Under the pieces are notes generated by a model. The model saw only the letters and a list, made by a program, of their open reading frames with translations. It was not told the DNA's origin and ran no database searches. This document shows, one piece after another, positions 1 to 64,000 of a stretch of DNA of 64,000 nucleotides. Location of the stretch: NCBI GenBank assembly GCA_002633005.1, contig NMRA01000022.1, forward strand, positions 867,357 to 931,356, read 5' to 3'. Both the position numbers and the translations under genes were made by a program. This stretch comes from Phoronis australis. Taxonomy: Eukaryota > Animalia > Phoronida. Within the stretch, counting starts at the first letter, position 1, and each line of letters starts with the position of its first letter.

Positions 1-411
1 AGTATTATGGGTAACCCCTGTATTCTATGTTGTTTGCATTTACAATGCTAAAGTTATAATTAATATAAAGCAAATTGATACCCCAAATTGTCGCCACTGT
101 CACGACCTAGTGGGATTGAGGTGATTTGATTCAATTGGCTAATTGAGTATGCGTGATTATACGTCTATTAAATCGTCAATTGCATTATGTTTCACGAGTT
201 ACATAGATATGACGATTCTAATATCTGAAAGCATTTTGAGCTTGTTGTAAAACTGTATGATTTACCGTACGGTCTATTTTCAATAGCTGGCCTGTAATTG
301 AATTAGTAATTGAATTTTCCACGCTGTTTCTATCGGCTTGACCGGCCATCATCAGGTGTGCGACGATCCAAATACGACGGTAATAACTGTCAACAGCCGA
401 ATGCCACTCAC

Positions 412-438
412 CTGGTGATGGCAGAAGAACCTGTCCAT
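412..438 (-). other. Possible first coding exon (MDRFFCHHQ) of a gene running off the left edge of the window
   Basis: On the minus strand, ATG at 438-436 gives 9 codons ending at a consensus donor CAG|GTGAGT (intron starts 411). No downstream exon is recognisable and there is no homology support. Confidence 0.25.
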
Positions 439-1081
439 AGTGGGAAATTTAACAAGAACACACAAAACAAATTACATGGAGGCTCATCAATAAACTTAGC
501 GAGAAAGTGGGGCAGAGGAAAAAAGCAAGTACCACAAAGGGGTGCTAGGGTAGCATCACCCGACCGAAAATCAACGTCAGTCGTCACTGCTCTTCTCAAC
601 AGTACACGATTCCAAAATCCTTTGAGCGATTTGCTTTTATAGAGAAGCGTATACCAAAACGAGACTCGAAAATAGTTTTAGAATAGACAGAATACCTAAA
701 ACCAGTCCGAAAATTGGAACGCACTGTCGTCTCTTCAATAGAAACTTATTTGCCAAATTTCCGAAAATATCGAGATGATGGAAAAAATGCAGCATGAACT
801 CACAGATGTAGGCGCTTAAAACGAACCGTGACTCAAACGGCGATGGAAGAATACTTTTTTAAGCTTTGTCATTATTTGAAACGTTATAAACTTTAAATTA
901 TTACTGAATCACAAATGTTACACTGAAGAGGAAGACTTCCCATTAATAGGCTGGCAACCCATGTGTTAACAGTATCGTTTGGTATTGATACGCGTTGTAT
1001 TGAAATTGGGATCATTTTTCAATAATCGGGTTTTGAGATAGGTTCCATTTTTTAATTGAGAAATGTACTGCCATTTTTGAG

Positions 1082-1150
1082 TGGGACTTGGCTCTTCCAG
1101 CACAGCGTCAGACTGCGACCACGTGCGTTCCAGGTTCGATTCCGCCCTGA
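1082..1150 (+). mobile_element. tRNA-like head, possibly a degenerate tRNA-derived SINE
   Basis: B-box-like GGTTCGATTCC at ~1133-1143. No convincing cloverleaf, so not called a tRNA. Confidence 0.3.
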
Positions 1151-3907
1151 GACTGATCTCAGAAAATACCGTTTAACCAAATCATAGGAAAAACATTAAA
1201 TGTTTTGATCACCACTTTCTGACCCAGTCCATGCCTACTCAACATGTCCTCTTTCAGGTGCTACGAACGCGTGAATGCACTACTATATATCTGCCGCGTG
1301 GTCTGGTGAGTGCTACATCTGGAGATGTTTCCGTTCATTTGAGCAATTGGATAGAGAAGGAAATTAATTGATATTGATATTTTAGTTTTATCGCACATAT
1401 TTGGTTCACTTCATGTCGCCCTGATATCCTCTGTCTGACGATTTTTTCGTTCGATAACTAAGATACCAAACACTGACTTTGGAAGCGACAAGTTATCTGC
1501 AAAGATATCTCGTATCTGCCCCAAGCTCATAAATCATGCAAAACTCGTGATTTTACACGAAGAACTTGGCATTAAAACCACCTGCTGCGAGGTCATGACA
1601 AACTAGAAATGATGTACCATCGTGTCATCCCAATGAGCAAATCCCGTCCCCCTTGTGATTATTATACGACAAAATCAGGTACAGAACAGTCTGACCTGAA
1701 ATGTTGTCAAATTTGAAAGAATATTAAGCAGTAAACATACAATACGCGATACATGTAAAATGATAAATTGCTACTCATAATCAACCTAAAAGACTTAGGG
1801 CACGTCAATACCTTTCTACCATTATTCACGCATGCATGTGAAAAGATGTCGATACACGATAGAACAAACGTGATATCGCTGTAGGAAGGATGGGAATATT
1901 GTGATAAATGAGTCGTCTTCACTACAAGAGGTTACGTGGATGGTACGCACAAACACGGTGCGTGCCGCTCAGGCGGATAAATTTAACTTTTTAAACTCTT
2001 AAAGTTGCAACGCAGATCCTTGACTTTAGGTTACTTAACGTCACAAAACTGAACTCAAATAAACAACTATAGGGTCTTATTTCTTAGAATATCAAACCAT
2101 GAAATCATAGTCACTGCAGGGAGCCATTAATTCTCTTCCATCGCAGCTGCGGATGTCGATTTCGGTTGATAACCTGATTTTGTCACATTCAGTCAATCAA
2201 TCACAAAGCAAGTCTCTCGCTATAAACAATTTCTGACATTATCGTTCAAATAACACTACCAGGCAGTTTCGGTGAAACAGAATCTAGTATGAAAAAATGC
2301 AGTTTTCTAAATCAGTTTCAGGAAAGAGTAGATAAGATAAACTGACCTGTTAAGTGGTCTTCAGAGAGACCCCGATTGTTCAGTGGCAAGTTATCAAATG
2401 AAATGTTTAACACCATCAGAGTTTATTTATCCCTATCGTGTGCCACTACCGGCACGAATACAACTGTATGTTGAAACAGTAGATCATGTTTCGGATGTAC
2501 TGCATTGATTTGTGCTTAAGTGGGCTCGACACAGCTTTAATCTATTGTTCAATGTTTTTTAAATTGCGATATTTTTATTTTGATCTTTTCCTACTGCAAA
2601 TCTGCAAAATGTGCGGGCCATCGAATTAATTTCTCTGTTATAGCCGCCTAAATAAATGCACCTTTGCTGAAAATGTGAAATTAATATGGGTTACTTAAAA
2701 GTCACCTCAAACTGTCAGTTGTGTGTTTTAAAGGCTTGTTTAGTATGATGTAATTGTGGAATTCGATGTCGAATCGCGATTTATAATTGAACACCAACAT
2801 AACAAAAAAAACAGCACAAAATAACATATTTTTCGATTTAAAAAACTTAATTTGAAATTAAAAAATAATATTTAAATATTTGAAAAGTTAATCGATCTAG
2901 TGAAACAATGACAGCAGCTTTTTGCCAAACTGTGTCGCATGCAGTATTCACACATGTACATAGAAGTCGTGGGGACATTGGTTCTTTCCTGACGACTGCT
3001 TCACGTAGGAAGATGTCACACCAAGGTAGTTCTTAGAAAGCCCGAGTCCGTTTTAACAACGACGAAATAGGCCGGAAACTAACAGAAACGGCAAATTTGG
3101 TAAAAACCAGGCCTGAATACGAGACCGCCCAAGGGTTCTTATTCAGAGTTTGTGCATCGCTTAGCTGGCTGTAACTCATTTCCCGGCATTCAAAATCGAA
3201 CGGAAAATTTTCTAGGTGTAACAAGATCCATTTAGTGTTTCACGAGTAGTTTAGCTAAACCATGAAGTGTTCCTAAAAACAAGTATGATCGTAGGTATGA
3301 ATGGAGATGATTTGTAACTACAGCTACATTTTATCCTGTATGCATACAATTGGCTAAAAACGAAAGTCGAAGTAAGCATTTCTCTCTCAGAAAATCAGAC
3401 TCATAACATTTATTAAAGTGGTAGCATTACATTTCCGCTACCAACAAGAGCATTGAAACCGTCAGCGACTCAAGAAACAGCAATGGCGTTGCTAACCCTA
3501 CAACTACTGTGAATTCGAAAACACACACGTTCGCATTGTCTTTGACTAGAGTTGGTAACGAAATTAGAAGCTATTACGATAAGGAGCATTATGAGACCGA
3601 GTTTATGATAGTGAAAGGCGAAATTTCATTTTCGTTTTCAGTCAACAGGATGAAATGCATCTTTAACCGCTGGGGATTTCCCATGATTGAAGGAACGAGT
3701 CTTTAATGAACACCTGAAATACAAACTTACAACTTATGTCTTTAGTAAAACATACATCGCTTTATGTGACCTAGAGTTTCAAGAACAATAATTTGTCATA
3801 AATTTGATTTCTGGCTTGACACCAGTAACATTGTTTGACGTGTGACAGTGTGAAGCCATTTTTATATCAGTAGTATAGCTTCTAAGAAACGTGTTCCCAT
3901 AGGACCA

Positions 3908-4523
3908 GGGGCCTGTTCTAACAAAACTGACTTAGCTAAGACTAATCTTAAATTTTAGTTAAATTTGTCTCAAAACCAATTCATAAAAGAGATCTTAAGT
4001 TTGACTTAAGAGTTTGACATAAATAAATAAATAAGCTGCTCACCGAAAAGAATACTCCACCTTTCTCTACAATATTCATAAACAACCTTACGAGATGCGT
4101 CATGCAGTCTTGACAAAGAGTTTCACAAAAGTACGTCATACCGAAACTTATTAGAAAATCTTACGTCTTGTTTGATTTATCATCGGTATTCGGAATGCGT
4201 CCAGGGCTTAATTGAGTACTTGTAAGTAATCAATTTCTATTTATTGTTTTTATTGTCACTTCTCTTAAGGCCACGTAGGACCAGAGGCCCGTTCCAACAA
4301 AACTGAATTAGCTAAGACAAATCCTAAATTTTAGTAAATTTTTAAACAAAAGTTAAGTTTGTCTTCAAAAGCAATTCAAAAAAGTTTGAATTAACTTTGT
4401 GACGCAAGTTTTGCCTTAAATTTCACTAGCTAACAGAATGTGAAAGTTTCTAAGTTTGGAATTTAAGACAAATCTTAACTTAAGTCAAAAATGAACTTAA
4501 CTTAGTTTCTTGGAACAGGCCCC
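3908..4523. mobile_element. Non-autonomous TIR element (MITE) with GGGGCCTGTTC...GAACAGGCCCC termini and a duplicated left end
   Basis: Termini ggggcctgttcta and ttggaacaggcccc are inverted complements. The left ~60 bp recurs at ~4277-4335. GGGCC-type ends suggest PIF/Harbinger (inference). Confidence 0.65.
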
Positions 4524-5844
4524 TTACCTACAAGTCCGTGCATTTAGGCTGACGTATGTTTACAAAACTTCAGGTACATCGTTAGCAACATAACATGGCC
4601 AAATGTCTTTTGGGTAGGTACTCAAGATGAATTTTCTAAAATGCTGTAACCGTTTTTTTAAACTGATATTTTGTTTTTGTTTTATGTAACTTTTGACTGA
4701 TAGTTCTCATAGAAATAATAAAATTCTTAGTTTTTGATAGCTCCATACAAAAGTGGAACGTTTTAAAAACAATTGTTAACAGAGTTTTGGAGAACAATGA
4801 ACACAACATAGTATGTGATAGGTTCACGTGAATCCGGTATGATGTTCCCAAGTTTGTCAAATTCGTTGTAGAATAACTTTTAAATTCATGGTGCATGTAG
4901 GAATTTTCTTGGAATGCCATATTTTAAAGATCAGAGACTCCGCCTCCTTTTGTTAAGCATCCCACAGAATACGTCATATCGTAACAAAAACGAAATTCAA
5001 CCAAACGCTTTTCTAAAGAATTTCTTTCAGAGTGATGTTCTTTCAACATCAATTACGATGAAGAGCCCAAAATGCGTGTATTTATGCCCATGTGTCACTA
5101 CGTGAAGTTGTGCCTATTACCGGAACTATAAAGGTGCACGCACATACATGAGCTCGAACTAATAGCGATAGAACGTGAGTGAAGCTTCACATTTCTTTTA
5201 TAAAACGATGAATTTCGATGTGTATTCAATTAAAATTAAAAATACTCTTACCCGTTTCTTTTCAGTTTAAAACTTCATTAAAGGAATTCAAATTAATCTG
5301 GTGTTACACGGGTAGGGATATTTCAACACGTGGTCAAATGTATACAAAATAAGCAGAATTTATAATGGAATTTAAAAGCACGAATTGTTGTTGGTAAACT
5401 AACAAATTGGCGGCCACAGATGAATGGCACTAATTTCCGTATTCAAGAATTTCCAGTAAAAATTGACTGCATGGCTGTTTATGTTGTGTTCACAACTGAT
5501 GAAAAAGAAGGAAAGAGAATCTCGAAATATTTTATAACAAAGTAGCCGTGCTAAGAATGTTCAGCACACGAGTGCAAAGGCACTCAGTCTAAGACAAGAG
5601 CATGAGATAGTTGCGTCTTACCTGGCACGTGCACCTAATGTGTAAAACAATTGACCAAAAATGTAGAAGACGCGTAATTTCGGATTTAGATGCATAGACT
5701 TTAATACACATAAACGATAAACATGATAAGTGCTTTTGTGAGTTCTAGTGGTCATCGGAAATTCATGTGCAGACAAACTAATGAAAATTATGAAGGTGGG
5801 CGGGGGAACTATCGAGCGAAACATCGCGTCACAATGCTACATAG

Positions 5845-6256
5845 GGGAGAAAGAGGTTGAGGGCACAGGAACAACCAGAATTACGCCTCATGCGCGCGCC
5901 CAGCCTAAAATGTAAGGATGCAGGGGGTCTCGAATTTTTGGGTTTGTGGACCTTATTACTAAAAAAACGAATCAAATAGATGTTGCAATGCCGTCAGTTA
6001 CCGACACACACCCTTGAGAAAGAGCGCATCGCTCGATACGTGGGGATATTTTAATATATTTTAGTACCGACGCTCGTCATTTTAGTTTTACTGAAAAGGG
6101 GGTTTGTTCAAGGCCTATGCATTGTGCATTCGTCCCCCCGAGCCCTCTGGGTGCACGCATATACTAGTCAGCGATTCGCACCCCGAACTGCCAAATGGAA
6201 TCTTGGAGAATTTCAGGGGGGCTATGGCCCCCTTGCCCCCCTAAATCCGTCAATGG
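5845..6256 (+). mobile_element. Composite MITE: CAG(T/G)GGCGGAT-type element containing a nested CATGCGCGC-type MITE (5889-6161)
   Basis: Inverted copy at 10231-10528; version without the insert at 32366-32490. Inner termini are catgcgcgcgcccag and ctgggtgcacgcat. Confidence 0.7.
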
Positions 6257-7847
6257 GCTGGCATACGAGCGTGGACGTACTTACATTGTATTTATATTTG
6301 ATTTTGTTGTATTTCATACTGGAGTGATTCGGTAGTTATTGTACTTCATACTGGAGTGACAAATAAGCACAATTCGAGCTGGGTACAGATTGTTGGTACA
6401 TTGATATGTTGCTGGAATACATGAACAACGAAGTGATCACTCCATCAAATAAACACTACAACTATATTACGATCTGAATAACAACCGCAACACACGAAGT
6501 GAATGATAACATCGTGTAATTCTATTTCGAGCAAAATCAAACAAACCTCTACGTACACAAATTAAAAGGGCTATCGATTAAAGCCAAGTTAATTAGACAC
6601 GTATTTTGACACTCAGCAAGAGTAATAGGCGGCGAACCTATGCACTATTCATTATGAAAAACTCAAAAGTTCTGACTACCATTTAAAACGCACGTAAGTT
6701 TTGGAAATGCGTTCTTATATTGTACGACAGGTTAAATTGGGAGACATGACACAAAATTATACTTCGAATTATCTGTTTCAAAGAAAAGATAGCGTCTTGA
6801 TCTGCAAGAACTTATGTCATTTTCAAGGGACAATAGAAATTTTGCTACGGTTAAAAAAATTGAGGGGCATACGTGTTCCGCACCATCTGTTGGCGGCAAC
6901 TACAGATGCATGTCCTCTGGTTTAATTTGTTTTTTCATTTCGCTTGGCTGAAACATACCCCGCAATCCACTTCAGACATCCCACAAATCTCTAATCGTAA
7001 AAAAGATCAATGTTGAAAGCAAAAGCGATGTCTGAAGTTCTATTACGCGATGAAATACTTTGTACATAATGTAGTTATACTCTTCCCTTTGTTTGTATTA
7101 GTTTAGAGCATTGAGCAAGTCTCTCCAGTCAAGATATCCCTGAGATAAAAAATCATAAATTACAACTTTGCGTTTGTGTTTTACAATCACCTTTTTCTAA
7201 GATCATAAAATGAAAAGTGCAGTGTCACTCAAGCGCCGCGTTCATTCTCTGATTTACTACTTGAAAGTCAAGAAGTGAATAAAAATTCAAAATTTAGCCC
7301 ACTATTATCAAATACGAAAGCAACATTTGGACATTAGGTATGACTAAATGTGTTGACGTGGAATTTTATTTCATGAAATGTTTAATTACGTCTAATGGGG
7401 AACCAGGTCCCTTTGCTCGAATATTTTTTCATGACTGGGTTGAATACTAACTTAAAGCAAACCCTATGTTAATTCACTCCCAGACTTTCCTATCACGACA
7501 CCGGATCGGCTTTCGTGTGGCTGAACAGGATAGAAACTTTCAAAGCAAAGCCTTAAAACGAAATCTGACGTGTATACTGCACGATTACAGTAAATGAGTT
7601 GTTGTCAAGGTAAATCTTCTTAGTTCGATTGATTGTGCATTAGCGCTCTCACAGACACTGGAACTCATTAGCAGAATTTATTATGTAACTTCTATTTGAT
7701 AGAACCGGAATATTGCGGTACGATTCATGAAAGCTATAAAATTCAATACCAATTTTTCTCAATAATGAAAACTGACTACAAAATGGAAACATTGCGGTAG
7801 GAAATTATACGAGTTAACGTGTTGATACTTAATTGCGTGCTGCTGTG

Positions 7848-8327
7848 GGGACTGTTCTTTGAAAAGTTTTATTGTCTTTTGGCCAAGAATCAGTCTAGAA
7901 ATGGCTTAGCCTGTTTGTGAAATTGAGTCAAAAAGTTCGAAGCCAAAAGACAGAAATCCGCGGCCTGCTCTGAAGCCGACTGAAAGGCAAAGCCAAAAGA
8001 CAAAAAAGATCAACTTTTGGCTACAAACTCAGACAAACCATGCACGCACCCAGTCTAACATATAGGGGGGGGGGGACCCGAATTTTTCGGTATGCGGACC
8101 TTTTACTGAAAGAGAACAATGAGGACTAAAAAAAAAACCGGCCACTAGGTTCAGGCCAACGAATTTTGCATCCGCACAGACTTCCCGTGGATTTGTTGAC
8201 TTTTGTCTCGTTTACTCGGACTTTTTGTTTCACTGAGGCGGACCTTAATTTTGCCCAATTCGCCAAACTGGGGGGCTCGTTCGAGTCTCCCGAGCCCCCC
8301 TGGATGCGCCCATGCAAACAGGTCCCA
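7848..8327. mobile_element. GGGACTGTT...AACAGGTCCC MITE hosting a nested element
   Basis: Inverted termini. Internal sequence (aaaatcagtcta...cctgttt, agacaaaa blocks) resembles 21748-21990 and 15872-16968. Confidence 0.55.
8039..8314 (+). mobile_element. CATGC-terminated MITE with 5-bp TSD CAAAC
   Basis: TIRs catgcacgcacccag and ctggatgcgcccatg, flanked by CAAAC at 8034-8038 and 8315-8319. Confidence 0.85.
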
Positions 8328-9719
8328 CGGCAATTTTCTACTGCGCATTGTACAAGCCGACAGCAGAACAAAAGCTTATTCGTTTGAGATCAGGCATGTA
8401 AAATAAAGTAAACAATACACTATTCAGTACAACACATGTACACACTCGTACACTCATGTGAAAACGGAACTTGAAATACCTATTGAACCCTGATGTTCTT
8501 TCTCCAAGTAATGAGATCTCTTTCACCATTAGCAAAGTATGACTACCAAAGTTTTTATAAACTTTATCCCATAAGTGAAAAGCTTTGAGTCAAAAGAGGC
8601 CCTCAGGGTGAGATTTTGCTACGAAACCCCCAATTCAGGTGATAATATAGATCTCAGATAGACAGATATAGAATCCGACTATACAAAAAGTGAAACCCAC
8701 GGACACAATCACTCATCAAAGAGTTCATTCATAATATTACAACACATAATCACGGTCAAACTCACGAAATTCACGGAATTCCAAAACCTTTACTGCGCTT
8801 TATGGCCATGAAGTCAGTCCGCCAAAGATGCCATCGACAGGTCGACCCAACTTAACCGGCAGCCCGAAGACAGCAACTACATACTCTTGGACTTCTAATT
8901 GCTCGTAACTAAGCGTAATGCTGTTAACAGACTGTTCAATACATTTAAAGCTTATTTCAAAACAGTTCAAATGCCGTGACTTACTAATTAAAACCATGTA
9001 CCCAGTTCGTCCTTCGAAATGTTTGTAATTCCACTTTCCGCTAATGAAAGCTCGCGTACATCATTCGATTGGCTTTAGGGCAGATAACGACGTCTACCCG
9101 GTACTTAGTCAAATGACCTAGATTTTGTTGACTATGTTTATGTACGAAGCGACAAGTGCCAATGTCAAATTTAATGCATGACCCAGTAAATCACCTTTTC
9201 CCGGCGACCTCACGTAACCTTATAGTATATATAAAAAAACTATCAACAAATTCGTCGAATTTAACGCATTGTCGGCTACAATGACTGGGACGGCAGACTG
9301 GCGGAATAATAATGAACCCACTTGAGATAAACGCCATAAAAGATTTGTTGCAAAACTCTTCTCGAGTGATATTGCTGTACTTGAGTATAGCATTCTTTTT
9401 GTTCTGAAAACTGCGGCGTATACGTCAACTTGAATTGTCAGCGTAAACTTAGCAAATTCAGTCAAATATTTACGTTCACGTTGACAAAAACTGCACTCCA
9501 CTAAAAGTCACATTTTAATAAAACGACGAAAATTTTAACCAAACCTTATTGGTGAACTTATTCACCATTTACCCGTTTTTCCGATTCGGTGACACAAGCG
9601 CCAGTAAACTAGAAGAACGTGAGTAACTATGGGGCAAAAATAATTACAACATCTTTATGAAGGAAAAAAGATCTTCAAGGTCCACTTTTTCCAATGGCGT
9701 TGCGACCTAGAAACGAAAT

Positions 9720-9948
9720 CATGCGTGCACCCAACCTGAAAATAATGGGGGGGGGGGGCGAATTTTTGAGAATGTGGACCTTATTCTAAAATTCATGGGC
9801 TAATTATACATCTATGAATTGTGTTTTCGCCGACGTTTGGTAGGTACGGCCTTTTTAGTGGACTTTTAATTGTCTCGTTCTCTACTTTTTTGAGTTTTTG
9901 TTTCCCTGAGGCGTACCTTTTTGCCCACATCGCCAAATGGGGGAAGGC
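9720..9948 (+). mobile_element. Truncated copy of the CATGC MITE family
   Basis: Left end catgcgtgcacccaacct...G-run...cgaatttttg...ggacc and the internal ctgaggcg...cgccaaat block match 8039-8314. The right TIR is missing. Confidence 0.7.
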
Positions 9949-9949
9949 G

Positions 9950-10230
9950 GTGTAGTGACAAATACACTGCGGAAAAATGGAATACATTTTACCCAATGAC
10001 GATTTTATGGCAGGTAGAGGTTTTACTATTGATGACCTACTGTTTCCAAGACGAGCTAAGTTAAACATACCAGCTTTCACCCAAGGTAAGTCACAGCTTA
10101 GTCCGTAAAAACATCTGACAAAAATACGGTGCATTTCCGCAGTAAGAATCCACGTGGAGCGAGCAACACGAAGTTTTAAAAATTTTGAGTACCATTATGC
10201 TACTGTCAAGCACAAATCCAGTGGATAACT
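9950..10230 (+). pseudogene. Decayed PIF/Harbinger (ISL2EU-like) DDE transposase fragment
   Basis: Translates to MEYILPNDDFMAGRGFTIDDLLFPRRAKLNIPAFTQGKSQLSP*KHLTKIRCISAVRIHVERAT. This matches the DDE_Tnp_4 pattern (GD.vmADRGF...L.IP.F..G..QL...TR.IA..RIHVERAI) but has a stop codon and has lost the catalytic Asp. Confidence 0.85.
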
Positions 10231-10528
10231 CAGTGGCGGATTTAGAGGTGGGCCAAGGGGACCATGGCCCCCCTAATATTCTCCCAGATTCCATTTGGCA
10301 TTTCGGAGTGTGAATTGCTGACTGGCGTGTGTGCGCAGCCAGGGGGCTCGGTGGGTGAACGCACAATTCATAGCGTTGAACAAACCCCGTTTACCCGTTC
10401 TTTTTTTAAAGGTCCACAAACCCAAAAATTCGAGCCCCATACATCCCTACATGTTAGGCTGGGTGCGCGCATGTGACGAAATTGTGGTTATTCCTGTGCC
10501 CTAGGTCCCCCTAACTCAAAATCCGTCT
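10231..10528 (-). mobile_element. Inverted copy of the composite MITE at 5845-6256
   Basis: Reverse-complement similarity along its length (cagtggcggatttag end; ccatttggca; ggtccacaaacccaaaaattcgag; ggctgggtgcgcgcatg). Confidence 0.75.
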
Positions 10529-12469
10529 TTATACCACAAGTATATTTGAAGCAAAGCATGTATGTATCGTAATATATGGTTCAAAGATGGCAAGCTTGGA
10601 AAAACATCCAAAGAACTTCAAGCAATGAAGTCAGTAAATGCTTTGCAAAAGTCAATTCTCTTAGCCTCAATTTCGTCCACGAGGCATTCAAGAAATTTCT
10701 GATAGTCAAACGTACGCAACCGTGCAACGGTTTGCTCAATAAAGCTTTCGCTGTACGGCACATCTACGATAAGTCAATGTCAGTTATGTACAAAACTATT
10801 TTTGCTTTCTTAAGTACAGCACAAAACATGGTTATAGATACCATTTTTTCAATGGAGTACTTTATACGGGTCTCACCGATACACTAATCAGTTGTGCAAC
10901 TGAACCAAGTGACTCGCAAAAACAGCCTTAAGAATGAACTTAGGGAAATCACAAGAAATTCATCACAATGTTGCCATATTAGATGGTTATTTGGCTCTGG
11001 GATGTTTCTATGAACACTGTGTCATCCTGTTTAGAACAGGGGACAGTTCACTGAGCCTCAAGAAAGTAAACGAATCAAATAAAAAGAGTAAACGACCTGC
11101 ACTAGAACAGATCCATTTGAAATAAATAAAACCTAAGTTGGAATAATGAACTAACAACAAATTCATGTCGCATCACATATTTAATAAAACACAGATCTTA
11201 TATAACCAGGAATACGACTTTGAATTGCTCACTAACATACTGAACAGCTGTTCTGTTTTTGTTTATGACATTCCTGTAATGGCCGACATCGGTATGCGAA
11301 GCCTGTGGCTGTTTTGTAAACTATATTACGATGTTACACATGTCTATTCGCCTGAGACAGACAGCTCACCTCATACGTGGGTGTGCTCTACCACTAAGGT
11401 CAAGAATCATTTTATGGTTCAGTAGGCGGTGCACTGCTTTTGGGACTGTTTCAAAACTCCTTGTTAAAATACGAGGAGCCCAGTATCAGGTGGCTGTGGA
11501 CAAATGGTTCAAAGGGTGTCTCATACAACGCCGGGAGTTGTACTAGTTCATTAGTCCGTGTGGATAAGATTCTGAGCCCAGGCCTATGCACGTTCATGGC
11601 GAACAAACGACTCAGGTTTTGGATTAGAACGAAAACGTTTTGCTAAATACTACCGAAAACTGATTATTATCAAGGAAGTGTAAAGACCATTGAGTCATCG
11701 GAATTCAATGACCAATGTGTTTAATTTGATTTAAATACTAGATTCCGTTTTCATCCTCTTTTTGTGAATTTAAATCACTCATATTTTTCCTAATTAAGTA
11801 AACAAAAATGGATTTTTTGCCGTTTGAATTTTGAGTTCATTTTTGAGACACCCTTTAGAATTATCCGAATTTCACCAATATCGTTGAGAATTATTTCAGA
11901 TAGACAAAAATCGTCTACTATACTTTGTTATTTGGAATTGGATTACAGAGAGTTTCCAACTTCAGCCTGAGTCTAAGTTCTCTGAAGTATCATCAGTTCT
12001 TACAAGATTAGCTTCTATTTTTCAAAAATAATCCGTGAACCAGTAGAATACTAGCATATAATAAGAATGAATGGCAGGTTGTAGAACATATCACAACCTG
12101 AATCTGAAAAAATTCAAAAGAGTACAACCGGCACATTGTAAACTACTATAACTCTAGTAAGGGCACTAGCGACACCCTACGTACATCTACAAAACAAATA
12201 TACACAAAACGCAGGCACGGATTAACCAGTATCAGGCTTAGAATTACACACAGGCCTTGGTCTTTCAATTCTCCTGAATCGTTGTTCTTTTCTCAGAAAA
12301 GCATACTAAGAAAGCTCTCCCAAGAGCAACACTTTAGAGGCGAAATCGATGAAAAATTCAAAGAGGTTGATGGCAAGGTAAGCACACCCACGACCACGGC
12401 TGGCACGATATTAACGACGCTTACACTAGCCTGACAACACCGACGATGACGATTAGCAACTCAATGGCA

Positions 12470-13190
12470 CTGGCGAGATCTACATGCATTTACATACCAA
12501 ATTTGTAAAGGTTCGGTCAAAGGTTAGCCGAGCTAGAGTTCCGTAAACATAATTTGAAAAATATTTGTCGCAGCGCCATCTTGTGTCCGATTTCGCACAA
12601 TAACAACAGGACTCGGAGTGTTGATTAAGTAAACTCTGTACGTAAATATCATATCGATCAGACGAAAAAATACGATCTCTAGCACAAATATGATAGGCTA
12701 ATAAAGTGCAACCATAATTAACTAGTCAACAAAAGAGCAGTCATCTAAGCAGTAAATGTCGAATATCGCGAGAACGGTAAGTCGTAACAAGTGTCGGGTT
12801 CTAATAAGTTGATAGCTCTTGAAAAGATTTAACCACATACCAGAATCGTTAAGTGACGCCGAGAATACGGCAAAAAACTCAGTTACTTGGGGACCAGTCC
12901 TGGGAAAATCTCGAATAACTCGAGAACGGTAAGACACAGAGAAAAATAAACAAGACAATCCAGATAACGAATTCGATGGTCTATTCAAAATGCCACCAGA
13001 AACAGCGGAGCTATGACTCTACAACCGAAAAAAGAGAAAAATAGCCGCCACAGAGCCATTCACGAAACACATGTTGTTTGTAAATTTCACGTTGATCCGA
13101 TAAGAATTATGATCTGTAGCGTGTGAACAAAGAAACAAACAAAAAATCTTATGACAAAAAATAACTCCTGCATCCGCACGGACTGTCCAA
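12470..13190 (-). mobile_element. Probable degenerate Helentron-associated (HINE-like) element in reverse orientation
   Basis: Recurrent ccaaattt/taaattt...gatc core blocks, followed by an AAAC-type microsatellite at ~13125-13145. Boundaries approximate. Confidence 0.35.
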
Positions 13191-15871
13191 TTACAAGTAT
13201 ACTATGGTCTCGTGTTTACGTGTCAGCTTCATGTTTGATTTCCAGAAAGTGACAAGCCGTCTGCCGTCTTTGAGTGGAATGTGCCTGAGCATTTGGGTAT
13301 TTCAACTTTTGCATTTTTGTCATTTAATGTTGCCCTTAATTTAAGAGACACCAAACGTATGCACTAATCGCAATCGAAACAGGTGTTTCAAAACCACTGC
13401 TTCGAAAATAGCTGCAGGATTCTGCTTTGAGACTTGACTCTGAATGGCCGCAGCAACTGTGCCTTACTCTAAGATACTTGGATTGTTCAAACTCGGCAGG
13501 TCTTTCAATCAGATTTGCACTGCATGAACTGATGACGTCAAGTACCGTGCCGCAGTGAAAAACAATGCACTGTCTCTCAGTGGTGCCTATACACTAATTA
13601 AACATTTATGGTGAGCTTGCTGTGCAAAATTATAACTTTTGTACACGAAAATATGACGTGTAAAACCACTGATCATTAAAGTCTTTCAGTTGCCGAAAGC
13701 TGAATCCCGGGAGCTACACTTATTGAGCAGCCAAAGTGTGGCACGCTCTACACATGCGCGATACAAGAACACGTCGTGGTGACGAGTAATTACTATGTTA
13801 GTAAACACCAAAACAGTGTGCATCGTGGCTAATACACACTTCTGAAAACAAAACAACATGTTTTATTCAAATCTTCGCTGACATGCGTAAGGACATAGGT
13901 TTCCGTTTGGCAGTGATTCAGGTTTGTGTTCTCGGCAACATTGCGTCTTCGTCAGTCGTCTCTGCTCTACATTTGGGGGACCCGTCGAGTCCTTTGCATT
14001 CGGAACAGTTCGGATGTTTTTGCGGTCTTTAATCATACGGCAGACCATGTCTGTTAGTAATTAATACATTCAAACTGGATAATTATTGGACATATAACTG
14101 AAGTTTGCACATGCTGAGATAACGTTCAGCTCAGAGGGAAATTCGAGGCTACGAAAATACCGAGATGCTTCGGATGACGTGGAAGGTCACGACATTCTCA
14201 TTTTTAGTTGCCTGGTTTAAAGTTGTGGATGAGTAATTTTATTGAAGGGCCCGGAAATCCAAAATCTTATTCTTTAGTGGATAAAGCTAGATAACACTTG
14301 ATTTATCCAGCAGGATATTGCAATCCATAATGGCTTTACAATCTTACAATCCTGGAAATATGTATGTCAGTCTACGAGACTTCGTTACAAAAGTACAAAG
14401 ATCGCTATCAGCTACGCCATTTTTTTCCAAAAAACACTTCGTTGGAATAAGTTCGTGAAGCAGCATGATCTGAAACTATTTCATTTGAGTTCATTGATGT
14501 TGTGTAATGGAATTACTGATTTTTGATCACTTCATATTCTAACCATTCATAATAAAATTGTAAAAGTGGATCTTATTTGGCAACTTACTGAGTTGGGTAG
14601 CCTCTTAGATGTTTACTTTTTCATTTTGAAAAAGCTGTAAAGAATACACGAAACAAAGTTTGTTTGTTATAATAATTTTTTATTATTATTCACATAACCA
14701 GCTTGGGAGTATAACAAGTTCTAAATGTCTCTAAGTGTCTCACGAAAACAAAGAATCATGATAAAAGCATAACTTGTGGATGGTAAACTTACAAAGAATC
14801 AGGAATCTTAAAAGCCTTTATTCCCAGGGGGCACCCTAGAAGTAATGCACTTTGGCACTGACCTAGCTAGAGGGCACTTTTACATCCTACATGAGGCGTG
14901 CTCGGAACAAGGTCTCTCTGAGGTCTGCGTTTGTTGAAAACATGTGATTGTTTGTCTTGACTATTCCAGCAGAACAAGAGTTGGAGGCGGAACTTGGGTT
15001 AGACGAGAAAAAAAACGAAGTGACAAAAGAAATGGATGGAATATTGATTTGATTACAGCTTACGGCCACTTGCAGTGCTTGCAAATACTATAAGTTCAAA
15101 TCATGCCGACTACACATTGGCCTCACTAAAATTAAAACAGATCGGAGGAAAATCTCCCACAGCCGTGTCTGCCGAGACAAAAGATCACACATTAACTCGT
15201 TGTTCTTTTTTGCTTGAATAAAAACATCACAAACAGGACATAGAATTCCATAGAATTTGCCCGTGGGGTTATTCAGGGAACTTGCTGTTACATGTGTGAA
15301 TAAAGGCGTTTTAGTGTTGTACAATAGTTAATACAAAACACTCCAACTGTCGTCGTTTCCGGATAGTAAACTACACTGTGCGTTTATAGTTAGTTAGTTG
15401 TGAAATTACAAGCAAGTTGATAGGAAGTTTTCATTTCTCGGCTAGCGAATAATGCATGAAACCACGAATTCAACTAAATTAGTTCACTGATCGCTCGTAC
15501 ATGTGATTAGAAGCAATTTTCTATTCTGTAAAAAAAGATCAATTTTACATCACATGAATTAACAAATCCAATATTGGTTAATACGTTAATTCCACCAATA
15601 TAAATAATACGATATCTATCTCACATGTATGTGACTGAACTAAATGCAAAACAGCATTAAAAGGACAGTAAGAACCTCTGAGCTGCTATGAACAAGTGCA
15701 CTGGTTTACCTCGGACAAAATGAGAGATATACCAACCAAGTTTTACACCAGTCACATGTGTTCAACTCCACCACTCTATCAAAATCTAGCCACCCTCTTC
15801 CAAAAGCATCGACACCATGTAAGTCACATACAACGCCATCTGCGGGTTGAATAATAATTTTCTAAATTCAT

Positions 15872-16968
15872 GGGACCTGTTCTCGAAGAGACTATCGACT
15901 TTTGTCCCTTGACTTCAGCCATGTCAGATCAATGACTACGAACAGACAAAAGTTCTTCTTTGCGTTTCTCGAAAGGTTTTTGACTTCTGTCAATTGGATC
16001 AGATTGCAGATTTACATATTTTGGCTGCGAGTTGTAAACTGAGCCACCCGTAAAATGATTTTTAGTCGGAAGTCAACACTCAGCAGAAACAAGCTCCTGG
16101 TTGAGATAGTCATCTTTACTCCTTAATCCTGACATCCTTCATATCTTGTCGGCATTGTTTTTCTCAGCAAATTTTGCGACCACCACGAGGTCTTCGTGAG
16201 ATTTATACACTGTGAGATGAGACCAGACGGTACACTCGTGATAGTCTAAATGACCTTCACAGTGTGACATGCATAAGTGCGGACTCTAAAGTCTGGAAAC
16301 GAGGTTTAGACGGTAAAGTGGAATGTAGGTTTAGAAGTCTGGAGAGTTAAATGGACTCAAGCTGATCTCCTGATTTACATCATTTGTTACTTGTTTTAGT
16401 TGTGATACTCATTAATTTAATGAACATGTTATCGAACACTGCTGTACTGTTTCCATTTCAATGTAGCTTCAAATTTCATAAACGAATTCGAAATGGAAAC
16501 AAACTAAATAAGAACAATTTCCTAAATGATACTCTTTCAACTTGACATGCACTTATTTCAAATATACAAAATTTAAAGTAGAAAATTCCAATTTAAGATT
16601 CGAATTTCTGGTAGTGCACTAGGAAGGACACTAAATTTCACGTTCACAGACAGGACAAACTCTAGTGTAACAAACGCAGTGCAAGTAGGAACTAATCAGA
16701 AGTCTCCATTTTCCAACAACCAGGCTAGGACACACCATCTGCTTATCATCTACTTACCTCAACCTTTATGATATCTTGTTAACGACGTTTCTACTACTTC
16801 ATCGGACCATCACCAGTAGTCTGTTTCTAGAAAAGTCAATGTGCTTTCGTCTTTTGACTTTTGGTTAAAAACCATTTGATTTAGCCTCTTCCACGAACAG
16901 GGTACTTTTAGCTATTCGCAGTCAGATTTCTGACTTTGGGCTAAAAGTCAAAAGACGAGCAACAGGCC
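15872..16968. mobile_element. GG(G)CCTGTT-type TIR element (family of 7848-8327) with internal insertions
   Basis: Left gggacctgttctcgaagag..., right ...aaaagacgagcaacaggcc, with gacttttg/aaaagtc sub-terminal repeats. Confidence 0.4.
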
Positions 16969-19900
16969 TCAGAACAGTTTGCTTTTTTGAGGAAACAGTA
17001 GTATGTGCTGCGGTCATAATCAAGAGTGATATGTTTTGATTTACTTTACCGTGAATCGAATGTGCCGCCTTTGTATTTTAGCAAAAAAGACATGCGTCTA
17101 CAATTATTCGTCGAGGCCCTCACCTAACCATTGAGCCAATCATGAATCAGCGTCGCCTATCCTGCCGTGGTAGAACTGCTACTGTCATCCAGTCACCAGG
17201 TGGCGAGACCGGCTCGACCACAAGTCGACTCACCAACTGGAACTGTCAATGACATAAGCTAAAGCGTTTTCTTACATAATTAGGTAAATTCAGAGCCACT
17301 AATCAGCAGGCCAAGTGGTGAAATAATTGTAATAGATATCCAATGTAAACACATCTCTTTCAATTCGGCACACGCAGTTTGATGGCTAGGCTACTTTTAT
17401 TTAATTTCTATCTACAAACAATTTGGTAAACATTGAGTATGGCAATATATGAATTATTAATTAGACACGTTCCAGGTGTGAATGCTTATTGTGACACAAA
17501 CTAAGATCAAGCATCTAATCCTGTGGGTACTTACAAACATGCATCCGGTGCGAAGCCTGCTATAGTAGATTTTAACCCCAAACAGCTTATACTCCACGGG
17601 AAGTAACTTTAACGAAATGTTTGCCTCGTCAAAGAATGTCCCTACAAATTCATGGATTCCCTTTAATCTTACTTAGTATCTCTACAAGAGTGAGTGTGGT
17701 CTAATTTCTCAGCTGCAGCGGCGTTGCATACCAACAGATAATGGAAGGATGCTTAGGGATCTAAGATGTTGTAAGGGTGGGCAACCACGGTCTTCGAATG
17801 GATAATGTCCGCGGAAGTCCTGTAAAGGGCATGTTAGTAACGCTTTATAGGTCATGTCCGCAGGCGAATAGTCCTTAAATTCGCCTATGCGCCTATGGAT
17901 TGGACGAGAATCTCGATTAAATCCTTGGTACTTGGTTACGTTCATGAAAATCGGTTGTCGTATCCTTGTCTGTTTTTGAAAAGTTGAATTCACAATGGTG
18001 ATACGCAGTAAGGCTTTTAAGGGAGAATATATACGCGATGTCTCAAAATGCTCAAAATTGCTCGCAAATATGAATATCAGGACATAGTTTTGGTGGCTCA
18101 ACTTCAGTGCAGATATCGGGAGCTTTCAGCAAAGCTGGCAAGCCAAGGCATAGAACAGAGATAACACACGTTTCCCGTGTTTTCTAAAAAGGAAATAATG
18201 TTCAATTTCAGCATAAGATGCAGACGTTGAATGAGAAGTTCTCGTTCTGCGGAGCATGCGAAAGCTGTTAGAATATTAACCAGAGTCTGAAAAATCTATT
18301 CGTTAGCTCTCTGCAATTATTACAGTCGACTGTGACTCTTTCGCTAACTCCTGTGCCTTGCACAAGAAACATTGGGATCCCCTGAAATGTAAAAACCACA
18401 CTCAGTAAAACCACACCAAATGACGTCGTATGGAGGTCGCAATGTACATCCATGTGTTAACATTTTGGGAACTCTAAATGGTAACATGCGGCAAAATACA
18501 ACAAACGTTGTTCATACTGGGTACCTAAACGTCAGACCATATGGTACGAGTCTGAAGAAACCGCTTTAGATACCCGGCCGAAAGCCTGTGTTCCAACATT
18601 ACGCGAATACATCGCGACAATCGTCGACGACTAATCGGAGTGTGCAGACAGGGTTGAGCACTAATCTTCTGGCAAAAAGTCATTTGACAACTACCGGAAA
18701 CTCAGTATCCTATAACTAGGGTCACCATCTTCCCGTGTATTTGCTAAGGTGACTTTTGCTGGTTTTGGGCTTGAAAATCAGGTGCAGGCACCTCCACCTT
18801 TCTGTTCCACAGGTTGTACAGAACCTGAAACATCAACACCACAATCGACCAAAGACATAAAGAAACTGCCCAAAATCCAATAAAGCTGACTGTGAAAATT
18901 CCCATCTTTTGTTATTACCGTAAGGGCAGCCCGCTATACAAAAATTAGCAGTTTTCACCCCAAATCCACCATTCGCAAGCAATCACTATGAACTGAGAGA
19001 CTCTGCATTCAGACTGTCAAAAACCTCTTTAGGCGATAGAAATCAGGTGAAAAATGGGTGTCGGGCAATTAGGTTTTACACAAATCCAAAATGTCTGAAG
19101 GGTACCTGAATTTCCTGCTGAAGTCTAAGTACTCGCTTGCAAGTAATAAGTTTTAATAAGAAAAGCAACTACTAAAGAAGATATGAGTCAAAACAGTCAC
19201 CAACTAGCATTCTTTCCGATCCGAACAGACTCAAAACCCAAGCAAATGCTGTTCGTTGCCTTCACACGCGGTGCCAAACTCAAAATGCCCAGCCAACACA
19301 GCAGGGTTCACTTTTTAACTGTGAAAGTACATTCAGCTGTCGGAAAAAATATTGAGCGCCACCTGTGGATGGATTAGGTTTGTTTGTTCCAGTATATTGT
19401 TGAATGGTAGCTGAATGGTACTTGGTGAAAAATTGTTTAATTGATAAAGAGCTTCTGAAGCTTGTTCACTTCTGTGTGTCTCGAAATTCGTGTAATCTTG
19501 TGAAAAGAGGTACTTAATTGGACGAGTACACGGCGAGTTCTAACTGCAGTTCAAGTAGTCATCAAAAAATAAAGACTGCATAACAGAAACACAGCCTCAG
19601 TTACATGTAAGAGTAATTCGTTTACTGGAGGAAAATTTACCGGCTGCTCTTTTCTTGTATCAACAGAGGAATATGGAAATTTTAGGATTCTGAGAAACGC
19701 CAGGGCTTTTTAAATTTACAAGCGATAACACTTACCCCAATGCATGAGCGTCATATCGGATGTGCCGCTCAGATTTGGGGGTTCTAACGCGAGATTAGCT
19801 ACGAAAGGGCTCCTTGACAGGCCAGGAAGTATAGAAAATATCCATTTTTGCATACTTTATATTCAGTGCAATGTTTTTGTATTTTAATTCAACTAATAAA

Positions 19901-21747
19901 CATTTTGCAAAGTTTGTGACTAAATAAGTGCGTTTCTGGAACACCTTATCTTTTCCAAAAGCAATGGGAATCTCTCTAAATGTGTGGAATTTTAGACTGC
20001 CGATTCTTTAAATTGACGTTGGATAGATATATGTGAAAATTGACGTTTCGTCGATTTCAGAATACATCTAGACCCGTAACTTTAAACAAACGTTGGGCAA
20101 TCGATAAACCGGCGGCCGGGAGGTAAACAGTTAAAGCACTACATTTCAACCGTATATTAATCCTTATACTAACATAAATATTTTGCAAAATAAGCGTGCC
20201 TAAGAAATAATTATTAATTACTTACACAAGTTTCTGACAGCTACCATATTGACCTGTGTCGTGTGAAAACAAACCCAATAATTAATCAAATGCAAGGGAA
20301 GATGGCGACCGGACGACCCAGGCTCCTTCCTAGGTTCAATTTAAATTGATGATTAGGGCCGTGACCATAAACTTGACACAAGTCTATCGACATAGTGGCA
20401 CTGAACTTCCTCAGTGTCCCCCCATAAGGTGGGAAAGACGCACGGTCTTTTAATGTATACAATAAAATCGCTGACCAATATTCGTTGCAAAGGCGAAGAA
20501 AACATAAATACATTAATCTAAATATACATTTATTCCTGGATCTTCGACCAGACACAAAAATCATCTTCAGAGGAGAGAAATCTAAAACAACTGGCTCGAA
20601 AACGTCTATACAGTAAATGATTGTGTGAAAAACGCCAAACATGCAGAGACATCTATTGGATGCTAACGAGTACAGACTGAGCAAACGTTCTGAGAATACA
20701 CTCTTTTGGGAGACGCAAGAGTTTATTTTTTCTCAGTGTCAAATTTTCTTCCGAAATACCCATCTACAAAGGAATATTCAACATCTCATTAGAAAGAGAA
20801 TTACTAAATCCTTTGCTGTGGTGTGTTGGTTGCCTTATTTGTCTCTGTTTTTCGGGACTGTTAATTGAAATTATTTTTTTGAATCCATTTGTTAGAGGGG
20901 AAATCCAAAACCCATTCAATGATTTCACTGAGTAATCTCATATATTGCTTTCTTCAGTTAATCATTTTCAGTGTGTTGTCCATTTAAACGAGAGTTATAC
21001 GAAGCGCAGATACGATAAAATACCCAGTTTAACTATTGATTTCATTTTCAACTATGGCTCTTTTGTATACGATATTGTAGTTTGTTGCACTGAGGTATTC
21101 TAGTTGTTTGTTGCGCTACACTTCCGGGTATATTATCTGTGATACAATAAAATTATAAAAAGTAAGTCAATCTGAAACAAAGCCAAGTAAAATCAGCAAA
21201 ACAAAACATCAAAATACACTAAACCTTAAGTTAAAGATGCTGGACCCGAGTTTAATAAGTTGTCCCTGTCGAGGCGTGTCATTTCATGCTCCGACCCGAT
21301 GGTTTGAATTAGGCATAACGAACTGTGAGTTCTGTGCAAACCCAGAAAAAAACACTTCCCAGATGATTAAGTAACAAGTTGAGGCCAGAATTTTACAGTA
21401 GCAAGTGGTCTGAATAAAAAGTTCACTGTGGACGGAACGCGGGTTTGTAACCGCTTTAAACTGTAAGGTGCAGTCGGGCGCAGTCTAGAATTCATTCTAT
21501 AGTTTCCCTTGGCCCCTAGTTATACCGGCAGTACGTGTTTTAACAGAGATTTTTACTTTGTTTTGATTTTACTTTTCCTGGAAGAACTAATTTTAATTCT
21601 GAAATAAGATCGAATGTACATGTCCAGCGTGAAGTTCACTGATTGTTGAACAACTTCAAGTTGATATATTTCAGTTTGATGTTTGGCCTGCATAAACTCT
21701 CGCAGTTTATCAGTTTAGGCACGAGACCTTCAGAGACTGACATCAGG

Positions 21748-21990
21748 AGGCCTGTTTCTTGAAGAGTATTAGCTAATTACTTTTGCATTTGACTTTCGGG
21801 TGAAAATCAGTCTACGGATAACTCAACCTGTTTCACGACAATCTCAGTGTCTACATCTCTTAAGACAAAAATCCGTAGTCAGCTCGGTTAGACAAAAGAC
21901 AAACGTTTTGAGAAACAAAAGTATCATTCGTAGTCACATTTCTTAGTGATTTTTGACTAAAGCAGATAATCTCTTCGAGAAACTGCCCCC
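21748..21990. mobile_element. MITE upstream of the JmjC gene
   Basis: Inverted termini gaggcctgtttcttgaagag and ctcttcgagaaactgcccc. Confidence 0.65.
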
Positions 21991-22449
21991 CGATATGAGC
22001 AGGAGAGTCTGCGAGCTCAGTGATCTGAATACACACATTTGGCGTGAACGTGTTTGAATGAAAACATACAAGCCCGTGAATGCTAGTGCTCTGGCGAGCT
22101 CACCGTGACTTTCTTGGAAGCCCATAAGGATGATTGAAATAAGTTCAGGGAGGACGCGGAGTCCTTTTACGCCCGGGGAACTAAAAATGCTCCGGGCGCG
22201 TCCCAAAGTGTTGTTTGGTGTAGTTTAATGTCATGTTATTCACACAAGTCACCATAGACCTGAATAATCCCATCAAGCTACCGAGGTACGGCCAGTGACC
22301 AGTTAGGCGACGCTTGGCTGGTCAACAATAGTTTAGTTAAACAACACCACAAAAGATTTGGGTCTGATGCTTTCATAACCAGCCGAGCTATCTCGTCATT
22401 CGAACAAGAAAGGTCCCCTAGGCACAACCGTCTCAAACGAGTTCGCATC

Positions 22450-23162
22450 ATGGCTTCCTGTCCGACGGGACGAACTGAGTGGGATGTCAAAGCTGTAGGT
22501 TTGTCATTTACTCAACTTCGAAAGCGTACCACCCGATTGGGTATTAGCGAGGCAGATTGGAGCAAACTTGATGGGCTTTACAAGATTAAATCTCTGACAC
22601 TCTTCAGGCGGTATGTTACGCAGGTGTCCAAGGTATTGCTCGTAGCAGCATTGGTGTTTATCTCATGCATCACATTTATCTACTACGTGCAGTGGCCGAT
22701 ATCACGCTTGACGTTGTATGGATTCTTGAAAGTTTTTATACGGTTTATACCGCAAACCGATGACCGAACCAACTGTTTTCTACCCATGGACTTTATAACC
22801 TCAAACATTATCCGACCGCCTCTGTACTGCGATTTTTGTAAAAATGTCACATCGGTGGATCGAGTAAAAAACATTACAGCCGATCAGTTCCTTGAGAAAT
22901 ATGCTTACACATCGCGCCCTCTTCTGATCGAGGGATACCAAAAGGTGTTAACAGAGGATGGAAGACCGTTCGATTTCAACTTCATCAAGAACTTGTATGC
23001 ATCCAACAGTCCCTCAATCAAGGGCACACATGAGATTTGTGAATATCAGCCGAAGATGGGTCTCGACAACTACCCAACACTTGGTCACCTGCTTAATATG
23101 ACTGACGAGAAATTGCACGCTCACAAGAATACCAACCGGGAGTCGCTGTGGTATGTTGGCTG
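22450..23162 (+). CDS. JmjC/cupin-domain protein, exon 1 (N-terminal TM segment, Cys-rich juxtamembrane region, start of the cupin domain)
   Basis: 238-aa ORF with hydrophobic segment VLLVAALVFISCITFIYYV, RPPLYCDFC, F.EKYAYTSRPLLI (typical JmjC N-terminal motif) and WYVGW. Ends at donor TG|GTAAGC (phase 2). Confidence 0.9.
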
Positions 23163-24019
23163 GTAAGCTTCCGTTACTCTCTTCACAAGTTCCAGCTGTA
23201 TAAACCTGTAAGTATACTAGTCGAAGGGCTCGGTTTTGCACATCGACAGATTTTTACTGCATCTAAATAATTGAAACCGTATCTCGTCTGCTCAGCTATC
23301 CAAAAGAATTACAATCAATACTAGCCAACTGTTCTCTACAAATGGACTTGACAAAATTTTAATCGCGACAGGACTTTGTTTCCTATGCGGAAGGCCTAAG
23401 CTTTCCACTGAGTCAAAAACACTTCAGAATATTATAGCCCATCCAAAATTTAGTCGCTTCACTTCAGTCACAGGCTTTCTTTCAAAGACGCAAGGGAATT
23501 TCTAAATTACATTTCATAAGCTCAGTTAGTGCTTTTCTTGGTTGCACGAAATCATTTTTTCCTACTTTCATTTATAAACCGTAAACGAAAAGTACATACC
23601 ACTTTAAAAAAACATTCATATTTTCCATAAAATTGCAGGGTATTAAAAAGTGTGTAGGATCACGTGCTTCGCTATATCTCACAAACACTTGTTTTACCTT
23701 GGGATTTCGCGTATTACCGTACGCAGTCCAGTCTTATCACTAACAAAAAAGTGCCGGCTGTCGTTGAACGATGATAACAATCTCCACTCAGAAGTGTAAT
23801 TTTCCGTAGATTCCATGTGACAGTAAGGTAAACCTTGGATCCAATTTTATTTTGAATCCTATATTGTAAATTTATGCAGATACGTATTGTAAAAGACTAC
23901 AAGATGACTGACACGTCTACTCACTAAATGCTGCGAGGCAATTCGTTTATTTAGATGCAAAAATCGTGAAATTGCAGCTACCAAATAGAAAGTTGATATT
24001 CTGCGCATTGCCGTTGCAG

Positions 24020-24152
24020 GATAAACTGTGATCGCGAAGTCACGAAGAAAATGGCAGAGACTTTCTTGCCGAATTTTTTGCCTCGCAACTCGGAACCTTC
24101 GAGAGTCTTTTGGACTTTTATTGGGAGTCCTGGTTTAGGATTTACTATGCAC
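24020..24152 (+). CDS. JmjC/cupin-domain protein, exon 2
   Basis: TTGCAG acceptor completes the Trp codon (TG|G). Reads INCDREVTKKMAETFLPNFLPRNSEPSRVFWTFIGSPGLGFTMH; donor CAC|GTGAGT (phase 0). Confidence 0.9.
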
Positions 24153-24295
24153 GTGAGTACCTCATTAGGGTGTAATCGGTGAATAGACCAAATATGACGA
24201 CATATTGGTCTAGCTTCATTATGCATGTGGATGCTGTCATTACTGTCTTGGCTTTCGGGCGTCTGGATGCGTAGGCGTCCGCGTGTCCGACGTAC

Positions 24296-24534
24296 CATGC
24301 GCGCACCCAGGGGTGGGAGGGCTCAAACCCCCATTTGGTGAAGTGGCCAAAAAGGCCCGCCTCTGAGGAACACAAAGTCCGAGAAAAAGTCTACTAAACA
24401 AGCGCGAACGCGCAATTCACAATAGTGCCCCCGTTTTTTTCTTTTAGTGCGCCCGCCTTTTTGTTTTTTATTACCAAATAGTTCACAACGTCAAAAACTC
24501 GAGCCCCCCATATTGAAGGCTGGGTGAGCGCATG
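24296..24534 (-). mobile_element. CATGC-terminated MITE with 5-bp TSD CGTAC
   Basis: TIRs catgcgcgcacccag and ctgggtgagcgcatg; CGTAC at 24291-24295 and 24535-24539. Confidence 0.85.
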
Positions 24535-24679
24535 CGTACGCTGCTGTATCTCCTAAACCCCCTAGTCGGATCTTAATGGAATTTGGCAGATTTGTTCCTA
24601 GGAAGCTGACGACAGATGACGACGAACTTCGGACCGATTAGACTTCCGCTGTGCTCCCTAGAGGCAATTTTAGTAACCT

Positions 24680-26750
24680 CTTACTCCAGACGTAAGAAAA
24701 TTGCTGGAGGAAATACCAAAAATGGCGAGGCTTCTGATAGCATAGCCAGCACTATACTGAAAATGTGTGACCAGAAACTAGCGATTTCAGCTTTTTAATA
24801 AAATATTGTCGTCTAGCTGCTTTCCATCCAGCTGGAAGACTGGGACTATAATCCCCGTTAACAAGAAAGATTCAACTTCTGAGCTTTCTAATTGCATGCC
24901 TATTACTTTACTTTGTACTCTATCTAAATTGTTTGAAAAATTGTTTTCTCGCCTGTATACTGTCATATGCATGAAAATAATCTATTATATCCATTACAGT
25001 TCGGTTTTCTGCTTGGAAAAAACATTGTTTCTTAATTAATTGAAATTACCCACAATATTTACTCTGAATTTCTGAAAGGCAATGACGTCAGGTCCGTCGT
25101 TTTGGATTTCAGTTGCTTCAGCATTTGACGTTGTACCCCATGACTTACTATCGATTAAATTAAAATCTTATGGAAGTACCGTCTCTTTACTTAGCTTGTT
25201 CAGATCTAATATCTATTCTGTCTCTCCTTTAGGATCAGAGTAGACAGTGTGTTTTCTAGTGAAACCCCTCGGGGTTTTATAAACGCCGGGGTGCCACAAG
25301 GTAGTGTTCTGGGCCCACTATTATTCCTCATTTTCCTTAATGATATACCGGACTCACTTCTCTCTAAATGTTATTTGTAAGCAGACGATGCTTGTATCTT
25401 CTATTCATTCCCCCAAATGAAGCCTGAAGAATCTTCCCGCCTAAAAACTGATCTAAATTTACGCCACGAATGGTCCGTGATTTGGAGTATAAATTTCAAA
25501 CCAGAAAAAATATATTGACGTAACATTGTCCTCTCGTCATACAAAGTTAAATGTATCGATATTACCACGTTTATCCCTTGATAATAATTTAACCCCTCAA
25601 AAAAGTTCTCATCGTCATCTTGGTGTAATTTTTGACAATAAACTGACATTCAACCTACATGGTGTTGAACTCTTCAAAAAATTCAAGAACTCCTATATCC
25701 TTTCATGGCGCTATCAAGGATAATGACGATTCATCACCTAGAAATTTTGTATAATGCTTTGCGCAGATATCATATACAACAACTGCAATTACTCTGGTCT
25801 CATTTGTCCAGATAGGCTCCAGTATCAGGCAGCACTGTATGTTTTTGGCTCGATAAAGGGTCCCAGTCTCGTCTTACTTAAAAGGATGCCACTCTCAGAC
25901 AGTAGAAAACACCGCATCGTTATTTATACTTTCAAGGTTCTTCACAATTTTAAAAACCATTCCAATTTACTTCTCTTTAACAACTTCAGACGGACATAAT
26001 TTCGCGTAATTTTGAGAACTATGCCTCAGTTTGCAATTACTCATAATTTTTCTAATTCATTTCTTAAATCTCCTCTCATTCAATGCATCCAACATTATTC
26101 CTTGTCACCTAAAAACTGCACTAAGTTTTCAATCGCTTAAACTTGCTTAAAGATATCTGTCGTCTGAGTTCCATACACCCATATCAACTACTTGCGTAAC
26201 AACTATTACCAGAAGTAAATTACGAGCCGGTTTATTCCTTCTCAAAAATTCAGCACAGTTTTCTAGACCTATTGAATGTTTGCGAACGTGGCTCCTTGAA
26301 TAGTGTAAAAAAGTCCTTTTTTCTAAAATGTCCTGTCAATCAAAAAGATCGTGTTCAACTCTTCCACGCCTTTCATTCAAATATTGACGCCACCTCTATT
26401 TACCACACTACCTAATAAATACACTTATTTTTTGCATCTACGTAACTTAGATGGGAGTATTTTTAATAATTTAGTATCTTCCTTCATTTATAATAGCAAA
26501 CTCAAATTTTAAACACCCTTTCCGTGTTTTTATATGTGTTTGTCTGTGTTTTTTGTAACAAGATTGTATCATGTTGTTATACCATAGGAATTGTTTCTTG
26601 TAATTTTGATATCTGTCAATAATCATCTTTTTCATATTTATTCTTAGTACAATTATTAACCTGACTACATATAATGTTATCGATTTGAGGGCAGAAATTG
26701 TATCACTTTTTGTCCAGTTTCTTAAGATGAAATAAGCAACTATCAATTAA
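24680..26750 (+). pseudogene. 5'-truncated, frameshifted non-LTR retrotransposon (CR1/L2/Jockey-group reverse transcriptase)
   Basis: Motifs in the expected order: FPSSWKTGTIIPVNKK, PITLLCTLSKLFEK, LDFS..AFDVVPH, NAGVPQGSVLGPLLFLIFLND, *ADD (YADD), HLGVIFDNKLTF, and a C-terminal Cys-knuckle remnant near 26280-26335. Many stops and frameshifts. Confidence 0.9.
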
Positions 26751-28537
26751 TTTAAACGCCTGTCTCTGTATGTTTGGAGTTCCTCAGTAGATTTTTATGA
26801 AATTTGGCAAATCTAGAGAGACGACACCTTCTCAATTTCAGACGCTAAACGTACTCTGTGTCATCTTATGGCCGTTTTATGTTCCTAAAAACAGCATACC
26901 GTTTGGGTGTACAGTCGTGGGCGCATTTCAACGCTTTGCGTTGCTCATATTTATACATGTACATGTATATACGAAATTTGCTGAACACAAAACAATGTTC
27001 AACGAATTGTAATTTTCAATCATTATGGTAAATATTATCTCGATCTTTGACGGTCGTTCGCAGCGCAGTAATGATATATACTGGCAAGAGACGTAAGAAA
27101 ACTATTGATTAAAGTGACAAGTAAATTTCGAGACTATTTTTAAGCGGTGGATGTCACTGAGTTTTTGACGATTACTCTCGAAATGCCTGACTGTGTTGAA
27201 TGAACAGCTGGTCACGGGTATGCGTCGTAGACTGGTCCTGTTTCCTATGTGTGTACAGCGTTGTTGCATCTGAGTGGGTCAAGACCCTCAATTCATATCC
27301 TTGTAACCCTGTATCATTTTTATTTTTGCTTGAGGATGAGATCAGAACAGATCCAAACAGAGCTGTCACTTGGCCGTCTGTTATGTAGTTGCGACCGTCA
27401 AAGATACAGAGAGCTTGAGAGAATTTCGCTGAAATTTATTTCTTTACTGCGCGTTGAACGCACTGTTATTTTTAAGCTCCGATTTCACACCTGTTTTGAC
27501 CAAAGAACTATTTAAGACCAATTTCAAAACGATAAATGGGCTAAATTCGGAATTACTTTTTGACAGGAAGCTCGGGTTTAATGCCGTTAATTAACAGAAG
27601 TTGGCTGACTTGCCTATATGTGTTACAGTATCAACCCTGTCAACAGTCACTATTTTTGTGATCTCTCCTAACACCCGGCCTAAGAAACGATGGCAACAAG
27701 AATGAGAGACATCCGCAAGACATTTAGTTAGTCTATCCTAGTATTAAAAATGAGCCCTGTTTTGACGATTTTATTAATCACTGGTTCTGTTGCCCGTTAG
27801 TGCAAAATATGCATCTCTCGTGAGAAATTAAAACAACGTTGTTCAACGTGGGTGGCATTTTCCCTTAGCCCCAAAGCGTTAGTAACGCTTGTTTAATTTT
27901 GAAAGTTTGAGAGAAGTTCTTAACTAGATCCAAAAGTTTGAGAGGATTTGTTAACTAGATCCAAAAATTTGAGGACTCACGAGGGTTTTGGAGTATTGTT
28001 TTGTGTCAACCATTCAAGTTATCTAGTTTTACATAGCTGGTATCTGATATACTGGACTTAAACACGCTGCATTACAGTATACATTAGCGCAACCATCAAA
28101 ACATACGTTAGAGTATCATACTCAGTTTCATGACTACAGACGACATTTGGAGTAGCGGTTCAGTTCCAGTACCGAAAGGACATATATCGTGATATCCTTC
28201 GAAGCTCCCTGCTCGAGGGTTCTCCAACAACTACTTGGGATTGGTAGGAATGTGCGCTGTGCTTCTTTTTGCCATCGGAGAGATGGGTAAAGGAAAAAAA
28301 CAGCGACCAGGTTGGGCCTCGGCGAAAGTGGCATTGTTTCTGGTGGTAGATTTCAGTGTTTGGTTTGTCTCGGTTACCCATTTTAACAGTCGCTCGGGTA
28401 TTGCGCTGGTCTAGTTTTGCCCATTACGAGGACGGAACATCGATGATCGAAGCAGCCGTAGTAATATTCAAGCACTTAGCTGGTGAATTCGTTTTGGATT
28501 TGCGAACAATAATCTCGATATCTTTGGTTGATTTCAG

Positions 28538-28673
28538 ATTGATCCCACGTTTCATCCACAATGGCACACTCAGATTTACGGTACGAAGAAATGGAAATTA
28601 GAGCCTCCCTCCGAGTGCTACTTTGAGTGTCCGAACGCTTACATTGACGTCACCATGAAACCAGGCGACACAC
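28538..28673 (+). CDS. JmjC/cupin-domain protein, exon 3
   Basis: TTTCAG acceptor. Reads IDPTFHPQWHTQIYGTKKWKLEPPSECYFECPNAYIDVTMKPGDT, completing H-I-D and carrying the JmjC motifs W..Q..G.K.W.L.PP and PGD. Donor C|GTATGT (phase 1). Confidence 0.92.
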
Positions 28674-28839
28674 GTATGTATCCCATATACCATGTAAGCT
28701 GACACTAGAGTACGCGGGGTCCGGAACGGCCGAGAAAAGAAAGACTCAGTGAAACACGAATAAAAGAGAAAAAAGAAATTAGTGACAATTTGTCAACTAC
28801 CAGTGCTGAATTTACCTTATTGAGGCCCTGACCAGTACA

Positions 28840-30326
28840 TTTTTATGCGCCCACATATTTATATGCGGACGCATTATGCCGTCATCTCCGTCCGTCCGTC
28901 CGTCCGTCCATCCAGGCGGCGTCCGGCTTCCGCTGCTCTATCTCCAAAACCCTTTGACATAGGTTCATGAAATTTGGCACATATGTTCCATTCATGAATG
29001 GGACGGCATGTGCGAACTTTCGGACGGATCCGACTACCCAATTTTAGTTTTTTACGCTTACCTTTGTATATTCAAAAGTCCTGAACGGATTTTCATGAAA
29101 TTTGGTATGTAGGCACCTATTAGTGAGATGACGCTATCCTCCCGTTTTCAGATGGATTCGACATAGTTTGCGCCACCTAGTGGCCATTTTTAGTGTTTTC
29201 GAGTCTGTTTTTGTGCGTCCACCCCTCTATCAACCAAACCGCTCAAAGGATGATTGTGAAAATTGGCATGTATATGCTTACTATGTAGAGGACGGTTGAC
29301 GATGATTTTCCGACGATTTCGACTACTGTGGCGCCTCCTAGTGGCAGTTTTTTTTTTTTTGCGCCTATGGCTGTATCTCCTAAACCGTTCGCAGGATCTT
29401 TACGAAATTTAATAAGTGTATTTATATGATGTTAACAACAGACGATGACGACTTTTGGACGGATCCGCCTACCAGTGTGCCCCCTAGTGGCAATTTTATT
29501 TTTTTACGTTTACCTCTGTATCTTCACAAGTCCTTAACGGATTTTCATGAAATTTGGTATGTAGGCACCTATTAGTGCGATGACGCTATCCTCCCGTTTT
29601 CGGATGGATTCGACCTAGTTTGCGACACCCAGTGGCCATTTTTACTGTTTTTGAGTCTGTTTTTTGGCGTCCACCCCTCTATCAACCAAACCGCTCTAAG
29701 TATGATTGTGAAAATTGGCATGTATGTTCTTACTATGAAGAGGACGGTTGACGCTGAATTTCCCATGACTTTGATTTCTGTGGCGCCTCCTAGTGGCATT
29801 TTTTTTTTGCGCCCATGGCTGTATCTCCCAAACGGTTTGCAGGATCTTTACTAAATTTAGCAAGTGTATTTATGTGATGTTGACAACGGACGATGACGAC
29901 TTTAGGATGATTCTGACTACCGGTATGCCTCTAGTGGCAATTTAAGTATTTTACATTGACCTCTGTATTTTCATAGGTCTTCAGGTGTATACTTTGTGTT
30001 ACTTCGTGACTATGAAGGAAAAGTTCCAAGTAGAAATTTGTTTCTGGCATTCTAATGCTGTGCTAATCTCGTATGTTGGTAAATTTCTTTTTAGTTCTAT
30101 GTTTCTGTGGTGCTTTAAGCAACTGATGTATAGTATTATGAACATCACTCACATTTTGCCCCCAGCCTATTGAGGAGACAATGACCATGCCTTTCCATTT
30201 TGCAAAGTACAACATACTACATATATGCCCTCTACTGGCCACTTTATGGTAGCAATAAACAACCTAGAGGGATACCGTATACGGTGCAATTGTGGGCGCA
30301 TTCCAACGCTCTGCGTTGCTCTTGTT
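28840..30326 (+). mobile_element. Helentron-associated non-autonomous element (HINE / DINE-1 / pearl-like) with an internal tandem array
   Basis: 5' T-run plus subTIR atgcgcccaca (28845-28855), (TCCG)n microsatellite, ~150-bp tandem cores, 3' subTIR tgtgggcgcat (30291-30301) and terminal hairpin caacgc-tct-gcgttg. Confidence 0.85.
29085..29980 (+). repeat. Higher-order tandem repeat: two ~451-bp units, each of three diverged ~145-161-bp monomers
   Basis: aacggattttcatgaaatttggtatgtaggcacctattag recurs at ~29085 and ~29536; monomer landmarks are spaced 161/146/145 bp. Confidence 0.85.
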
Positions 30327-32365
30327 ATTGGAATGAGGGCTCTACTTTTTAAAAAAGAAATTGCAATATCTTCTAGGCTCACTTGAACGTGTGCATTTAA
30401 TTCCAAAAAGTCAAATTTGTTTTAAACATGTTTTCCAGAGCAAATTAATTTATAACTTGAAATTCACGAAGACTTGTTTTAGAGAATTTACAACTGTATT
30501 TCTCCAGGGACCCCTCTGTAGCAAACTATAATACAGTGATCTGTCGCAATCTCTGTTTTTGAAATTGTATGATATCATTTGATGTGAGTCTCAGTTCTTA
30601 GAAGCTGCCGCTGATGACATCGATGGTTTCTCTTTTCTCGTGGTTTTCATATTTATATCATTTTTATAGGCCATTACCAGTAAGGGCTGGAATGACGAAA
30701 TCAATCAGTTGTTCCTCTGGTCATGTTTTTTTTTGTGAACCGATGACGTAAGGAGGGTGACCAGGTGATATGATCAACAGTCACTCTCAACTGTCTGAGG
30801 TTGTTCGTATGAAATTTCCTGTGTGGATGACGACTGACAGCAGTATGAACAGTGCAAATGTAGAAAGGAATAAAATTTAAATGAGACACAAGGAATCGTA
30901 AACAAAGATTTATGCGATTTTGGAGTGCACAAACCGAGACAGCCTACCACTGGAATGAACGAGATTCTGAAATTTCTCGACCCCAAGCCCTACATGGGAT
31001 GCTCCGTCTCCCGTGCTCTCTCGTCAAGGATACGTATCTGCACTCATCCTTCAGTAATTGCATAAAAATGCCATACTTTAAATTACAGAGTTTAAAAAAG
31101 TCTTGCAACTTAACGTTCCCAGCAATGGACTCAAAATAAGCGTTGAGTTGCTGGCGTCACAGTATGATGTTCATCACGTCAAGCTTATGAGTTCGTCTGG
31201 TAACCCTCAAGGGTTTTGATTTACATGTTTGAATCTTCGAAAATCAGAAATTGATCATGCTTGGTGAACTTTGATACAAGTTGGATTTTTTTCGGTGAAT
31301 TTTGATGTAGTATGATGCACGCCCCCGGCATAGTCACAACAAACTCGGGTACCCATTTTCAACCAGAGATTTTGAAACAGCTTCTAAGGCAGTGTAACTG
31401 GGCCCCGAAACAGTACCTCTTCAACATCTACCCCTTCAAAGCCTGACGCTTAACTAAAATAAGATTCTATCCTCCTGACATTTTGAACTCATGTGTCGTT
31501 TACTTTTCCTCACAAAAACTGACAAGATTGTGGCACTTGTATGAGAGGAAATGTACCTTCGTAGAAATGCCACAGCTAATTGCTAGTCACAGTTTTATGA
31601 ACAGGCCTTGTGGGAGTGAAAGCGGATGTCAAAATAGCGTTCAGCAGCGAAAAATTCATTCCCATTTATTACTTTCTGTTTCAGTGAACACCCGTATCGA
31701 TTTTATGAAAGCGATTCAATCTACGAACGTGTCATGTTTAAACAACTTCTTGCAGAAATTACAATAATTGATTTACTGTGAGAACAGAGTTTTGTAGCTC
31801 ATTTCTGAGATTACTTCAACAAAATGGTTCTTGTGGTTAAAAAAGAATGCAGGTGCCCTGATTCCGTTTGCGGTACATCAGGCGTGCCTAGGCCGCAAGG
31901 CTGGGCCCATTACATTAATCAGTCTGTGGTGAGGTTAGCAGCTAGACTTTCTGAACCTGGGGACCATTTATGAAATAAATCTCTGGTCTCGTGATTGGTG
32001 AGTGACAATGTTAACTGTTTTTGACCAATTTCAAGAGAAATTATTTGAAGCTAAAAACTACACAGTCAGATGTGAATAATGAATAATCTATTTTTTGAGA
32101 ATTTTGCTTGTGTTTTGACAGATTCTTACATTTTTGTCTCTTTACAGTTATATGTTTAGAAATCACTGTGAAAACAATTTGTGATCTGCCACGGCTAGTC
32201 CAGGATCTGTTTGAGTTAGTCTCGGTTCATCTGGAACACCTTGGCTATTTTCTTTTAGCCTCACATTTCGCCTCGGATGTGAAAATTATCTTCGAATATG
32301 TGGACTTAAGTCATACAACTTTTAAGTTGGAGAAAGGTTGGCCGTATGACTGAACTTCGCATATG

Positions 32366-32490
32366 CAGGGACGGATCCATGATTTTGAGTTGGGGGGGGA
32401 GCAGGGCAGAGTATTAGCCAGAATTTTGCCCGTCAGACATTCGCATCCTCGAACTGCCAAATGNAAGGCCCCCCTCTAAATCCTCCACTG
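32366..32490 (+). mobile_element. CAGGGACGGAT...CCTCCACTG MITE with 5-bp TSD ATATG (contains an assembly N)
   Basis: Imperfect TIRs; ATATG at 32361-32365 and 32491-32495. Shares the attcgca...cgaactgccaaatg block with 5845-6256. Confidence 0.8.
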
Positions 32491-35400
32491 ATATGCGCAT
32501 ATAATGTTCATCTCTGAGGGAAATTTGAGTCTACGAAAATACTCTAGACGTTATTATTGCCGTGAGAAACCACGCGAACTATTCGAAATCGTTTGTACAT
32601 TGTACATGTAGGCAATTTACAATGCTGTCAATGCGAGGAGCATAAAATCATAGACAAGTTGGTTGGAAGTGGTTGGGAATAAAACCATGGCAACCGTCCA
32701 ATGACAATCGCTAAGTCATGGCACGGTTACTGGATTTTTGGCGATTCTTTCTGCTACTGTATACATTGTGACGGGAACTTAACGTCAACGCACCTGTTCG
32801 TAGGGCCTAAATCTTTCACTTGTTATAGTAAAACTAACACTCAGAAACCAAATGTCACTTTTCGTAAAATAGTGTACCATGATTTAACACCCAAAAATAT
32901 CTTGTATTGCAACGTCCAGGCATGTAGTTTGATATGTTGTCGAAAGAGGTCGTCCTAACACTAGAACTGAAAAGATATCAGGGGCCAGACTATTCGCAAC
33001 AGTCAGCCAGGGCCACAGGTCGGTGCGTATAAGGAATGACCAATGTAATTGTCAGGTTTGTTGACTAATTTTGCCGAGAAATCGTTGATTGTATGGGACC
33101 GCACCTCAAGAGCCTCGCTTGATGAACAATAATAACAAAATGAAAATGAAGAAATGAAATTAATATTTGATTTGATAACTTCAACTCTCGATCAAAACTC
33201 AGTCAAGCAGGCATCCGGAAATCATTATCAGTGCAAACTCTCGCGATTTTTCTCGGGGTCGCAAGCTCTAATAATACCTTCTGACACAGCGCTACCTATA
33301 CTGTGGAAACATGATGAACGACGTGTGTGAGCATCAGTGTCCATGCCTCGGTCGGAAGTATACCGATCAAATCCCTTGCACACACCTTTATGTACTGTAC
33401 TTGGGGTTCTCTTGATTTTATTTACTTGAATCCCTGTCCGGCTTTTTTAATAAATTGCAACTATTCAAGACAATGGTGGTCGCCATGCTACGTAACAGTA
33501 AACTGAAAGGGGTTTTCCAGATTTCAACCAATGGAAATGACTGAATGTTATGACGTCGGTTTCATTGCTTTAACCAATGACAAACCATGTTCAACAACAT
33601 TTCACAGTGCTACCTTTCGTAGCACTGTTAAAGTTCTTCTTGCAAACTGCCCATGTGGTTCCAGTATCCGAAAATACTTACTACATAAATTCTTATTTTC
33701 GACACCCTTTCTTTATATTCTTTTCGCCTTTCTTGCCAAAAGCGATTTTTAACAGTATTTGACCCTTCTCTGAGCGTATGATTACCGGTTGTCATCGGTT
33801 ATTTCCGTACCCACATTTCCGGCTCATCAGTTCAGGAACTTGTCCTGAACGCCGCCATTTTTTCCTTGTAACTGAATGTGCTATGGCTTGCTCGAAAAGT
33901 CTTCATTATTTTGTTTTATTAGTAATATATCGTGATTCGTTTGCATATGTAGTGTATTTATAGTTTGTAGTTAGTGGTCGTTGATTTTGTTTGGAATGTT
34001 ACGCGTACTTAGTATGTTAAAATAGCATTCAGTTGGTGTTTAGTTCCCTACGTAGGCGAGTCGAACCTAGGAACCAATATGGGTCGAACCAATTTTTTCC
34101 GGTTTTATTTTTTTCCTCTCTTCGAAAAAGTACTTTGCTATCATCGGAAAGGTAGTACATTCTACTCAGTAAAAATCGAAAAAGTATCAAAATCGGGGCA
34201 AGCACTGTAAAGTTATTGCAAGTTTTGTGGCGAAATTTGGGTCACTTTGTTTGGATCGCGTCGGCCATATTGGAGGACAGCGGGATGAGTTACGAGTTTA
34301 AAACTTTGTGTAAATTGTTTTCGCCAACAAATTACGGTGAAATTTAGTTAGACATATCTTTACTTACTATTCTGCACGATTTAGCAGTGTTCACCAAATT
34401 TCAGCCTCGCAGTTGTTACTCATTAAGTGATAAATGTGCTCACAATTCCCGTTGGACTTCGTCTCATTTCTGGCGGCACCTACAATGTCGACTTTTGCTG
34501 AACTGAAAGGCATGTTCAATCGGCTACTTTGTAATTTGTGAAGATTTAACGTTGATACATTTTGACAAACGTTGCTACAAAAAAGAAACTTTGTTCAATT
34601 TTCGTGTTTTTTGTGTTTGTGGCCAGCGACCAGTTAGGCCTAAGGGTAGTCTTGGCGCAAAGCTGTATAGGCCTACTAACAAGCTGTATTTTGACTATAG
34701 TCTTCACTGGTAGCTGGTGACTGAGGCTAACTAAGGTCTGCCGCGGCAGTGTGACACAGGACTAACCAGCCCGTAATTTCATGCAAGTGTCTGAAACTAC
34801 CCTTGAATATATGCAGCATTTATCATTTGACCATTTTACTTCGACAAAACAGCTTGCAACCGCATGCATTTACCGTTCGCCAGTGTCTGGTCTCGATCCG
34901 CACCGGGTCCGATAGGCTGCGGTCCCGAGTCTGGCAAAATAATTTCTGTCAAAATTTATTCGCCACATTTCTTCAGCAAATTCCATAAAATTGTCCGTAG
35001 TTTGATTTTATCAAAATTAAGGCGCGCTGTCGATTTTTTTATCCCCGTTTGCTGGCTGGTAACAGTACAGGCACTGCTCCAGTCGCACTGACGGCGTTTT
35101 CTCGGCCTGGGTTCCTGAATGAATTGTACTTCCGGGTTCGCGGCAAGTTCAAAATGGCGGTGTTTCTTCGGGTGCGAATCGTGAGTGGCGCGTTCATTTG
35201 AACAGTTTTCGAGTACGGATCGTGTATTAGTTATGGGGTAGGTACTTCTTGGATCCTTATAACATCTTCTAACCATGTAATAAGGGTTAACAACGCGTGA
35301 GAGAAGGACTTTAAAGAATGTAGCTCTAAAAATAGAATACATATAGGTCACGTGCGACAGTTAGCATTCCAGGGATAGACACAACCCTAGACCTACCGGC

Positions 35401-36408
35401 GCTAACTGCTTGACTTGGACAAGATGAGTGTGTACTTGAACTACATGTATAAACCTGAGTGTTTTTAGACGAAAGTTTTCGTTCGAAGATTAGAAAAGCG
35501 TAAACAGTGGTATCAACTCGACCTACTTTACTCGGGCAGTCCCACGGGCAATTGTGACCTACTTTTCATTTGGCGGATTTTAGCAGACGACAGAATAAAA
35601 TATCGGTGAATCTTCACTGATTTTGTTCGAAAGATACTAAAATCTATGACATCGTACAGACAATTTGACCTTAAGGTACATACCCAGCTTTACATGAACA
35701 TATCGCATCAGTGGCCTTGTCATTTGTCAGGTGAAGGTGAACCCCGTATGGGGTTCTTCGGATTTTCGCTAGCTCCGACATACTTTTCCCCGAACACTTA
35801 TTTTTTATCGTCACCTTTGCAAATTCCCACAAAATAAGCGTAGGAATCTTTGCTGAAAGGCATCGCCTGTTGTCTTTGTCGAAGCATTTTCGGATAGTGC
35901 AAAAAACACTCAATCGATTCCACCAGGAACGTCGTTTAGCCACAGTGTATTTGCCTCTGTTTGTTTGTCGGGTGTCACTTGACTGTTCGACAGGTCAATA
36001 TTGGTATTCCATGTACGTTCTGTGGTACTGAGGAAGATCGTTTGCCATTGCAGGTTCAGTTAAACATTTGATTTGCAATTCAAGTGTGCTATGTATCTTC
36101 ACTTTCGATATGCGGACTACCAACTCTGTTTGAAGGTTGGTCTACCTACAGTAGCAAAAACAAGCTTCATGTTGCGTTTTGCGTTAAGTACAAGAGGTGG
36201 GAATTGAATAAATATCTAGGACAATACCTTGAGAGTATGTTGCTATATACAAGGTGTGGGCCCCTCTATAAGTCAGAATGTCCGGCCGCCTCTACAGTTT
36301 CTCATGATTAGGGCACGGACCAAAGAGAAACCCTGCAAGTGAGACACTATCCAAAAATCTGTGTGTATCCCAGCACTTTGTTAAAAATCACTAATACTTT
36401 ACTTTCAG

Positions 36409-36494
36409 TTGTCTTTCACAACGGCATGTGGTATCACCAAACCATCAACGTGGGGGATGATCTGAGTATCGGCGTCGCCGCGGAGTACGACTAA
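36409..36494 (+). CDS. JmjC/cupin-domain protein, terminal exon 4
   Basis: Polypyrimidine tract plus TTTCAG acceptor; phase matches (C|TT = Leu). Reads LVFHNGMWYHQTINVGDDLSIGVAAEYD*, with the distal JmjC His in WYH. AATAAA at 36741-36746. Confidence 0.9.
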
Positions 36495-36597
36495 ACGGGG
36501 AATGATAGGCTGCGTATCGGAGTCGCCGTGGAGTACGACTAAACGGAGAATGATCTGAGTATCGGAGTCGCCGCGGAGTACGACTAAACGGACAATG
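36457..36597 (+). repeat. Three tandem copies (45/48/45 bp) of the last codons and stop of the JmjC gene
   Basis: Units start at 36457, 36502 and 36550; core gtatcggNgtcgccgYggagtacgactaaacgg. Confidence 0.95.
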
Positions 36598-38824
36598 GCG
36601 AGTCTTCATCAGGGGAGAACGAAGAAGTATTGAAGGGGCATTATCTGTTTTAAGGCCGTAAAGCGCATTTTTGGAACTATTGTTCGATGGGACATCCATG
36701 TGCTTTTTGAAGTTTTTTAAATCGATCAAGAGCATAAGATAATAAAATCCTTTGTTTTTTTCGTTTTATTTAAGTCGCGGGGTTGGACTGCAACCGCGCG
36801 GGTTGATTCCTCGCTGAGCGATGATCTCAGAAAATCAGAATTTTAGCCCATAGTTTCACGTTAAGGACTATGGCCGATATGCCAAAGTTGACTGAAAAAA
36901 TAAGTGCAATTTGTCAGCTTTTTTGTCATGCAAGGGTGGCGGGGAAATGAAATTTGTTGATAATTTTGATGCACCATCAAACGACATATTTATAGTAGGT
37001 ATTGCAAAGAGGATATATTCGGCAAGCTCAGTTTTAATGGTGAAGAATGTTCTAGTTTGTGAAAATATAGTGAAACACTGTGCAGTGATAGTACTGGTGT
37101 CACAGCCGAAAAAGAAATCTATTTTCACAAAAATTCACTATTTCATATTCTTATAGTATAGATGCACTTGTGGCATATCTCTCTCATTGTTAGAAATTTT
37201 AAAAAAGGTTGGTTTTGGGAGAAAGTTTACTCTATAAAATAAATATATAAAAAATATTTGCTGTGTATGCAGAAAGACATGTGAGATATTAAGTAATATC
37301 TCATTTCAATAGATTAGTTGTTTTCATATGAAAGTCACCAATTTCTGGGGAGGTACGACGCTGGTAGTGGGAACCAATGTCCCAGCCAACGGCACTGACA
37401 TAAGTACATGTAACAGCGCAGTGTCGTAAATGCAAGATTCTCGCTAAGGAAGCTATCGCGAAGTCATAAGTGTTCTTGAGTTCTCGCGAGATTCTCGCCT
37501 CTACGGAATGTATGTCAGCTTAAAAGGCCGAGTGATGTGTGGTACATGGTCGAGATTTATTCATGCACATCTGCGACAAATTTGTTCCACAATGCATGGA
37601 CACATTGTTTCTCTGCCCTATTTCCTTGGCACATGTAGCTTATTCATATTCAATCATTTATCTAAGTCTTTGAACTCAATTTTATTACTTGTCTCTTCGT
37701 TACCTTCCTTCCGAAAATTTACTTAATAATGTTTGTCAGGACTGAAGCGTAAACTCCGAAAACGACACGTCAGGGTTTTACGTAATCTACGGGATCGCGT
37801 GGATTAGAAAGAGCAGAAAATTGGTATCCCATTTGGAAACAAAGTGTACCTCTTGTCGCTTCAATGCTCTTCAGTTTCAATGAAATCAGTAGATAATCTG
37901 TCACAGGCAGGAAGGTTGCACGAACCCTCGTGGATTCAAAAGGTACGTGTACTGCCGTTGGCCATCAGAGGAAAAGTACCCGTAAATTACGCTCGTAAAC
38001 ATTTGCCTCACAAATTACAGAACAAGAGACCCACCTCCCGTTCAGTAACGCTAGGACCTGGCTAAAAAGCAAGACTTCGCGAGATTACGCGAGATATTGC
38101 CGTGTAGTTTAAATGAGAACACGTGACTTTAACTAGGTCCAAGCGTAGGCGCTAGCGTAACTGAACGCCCACACGCGGGTTGTATCCACTGGATTGTTGC
38201 GTAACGTCAGTTGTTAAGTATATGTTCACCAATGACAACGTTGTGCATACAATGGCATTGTTTTTACCCTGCCATAACGTTATCCAACACACAGTGTGAC
38301 TCGGTCCAGGATGCTCAACCAATGAATATGACTCGAACCGGATGGACGTTTAAAATGCCGTTAGGGTGACTTTTGGCTCCTCCTCGGAAGAGGTTTGTAT
38401 CTGTTTCTGTGAGAGCTAGATGTTCCTTTGACGTATTTTTTATATTTAATTAACAAAAGGCTGCCCAAAGAACGGTTTCAGTAAAAGTAATTTAAGACTC
38501 CGTTCAGAATGAAATTCAATCTTAAAAGCTGCCATTTTACAAGAGCCCATGTCCTCTTTGCTCACGATATCGTGGGATTACCATATTCAACGCATCAAGC
38601 GCAAAAACCCAGAACACGGTGTCACAGATTGTTTATTAATAACAGTATGCAGCAACATTTGTCTACGCGGTACACGTTGATCAGACCTTGTCATCGAAAT
38701 ACAAAAAGATGTACACACGTTTTATAATCTGTATTCTTAAGTCCGCGTCAACTATATTTTCAGAAAAAGCGTACTTTCACTTCTCTTATTTAATTTTATG
38801 CTGACCTGACACGCACGCTCACGT

Positions 38825-38826
<2 letters not shown>

Positions 38827-38899
<73 letters not shown>
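38827..38899. repeat. (CA)n microsatellite abutting an assembly gap
   Basis: Perfect CA run followed by Ns at 38900-38952. Confidence 0.98.
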
Positions 38900-41800
38900 N
38901 NNNNNNNNNNNNNNNNNNNNNNNNNNNNNNNNNNNNNNNNNNNNNNNNNNNNTTCAGTATAGCTTGTCTATTTAAAGAAAAATGTTCATCATAATTCACC
39001 AGAAAAGGAGATACAATGTAGAAAGTAAATTAAAAAACTCGACATAAAGCGGAATGTATTATCTCATTAATTTAATTGAAGCACGTTTGCTGAAACATTT
39101 CAACATCTAAAACCGAAACGCAAAATTGCGTAAGTTTCGAAAATACTCATTACGGCGTTTTCCGGCCGTTGCTCCCAACTTGTTCGATTCCATAGCCCGA
39201 CAACAAGTCGGAAGATGACCCTTGTAGCCAATATCTTACACGACTGATTAACTCCAGTCTGGCGTTTAGGGTTGGAGGGCCAGCTCTCTTTTGTTCGATA
39301 ATTGCTCTAATCTCCAATAAGATCGTATCTAGCCTGAATAAGCTGTGCTGTTAAAAACAAAAGTTGTGTTGTAACATATTTGAACATGAACCAATAGCTT
39401 TTCTGAATTCCTCGTGAAATACTGATCATGTTTAGTTTTTGAATAGCCAAAATCGCCCAACTACAACCAAAGTTATGACAATCTATTGTTTCAGAACGCT
39501 TTGTGTTTGACTGTGTTTACAGGTGGTCTAAAATAAGCCTGGCATGCCTGTTGTCATACCAGACAAAAGACTGTGCTTGGTAGTTAACAAAGGAGCTAGA
39601 CGTTATCACACGCTCACAACCCTCCACGTCTGGTTAAGTCACTGAACGCTAGAACGCAGTCATGGATGCCCCAATCAATGCCTTGAAAACAGACCTAACG
39701 CTCGAGCGGGGCAGCATTGCCTTATGCAGCACATAATGTTATGTAGGACCTTATCGACAAATTTTAACTTAGTAAAAACGTATATTTTCGTACTTTGTAC
39801 CAATCTCACATCAATTGGGTCCCACGACGATGTCTTTGTAGTACCAGTAAAAAGGTATTCTTAGCAAAACAATGGTAACAATTACATGACAAAAGTTCAT
39901 TGATACAATTGTCCAAGATAAACTATCAAAATTGATGTCACTGTTTTCTTTATCATTTGGTTTTCTATTTATGCAGCTTTGTTTATTTAAACCCTATTTT
40001 GCTAGCCATTCATGCAAATGTGGAATATTTGAGTGCCTCTCTTGGAAAGCAGTGCTATCACTGAAGATGCCACCCTCATTTTAAATATCACAATAATAAA
40101 TAAATAAATAAATAAATTTCAAAAACAAATATCGCTAATGAGGTTTTGGAGAACAGCGCACAAATTATAGTACCTGAGAGTTTCATATGAATGTGATAAG
40201 CCATTTCTGAGGTATGATGTTCCAAATTTTGTCCTACAATAACCCTAAATTTCCTAAGTTACTCACTTACTTTTCAAGCCAACAGCAGCGTGTATCAGCT
40301 TACTAACCGGTCAGGTTATCGCCAGATGCGGCATTTGAAGACGAAAAAAACATGACGTCATCCTGCAATATCGGGCAGCAAACGCGATGCCACGCCATAC
40401 CATTTTTCTTTTCTTAAGTGGGTCATTCTTCTGCTTCCCTTTCTCGTAAATTGTCCCTTTGCTGAACTGTTTTTGAGGGAACTCTCGAAATGTCGTCCGT
40501 TGTTTGGCAGTCCTCAAGGGGACCCAACTCGTGGACGAGACGGTCTCGCCGGACTGCAATATGTACATCGTCAAGCAACGGAGCATTCATAATTTTAGTG
40601 TAGGGGAGTAGCTGGTGTTCCTTCTATCTGTAGCCATTAGGCAAGCTTTCGCCAGCTATATATGAAAGAGAGCTATATATTAAAACCGCGAACATTTAAA
40701 TTTGTAGTAAGCGCCACCTTGTGACTTCGTGGTGAACTCTGTGTCCTGGAATAACCAAGAAAAGAAACAATTTGTAAATTAAATGCGATTTTATAGAAAA
40801 TACCACAGTCGATACACTTAAAAACAAGTGCGAAAATATACAAAGCCCTAGTAATTCCAAATATTACGCAATCGTTATTTGATAGTGAAATAAAAAATAA
40901 TGAAAACTGCGCCTTGTTTTATTAAGGTAACGATGACATACTCGCTGGTTCCTTGCGTGCCGCTAGGTGGAGCGGTAGCCGCGCCAGCACGCAGTTTTCC
41001 TCGGGAAATGTTTTTACAGCGGGGTTTCTGATTGGCTAGTCAAAATCTCAACAGGCAGCGCTTTACGCAAACAAACTGGCATGATTGATGGACTGAAGTG
41101 TAAAATTTGGTCTGTTGTACAGACAAATCGGTGCTTAAAATTTATGTTCACAGGAAATGTGAAGCCTAGAAATTGTGATTGCATCTTCCTACTGTCGATG
41201 ACATTTGTTTACGATAGTGTCCTGCATTCATACAGTATTGATAACACACCGGTTAAATCTGCCAGACATGTGTTTATTGTACATGTATGTGCTTCAAGCA
41301 CACGACTATTGAACATCAGAGCAGAAACGAAATAGTTGCTGCGACGCCGCTTGCATGACAAGGCTAAAAATCGTTCACAGTCCGCCATTTTTCACGGTGT
41401 TGTAAAGCTAACCAATGACTGCCGAGGTTACATCGACCAAAGCTAAAACGCGGGCCACCGTGACTGCGTGATACTTGCGTGCTGGCTGGCCTCAGCACGC
41501 ACTGAGTGAACCAGCGAGCGATGACATACTACCATAGAAGTAGTCTCGCAGAACGAGACTTTCGCGGGATTGTAATGGTAAATGGTTTTCGGATGGTTTT
41601 TGGCACACCGGACGGTTGTTTGTTAACTAGTACTTCATTTGCATATTCACAATTTAATGAGACATAGCTTCTGTAATGTACGTACATACGTGAATTCAAT
41701 ACTTAAGCACGCATAGAGTATCGAGCGGCCGTTACTGCGTCTCTGCCAAAATCGCCATACAAGATGGCAATGTTCTTCGCAACTGCAGCACGAGTTATCT

Positions 41801-44049
41801 TTTATCTATCCCCATAATTTTTAAGAACTCGAGAGAACATCGTATCCGGAGGTGGAGGAAAAGTTTAAGCTGGTGTCAGTAAAGATCAAGTTGAGACCAC
41901 TTTCACTGAGGCAAGTGGTGTAAATCAAAACGGAAAGCGGACTCATCGTTGCTTTAAGATTATGTAAGACCTTATAGTCAAGCCTAGGTATTTAGTCGAA
42001 TATATGAAAAACTACAATTTTGGACTCGGTCGGTACCTCTTCCATTAATAGGGTCACGTGACCTTGTCTTTTAGTAAATTGTAACAAAAAGAAAGGAACA
42101 CTGATAGCAAAACAACCGTTTCAGTAGCATGTCCAAATTTCATGTGAAACAAATGTGCGAGATGAAATCTCACAAAAATCTCTCACCGTTTTCTATGATT
42201 ATCACTTCGTTTCATTTTCTTGCAAGTTTTGAGTATTATCCAGAAAATCATAAAAATCACGCTTTTTGATAGCCCTGGAGAACATTGCACAAAGCATACT
42301 CTGAGATATATATACGAATCCGAACAACTCAGTATTTCTGAGAAACGATAATCCGAAGTTAGCGAAATTCTGCTTATCAAGTCGTTGTGACGAAGTCTGC
42401 TACCATGTCTTCTAGATTTTAACTTACAGCAGCGAGTATCGTGTGACTTTGGGTGCGCGCGCAGTCGCTGGCGTAACTGGTTGTCCTAGACAAAACAGGG
42501 TTTCAAAAACGCTAAAGGTTAACATTTTTTGAAAATGGCGGATGTATCTTTCATTGAAACAGGAAGACATTATAATGATCTTGGTGTTGTCTTCCTGATT
42601 GAACTAATTGTTAGATAAAGAAAAAACGACGGACTGAGAGGTTCAAATTTTCCAGGCGGAAATGCCAAAAAATCTCCCCCTGGAACAAAGCTGTGTGAAT
42701 TACACAAATATTTATTGTGCAACATTGTTACAAATTCATTTTTGTTGGTTAATACTTGAACTTATGATTATGAGCTGATTCGTACGGTACTGAATTTAAA
42801 CAAACACTAATACTACTAGCAGCAGAAAAATCAGGTGATGCGACTGTTAGTGTAAACATGGGAAAATCAGCTGAAGACGATTCTGGCGTTAATAAATAAT
42901 AACATGTCTGAATCATCTTGTGAAGGCTTTAAATGACATGACCGTGACACGTCCTGTTGTTAAAAAAATCGAATCTCTTCTACAGCTACGTCATAGCTTT
43001 CTTATAATGTGAATTGAAATTACATACAGTAGATCGCCTCCAACGGCTTTGCGTATATTCAGCAGTCAGCAGTACGTGATACAATAGAATATACGTAGAT
43101 CGGAAATTGTCATGCATTATCTAAAACGATGTGATACTAAAGAAGGCTCATAAATAACCAATTGCAACTCTCAGCAAGAATTAAGATAACATTTAATTAT
43201 CCCACAAACTAAAACATAACTACGTGAGACAGATCAGTGGCGACTAAGGTCAGCCGGAACTTACATACCAACTTAAAATAACATATTACGCGGCACGAAT
43301 TGATTGAGCATTTCCGTCCCTGATGCATTTCGTCACTGTTTAGCTGTCACTGTTGACCTCCTAACTGAAGCGCTTTGGGAATTAAAAACTTTTTGCTGAA
43401 TCAGCTGGTAACACAAGTCGCAGGGATTCCGTGTATGCACCATTTTCGAATTTACCACTTTAAGGTTGGTCAACACTAATAAACTCTGAAGTGTTTTCTT
43501 AAGGGTTTCGATGTTCTATGACAGTGGAAGACCTGATTCTATTTTTGACTTTAGTCAACTAAACGGGGCGAAATTCAACAGAAACTTAAACGTATATACA
43601 AATTCTTCAACATAAAAAACGCAGGTTTAGGTTAAAACAACCACAGCCACGTTTCAAAACGAGCAAATTTCTTGTAATGTAAGCGAGATTGTGTAAGTCC
43701 AAGCGGACTCGACGGTAAGTTCGGGATCTTACTTGTGTACAAAACCAAAATGACCAAAGTGGTATGACTTTTAGCTTACCGGGAGCATTTGATCACGAGT
43801 GGCAATAAAACGGAACGGGTGAATGGCTGAAAAGCGGTTGAGATTAATGTTATTGAAATGCTTATTTTGTTAGTATTGACATCGGGAATTGCATGTTAAC
43901 GAACAAATCCGAAAATACAGACTTTCTGACTTATTTGTCAAATCAATCACAGTTACGTTTTCATTAACAAGTTATGCAGCAAAATTATCAATGAGTTGGG
44001 CTTCAACAAAACAAGTGATTTCTAAAATGAACATTTTACACTAACACTT

Positions 44050-45195
44050 TCAACATTGACTTGAATCGAGTGTAGTGTAAAAACGAGTTGAATCTGTCGC
44101 AACCATTGACGTCGACGAATCAGACTGCGGCGTTTTTTCCCCACAAATCATGGCCCGTATCTCTTTCCTAAATCGCTTTCCGGAAGCAAAATAAACAGCA
44201 AAGTTAATGGAATGGTTCGTGTACAGACACATCCTAGTCAAAGCTTCAAACAGCAAAAACTGGGCCAGCTCAGTCGGGTCATCTTTGTTCCATTGCGACT
44301 CTAAGAGGAACTCTAGGTGACTGGGTGTTGTTAAGCATAGAAACACCATAGCAACCACCACAGACATTATTGTCATTGAGCGCATTTCATAGACGTCACG
44401 CTGCTTTTGCAGTACTTTGTCATCATTCGAATGTGGAGATACTTTGGACACAGACATTCCGTGAAAGGAAACCTTCCCCATTTTCCTTTTGGACGTCTTT
44501 AACCGATAGACTATTCGCACGCTACATATAATCATTGTTGCAAACGGCCCGAGGGCGTACAGTCCTAAAACACAATACGGTCGTACGTACCGCCAATAAA
44601 AAAATTGTCCCTCGCTCGGATACCCACATTCTTTAGTTTTGAAAACTGTGCCATTACCGTCTATGATTTCCTGGCGCCCTCTGGCCCAAAACACGCTGAT
44701 GTTCTCGAGTGCTACGAGAAACGCGACTACTGCCACTACTTTCTTAGTTCTGGAGAGGGAACACATAGTACTGGCCCGAAAGGGATGGCAAACAGAGATG
44801 AATCGCTCCAGCGACACTGTAACCAGGGTCCATGCAGACATATCGAGCCCAAAGTACAGGAAAAAGCGATGAAACTTGCAGCACCATTCGTTGATATTTC
44901 GAATATCCCAGTCACTTAGTTCTTTGGAATAGTTGCGTGTCAGTCCCGTAAGTAGCACCAGTAAATCGGCCAAGGCAAGAACAGAAAAGCAAAATCCGAC
45001 AGAGGTTTTACGGAAGGTTTGCCGTCTAGTAACCAAAAAGCATAGAATGTTTCCAATAAAACCAAAACAAAGCAAAACTGGTGAGAACATGAGCCAAAGA
45101 TATTTTGCAACTTTACTTCCCAACACTTCTCCAGTCGTCTCGGTAACGTTTGGAATCGTGGTCGAAATGTTTCCCTCGAGTGGACTGTATTCCAT
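44050..45195 (-). CDS. Rhodopsin-class (class A) GPCR, FMRFamide/MIP-receptor-like orphan, 381 aa, single coding exon
   Basis: Seven hydrophobic segments; GN in TM1, LALADL in TM2, Cys at the top of TM3, ERF (DRY variant), CLTTP in TM6, NHSINFAVY in TM7, F(R) helix 8; N-terminal sequons NIS and NVT. A splice acceptor (tttctacag) lies 27 nt upstream of the ATG, so the exon starts at 45222. Confidence 0.95.
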   Translation of the reverse strand: MEYSPLEGNISTTIPNVTETTGEVLGSKVAKYLWLMFSPVLLCFGFIGNILCFLVTRRQTFRKTSVGFCFSVLALADLLVLLTGLTRNYSKELSDWDIRNINEWCCKFHRFFLYFGLDMSAWTLVTVSLERFISVCHPFRASTMCSLSRTKKVVAVVAFLVALENISVFWARGRQEIIDGNGTVFKTKECGYPSEGQFFYWRYVRPYCVLGLYALGPFATMIICSVRIVYRLKTSKRKMGKVSFHGMSVSKVSPHSNDDKVLQKQRDVYEMRSMTIMSVVVAMVFLCLTTPSHLEFLLESQWNKDDPTELAQFLLFEALTRMCLYTNHSINFAVYFASGKRFRKEIRAMICGEKTPQSDSSTSMVATDSTRFYTTLDSSQC

Positions 45196-48149
45196 TCTTC
45201 AGGAATTCTGCTATACTTGTTCCTGTAGAAACGAGATAAAATACATTATAGGAAAATAATTTGATTAAAGAGTTCAAAGGCATACAATCAATAAAAGCCA
45301 GCTTCAACTGTTGGCAGTTTCAGATACGTGGGTGGATGGCAAGATGGCTATCAGGGCCCTAAATGCCCTGGTTTTGGGTGCGATTGTCGGTCCTATTCCC
45401 TCTCCAAATATTTAAAAATAACGCAAACTTCTCTCATCATGTCCAAAAAGTTGTCCCTCCAGTTAGTGAAAACTCCTCACACATTTAGCTCACTTTGACC
45501 CTCGACATCAGAATGTTTTATTAACCGCGAAAACCTACTCTTATGCACGACTTTCCATTATTACAGCCTCGATGTGGAAAGCAGGATCTCGGTTACTTTA
45601 TCAAAAGCGCAGGGGTATTAAATTACAAATAAACGTATGTATAATTTAAAAAATCACTCTTGAGAGTTCACAGTAATCCCTATCATACTAAGGCTTTTTA
45701 TTTTCTAAGAAAAAAAAACTTCTGTGGTCTGCACCAATTATAAAGCAAAGGCTTGAAACAAGCACAAAACAGCTCACTAGGTTTGGCTACTTGGTACAGA
45801 GTCCGTATTTGGTGCAACTGGTAGTGACCGAGGGAGGAGAATATTCCCCTGTAAAGAATTTCTTTTCATAGGCGGAGCTAAACTCGACTCGACAAGTGGC
45901 GGTGTTTGACGCCGCGGCATATTTAAATGGTAATGTCACGAGCCTTGGTTTCGATGAATGTCTCAAGCCGACAACGGCGAGAATCGCAAAAACACAAAGG
46001 GTGATTTTTTGTTTTGAAGGTATGGGTAAAGCTAATAATTCAGCATGTCTATTGCATCCGAAAATAATTGCAAAAATACGTTTTTCGGTCGTAAGACCGA
46101 TTCTGATGACGTTTCGGTTGTTTTTAAATAACTGAACACTATTATCATTCAATGAAAGCAACCCCACCAAAGCATTGCAGTGCCCTGCATCATTCAAAGG
46201 ATAAAATTGTCACTGACCTTACAATACAAGCGTGCACGGTGAGTGTGCTGGAGCTCAGGTTGAGGACGCATTGATACATGTATAATCAAATGGCGTTTGT
46301 AGATTGCTTTGCATCAATAACAACTGCAGTGTTACTTCAAAATTTGATATCTTTGCCAATATGTGGGTTCTCTCCAATTGCTCCTTTTTCCATTTTAAGT
46401 AACTCTCGTGGGAATTGTTTCAAACAACGTTTTAGATAACTGACCAACCGAAGCAGTGATCGACATATGAGCAAAAGCCTAACCATATCCGGACATTATC
46501 ACATATTTAAGATCTAAATACCACGGTCAATAATTGTGAACTGTTTGGGGAGACTACATCGGAAAACGTAGTGAAAATGTCGCCTAAATTGCATTTCACG
46601 GAATCTATGTTTATTTTTTATTATCATGAGGAAGTGATTACGAACCACGAGGTCACAATACTTACTAAGAAGCACTAATTTGTTAGGAGTGTGTGCGGAA
46701 GTCACTTGCGGTTGATAACGTAATCCACTGAATCACAACGTTTTTCACATTGCTTACTCTTTCGCTTTAAAGATACACTTTGGTTTTGTTTAAATTCCTG
46801 AAACTAAAGTTAATTCAATTAAGTTAAAAATCATGCCCAAGTTATACTCTTTCAACTTGACGCTAACCTTTTGTCAAGACATTCAGAATATTTATAACTT
46901 AGTTTTTGAATTTCTGGCGGCACTCGCCGATATAATGACCGGCGAAGTGAATATCAATAACCACCAGTTCTCGTGATTTAGAAGATTTAATGTACAACGC
47001 AACTCAAAAGGTGCCTTTTAAACAATCTCTGATATAATAATCGTATAAATGTATTTGTTAGGTGACGTGTGTAAGAAGAAAACATAATATCCTGGGCCCG
47101 TGGTCTTTAATCGAAACGAGACTCAAAGATTGAACAATTGCATGTCACGCAATTCTGTTCAGAACTTCCGGAATGAGCAATGATTTATGACAGGCGTTAC
47201 GTGAACCTCTGTCTGAGCGTGACCCGAGTAATTCATGTTTAAGTACATCCCCATCCTATGTCCATACTGACACATTCATAGCTATACACACATATTTATA
47301 ATATAAATGTATTCACACGTAAGTTATCTTTTGATTGCTTCGTGTTTTAGTTGGAGCACCTGACATTTTACAACTCGATAAGCCAATTTTACAGACATTC
47401 GATTTTGTCTTCTTTCCGGCGGGTGGCTCCTGAACACCGGAAGTTTCCAGACAATTGGTGAAGCCGGAAATGGCACCAAGAAAGTCTACATGTACTGTAC
47501 AGTACTAGAACACTAGAACACTCAACCAGATGCAGATTGAACTGAGTTGCAAACAAAATTTTTGGCAACGCCAGCCTGTGTTGCGTTACGTGAAGCAAGC
47601 TCCTACGAGTTTGACGAGATCACGCAAATATTTGCATGCACTAGGCCAACAGAGGCGGAGCACGTCATCACACTAACTTTCACTCACGCGAATGTATTGC
47701 GTTACAGAACGGGGCACCAAGTCTCTTACCTTCGCTGAAGTTATTAAGTCAGGAAACCTATACGACGTTTCACCGCAGACACCATCAGTCGACAATGAGG
47801 ACTTGACTAAAACTGTGGTGAGACCAGGAAGTCGTTAACGCCTTTTAAGATGTACCAAATCTGAGTAAAATGCTATACAGGGTGTCACAAAAGTGTTAAA
47901 AGGATAATATATCCTGTTTTGGGATATTCCGGTCTATCCTCGTTCTGTCCCCTGCTCATGCCCCATATGTCAGTCTTATTTGAGTGATCCAAACAGGATT
48001 CTACTAAAACCACTTACTCATAGGATTATAAATTAGAGTTTGTTGTTATTGGTCGGTGCGTGGTCTTTCTTCACAGCTGTTACATAACTCGTCACGCTTG
48101 CCAGTTTAGAACATTTTGTACGAAGTTCTCAGATTTGCTCTAAACTTAA

Positions 48150-49190
48150 GGGAGTTATGGGGCATTGTTCTAAAGGTGTAGATGCGAAAGTCATTATTGA
48201 CAGATGTCAACAGCTAGGCCTAAACCGCATTCAATGTACTTCTTACAAAAATGTTCTACGTATGAGTATCAACAGATCAATGAATTTTGTAACCGATGTC
48301 GAAACCTACCACACGGTCTATGTTTTGAATTATTTAATGATTTATCCAACAACTTGCTAATGGGGCTGCAATATGGGGGTTTAAAGAGAATGAAATTCTG
48401 TAAAATGGTGCTTGGTGTGAGCACTTAGTTGTTCCAATGCAGGCGTATTAAGTAAATGCGGGCGTTATCCACTGTTTACAAAACATTTTGTCACGTCTAC
48501 GTAATGTTGGTTTAAGATACTGAAATTGTCGTCAAGCAAGTACGTCCGAGCTGTGTATGGCATGATATTTATTATTGGCAGTAACTGGGCTTCCTCAGTC
48601 AGATCGCTTTTGTCCAAGTAGGGTTCATATCAAGTGTGGATAAATCAAGATGCGACATTTGAACTAACTTTTTTAAAACAATTTTCCCAGAGAGTGATTG
48701 ACTGTTATCTATAAGGTTAGGAAGTTGACATTCATGAAAACCACAAATTGTTCTATTTTCAATCTTTCACACTTAATTATTCTTCAGAGGAATACTTTCA
48801 GTTTAAACTACCTCGTCATTATATACAAAATTTCGCAAGGTTTCGTTGTGCGAAACACAAATTGAAAGTGGAAATAGGAAGGCACAACAAAATAGATTGC
48901 TGTAAGAGAATTTGAGTTTTCTGTGATATGAGCTACGTTGAAGACGAACTGCACTTTTTGTTGGTCTGTAATGCTTATACAAACCTCCTTCAGCAATATG
49001 TGAATGTAAATTTTGATAACCATAACCATATGTCATATACTTCAACAAGATTAGGACGACTCCTGGTGCAAACATTGTAAATCTCTTATATTTAGCCACA
49101 GTGTGTAAAGAAACATTGTTTAACTCGATGTTTCGTATTTAACTATGCTTGTATATATGTCTGTTATTGTACTTTGGGCCTCTGGTCTAG
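48150..49190 (+). pseudogene. 3' fragment of a non-LTR retrotransposon ORF2 (L2/Crack/Daphne-like)
   Basis: Decayed motifs LF...GAAIWG, KFCKMVLGV, and FARFRCAKHKLKVEIGRH...RI*VFC...VEDELHFLLVC..Y (C-terminal CCHC region). Stops and frameshifts present. Confidence 0.8.
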
Positions 49191-49535
49191 AATGCAATGA
49201 AGTATGGACACTATACCAAGGAATAGTTTAACTGTGAACTAAATAATGTGCTCTTCTTTTTCTTTGAATCTCAAAGTGAGCTTTCCTTTACGCAGAAATA
49301 AGAAAAAGTCGCACAATTGACTTTAATTAGTTGCGACATGCCAATCAAGCTAATAATTCCTGGAACCTGTAAGCAAATGGGATGGTGCGTCTTCTATATC
49401 CCGCAAACACTGGCTACAAACGAAAGTGTTACGATGGACTATGTATTGGTTACTTGCACTGCAGATGAACGACACACATGGAGAATGAATGAGAAAAAAG
49501 TGCCCGTCGCTGACACAAAACGTGCAACAATCTCC

Positions 49536-51835
49536 ACGATCAGCGAAGTTTACTTCTGGATCTGCACGTGTGAGCTCCCTCATTACGTTACACGAATATA
49601 TTCATTTTAATTCATTTTATTTGAAGGGACAATCTCGGCGAGAAAAGTATTTTTTCAGAAATAAGCAGTGATGCGAAATCGACCCGGCTACCTATGTTAC
49701 CGCTCTGCCTTTAAGCCATATACAATGGGCTATAAAGAATAGTATTTAGCGTGTTTAAATGGTAAAGACAAAGGTCCTGATTTCAGTGAATGTTTGGCAC
49801 ACAGCGACGAGAATTGTCAACTTTTTATAAAATCACAAAACCACAGTGGACTTTCTTGTTTTATAGCCCTGGTCAAAGCCAATACCTTTCCAAAAATCAG
49901 TCATCCAACAATAGTCACAAAAAATGCGTCTTTCGAACAATAAACCCGACATAATGTTCGTTTAATATACTGTCTAATGTTCATTAACAATTAATGTCGA
50001 ATACATGTGGGTCATCGAGGACATCCCAAGATACTTTCTGATTCCTAACACTGAACCACTAGTTGACAGTTGGACGCTAAACAAACTGCGCAGAGCTACG
50101 TTTCACCACCATCACGTGAAAGTGCTATGAGTTAGCTAAAAGAGTACCCAAGGGACACCATAGACGGGTAGGAATACTCATTCTGCGGTACGTAATAAAA
50201 GAATTTTGCTATTACGAACTGTCCAAAGAAGTTAATGGGAAAAGAAATGAAGAAGTTAATGGGAAAAGAAATGAATTAGTCAGAACTGAGTTGCTCAGTC
50301 GATGAGAAAAGAACCTTCAGTTCGTTAGGCAAATTGCATTGAAGAGAAAAGAATTTTGCTAAATGAGAATTCCCATGAGCACAGTAACGGAAGAATATTA
50401 GAAACCCCGGTCAGAATTGCAGAAAGAACAGACATGTTTCAGTTTTCGCACGAAACGCGACCAGTTGGGTAGCTCCAACACCAGTATAATTCAGTTATTT
50501 TCCATTAAAGCTGATGCGTCAAGGGGAAACGCTCGTGATAAAACTGCCAGTGGCAGATCTACGTTTTCAGTAAGGGGGGAGGGGGTTAGGATTCGTGCGA
50601 ATCCGAAGCTCGTAGAGCCGAGCGGGGGGAGGTCGGGAGGGGCTTCCTCTCTCGAAACCCTCTCCCGTGTAAGATTTTTTTTGGTTTTTGTAGCTNGACA
50701 CTATACGATCAGCGAAGTTTACTTCTGGATATGCACGTGTGAGCTCCCTCATTACGTTACACGAATATATTCATTTTAATTCATTTTATTTGAAGGGACA
50801 ATCTCGGCGAGAAAAGTATTTTTTCAGAAATAAGCAGTGATGCGAAATCGACACGGCTACCTACGTTACCGCTCTGCCTTTAAGCCATATACAATGGGCT
50901 ATAAAGAATAGTATTTAGCGTGTTTAAATGGTAAAGACAAAGGTCCTGATTTCAGTGAATGTTTGGCACACGGCGACGAGAATTGTCAACTTTTTATAAA
51001 ATCACAAAAACACAGTGGACTTTCTTGTTTTATAGCTCTGGTCAAAGCCAATACATTTCCAAAAATCTGTCATCCAACAATAGTCACAAAAATGCGTCTT
51101 TCGAACAATAAACCCGACATAATGTTCGTTTAATATACTGTCTAATGTTCATTAACAATTAATGTCGAATACATGTGGGTCATCGATGACATCCCAAGAT
51201 ACTTTCTGATTCCGAACACTGAACCACTAGTTGACAGTTGGACGCTAAACAAACTGCGCAGAGCTAGGTTTCTCCACCATCACGTGAAAGTGCTATGAGT
51301 TAGCTTATAGAGTACCCAAGGGACACCATAGACGGGTAGGAATACTCATTCTGCGGTACGTAATAAAAGAATTTTGCTATTACGATCTGTCCAAAGAAGT
51401 TAATAGGAAAAGAAATGAATTAGTCAGAACTGAGTTGCTCAGTCGATGAGAAAAGAACCTTCAGTTCGTTAGGCAAATTGCATTGAAGAGAAAAGAATTT
51501 TGCTAAATGAGAATTCCCACGAGCACAGTAACGGAAGAATATTAGAAACCCCGGTCAGAATTGCAGAAAGAACAGACATGTTTCAGTTTTCGCACGAAAC
51601 GCGACCAGTTGGGTAGCTCCAACACCAGTATAATTCAGTTATTTTCCATTAAAGCTGATGCATCAAGGGTAAACGCACGTGATAAAACTGCCAGTGGCAG
51701 ATCTACGTTTTCAGTAAGGGGGGGGTTAGGATTCGTGCGAATCCGAAGCTCGTAGAGCCGAGCGGGGGGAGGTCGGGAGGGGCTTCCTCTCTCGAAACCC
51801 TCTCCCGTGTAAGATTTTTTTTGGTTTTTGTAGCT
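49536..51835 (+). repeat. Near-identical ~1.15-kb direct duplication (49536-50695 and 50705-51835) joined at a single N
   Basis: The copies differ by scattered substitutions and one short indel; N at 50696 lies exactly at the junction. Confidence 0.95.
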
Positions 51836-51942
51836 ATTTCGTTTTCCTGGCGACGTTTCTTTTAAATTTTTATTTTTGATCCTGTCTCGGGGGAGGGGGG
51901 GGGGACAAAAACCCCTGAACCCCCTTCGTAGATCGGCCTCTA
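51692..51942 (+). mobile_element. CAGTGGCAGATCT...AGATCGGCCTCTA MITE (partial duplicate at 50548-50695)
   Basis: Imperfect ~15-bp TIRs; flanks ACTGC/ACTGT; homologous to 56326-56582. Confidence 0.8.
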
Positions 51943-53751
51943 ACTGTTCTATGTTTTCTACTTTAGAAATAATGTTCAACTTGAAGGTAGGGTGTAGTGT
52001 TGAACTGGAGTGGTACTCATCATGTAGCCGAGCTCGCGAAGGCTCTAATAGGCTAGGCTGTATGGAGTCAGGAAAGAAAATACTCCTCGTAGGTGGTCGT
52101 TTTTGTGGCATTACTTCCATGCTTCGAAAGAGAATTTGGAATTTCTAAACTATACAAATAGCATTGTTACTTCCTAGACCGAGACCCAGTGAAAGAGCAT
52201 CGATAATTCTCATAATGAGTTTCATATTTCAAAAATTCAATACTTCGAAAGATAGCATACCACACTTCGATCTGCATAGTGGGAATAACCCTCTTCTTCT
52301 AGCTCGACCGGATCCGAGGAAATTCCCTCCAAAACTGCTCTTTCGCATATCACCCGAGTAGGGTATAGAAGAACATCTCTCGTGCTAAGCTGGATAAGGG
52401 AGCACGTGCCCACGAGCTGGATTTGGGACGAGAAGACAAAGTTAGACACGAGACAACTTCCAATTTGGCCCTGCGAGTACCCCGACTTCGCATAGAGAGA
52501 TGGCTGTGGGATTGCCGCCAGACCTGGCATGCGGCCGGAGTACTTCCCGCTATGGGAATTACCAGCCTTGAAGACATGCCCGATCATCTGCGGGTTCAGT
52601 ATAGTGATTCTCGATGTGTTACTCGAGCCCAAAATTGTAACAAATCGGGCAAAAACGTGTGCCCAGATTTGTTACAATTACTACTTACAGATTGGGACCT
52701 ATTTAGAGCATTTAATGGGCCCACTACATTTACCAATTCTACTACAGGTTGTTTATAACAAGTGAATGAAGCAATTTGGCTATACGTCCTTGATCAAAGA
52801 CTTCGGTATTTTGTTATGTAATTTTAATTTTTAACAAAACCATTTAAAATGTTTTTTTAAAGTTCATCCCCTCAAAACCAGAGAGCCTATACAACAGTAA
52901 CGACTCGGGGCTGAGTTATGGAGGCATTTGACTATATGGGGTTTTAGCACGGCGGCAAAATCGGGATAGGGCATATTTGGTATGGATCCGAAAAAATAAT
53001 CCAGTTCCGTTCCTGGAACACTGCCTCCCGGTTGCAAGGGTACTACTCCCATAAACCTAGCCTGTTCAGGAAAGGTTCTGTACAGCTCAGCTGAATGTTT
53101 GACCAAATTAACCTAAAAAGAATACCTTGGGGAGGATTTCATGTTGTCAAAATGTATACCAATCCTTTTGAAACCAACATTTTATTTAAAACTTCCCTCT
53201 CTATAGTTTTAGAATTTAGAACTCTTTCGTAAGTAATTTCGTCAAGAAAGACGCGTTTTGGGAGGGAAACTGGTCATCCATCTGAGTTGCACGTCCTGTA
53301 TACCTCTTCTATTGGAGTAGCCCCCAGGTGAACTCTCAGCGTTCATAATCCAAAAATAGAACATGCGTCAGACATGTGACCTTTTGAGTATTTTTATGAC
53401 GTCATAATGTAAACTTCGGCTCATGAAAAGAGCCACGAAGCTGGAGACTAACTTACACTTAATTATTACATAACCAATATACTAATGCATGGAAAATAAC
53501 ATTTAAAAATTTTCAAATACCACGTCGAATAGACCAAAATTTATCCATTATCAAAACGTCACCTGTAGGCGTTACGTTGCATTATGGGTAAATTGTATTT
53601 AAATACGTTATGACCTAATTTTATCTACCTGCATTCATCAGGACAACGCTATCGATGTTTGTAGTTTAAACGACCGAAACATTCGACTAATTAACGACAC
53701 CGATGTCACTGTTCTAGTCCCTGAGGAAGTAAAACCACTTAAGCTGACGTA

Positions 53752-53863
53752 ATGCCGGCAAAAGATTTCGACGAAGCGAGGTGGAATGAAGATAGTCGAA
53801 TTGAATTCGTGCCTGAAGACCGAGGGTACTACGCTCTCGGAATAATCGAGGCAATTTACATAG
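53752..53863 (+). CDS. GIY-YIG domain protein, coding exon 1 (not in the ORF track)
   Basis: ATG preceded by an in-frame TAA (53740-53742). Reads MPAKDFDEARWNEDSRIEFVPEDRGYYALGIIEAIYI-G. Donor G|GTAAGC is phase 1, matching the acceptor at 58385. Confidence 0.85.
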
Positions 53864-56325
53864 GTAAGCTGGGGTGACGTTCTCGCTTCGCCCAGTAGTG
53901 TTGCGCCCATTTTGATTTTTTGATGTTAATAATATGATTATCTTGCTCTCGGTGTGTTTATGCGAACAATGTCTCATACTCTATGATTACCTTAGGTTTA
54001 TTAATACCTGTGGTATAAACCAGTGATGGCAGCTATTACCAGTGAGAGCCCAGTGCCAGTGGTCACATATTTCATGTGGTTAACTGTCGTTATTTTAATT
54101 AAACACTACCTTAAGGACTCAACCATGCATTTTGTATGTGTCTTTCCATTCCCTTAATCATGTTTCTCCCCCTTGTTGAAATAATGTCAACGCACTGTCA
54201 GCATCTGAACGATAAGTGAACCACCGAACATACCGATGCCGACTGAGTACGTTATGCAATCGGTAGACATATTTGTTTGGCTTGTTTACCAATCTGTTGT
54301 TTGACAGTGTCATTGGTACGCGTGAACATACCTGTGAGTGATCAATCGGAGATTGTTGAGGTCCATCGAACCCCAGTCCCGTACGCTTGAGTGGATATCA
54401 CGAGTATTGAAAAACATGGTTTGTCATGAATCTTCACAACATGTCAAGAGTGTTTTCCGGGGGGGGGGGTACTCGACTAAATTTTGAATGGGTGTGTTTT
54501 TTGCTGATATGTTGGAACACCCGCTCGTTTACAGAATGGACAAGATAAAACCCACCCTTTTAGACAATAAAATAGATTACTGGATATCCATGTTGCTGGG
54601 AGCTATTATAGAAAGCTCGAATTTTTCCAAAACATTACCTTCGTATAGGGGCTTGAAAGGGACATTATGGGGCTTACTGCAGAACAATTGCATTTTTGTA
54701 AATATTTTTGAATCGAAAAGACTTCTGTGGTTGCATGAAACATTCACAAATGGGGGGTCGACTAAGTTCCCAAAACTCTTTGCGTTTTTGTGTCATCATA
54801 GGTGTAAATTTTTTTTCATCATTTCGTATTTAATATGAGCTTCTCCTTGACGACTAATGACATTTCCTAACAATTTAATGTACTAAAAACTGGACGCTGA
54901 GTCCAACAAAAAATGGGATTAGTTCTTAATTTAGGGTCGTTGCAAATTTATTTTCGATAAAATTGAGAATTAAACGTAAAGTTCACTCTCTGCTTACATC
55001 AAAGCCAAACATTGACTTAGCGTAAGAAAGGACAATCGGTGTTTTCATAAGTTCCTAAATAGACAGTAGATATACCTACATAAAACACGGGATATACTTG
55101 GCACTGTTTCATGTAATCGACACTTAAAGCTGTTATCCTTAACCAGAGTTATAAAAAACAAAATCCGTTGGCTTTGTGATGTTATTACAAATCGCAGTTA
55201 TCGCTGTTGTCCGCCAGATAAGATCGATGACTATGTAAGTGCCGTTCAGCTCCGCCAGCAGAGCTTTGCACTGCAACTGCTGAGGTTGCGGGCGCGATTC
55301 CTCGTTATGGCCGACCAATTTGCTTCCCTATTTTGTCGCTTAAACCATACAAAATGACTATTTATTGGACTAAAATTAAATGAACAACTAATTGGATTGT
55401 AATGTTTTTTTTTTCCTACAAACGTAAGAGTTCCAAAGTCACAAAACGAACCCTTTCGCAGGAGCAATCATAGACACTTTTCGTAGGTAACTAGGCCTCG
55501 AGAAAGTCATGCATCTGAACGTCACGTCCCGTATGTATGTCAATAATGTTCCCTCGTAGTCAGTCTCACAACTTCATGGTTTTGATAGAATTGACCCGTT
55601 CAGTTTCAAGTTATAGAACGTGCCTCGGAGCTCTCTCATGAGGAGGTGTTAGCGGAGACGTGCTTCCAACCCATGTAGATATTTTGCAGTTTTGACTTAT
55701 AAGATTTCTTTGATATTCTCATGTGATATCGGAGGTATAGTATGTGCACTGTCGGGTATCCATGACTCGGTACCCATGTACCCCACAGTTGCCCAGGTAT
55801 TGCGTTGGTGTGGATATTGACAGTTCGACCTCTAGCACCGACTGAATGTACAATTATTTTCTAATTAAGCAGTCCTATTTAAAGTAACATTATTGCCGAG
55901 AAAAGTGGTTCTCTGTAATCAGCCACAATTGAATCGACAGCCCCCACGGGCGCAGTCTAGGCCCTACACTACGAACATCATAATATTTAAGGGGTTGGCC
56001 CGGCTTTGAAATCAGTGAATGTCTGACAAATAACGCCAAGGATTACCAATTTGTAATAAAACCACAAAAATGAGCCAATTTTGGATTTTTATAGAAAGCT
56101 ATCTATCCCACCCTACACTAATCACAAACGCGTTTTTGGGGCGATAAAACCGCAAGTTCTTGAAATCCTTTCAAGTTTAACCGAATGAAATTGTAGATGC
56201 CATTTTCATGCTTTAAAGCCTGACAATAAATTGTTTTTTTAACATGAAATTCTGAGAACGCAAGCTACTGGCGACTTGATATTTCGTATTCCATCCAAAC
56301 GTACTTACTCTCAAAGCACACCTAG

Positions 56326-56582
56326 CAGTGGCAGATCTAAGTTTTCAGTAAGGAGAGGGGTGGTTAGGATTCGTACGAATCCGAGGCGCGTAGCGCCGAG
56401 CACTGGGAAGGTCTCGAGGGGTGTTTCCCTTTCCCGTGTAAATTTTTTTTTTGTTTTTAGTAGCTGACTTCGTTTTCCTGGCGACATTTTTTCTTAATTT
56501 TTATTATTGACCCTGTCCCGATGGGGGGGGGGGTTGAACCCCCTGAANAACCCCCTGAACCCTCCCCGTAGATCCGCCTCTA
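56326..56582 (+). mobile_element. MITE in the intron of the GIY-YIG gene, TSD CCTAG
   Basis: Same family as 51692-51942; CCTAG on both sides. Confidence 0.8.
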
Positions 56583-56971
56583 CCTAGCCTCAGACATTAC
56601 AATCAACCAGTAACAGACGTCAGCCATAAAAGTCCCTCCCAAGCGTTAATATTTTCGACGGACGACATCTTTGTTGTGGAAAGGAAAACCCTAAACGATA
56701 CTCCGCTCGGCTATAGACCATAAGTATGTATGCAAAATGCCGTGACTCACGCTCCAAAGAAACGTAGATGTTCAAATTTGCCAAAATTGTCGAAAACCAA
56801 AAGCCTTGAAATTGGCCAGTAAAGGTAAAGTTTACACTTACCTGTAATTTAAGTCTTTTCAAATACACTGTGCAAACAAATCACCATGAAGTTGTCATGC
56901 AATTCTTATTGTGTTTATACCACTGACTTCTGATACACCCGTGAGCGTTTCATTTCCAGCTATTGTTGACT

Positions 56972-57116
56972 ATATATGAAAATAAAATAACAGTAATGGA
57001 TCGACTGAAATGTTCCGATGTAATCGAATCCTTTTTCAACAGAAACAAAATACAAGGAAAAAATTGATTATAACCGAAAATTTCAGTTGATCCTTTGTTG
57101 TTTTATTTTCATATAT
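56972..57116. repeat. Imperfect inverted repeat with ~60-bp arms (foldback)
   Basis: atatatgaaaataaaataac...ggatcgactgaaat pairs with atttcagttgatcc...gttgttttattttcatatat. Confidence 0.75.
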
Positions 57117-58384
57117 TCTACGTTTCGTCAAGCAGTATTATCCTTCAGGGATTCTGGGTCACCTCGTTTAGTTTCAGATTTATTTTCTATTGTGTTCATT
57201 TTTTGATTTTACTATGAGAAAAAATATTAAAAACACAAACACAGTCGGGGAAACATGTTGACGTAATGATATTCTAATTACGATTTCAAGAGGATTCATT
57301 GTGGGGCAGTTTGGATGTTTCATGTCGTGGGATTTCAGTCACATTTGAAAAATACTGTAAATATATAGACGCTGAGGTTGGCCAGTAATGAAATATTGAA
57401 AAACACACATTGAACTATTGACGATGTAATTACGAGAAATCATGAAATGCCCCAATCTCATTTACAACAATTAACTTGCATACATTTATCACGTGTCATT
57501 AGTCAAACAAGTAATGGCATGCGTAGGTACAATGTACTAAGCTTTGCCGTTAAACGTCCTGAATGAGGTCACACCGGGTTAATGTGACTCCATTTACGAG
57601 GGACACTGTCTGACCTGCGCTCTTTGCACAAACCGTATTTTTCTATAAGGTTTCACTAATTCCACTCTAAGGTTTATCGTGGGGGATCCAAATCCATCGA
57701 GATCAACATTTTGTTGGACATCCAGCACACATTGATTTACGATCCATTCCGTATAAATGTAGTTTCGCTCAAAGTTTATAAATTTGAAAACAGCTTTGTT
57801 TTCAGTGATTACCGTAAATAAATATCACAGCTTATAATTATTCTTAAAGCTATATTTCGCTCCTGTTTATCTGGCTAAATACGAAAACAAAGTAGGCCTT
57901 TTATTCTCATGAAATCGGTCTTACAGTTTACCTCAACTTAAAAGGTTTAATTTCCTTTACAAACTAAAGTCAGAGAAAATGCGTACATGCGTCATTTTCA
58001 AATTCGCAATTTCAGGTTTGGCCAACCCGAGAAACGTTTACTGGGGTCGCAGATGGTTTCGATGTTGTTGGTTACGGATATAGAATCCTATCGCGATAAA
58101 GAATATTACGGGACCGATTCTATGACTGGTTTTGTTTGTTATTAATATAAAATCCTATTACGGTCAAGAGTTAGGAGACTGATTTTATGAGAGAGTAAAA
58201 GGCTGCGTAATGTAGTTTTGAACAGCTTTTTTCATGAATCAGAAAAATTCTGAAAATAATTTCCAGAAATTGTTTCTTATTTGTTTTTGAAGCAATATTT
58301 CCATTGTAACCTTGTAGGGTTTGAATTACACTTCAAGGACCTTATTTTTAAAATATATTCTCAATTTTCCCGTTGCTGTTACAG

Positions 58385-60879
58385 GAACCAACCCTCCACG
58401 ACTATGTGATACCACCATTCGCGAGAGGGTGCGTAGTCATTTTACCAACAAAGACCAGCAGCGAATAAGTCGATACCTGTCTTCTCTTGAGTCATGGGAG
58501 AACATCCGAATATGGTACTTCGATACCCCAAGACCGTGTATCGAAGAGAGGCGCTTAGTAACCGAGTACAAACTGATTCACAAGGGTTATATGCCCGAGT
58601 TTAACGAACTCCGTGTCTGGAACCCGTGCAAGTGTCCCGAGTGTTGCAGTATTCCACCGACACCGATGGCTCCACACTTGACCACGTGGCAATGGAAGAG
58701 AGTGCCTCAATGCGAGGCCTCTACAGACGGACAATTCAACTATGAAATGATTGACCCACGACGAATACCTAACAAGAAGGGTATATATGCAATTGGTAGA
58801 GTGATTCTCTTCAGAAGCGAGCTGACACAAAATTTAAAACAGAGCATGCAGGAGCATTTGGCCGGTCTTCCTGGAAGCATTGTGCGTATATGGTGGCGCC
58901 GCGCAAACCCGGAAATAGAACGCCCCCTGCAGCAAGTTATTTCTAGAATGACTGACAGTCGTCACTCTTTGCGTATTTCTACAATTAGCCTTAATAGTAA
59001 TAGACCTAACCAGAAAACTAGTGTCCAAAAGAACCAACCGAAAACAAAGCCTGATCATGTTCGTCCCCCGGATGACGTGTTAACAATGTCGCGTAGTTCT
59101 TCAGTGTCATCTGTCGACAGACGGCGTCAGAATAGCATGCCGGTGCGGCTGAAGGGAGGCCGGGTAGTCCAGACTGAAGATTCACATCTGCGAGGTCGCC
59201 AAAACAGTATGCCGATTCGCCAACGAGGTCGCCGAGCACAGAGAGCTCAATCGGAGTCACGGCTGAAAGACGTTCATCACAGCGAAGACGACCTTGACGT
59301 GAAAAAATCTAGAACAATGTCTGAACGATCGCTACCTGATAAGAAGCCATCACTTGCAAATGATCTCGAAGTCACAAGCCAGCCGAGTAGGCATTCTAGT
59401 ACGAAAACCGAGTCTGGTGAAAGCAGTGACTTTGGCCAGCCGAGTCTATCGCACCTGGCAAAGACTGAGTTGGAGACAATAAACGTGGCATCGCTTTTGA
59501 GACCTTCGTCGAGTGATAATACTGATTTCCAATCTGCGACCACGGTGCATAAACGAGACGAATTTATTTCCGAGTTGAAATCAGCGCAGCGCAGAATTCT
59601 TGGAAATAGTGTGTTAGACAGTGAACAGTCTGAAACTGACGAGGTTTTCGTTACAACGCCAAACGTAGTAGACAACGAAATGCCATCAACGTCCCGTGGT
59701 TCAGTGTCACGGGTGCCTGCTTCGCTCCCACGTGGCAAATCTTTTGACCACACATCACCGTTAAACGTCGATGACAAGAAAACCTTGACGTCGTATGATC
59801 CATTGTTGCACACCACTGCGCCACTGGTTCATAACAAAGAGCTCCACCAGTCGGCGAACGTTAAAGTCCGTAATGAAAATTTGTTGACGTCACACGAATC
59901 ACAGCTAAAAGATTCGCCCCCACCGTTGCCCGTTAAGGGTATCAAACCGAGCGTGGCAGTCAACGTGTTGCCAATCCCTGATAGAAAGCCCCTAGCACCA
60001 GAAAGGCCACCCAAGAAACCAGACAGTGTGAAACCAAATATGATGACAACTGGGAACGCGACATTGACAGTGAAACAAACGCTAAATGACTCTGTTGAAT
60101 CCGATCCCCATAACAAAACAAACGTAGCTGCACCAGCAAATGGCAGAGTTCTTGGTCGCCGAACTTTGATAAAGGTTGCTGCAAACGATCCTGGAAAAAA
60201 TGAAAAGACTGTTTCACCAAGCAGACCGGACACACCGGATTCAGTTCAGTCGGACCACAGGCCGGCCACACCGGTCTCTAAAGTTTCAGACCATTCGTCG
60301 AAAACGTCGGGAAAAGGAAATAAGCCGAAGAAGTCAAACAAAAAAGAACCGGACCGTGGGAAACAAAGATCACAATCTTTGCGAGATCCCAAACGGCCTA
60401 AGCCGATCCATCCTGATAGGTTTGATCGTCAAAGCCTTGCTTCAGATGATGATCACGGGAATAGAATTATGGTTCAATATAAAAACAAGAAGACAGGCAG
60501 AATTGAAACTGTTGACATAACCGATGTGCAGTATCGTAAGCGAGCTATTTTAGAAAGGCGAGAAGCGGAGAAGCGTGCTTTGGAAAGAAAAGAAGCAGAG
60601 AAACGTGAAGCCATTGAGCGGCGGAAGGAGGCCATTGCAGCAGCGAAAGAACGCGAACGAGAGGTGCAGTTAGCGAAACGGGCGGAACTGGAGAGAGCAA
60701 AGTCATTAAAAGAGGCGAGAGCGAAAGAGCAGAGCGAAGCTAAACGACAACTCGTTGAGCGCAAGAAATCTATGAAAAAGTCGAAGGATTCTGAAAAGTC
60801 AAAACCCCAGCCATTGCCGTCTAACGAGGGCTACGAGCTGAAAGCAACTCGCAGTGACAAAGATTGTGTTATTTCGTAG
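58385..60879 (+). CDS. GIY-YIG domain protein, coding exon 2: rest of the nuclease domain, degenerate second copy, disordered region, charged helix, CaaX
   Basis: Uninterrupted 2.5-kb ORF. Acceptor gttacag|GA completes the Gly of YIG. Contains IRERVRSHF, EERRL and PEFN, a second IPNKKGIYAIG motif, and ends CVIS*. Confidence 0.9.
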
Positions 60880-61191
60880 TTGAGAACTGTCCTCCGTGTT
60901 TTAATGTGATCTCAGAAATACACATTGTTAAGGTTGGGCCAAAAATTGTGTAATAGGTTGAGGGTCCATTAGCTGTACTAGAAACTCGACTCCGTAACAG
61001 ACCAATTCCATGTCACGCTTCGAGAGAACTTTGCAAATTCGTGCTCGAATCGTGCAGCGTGATTTGTTAAATTTCAAATCAGGGTGGAGTCTTAGTTCTC
61101 ACCCTGGTCTGTGACCTACTTACTTTGAAACTTTCGTCCCAAAAGGAACACCAGGTTGAGCCTGGTAAAAAATTATCCTGAATAACAGCAG

Positions 61192-61205
61192 CCACCAGGT
61201 GGCGC
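61192..61205 (+). promoter_or_regulatory. CTCF-consensus motif CCACCAGGTGGCGC
   Basis: Exact match to the known CCASYAGRKGGCRS core; binding is not shown. Confidence 0.4.
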
Positions 61206-62647
61206 TGGACAAAAAGAAGACTGTAATTTTCTCTTTGAAAAAATGATCAAATAAAACATCGCCGCATCAACGTTAAAAAAGAGGCCAGAACTAATTATGC
61301 TATTTTTGGCTGTACTCTTAGACTGAATTTTAGTAGTTAGGACCACTTCACATTGTGGGTTTATTGTACACAGCATTATGGGATTTCGATTAAATCTTAT
61401 AATCACCAAACACTTCCGTGGCTGTAGACAGAGCTCTTTCATTTTTTACCCTGTTTGTTACCAATCATTCACAAGTTACTCAAGTTAGTATCGATTAAGG
61501 TGTAAGTCAACTATAAGTGGTTTTTGTACTTAAATGGTCTTCCATGTGTCACGTCCCAAATACGAGTCCCTCTGTGTTATGGTGTTTACAGCTAGATTGT
61601 GTGCTATCAGTGTCGTTGTTTTGAATTTTATTTTTTTAACTGGGTTTTATTAGTAACATTTTTTATTATTTAATCGTCTATTTATATTCCCCAGATAATC
61701 TAGCATTACGTATTTAAAGTTTTTGAAAAAATATTTACTTTTACTTGTCGTTTTATGGGACTAAAATGTTACTAATGTGCCCAAGCTTCCGTGATGTGTA
61801 AAGACTTTGAAAGCCTTCAGCGTGCACGCCAGTACGCACTGATCAATTCAAGCACTCTATGCTATTGTAGGTATATTTTCTGTAAATTCGGAAGATTTCA
61901 TGCTTTTCAATCACTCTTGACGAAAATATCTAGCAGGAATGGTTTGGTTTGGTTTGATTTCGTACATTTTTGTGTTTACACTTATGAGTATAAAGATTGA
62001 TCATAGTTTTTCCTCATCAGTCATATATGTGGAATGTATGTATGATCAACGCAGACGCGGATTTAAAATCATGACCAGGCCGGCTTTTGTTAAGGGGCAG
62101 ACGTAGCGTACGATTTGTATTCCTCCACTGTATTGACAGCACAGATGTTGTGCAAATTTGTTTGCTCTGGATTCACGTTTCGGTTTTTTCAGGACTGTTT
62201 TATATACGATGAGCTCATGTAATAGTGCTGTCATTTTCATGATTGTTTACAATGTATGAAAATACAAAAAGTAATTTTGAAAATAGTCCATTTGTTTTCT
62301 AATACGTCGTGAAAGCTTGGAACATTTGCGTAACTGAAAATAGTTACAGATATTAAAATATTGGGAAGGTTGCTTTTTGTAATCTTCAATAGGCATGGTT
62401 GCTGTTTGAAACGACTGTATTGAAGATCAAATGAATTATAGGTGTAAATATCGTGTAATTTAGTTGGTGACTGAGAATTTATGTCGTAACAAATCAATGA
62501 CATGATCAATAATGGTGATCCTTGCTCAAAAGAGTGCTTGTGTATGTAGTTTATTCTGGTGTTTGTGTCTGGCAAAGTTTCCCACGCTGAGAGTACAGTT
62601 CAAATCGACGTCACATGGCACTAAAATTGGCCTAGCTTATTACTACC

Positions 62648-62832
62648 TGTTGGTTCTTTCACATTCTGAGGTCTCAGTGACCCCTGTTGGTTCTTTCACA
62701 TTCTGAGGTCTCAGTGACCCCTGTTAGTTCTTTCACATTCTGAGGTCTCAGTGACCCCTGTTGGTTCTTTCACATTCTGAGGTCTCAGTGACCCCTGTTG
62801 GTTCTTTCACATTCTGAGGTCTCAGTGACCCC
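62648..62832 (+). repeat. Minisatellite, 5 x 37 bp
   Basis: Unit tgttggttctttcacattctgaggtctcagtgacccc starts at 62648, 62685, 62722, 62759 and 62796; one substitution; no spacers. Confidence 0.97.
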
Positions 62833-64000
62833 TGACAGGTTCTTCAGAGAAGAGTGGTCTCTATGGGGTAAAAAAGGAACCTATTTCAATAGCCGCGAAT
62901 CTTAAAAAAAATCTCTCACATTAATTATTTTCTCAGATAATGACCCACACAAAATCCACACTGAAAAGAAATTAAATACAAGACTCATTATTTTGACTTA
63001 TAACTTATTACCAGATTAGATAAAAATACTTCGTGAAATTTATTGCAAAAATGAAACTAGTGGTCATTGTTCATATCTCTGATTTGAGTCTTCCCGTGAA
63101 GAGATTCCTTGTTTTAGGATGTAGTGATCCGTGAAATTTCCCCAAATTCATGGACGCGAACGAGTGTATTGGAACTGAAGCGGCCGGTGGTAAAGATTTT
63201 GATGGCCCCAACTGAATGGAGGATAGAGTTGATGGGGTCTGAATTACGCACTAAACACTGACATTATCTTCCTGAACCGAATCTCGAGACTATACTACCT
63301 TGCAGACTGAACATTCACCTTCCAGGGTGAGGGTACAGATATTTAAGCCGTTCATAAAGATTTCCCAAGCACACAATCAAATCACAGAGTGTCGCGGCAC
63401 TTGATTAAATATTTTCCTCGTTAATGAGAGAGAAAAAAAAAGACAATTTGAAATGTTAAAATACGCATACAAATCAGATTGTAGCTTAGTATGATAAAAA
63501 TCTGCTCAAATCACTTTAATTTTCCTTGAGATCTACACCAAACTAAAATTTCAGTAGAGTATCTGATAGAGACTAGCAGCGCCCAGCTACTCCTAGTGGC
63601 GGGGAAACGAAGCTTGTATTTATTTGCTTTTCCGAGAAATCAAGGGACGGTTCAGTTGGGAGGTGAATTGTTGTTTGGGTGTCAGGTTAAACCAAAGACG
63701 CTCTACGGTATATGGATAAACCATTTGGTAAATATATTACGTTCGTGTTAATTGTCGGTTCAGTTTCTCACTAAAGGCATGTACATGTAGCACTCACCGA
63801 GTCAACTGGTGTGAAATCATAACCACTGGGCCAAATTTTATTGTATGACCCAGGATCGATTTCGTTGAGTCAGGTCACAGTGAATTGTTCCCAACTGCTT
63901 CCATGTAGGCTTAGCAGGTATTGTACTGTGAATCGTAGAGATTGCAGGTCCCTTGGTCGATTGAAACTAATCAAAATGAAAAGTGCGTAGTGTTAATAAA

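Follow-up and report, generated by a model that had tools for sequence, protein, structure and literature searches.

A spliced and expressed host gene of the phoronid Phoronis australis encodes an 868-aa protein in which a GIY-YIG domain with all six catalytic positions is followed by a degenerate second GIY-YIG-like domain, a long low-complexity tail, and a C-terminal CaaX box, CVIS. Judged by sequence, this is a new architecture within the known GIY-YIG superfamily, and our literature search found no protein that combines an active and a dead domain with a long linker and a CaaX box. Our preferred but tentative reading is that the gene encodes a farnesyl-anchored endonuclease whose targets would be branched or stray DNA located at inner membranes or the nuclear envelope.

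Gene structure and transcription

The features of the gene are listed in Table 1; the window is the whole 64,000-nucleotide stretch of DNA analyzed. The earlier note had proposed an intron-containing host gene in which a 112-nt exon (53752-53863, the coding part of exon 1) splices in phase to a 2.5-kb open reading frame, and RNA-seq confirms this structure. Reads that join 53863 to 58385 and skip 4521 nt occur in all three raw runs (four in X2, two in X3, and two in X4, 8 reads in about 18-19% of each run), and the same junction is present in an RNA contig from X1 at a depth of 50. The donor GT is at 53864, the acceptor AG ends at 58384, and the in-phase join gives the 868-aa product that ends in CVIS and a stop codon. 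The first mate of coding-region reads always lies on the - strand (0 on the + strand in all 30 bins), which under the common stranded protocol indicates + strand RNA. The ATG at 53752 is the start codon, since it is closely preceded by in-frame stops that fall within transcribed DNA (the RNA contig starts at 53708). At the other end, an X1 contig spans 59148-62182 and raw read depth ends near 62370; RNA-seq shows no further splice joint, and CVIS and the stop codon lie within the transcribed last exon. Expression is about 1.4-5.1 reads per kb per million. The RNA-seq reads suggest a single gene copy, with nearly all coding reads 95-100% alike (the alternatives of 138/325 reads are not needed). 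Codon-position GC did not differ usefully between this gene and its neighbors. Other host genes lie nearby, for example, a 7tm_1 GPCR.

Table 1. Features of the gene in window coordinates.
Feature	Position	Strand	Description
Exon 1	53708..53863	+	5' UTR from at least 53708, ATG 53752, aa 1-38
GIY-YIG domain 1	53788..58608	+	aa 13-112, split by intron; profile matches
Intron	53864..58384	+	4521 nt, GT..AG, GC 0.39, contains host interspersed repeats
Exon 2	58385..62182	+	coding up to stop 60877-60879, then ~1.3 kb 3' UTR
Cys cluster C119-x-C121-x-x-C124-C125	58627..58647	+	between domains 1 and 2; sequence
Degenerate GIY-YIG-like domain 2	58726..58947	+	aa ~152-225; profile and Atlas match
Linker	58978..60540	+	~520 aa, Ser/Pro/Lys-rich low complexity, predicted disordered
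Predicted single helix or coiled coil	60541..60789	+	Glu/Lys/Arg-rich, ends in NLS-like basic block
CaaX box CVIS and stop codon	60865..60879	+	sequence

Two GIY-YIG-like domains and their affinities

In domain 1, exon 1 encodes both tyrosines, Y27 in the GIY strand and Y36 in the YIG strand, and R52, H56, E92 (or E98), and N111 complete the Tyr, Tyr, Arg, His, Glu, Asn order that had been read from the sequence. The similarity to GIY-YIG domains is well beyond chance: 18.1 bits against an HMM of 80 UvrC/Cho-type domains (P=1.4e-7, with no shuffle in 2000 scoring above 4.3 bits), 19.9 bits against a profile of all 168 GIY-YIG domains (shuffle maximum 3.8, n=1000), and 22.1 bits in an end-to-end alignment with 16 small stand-alone-type domains (P=9e-9; shuffle maximum 6.8). 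Whole-domain homology places domain 1 in the superfamily with three independent member sets, at P=1.4e-7 to 9e-9. The sole NCBIfam match of aa 39-125 is to TIGR00194 UvrC (E=0.13). The catalytic Glu is ambiguous, with the UvrC profile pointing to E98, the stand-alone profile pointing to E92, and a profile of the C-terminal half of the domain making no decision between them. Two departures also count against the reading, namely an insert of 6 residues behind YIG and the very short turn that connects the two strands. A single-sequence AlphaFold model of aa 39-258 (the exon 2 part only) is unusable at pLDDT 33. From the profile matches we regard a GIY-YIG fold of domain 1 as nearly certain, and with its six positions in place the domain is probably an active nuclease.

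The earlier note had recognized the UvrC/Cho N-terminal pattern in this domain. The UvrC/Cho profile match is significant, but the domain falls outside the UvrC/Cho clade and fits best elsewhere. In a phylogeny built from prokaryotic GIY-YIG sequences with no eukaryotic or viral ones, the 18 sampled UvrC/Cho-type rows lie on one side at 99/100 and domain 1 lies outside them, subject to the caveat that it is a long branch; a second tree sets UvrC/Cho apart from domain 1 by a 92/98 split. The YhbQ/SLX1-like sequences form a separate clade, and domain 1 is on the same side of the tree as small stand-alone prokaryotic GIY-YIG proteins, in a polytomy where no well-supported subgroup holds it. These stand-alone proteins provide its best profile (22.1 bits vs 18.8 for a profile of 122 UvrC/Cho-type domains), and its ending, E-x6-Y/F-x3-H/Y/F-G-x2-P-x2-N, is found in 27/55 small stand-alone-type domains and 0/122 of the UvrC type, with the margin over UvrC biased upward in that the members and motif were partly chosen by resemblance to the query. 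On this sequence evidence, domain 1 is not UvrC/Cho proper and fits best with stand-alone prokaryotic GIY-YIG proteins of ~100 aa related to DUF7508; DUF7508 proper, as a profile of 3 sequences, matches neither domain 1 nor domain 2. We lean slightly toward a prokaryotic origin of domain 1, although it is a long branch for which no close donor appeared.

Domain 2 had been missed in the earlier note. It matches a GIY-YIG profile (P=6e-5, 0/1000 shuffles as good) and has an Atlas match of 0.94 to clusters of ~100 aa that include GIY-YIG (13%) and DUF7508 (26%). It keeps GIY (Y172) and His195, has no second Tyr, carries Ser191 at the Arg position, and has neither the P-x-x-N ending nor its C-terminal Asn. 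A model of the domain (pLDDT 60) was built from a GIY-YIG-type alignment, and hence its support for the fold is partly circular; its top Foldseek match, 1yd6, is non-significant (E=4, TM 0.51), its VIA match to 2lwf (Z 4.7, rmsd 2.9 over 74) is tied with the top row, an ATP-grasp protein (Z 4.9 vs 4.7), and a viral fold search gave nothing below E=1. Domain 2 is a degenerate GIY-YIG-like domain and likely inactive. Compared directly, domains 1 and 2 are weakly similar (138/5000 shuffles as good; rank 9 among 2000 shuffles) and group in 13% of bootstrap trees, so that we can only infer the tandem duplication that would have produced them. The Cys cluster between them may be a metal site or an acylation site.

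Searches for relatives used exon-2 pieces as queries, each missing the first third of domain 1, and found no orthologue or paralogue in which the catalytic residues or the CaaX box could be compared, which counts against the reading. Word-based protein searches returned none at E<=1 (222 candidates; 51 candidates), genome, viral, and metagenome contigs contained no relative, plasmids and phages gave noise at E 3-7 only, PDB sequences gave noise, and PHROGs and five bacterial genomes gave none. The one match from phmmer over 1.84 billion representatives, a 1965-aa PKD-repeat protein, was rejected as spurious. An exact look-up does not find the neighboring GPCR in the protein collection either, so the empty searches do not establish a true orphan.

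The tail, the CaaX box, and possible roles of the protein

The linker contains NLS-like basic clusters, a kind of pattern common in Lys-rich tails generally, and Pro-rich motifs, and has no Pfam match. Beyond it, the helix region (aa 757-838) is 59% E/K/R with no Pro or Gly. The Lys-rich stretch that the earlier note had described at the protein end does exist, as a basic NLS-like block at aa 830-839, but it lies about 25 residues before the CaaX box instead of adjoining it, and among the final 20 residues there are 3 K/R against 4 D/E. The CaaX box itself is as described, a canonical CVIS at the true end of the protein, with C865 as its cysteine. A strict CaaX is expected by chance from composition at 8e-5 to 2e-4 and is found at 4/5548 frame ends in the window, one being the present gene. 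CVIS is the tetrapeptide that farnesylates human ZAP-L (PMC8568172), where it is a proven, portable farnesylation box (PMC8568172; PMC12582503), and from this identity prenylation of the present protein at CVIS seems likely.

None of the 35 coding substitutions listed alters a residue before aa 364 or falls in CVIS. The low variation in the domains holds for synonymous sites too and gives p=0.21 with raw reads alone, so it is no proof of selection. The tail tolerates an in-frame 3-nt insertion and many substitutions in RNA-seq, and in X1 it has 16 non-synonymous changes at 1327 sites vs 15 synonymous changes at 404 sites, a ratio of about 0.32. In the X1 contig, the A-run at 60011-60018 is also longer by a single A, inserted behind 60015, that would lead to a stop at 60087 and loss of the helix and CaaX box; this A is found in 0/6 reads in X2 and 0/10 in X3 and is either an artefact or a null allele.

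Under the anchored-endonuclease reading, a small stand-alone prokaryote-type GIY-YIG gene would have entered the lineage, duplicated in tandem inside its open reading frame, and later acquired both the intron and the long tail. Domain 1 would nick DNA by the one-metal GIY-YIG mechanism, with Tyr/His as general base and Glu and Asn holding the metal (residue roles as reported for ANKLE1), and would probably be structure-selective, like ANKLE1, SLX1, and Hotaru, because it has no sequence-reading module. Domain 2, without the Arg and Asn, would probably be a binding or regulatory partner. With NLS-like clusters and no polybasic patch beside the CaaX box, a protein farnesylated at CVIS would be directed to endomembranes or the inner nuclear membrane and not to the plasma membrane, and the 500-aa flexible linker would give the tethered enzyme access to nearby DNA and keep it off bulk chromatin.

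The same anchor could serve cytosolic defence, with a farnesylated active nuclease on the cytoplasmic face of endosomes or the ER destroying viral, bacterial, or leaked organelle nucleic acid. ZAP-L, which acts on RNA, is directed to vesicles by an identical CVIS box and depends on that box for its antiviral action (PMC8568172); an orphan with a fast-changing sequence would suit an immune gene, and prokaryotic GIY-YIG domains are reported to act in foreign-DNA restriction. We consider this role unlikely, given that Pfam finds no sensor domain, that the reads show no close paralogues whereas immune families usually expand, and that the tail has several NLS-like clusters. We are equally doubtful of a soluble, active nuclear nuclease for repair or DNA elimination, with an incidental or recent CaaX box and a tail that is a loosely constrained scaffold. 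In favor of such an enzyme, no polybasic second signal is present beside the CaaX box; the tail accepts the substitutions, the 3-nt insertion, and possibly the frameshift; and Hotaru is reported as a lineage-restricted animal GIY-YIG enzyme without a lipid anchor. However, a strict CaaX at the true end would arise by chance in ~1 in 1,400 to 1 in 12,000 cases, and this one is unchanged in all four RNA runs where covered.

We give still less weight to a pseudo-nuclease scaffold, in which neither domain would do more than bind protein or nucleic acid and the whole would be a membrane-anchored adaptor. The parallel is ANKLE2, whose GIY-YIG-like domain is non-enzymatic (PMC13179284); in addition, the degeneration of domain 2 is clear, prokaryotes have degenerate relatives of their own such as DUF7508, and the tail has Pro-rich motifs; but ANKLE2 lacks the GIY and YIG motifs, unlike domain 1, which retains six catalytic positions at <30% identity to any relative, a pattern hard to explain without selection for catalysis. 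It is very improbable that this is not a host gene and that the endonuclease belongs to a virus or to a mobile element, whether Penelope-like or of another kind. GIY-YIG domains are common in mobile DNA, and a Penelope-like endonuclease has an RT in the same open reading frame, a CCHH motif with two Cys between GIY and YIG (missing in some Penelope-like clades, those of Hydra and Chlamys), and a hammerhead ribozyme (PMC8557442). Against this, there is no RT in the open reading frame and no RT or other element frame in the 64 kb, no Cys lies between GIY and YIG (none before aa 45), and neither hammerhead nor any other Rfam family matches; the 4.5-kb intron with host repeats, the 1.3-kb UTR, the nearby host genes such as the GPCR, and the apparent single copy also argue for a host gene. 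Its status as a current mobile element is largely refuted, and an ancient origin through a virus or element may apply.

Comparison with known GIY-YIG proteins and targeting systems

The known GIY-YIG nucleases encoded by animal hosts are few, and the present gene is of a different lineage. Humans are reported to have just two annotated, SLX1 and ANKLE1, and Hotaru was added to the animal set in 2026. ANKLE1/LEM-3, Hotaru (PF22945), and SLX1 are GIY-YIG endonucleases of animal hosts whose catalytic set is that of the present protein, and the R129/H133 spacing reported for Hotaru equals the R-x3-H spacing of R52/H56. The earlier note had held that the architecture is unlike SLX1, ANKLE1/LEM-3, and Penelope and includes no RT, LEM, or ankyrin region, and this is borne out: Pfam is empty for exon 2, no other long open reading frame is nearby, and the protein lacks a mitochondrial leader as well as ankyrin, LEM, and RING parts. 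In ANKLE1, a LEM domain provides the link to the nuclear envelope; the LEM-3 type has no Pfam match here, and a small profile of 4 bacterial LEM-3-like sequences scores -2.4 bits. A profile of 10 YhbQ/SLX1-like sequences scores 1.7 bits, and the SLX1/YhbQ/Ssn type lacks the C-terminal Asn motif (PMC1564403), whereas the present protein has it at N111. Hotaru is reported to be lineage-restricted and compartment-targeted, and the literature passages on ANKLE1/LEM-3, Hotaru, and SLX1 describe no CaaX box on any of them.

UvrC/Cho GIY-YIG domains (PDB 1yd6, 1ycz) share with domain 1 the profile match, the C-terminal Asn, and a Cys-rich stretch after the domain; they are joined to UvrB-binding, EndoV-like, HhH, or Cho C-terminal domains (PMC1564403), none of which is present here (the 830 aa encoded by exon 2 match no Pfam family). 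Plant EFFECTOR OF TRANSCRIPTION (ET) proteins are reported to be eukaryotic host proteins with UvrC-like GIY-YIG and Cys-rich parts (PMC6585611); PF19239 has no match on the exon pieces, ET repeats are not seen, and 101 genomes held no usable bacterial PF19239 members. The closest relatives of domain 1 are uncharacterised prokaryotic proteins (~100 aa, PF01541/PF24348 DUF7508-related; for example, L219, L242-L247, and P0002, a haloarchaeal protein named 'GIY-YIG nuclease family protein'), to which identity is below about 30%. The present gene differs from them in its tandem copies, intron, 630-aa tail, and CaaX box. If it is active and prenylated, it would offer a handle on DUF7508-related proteins, make the capture of a gene and its gain of an intron open to study in a tractable case, and show that a DNase can be confined by a lipid anchor.

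For targeting, the comparisons lie outside the superfamily. ZAP-L (PARP13) has the same CVIS ending, with no homology and no nuclease domain. Kugelkern and B-type lamins, likewise without homology or a nuclease domain, share the targeting logic alone: Kugelkern combines a coiled coil, an NLS, and a CaaX box, and an NLS with a CaaX box is sufficient for action on the nuclear membrane (PMC2947476). In its most ambitious form, which we offer as a speculation less likely than not to hold, our proposal is that a small GIY-YIG gene of prokaryotes was captured by an animal and turned into a farnesyl-anchored tandem of active and dead domains that patrols the nuclear envelope or endomembranes for foreign or stray DNA. 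This would be the first prenylated nuclease of the superfamily and a third independent route to a compartment-targeted animal DNA cutter, beside the LEM-domain tethering of ANKLE1 and the mitochondrial import of Hotaru.

Gene structure, expression and alleles

The proposed junction at 53863/58385 was borne out by RNA-seq: the 4521-nt gap is spanned by reads in three raw runs from a single study (four in X2, two in X3, two in X4) and by an assembled contig from a separate study (X1). Recomputation reproduced the in-phase join and the 868-residue product ending in CVIS, and the start codon is fixed by in-frame stops directly upstream. These GT..AG splice reads, together with a rhodopsin-family GPCR that identifies the window as animal DNA, uphold the earlier note's view of an intron-containing host gene. 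The transcript extends at least from 53708 to about 62180. The exon 2 coding part aligned 131, 153 and 41 reads in the three raw runs, in a single orientation throughout and nearly all 95-100% alike, and at 1.4-5.1 reads per kb per million the gene is expressed at a low to moderate level.

Among the matches listed, at least 35 distinct coding substitutions (16 synonymous, 19 not) were counted from 40 of the 145 rows of one set of reads and all 8 of another; 34 of the 35 lie at aa 322 or beyond, and the remaining one is earlier and synonymous. For domains versus tail, X1 gave 1 in 601 covered bases against 31 in 1732 (p=0.0016, among substitutions listed). Because synonymous changes are scarce in the domains too, and the raw reads by themselves give p=0.21 for this contrast, the scarcity may reflect haplotype structure. 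In the tail of X1, the nonsynonymous-to-synonymous ratio comes to about 0.32 among the substitutions listed, which indicates that the protein is under constraint.

Features of the studied gene and the surrounding DNA (window positions unless marked aa)
Feature	Position	Strand	Remarks
Exon 1 coding part	53752-53863	+	In-phase join to exon 2
Intron	53864-58384	+	GT..AG ends
Low-complexity stretch	after aa 235		About 520 residues
Glu/Lys/Arg helix-like segment	after low-complexity stretch		82 aa
Basic block	aa 830-839
In-frame 3-nt insertion allele	59665		In linker; present in X1, X2, X4
37-bp tandem repeat	62609-62846		Just beyond the transcript's 3' end
Rhodopsin-family GPCR, single ORF	44050-45198	-	7tm_1, E=1e-25; nearest clear upstream gene
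300-aa frame	22264-23166	+	Resembles a large host-gene coding exon; Pfam and NCBIfam scans blank
GEO12453p1-like frame	45790-46209	-	Weak Pfam match under cut-off (E=4.6e-4); possibly part of a different gene, as one of its exons
Tandem duplication, ~1.15 kb	49536-51835		98-99% identical; recent duplication or assembly artefact
Short interspersed repeat, two copies	56326-56585 (in intron), 51688-51945		Intron copy attracts numerous partial RNA-read matches in both orientations; the repeat is therefore common in the genome

The two GIY-YIG-type domains

No family was found by a Pfam scan of either exon separately, because the intron divides domain 1 after the YIG strand; profiles were therefore built from fetched prokaryotic domains and scored on the spliced protein. 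A profile of 80 UvrC/Cho-type domains scores 18.1 bits over aa 15-112 (P=1.4e-7; top of 2000 shuffles 4.3 bits, reversed sequence -1.4), and profiles of 122 UvrC/Cho-type domains and of all 168 collected domains give 18.8 and 19.9 bits. Independently of these profiles, an NCBIfam scan of aa 39-125 had UvrC as its sole match (E=0.13), and an Atlas search, a lead only, ranked a GIY-YIG cluster third (0.89). Mapping the catalytic set published for ANKLE1 and Hotaru yields Y27, Y36, R52, H56, a Glu and N111, the order Tyr, Tyr, Arg, His, Glu, Asn previously claimed.

DUF7508 (PF24348), a prokaryotic GIY-YIG-related family, opened the way to small prokaryotic proteins with a stand-alone GIY-YIG domain. 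A profile of 16 such domains covers domain 1 end to end (22.1 bits, P=9e-9, a margin over UvrC that is biased because the 16 were chosen partly for resemblance to the query) and assigns the catalytic Glu to E92. The group's C-terminal motif is shared by 27 of 55 members, with close kin making up 22 of them, and by 0 of 122 UvrC-type domains; the query has it at 92-111, a match that 4 of 200,000 shuffles also reach. At E98 the query fits a UvrC-type motif as well (31 of 200,000 shuffles). Both patterns were composed after the query had been seen. Trees of 51 and 44 rows, with a random 18 of the 122 UvrC-type rows and no eukaryotic rows, and in the smaller tree no domain 2 or SLX1-like rows, place domain 1 outside UvrC/Cho (92/98 and 99/100). 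It falls among the stand-alone proteins without resolved order, on a long branch and sharing at most 30% identity with any row. The UvrC/Cho-like character described in the earlier note thus survives as profile similarity but not as membership, which we reject. LEM-3-like and YhbQ/SLX1-like identities were also rejected, as small profiles of both left domain 1 unmatched, and the Penelope features given in PMC8557442 were absent from the gene and the 64-kb window, in keeping with the distinction already drawn from SLX1, LEM-3 and Penelope. Since it lies outside UvrC/Cho, matches the stand-alone profile and fits none of these three, domain 1 is, as judged from its sequence, a prokaryotic-type GIY-YIG domain. 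A horizontal origin is no more than plausible: the trees, composed of prokaryotic rows, contain no close donor.

Domain 2 (aa ~152-225), which the first reading missed, is a degenerate repeat of the GIY-YIG pattern. It scores 9.8 bits against a profile of 46 stand-alone-type domains (P=6e-5, 0/1000 shuffles), and its direct similarity to domain 1 is marginal. Atlas gave 30 matches (top 0.94), in clusters of 100-116 aa among the matches listed: 22 in clusters where no Pfam family is common, seven in clusters with GIY-YIG in 13% of members and one in a cluster with DUF7508 in 26%. A model from a 40-row alignment has the expected strand-strand-helix-strand-helix order (pLDDT 60); its top Foldseek match is UvrC 1yd6 (E=4, TM 0.51) and its second VIA match the plant GRXS16 N-terminal domain 2lwf (Z 4.7, rmsd 2.9, 74 aligned), matches that are weak and partly circular, the alignment itself being GIY-YIG-type. 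Domain 2 is likely inactive because it lacks the second Tyr as well as the Arg and the Asn. A degenerate GIY-YIG-like domain also occurs at the extreme C-terminus of fetched archaeal and bacterial proteins of 360-900 aa (L111, L112, L113, L145-L155, L212-L217).

The CaaX box and candidate functions

The Lys-rich, CVIS-terminated end described earlier stands in part: CVIS is terminal, but the basic block lies upstream of the final 20 residues, which have no basic character. The lack of a polybasic patch beside a CaaX box is an argument against the plasma membrane. Judged by composition, a strict C-terminal CaaX has a chance expectation of 8e-5 to 2e-4; the window's 5548 frame ends include four, that of the studied gene among them. 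According to PMC8568172 and PMC12582503, CVIS is the exact S-farnesylation box of human ZAP-L, and appending this box relocalises ZAP-S; as sequence, the farnesylation signal had been read correctly (PMC8568172).

We tentatively favour a farnesyl-anchored active endonuclease with a dead partner. Domain 1 would be the endonuclease, probably structure-selective, and domain 2 its dead partner; the farnesyl group, connected to the nuclease by a long flexible linker, would anchor the protein at the nuclear envelope or endomembranes, where it would remove stray or branched DNA. Lamins and Kugelkern act at the nuclear membrane by an NLS plus CaaX (PMC2947476), and further background comes from PMC1564403 on UvrC/Cho and SLX1 features, PMC6585611 on plant ET proteins, PMC10287932 and bioRxiv 10.64898/2026.03.19.713005. 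A cytosolic defence role at vesicles and a soluble nuclease with an incidental CaaX are each unlikely. Counting against a CaaX-anchored protein, the X1 contig has an additional A behind 60015, with which the frame would stop at 60087; this A is in 0 of 16 raw reads (X2 and X3). ANKLE2 (PMC13179284) is a non-catalytic precedent for a scaffold without catalysis, a rather unlikely role for a protein whose domain 1 retains the mapped positions, and the missing Penelope features make a mobile element gene highly improbable.

No relatives were found in protein collections, genome, viral and metagenome contigs, plasmids and phages, or five bacterial genomes. The queries were exon 2 pieces, which begin past the first third of domain 1, and an exact look-up does not return the neighbouring GPCR from the protein collection either, so the gene may have a wider range. 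A literature search with most subscription journals outside its scope found, among the matches listed, no prenylated GIY-YIG nuclease, no animal tandem active/dead GIY-YIG protein and no paper naming DUF7508. The gene is a new architecture in the known GIY-YIG superfamily. In bacterial proteins of 360-370 aa (L242, in its 1-1800 region, L241 and L219), a GIY-YIG domain is fused behind a putative sigma-54-type DNA-binding part, as judged by eye.

Follow-up and report, generated by a model that had tools for sequence, protein, structure and literature searches.

A spliced gene of Phoronis australis with two tandem GIY-YIG repeats, one degenerate, and a possible strand swap between them

Gene structure, expression and surroundings

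Within the analyzed window, a 64,000-nucleotide stretch of Phoronis australis DNA, a gene on the plus strand was found whose spliced product of 868 amino acids is encoded by positions 53752–53863 (exon A) and 58385–60879 (exon B). Exon A covers residues 1–37 and the first base of the Gly38 codon, and was defined by its ATG, which has an in-frame stop four codons upstream, by RNA coverage and by profile alignment. The intervening intron (53864–58384, +) is a phase-1 GT..AG intron of 4,521 nt, and its splice joint was confirmed by one RNA contig (X1) and by 4, 2 and 2 reads in three RNA runs (X2, X3 and X4), these counts coming from about a fifth of each run. RNA coverage across exon B was one-stranded, and the long plus-strand frame of this exon ends at 60879.

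The predicted protein consists of a first GIY-YIG repeat (D1, residues ~10–112), a Cys/Pro linker, a second repeat (D2, residues ~136–229), a polar region of about 520 residues, a helical charged segment and a CaaX-type end. D1 is split by the intron. Its N-terminal segment lies in exon A, with the first conserved block at 53809–53841, about 4.5 kb upstream of the exon that contains D2, the GIY-strand Tyr27 at 53830–53832, a hairpin or hinge from Gly30 to Ile35 (53839–53856) and the YIG Tyr36 at 53857–53859; the intron falls within the codon of the YIG glycine, Gly38, which is thus formed across the RNA-confirmed splice. The D1 body (58385–58608, +), placed by profile columns, contains Arg52 (58426–58428), His56 (58438–58440), Glu92 (58546–58548), Asn111 (58603–58605) and the linker strand, and matches UvrC at E 0.11. 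Between the repeats lies a linker (58627–58677, +) with a proline-rich stretch and a cluster of four cysteines within seven residues (residues 119–125, 58627–58647) just after the catalytic Asn of D1, which could possibly be a metal site or a palmitoylation patch. D2 was delimited by profiles, ESM Atlas and AlphaFold2 to 58678–58959 (+), and starts about 80 nt before position 58765, where an earlier first-pass annotation had placed it. It includes a GIY strand, Gly170–Gly175 (58780–58797), and a hairpin or hinge, Gly175–Leu179 (58795–58809), and has no intron at the position matching that of D1.

Downstream of D2, a long polar Ser/Pro-rich region with two RQNS repeats and PxxP motifs (58960–60534, +) has no Pfam match and is likely disordered, judging by its composition. 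It is followed by a Glu/Lys/Arg/Ala-rich stretch with a basic cluster at its end (60535–60768, +), which probably forms a long charged helix or a coiled coil, and the frame closes with the CaaX-type motif CVIS and the stop codon (60865–60879, +), the last four residues fitting Cys-aliphatic-aliphatic-X. CaaX is a prenylation motif, and prenylation of this tail is predicted. Among the differences listed between the tail and X1, 15 are synonymous and 16 nonsynonymous, consistent with a constrained protein-coding gene. At position 60015, X1 carries a one-base insertion in an A-run of the coding frame that is absent from the X2 and X3 reads, and reflects either an error in the homopolymer or an allele with a frameshift.

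Just upstream of the gene, positions 49536–51835 hold a tandem duplication of about 1.15 kb with 98–99% identity and an N at 50696, which could have arisen by recent duplication or from two alleles that the assembly placed one after the other. A short interspersed repeat that is abundant among RNA reads originating elsewhere has copies at 50548–50630, 51688–51902 and 56326–56581, one of them inside the intron of the gene. Further upstream lie a single-exon rhodopsin-family GPCR gene of 381 aa (44050–45195, −; Pfam 7tm_1, E 1e-25), which had no exact match in the protein collection, and a 238-aa frame (22450–23166, +) with a hydrophobic segment and Cys motifs, which has no Pfam match and which we take to resemble C6orf89/BRAP-like proteins.

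D2 is recognized as a GIY-YIG-derived repeat through its first half

The first-pass annotation had described 58765–58947 as a second, catalytically eroded GIY-YIG copy that corresponds block by block to D1. Translated in frame on the plus strand, these positions do give the D2 stretch described there. Compared directly, D1 and D2 gave a local alignment score of 40, a value that 82 of 5,000 shuffles and, among 2,550 unrelated six-frame windows, at least 15 attained as well, and their pairwise similarity alone is therefore marginal. In ESM Atlas, D2 alone scored 0.93 to GIY-YIG/DUF7508 clusters, with all ten best family hits in one clan, and DUF7508 (PF24348), a small prokaryotic GIY-YIG-type family that proved the best-fitting one for both repeats, was picked for profile comparison after this result had pointed there. 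With a profile of 32 prokaryotic DUF7508 domains, drawn from genome loci and containing no rows from the window, D1 scored 18.3 bits and D2 12.3 bits (0 of 2,000 shuffles for each), and the top four among 3,642 six-frame pieces of the window were all pieces of D1 and D2.

A larger profile agreed, giving 19.7 bits for D1 and 10.9 bits for D2. Its 69 members were obtained by reducing to <70% identity the 32 loci domains together with the 120 best-scoring of 153 proteins that a profile search, with three window rows in its query, had retrieved; this sample is biased, one archaeal phylum and one fused clade being over-represented. In hhalign, D1 and D2 matched the family at E 1.8e-06 and 7e-05, respectively. 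The signal of D2 lies in its first half, the hairpin and the Arg helix, which scored 13.6 bits (0 of 2,000 shuffles) compared with 6.9 bits for the first half of D1, while its second half was within chance (−2.4 bits, 678 of 2,000 shuffles). MAFFT trials did not agree on how the last block should be registered, and the hydrophobic pattern of D2 was kept. These profile comparisons confirm D2 as a real GIY-YIG-derived second copy, with homology demonstrated for the first half only. Pfam, PHROGs and NCBIfam gave no GIY-YIG match for D2, and the 26-bit curated cut-off of Pfam DUF7508 was reached neither by D2 nor by either of the separate exon pieces of D1.

The catalytic residues of D2 are largely lost

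According to the part of the Hpy188I study available (PMC3045582), the Tyr of the GIY motif acts as the general base, aided by a helper Tyr or His and the YIG Tyr, the YIG Gly is needed to leave room, the helix Arg is invariant and a Glu binds the metal; the C-terminal Asn is a residue of the UvrC lineage, according to the available part of PMC1564403. D1 keeps the full set in the matching profile columns, namely Tyr27, Tyr36, Gly38, Arg52, His56, Glu92 and Asn111, and we infer that D1 is a putative single-metal nuclease of the UvrC/Hpy188I type, with nicking or cutting of nucleic acid as its presumed activity.

In D2, the YIG positions are taken by Phe180 and Ser182, with neither Tyr nor Gly in either register, Ser191 stands at the Arg column, and the C-terminal Asn of the PxxN motif is missing. 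The losses of YIG, of the catalytic Arg and of PxxN reported by the first-pass annotation were thus borne out by the profile columns, and without these residues the catalytic site of D2 itself is very likely dead, in line with the proposal of a dead second GIY-YIG body. Two features that had escaped that annotation are retained, the GIY Tyr172 (58786–58788) and the helix His195. Glu216 fits the metal-binding Glu in one register only, the helix alignments being unstable. The charge of the repeats differs, with 12 K/R against 8 D/E in D2 and 16 against 17 in D1. Further, the Arg is missing in 55 of the 69 DUF7508 relatives of our biased sample, and a dead copy alone, as read from such residues, is ordinary in this family.

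Origin of the repeats and their relatives

Both repeats carry an RIW motif in the linker strand and end the GIY strand with Tyr-Ala-[ILV]-Gly, and neither feature was found in any of 152 relatives. These two features, the short hairpins common to D1 and D2 and the adjacency of the repeats favour an internal duplication, which we estimate to be the probable and simplest origin. Other observations do not single out D1 as the closest relative of D2. D2 is identical to D1 at 12 of 59 positions, compared with a mean of 18.5% for prokaryotic members, the best of which reaches 16 of 59 (27%), and the first half of D2 is matched by 29 of the 69 relatives at least as well as by D1. In a tree with 42 of the 69 relatives, in which the second half of D2 was registered by hand, D1 and D2 stood on long branches and did not group, and their grouping was not rejected (p-AU 0.22). 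The internal duplication claimed by the first-pass annotation is hence favoured by the features restricted to the two repeats, and neither by overall identity nor by the tree. Because the intron in the YIG Gly codon of D1 is absent from D2, a duplication would have predated the intron or been followed by its loss from one copy. No paralogue was found in the reads placed at 80% likeness.

D1 is at most 35% identical to a Thermococcus DUF7508 member. Gene transfer from prokaryotes is possible, and is not established, because the searches were too weak to exclude animal relatives. Word-index searches for orthologues retrieved none among 153 candidates of 456–1,453 aa and 21 candidates of 108–347 aa. 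A phmmer search of 1.84 billion representatives gave no orthologue, its sole match, to a PKD-repeat protein, being rejected as spurious. None of 83 pattern matches in metagenome contigs was confirmed as an orthologue, no relative was found in phages, and two plasmid matches were due to chance. Since the queries lacked exon A and also missed the prokaryotic relatives, and since the neighbouring GPCR is itself absent from the collection, these blanks do not indicate that animal relatives are absent.

Among the prokaryotic relatives, two Arg-less archaeal DUF7508 clades were seen. Members of one (L051 and L054–L058, open frames of 837–851 aa) form the C-terminal tails of large proteins, some relatives of which are named ferredoxin or formate dehydrogenase beta, and members of the other (L059–L075) are stand-alone proteins of about 100 aa. 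No literature naming DUF7508 was found in the searched collection, outside of which most subscription papers lie.

Predicted fold of D2 and its packing on D1

With single-sequence input (exon B residues 39–236), AlphaFold2 was uninformative (pLDDT 35). With D2 and a family alignment (A4), it returned a strand-strand-helix-strand-helix fold (pLDDT 57.6, pTM 0.41) whose hairpin is closed by the two-residue turn Gly175-Arg176. Disorder of this region, which the first-pass annotation had named as an observation that would count against a second domain, was not predicted; the model is partly circular, A4 having been chosen after a preview of 27 MAFFT variants, and its last helix is still shifted. 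VIA-align placed four GIY-YIG chains within the top 50 of 48,161, namely 2lwf (Z 3.3, rmsd 4.2, 78 aligned), 2wsh (Z 3.2, 3.7, 85), 1ycz (Z 3.0, 3.3, 72) and 1ln0 (Z 2.3, 4.1, 61), with unrelated chains scoring up to Z 4.1. Foldseek gave no match to the D2 model at E up to 0.001, which is not evidence against the fold.

The packing of D2 on D1 was predicted in a three-chain ESMFold2 job, in which D1 was given as its two exon pieces together with D2, Gly38 and the linker were absent and no alignments were used, a setting unlike the calibration set. The three-chain score was 0.72, compared with 0.00 for the best of three controls. Among microbial pairs, 51 of 78 solved ones attain the mark, as against 2 of 108 mismatched ones, and for eukaryotic pairs the corresponding counts are 39 of 65 and 2 of 126. 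The runs had at least 62% of contacts in common, with a partner pLDDT of at least 56. The pLDDT of the D1 pieces was 64–77 with D2 and 46–51 with unrelated partners, and that of D2 was 56–64 with D1 and 37 when the D1 body was replaced.

In this model, read from contact lists rather than coordinates, the GIY strand of D2 is predicted to lie in the sheet of D1 between Ile35-Tyr36 and Ile78–Phe83. The lowest-error pairs are Ile174-Tyr36, Ile174-Ile80, Tyr172-Tyr82 and Tyr172-Ile49, which would run the strand antiparallel to the linker strand of D1 (Ile174-Ile80 and Tyr172-Tyr82) and to its YIG strand (Ile174-Tyr36), with Tyr172 contacting Ile49 of the Arg helix. The D2 strand is thus predicted to occupy, in canonical register, the slot of a domain's own GIY strand. 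D1 residues 24–37 also take part in the interface, as do the Arg-helix face (191–192 and 195–196) and the linker strand (204–213) of D2, from which we infer that the swap would be reciprocal. If Gly30 is treated as a bulge, as in our own construction, Tyr172 comes opposite Gly38, and Tyr27 opposite Ser182. The first-pass annotation had pictured an intramolecular pseudo-dimer whose dead domain binds substrate or inhibits the active one; the packing of D1 and D2 agrees with such a pseudo-dimer in one ESMFold2 model, which points to a D2 that would supply the GIY strand of the active site instead.

Sequence signs pointing in the same direction were found in the hinges. Every one of the 69 relatives has a Gly-to-Tyr spacing of 12 (23 members) or 13 (46 members) in its hairpin, and a spacing of 12 or 13 also holds for each of the 147 relatives, among the 152, that were readable by pattern, compared with 11 in D1 and 10 in D2. 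The hinges are also beta-prone, the propensity of the D1 hinge, by Chou-Fasman values, being reached by 2 of the 69 relatives and that of the D2 hinge by none. Further, a profile of the 14 Arg-keeping relatives scored the swapped pairing at 21.1 bits and native D1 at 16.9 bits, while two broader profiles did not separate them (18.9 versus 18.4 and 20.2 versus 20.0 bits). At the second GIY position, 67 of the 69 relatives have Val, where D1 has Tyr and D2 has Ile. The swap is thereby suggested by one model and two partly independent sequence signs.

Several points weigh on the other side. Tyr27 is intact, so that unswapped D1 is complete on paper, and the hairpin of D2 can be closed by the Gly175-Arg176 turn of the AlphaFold2 model. 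Splitting D1 into two pieces for modelling may have produced the swap as an artefact; intertwining raises the ESMFold2 score, and when a chain is cut and its repeats are homologous, the model may be drawn into a swap or may score well through resemblance to known folds, which lies beyond the reach of the controls.

Interpretation and alternatives

The gene structure, its expression, the homology of the first half of D2, the residue losses and the short hinges are direct observations. The reading that we tentatively prefer, with a probability of roughly 0.45, is a pseudo-dimer formed by strand swapping, with a single active site composed of parts of both repeats. The tandem GIY-YIG repeats, probably the products of a duplication, would fold as one strand-swapped unit, in which D2 would lend its GIY strand with Tyr172 to the site formed by Tyr36, Gly38, Arg52, His56, Glu92 and Asn111 of D1, and the GIY strand of D1 with Tyr27 would in return complete the dead body of D2. 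The active unit would then be a circularly permuted domain nested within the dead one, and D2 would be an obligate folding partner that donates the strand of the general base rather than an inhibitor. The one site would work with a single metal, as in the UvrC/Hpy188I type, to nick or cut nucleic acid, while the tail would act as a flexible tether and its predicted prenyl group would anchor the protein to a membrane. A fuller version of this reading, to which we lean with more reserve, is a natural and natively tandem domain-swapped nuclease that folds only intertwined and takes its general-base Tyr from the 'dead' repeat, a frozen circular-permutation intermediate in a prenylated animal protein, the closest relatives detected being DUF7508 domains of prokaryotes.

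Alternatively, the repeats could fold independently with closed hairpins, D2 being a dead accessory that adds nucleic-acid or protein binding. We consider this unlikely, though it survives best among the alternatives: it agrees with the full catalytic set of D1, Tyr27 included, with the basic character of D2, with the beta-beta-alpha-beta-alpha fold that AlphaFold2 gave for D2 alone and with the commonness, in our biased sample, of Arg-less DUF7508 domains, many of which are tails of larger proteins. However, D2 alone reached a pLDDT of just 57.6 despite the family alignment and Z scores of only 2.3–3.3 to GIY-YIG chains, and independent folding leaves unexplained both the short, beta-prone hinges of the two repeats and the swapped register of the ESMFold2 model.

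A reading of D2 as the decaying remnant of a duplication or fusion, without any present function, seems improbable. Its second half is within chance, as decay would have it, and its low polymorphism (1 of 599 sites, among the differences listed) is indistinguishable from that of the neighbouring disordered stretch (2 of 587, p 0.62), but the first half of D2 fits the family better than that of D1 despite an identity of about 20% between them, and the hydrophobic pattern has been kept. We regard as quite improbable that D2 packs on D1 to autoinhibit it until a signal releases the site, since the modelled D2, although indeed packed on D1, fills the GIY slot with a Tyr in the catalytic position, which would complete the site rather than block it; damping of a GIY-YIG domain within its own chain is described, in the available parts of the sources, for AtGRXS16 (PMC5890173) and At-HIGLE (PMC9071465). 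Chance resemblance of a region not derived from GIY-YIG appears highly improbable, for the marginal pairwise score, the blank Pfam, PHROG and NCBIfam results and the choice of the profile family after the Atlas result stand against none of 2,000 shuffles with two profiles, the top ranks among the window pieces, the concordant Atlas hits and the hhalign match.

Comparison with known systems

Each DUF7508 member encountered either stands as a single domain or forms the tail of another protein, and the hairpin spacing is 12–13, in contrast to the spliced eukaryotic gene described here, with its two short-hinged repeats, long tail and CaaX motif. Eukaryotic multi-part proteins with a GIY-YIG domain include ANKLE1, SLX1, the Penelope endonuclease (PMC1564403) and AtGRXS16, which, unlike this protein, are not described with two repeats in the parts of the sources available. 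The AtGRXS16 structure 2lwf was found by the family profile at E 0.0013, and Pfam detected no family in the exon A and B products, which means none of the ankyrin, LEM, RING, reverse transcriptase and glutaredoxin domains that accompany GIY-YIG in those proteins. By titles and abstract openings, the literature yielded neither this two-repeat architecture nor, among papers on GIY-YIG and CaaX, a GIY-YIG protein with a CaaX-type tail, and no paper joining GIY-YIG with circular permutation and domain swapping was found in the searched collection, which lacks most subscription papers.

Among solved nucleases, UvrC's N-terminal GIY-YIG domain (1ycz and 1yd6, the former found by the family profile at E 5e-04) has one closed hairpin, unlike the swap predicted for D1 and D2. 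D1 has every residue to which the available part of the Hpy188I study assigns a role in the mechanism (GIY Tyr, YIG Tyr and Gly, Arg, His and Glu), and Hpy188I itself swaps a glutamate helix between two chains (PMC3045582), whereas here a GIY strand would be exchanged within one chain. The predicted layout is that of a tandem domain swap, in which a central permutant, here the C-terminal part of D1, the linker and the N-terminal part of D2, is combined with a terminal domain through hinge loops (PMC6863430). As in tandem swaps, the hinge loops of the two repeats are unusual in length and make-up. Natively intertwined repeats are known in other folds, such as the glyoxalase/VOC and CBS pairs. 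Tandem swaps have been treated as misfolds of similar domains, with none solved as of 2019 (PMC6863430), whereas the present repeats have an identity of about 20% and would be swapped in their native state.

If no swap occurs, the protein would still represent an undescribed eukaryotic GIY-YIG architecture, an active and a dead repeat with a long tail and a CaaX motif, although its interest would be modest, given how often dead DUF7508 domains occur in prokaryotes. If the swap is true, a domain scored as dead by its motifs would hold part of the active site, a warning against scoring such proteins repeat by repeat, and the protein would both allow a direct test of circular-permutant origin and provide a stable natural example of a tandem swap, for which a solved structure was lacking in 2019 (PMC6863430).
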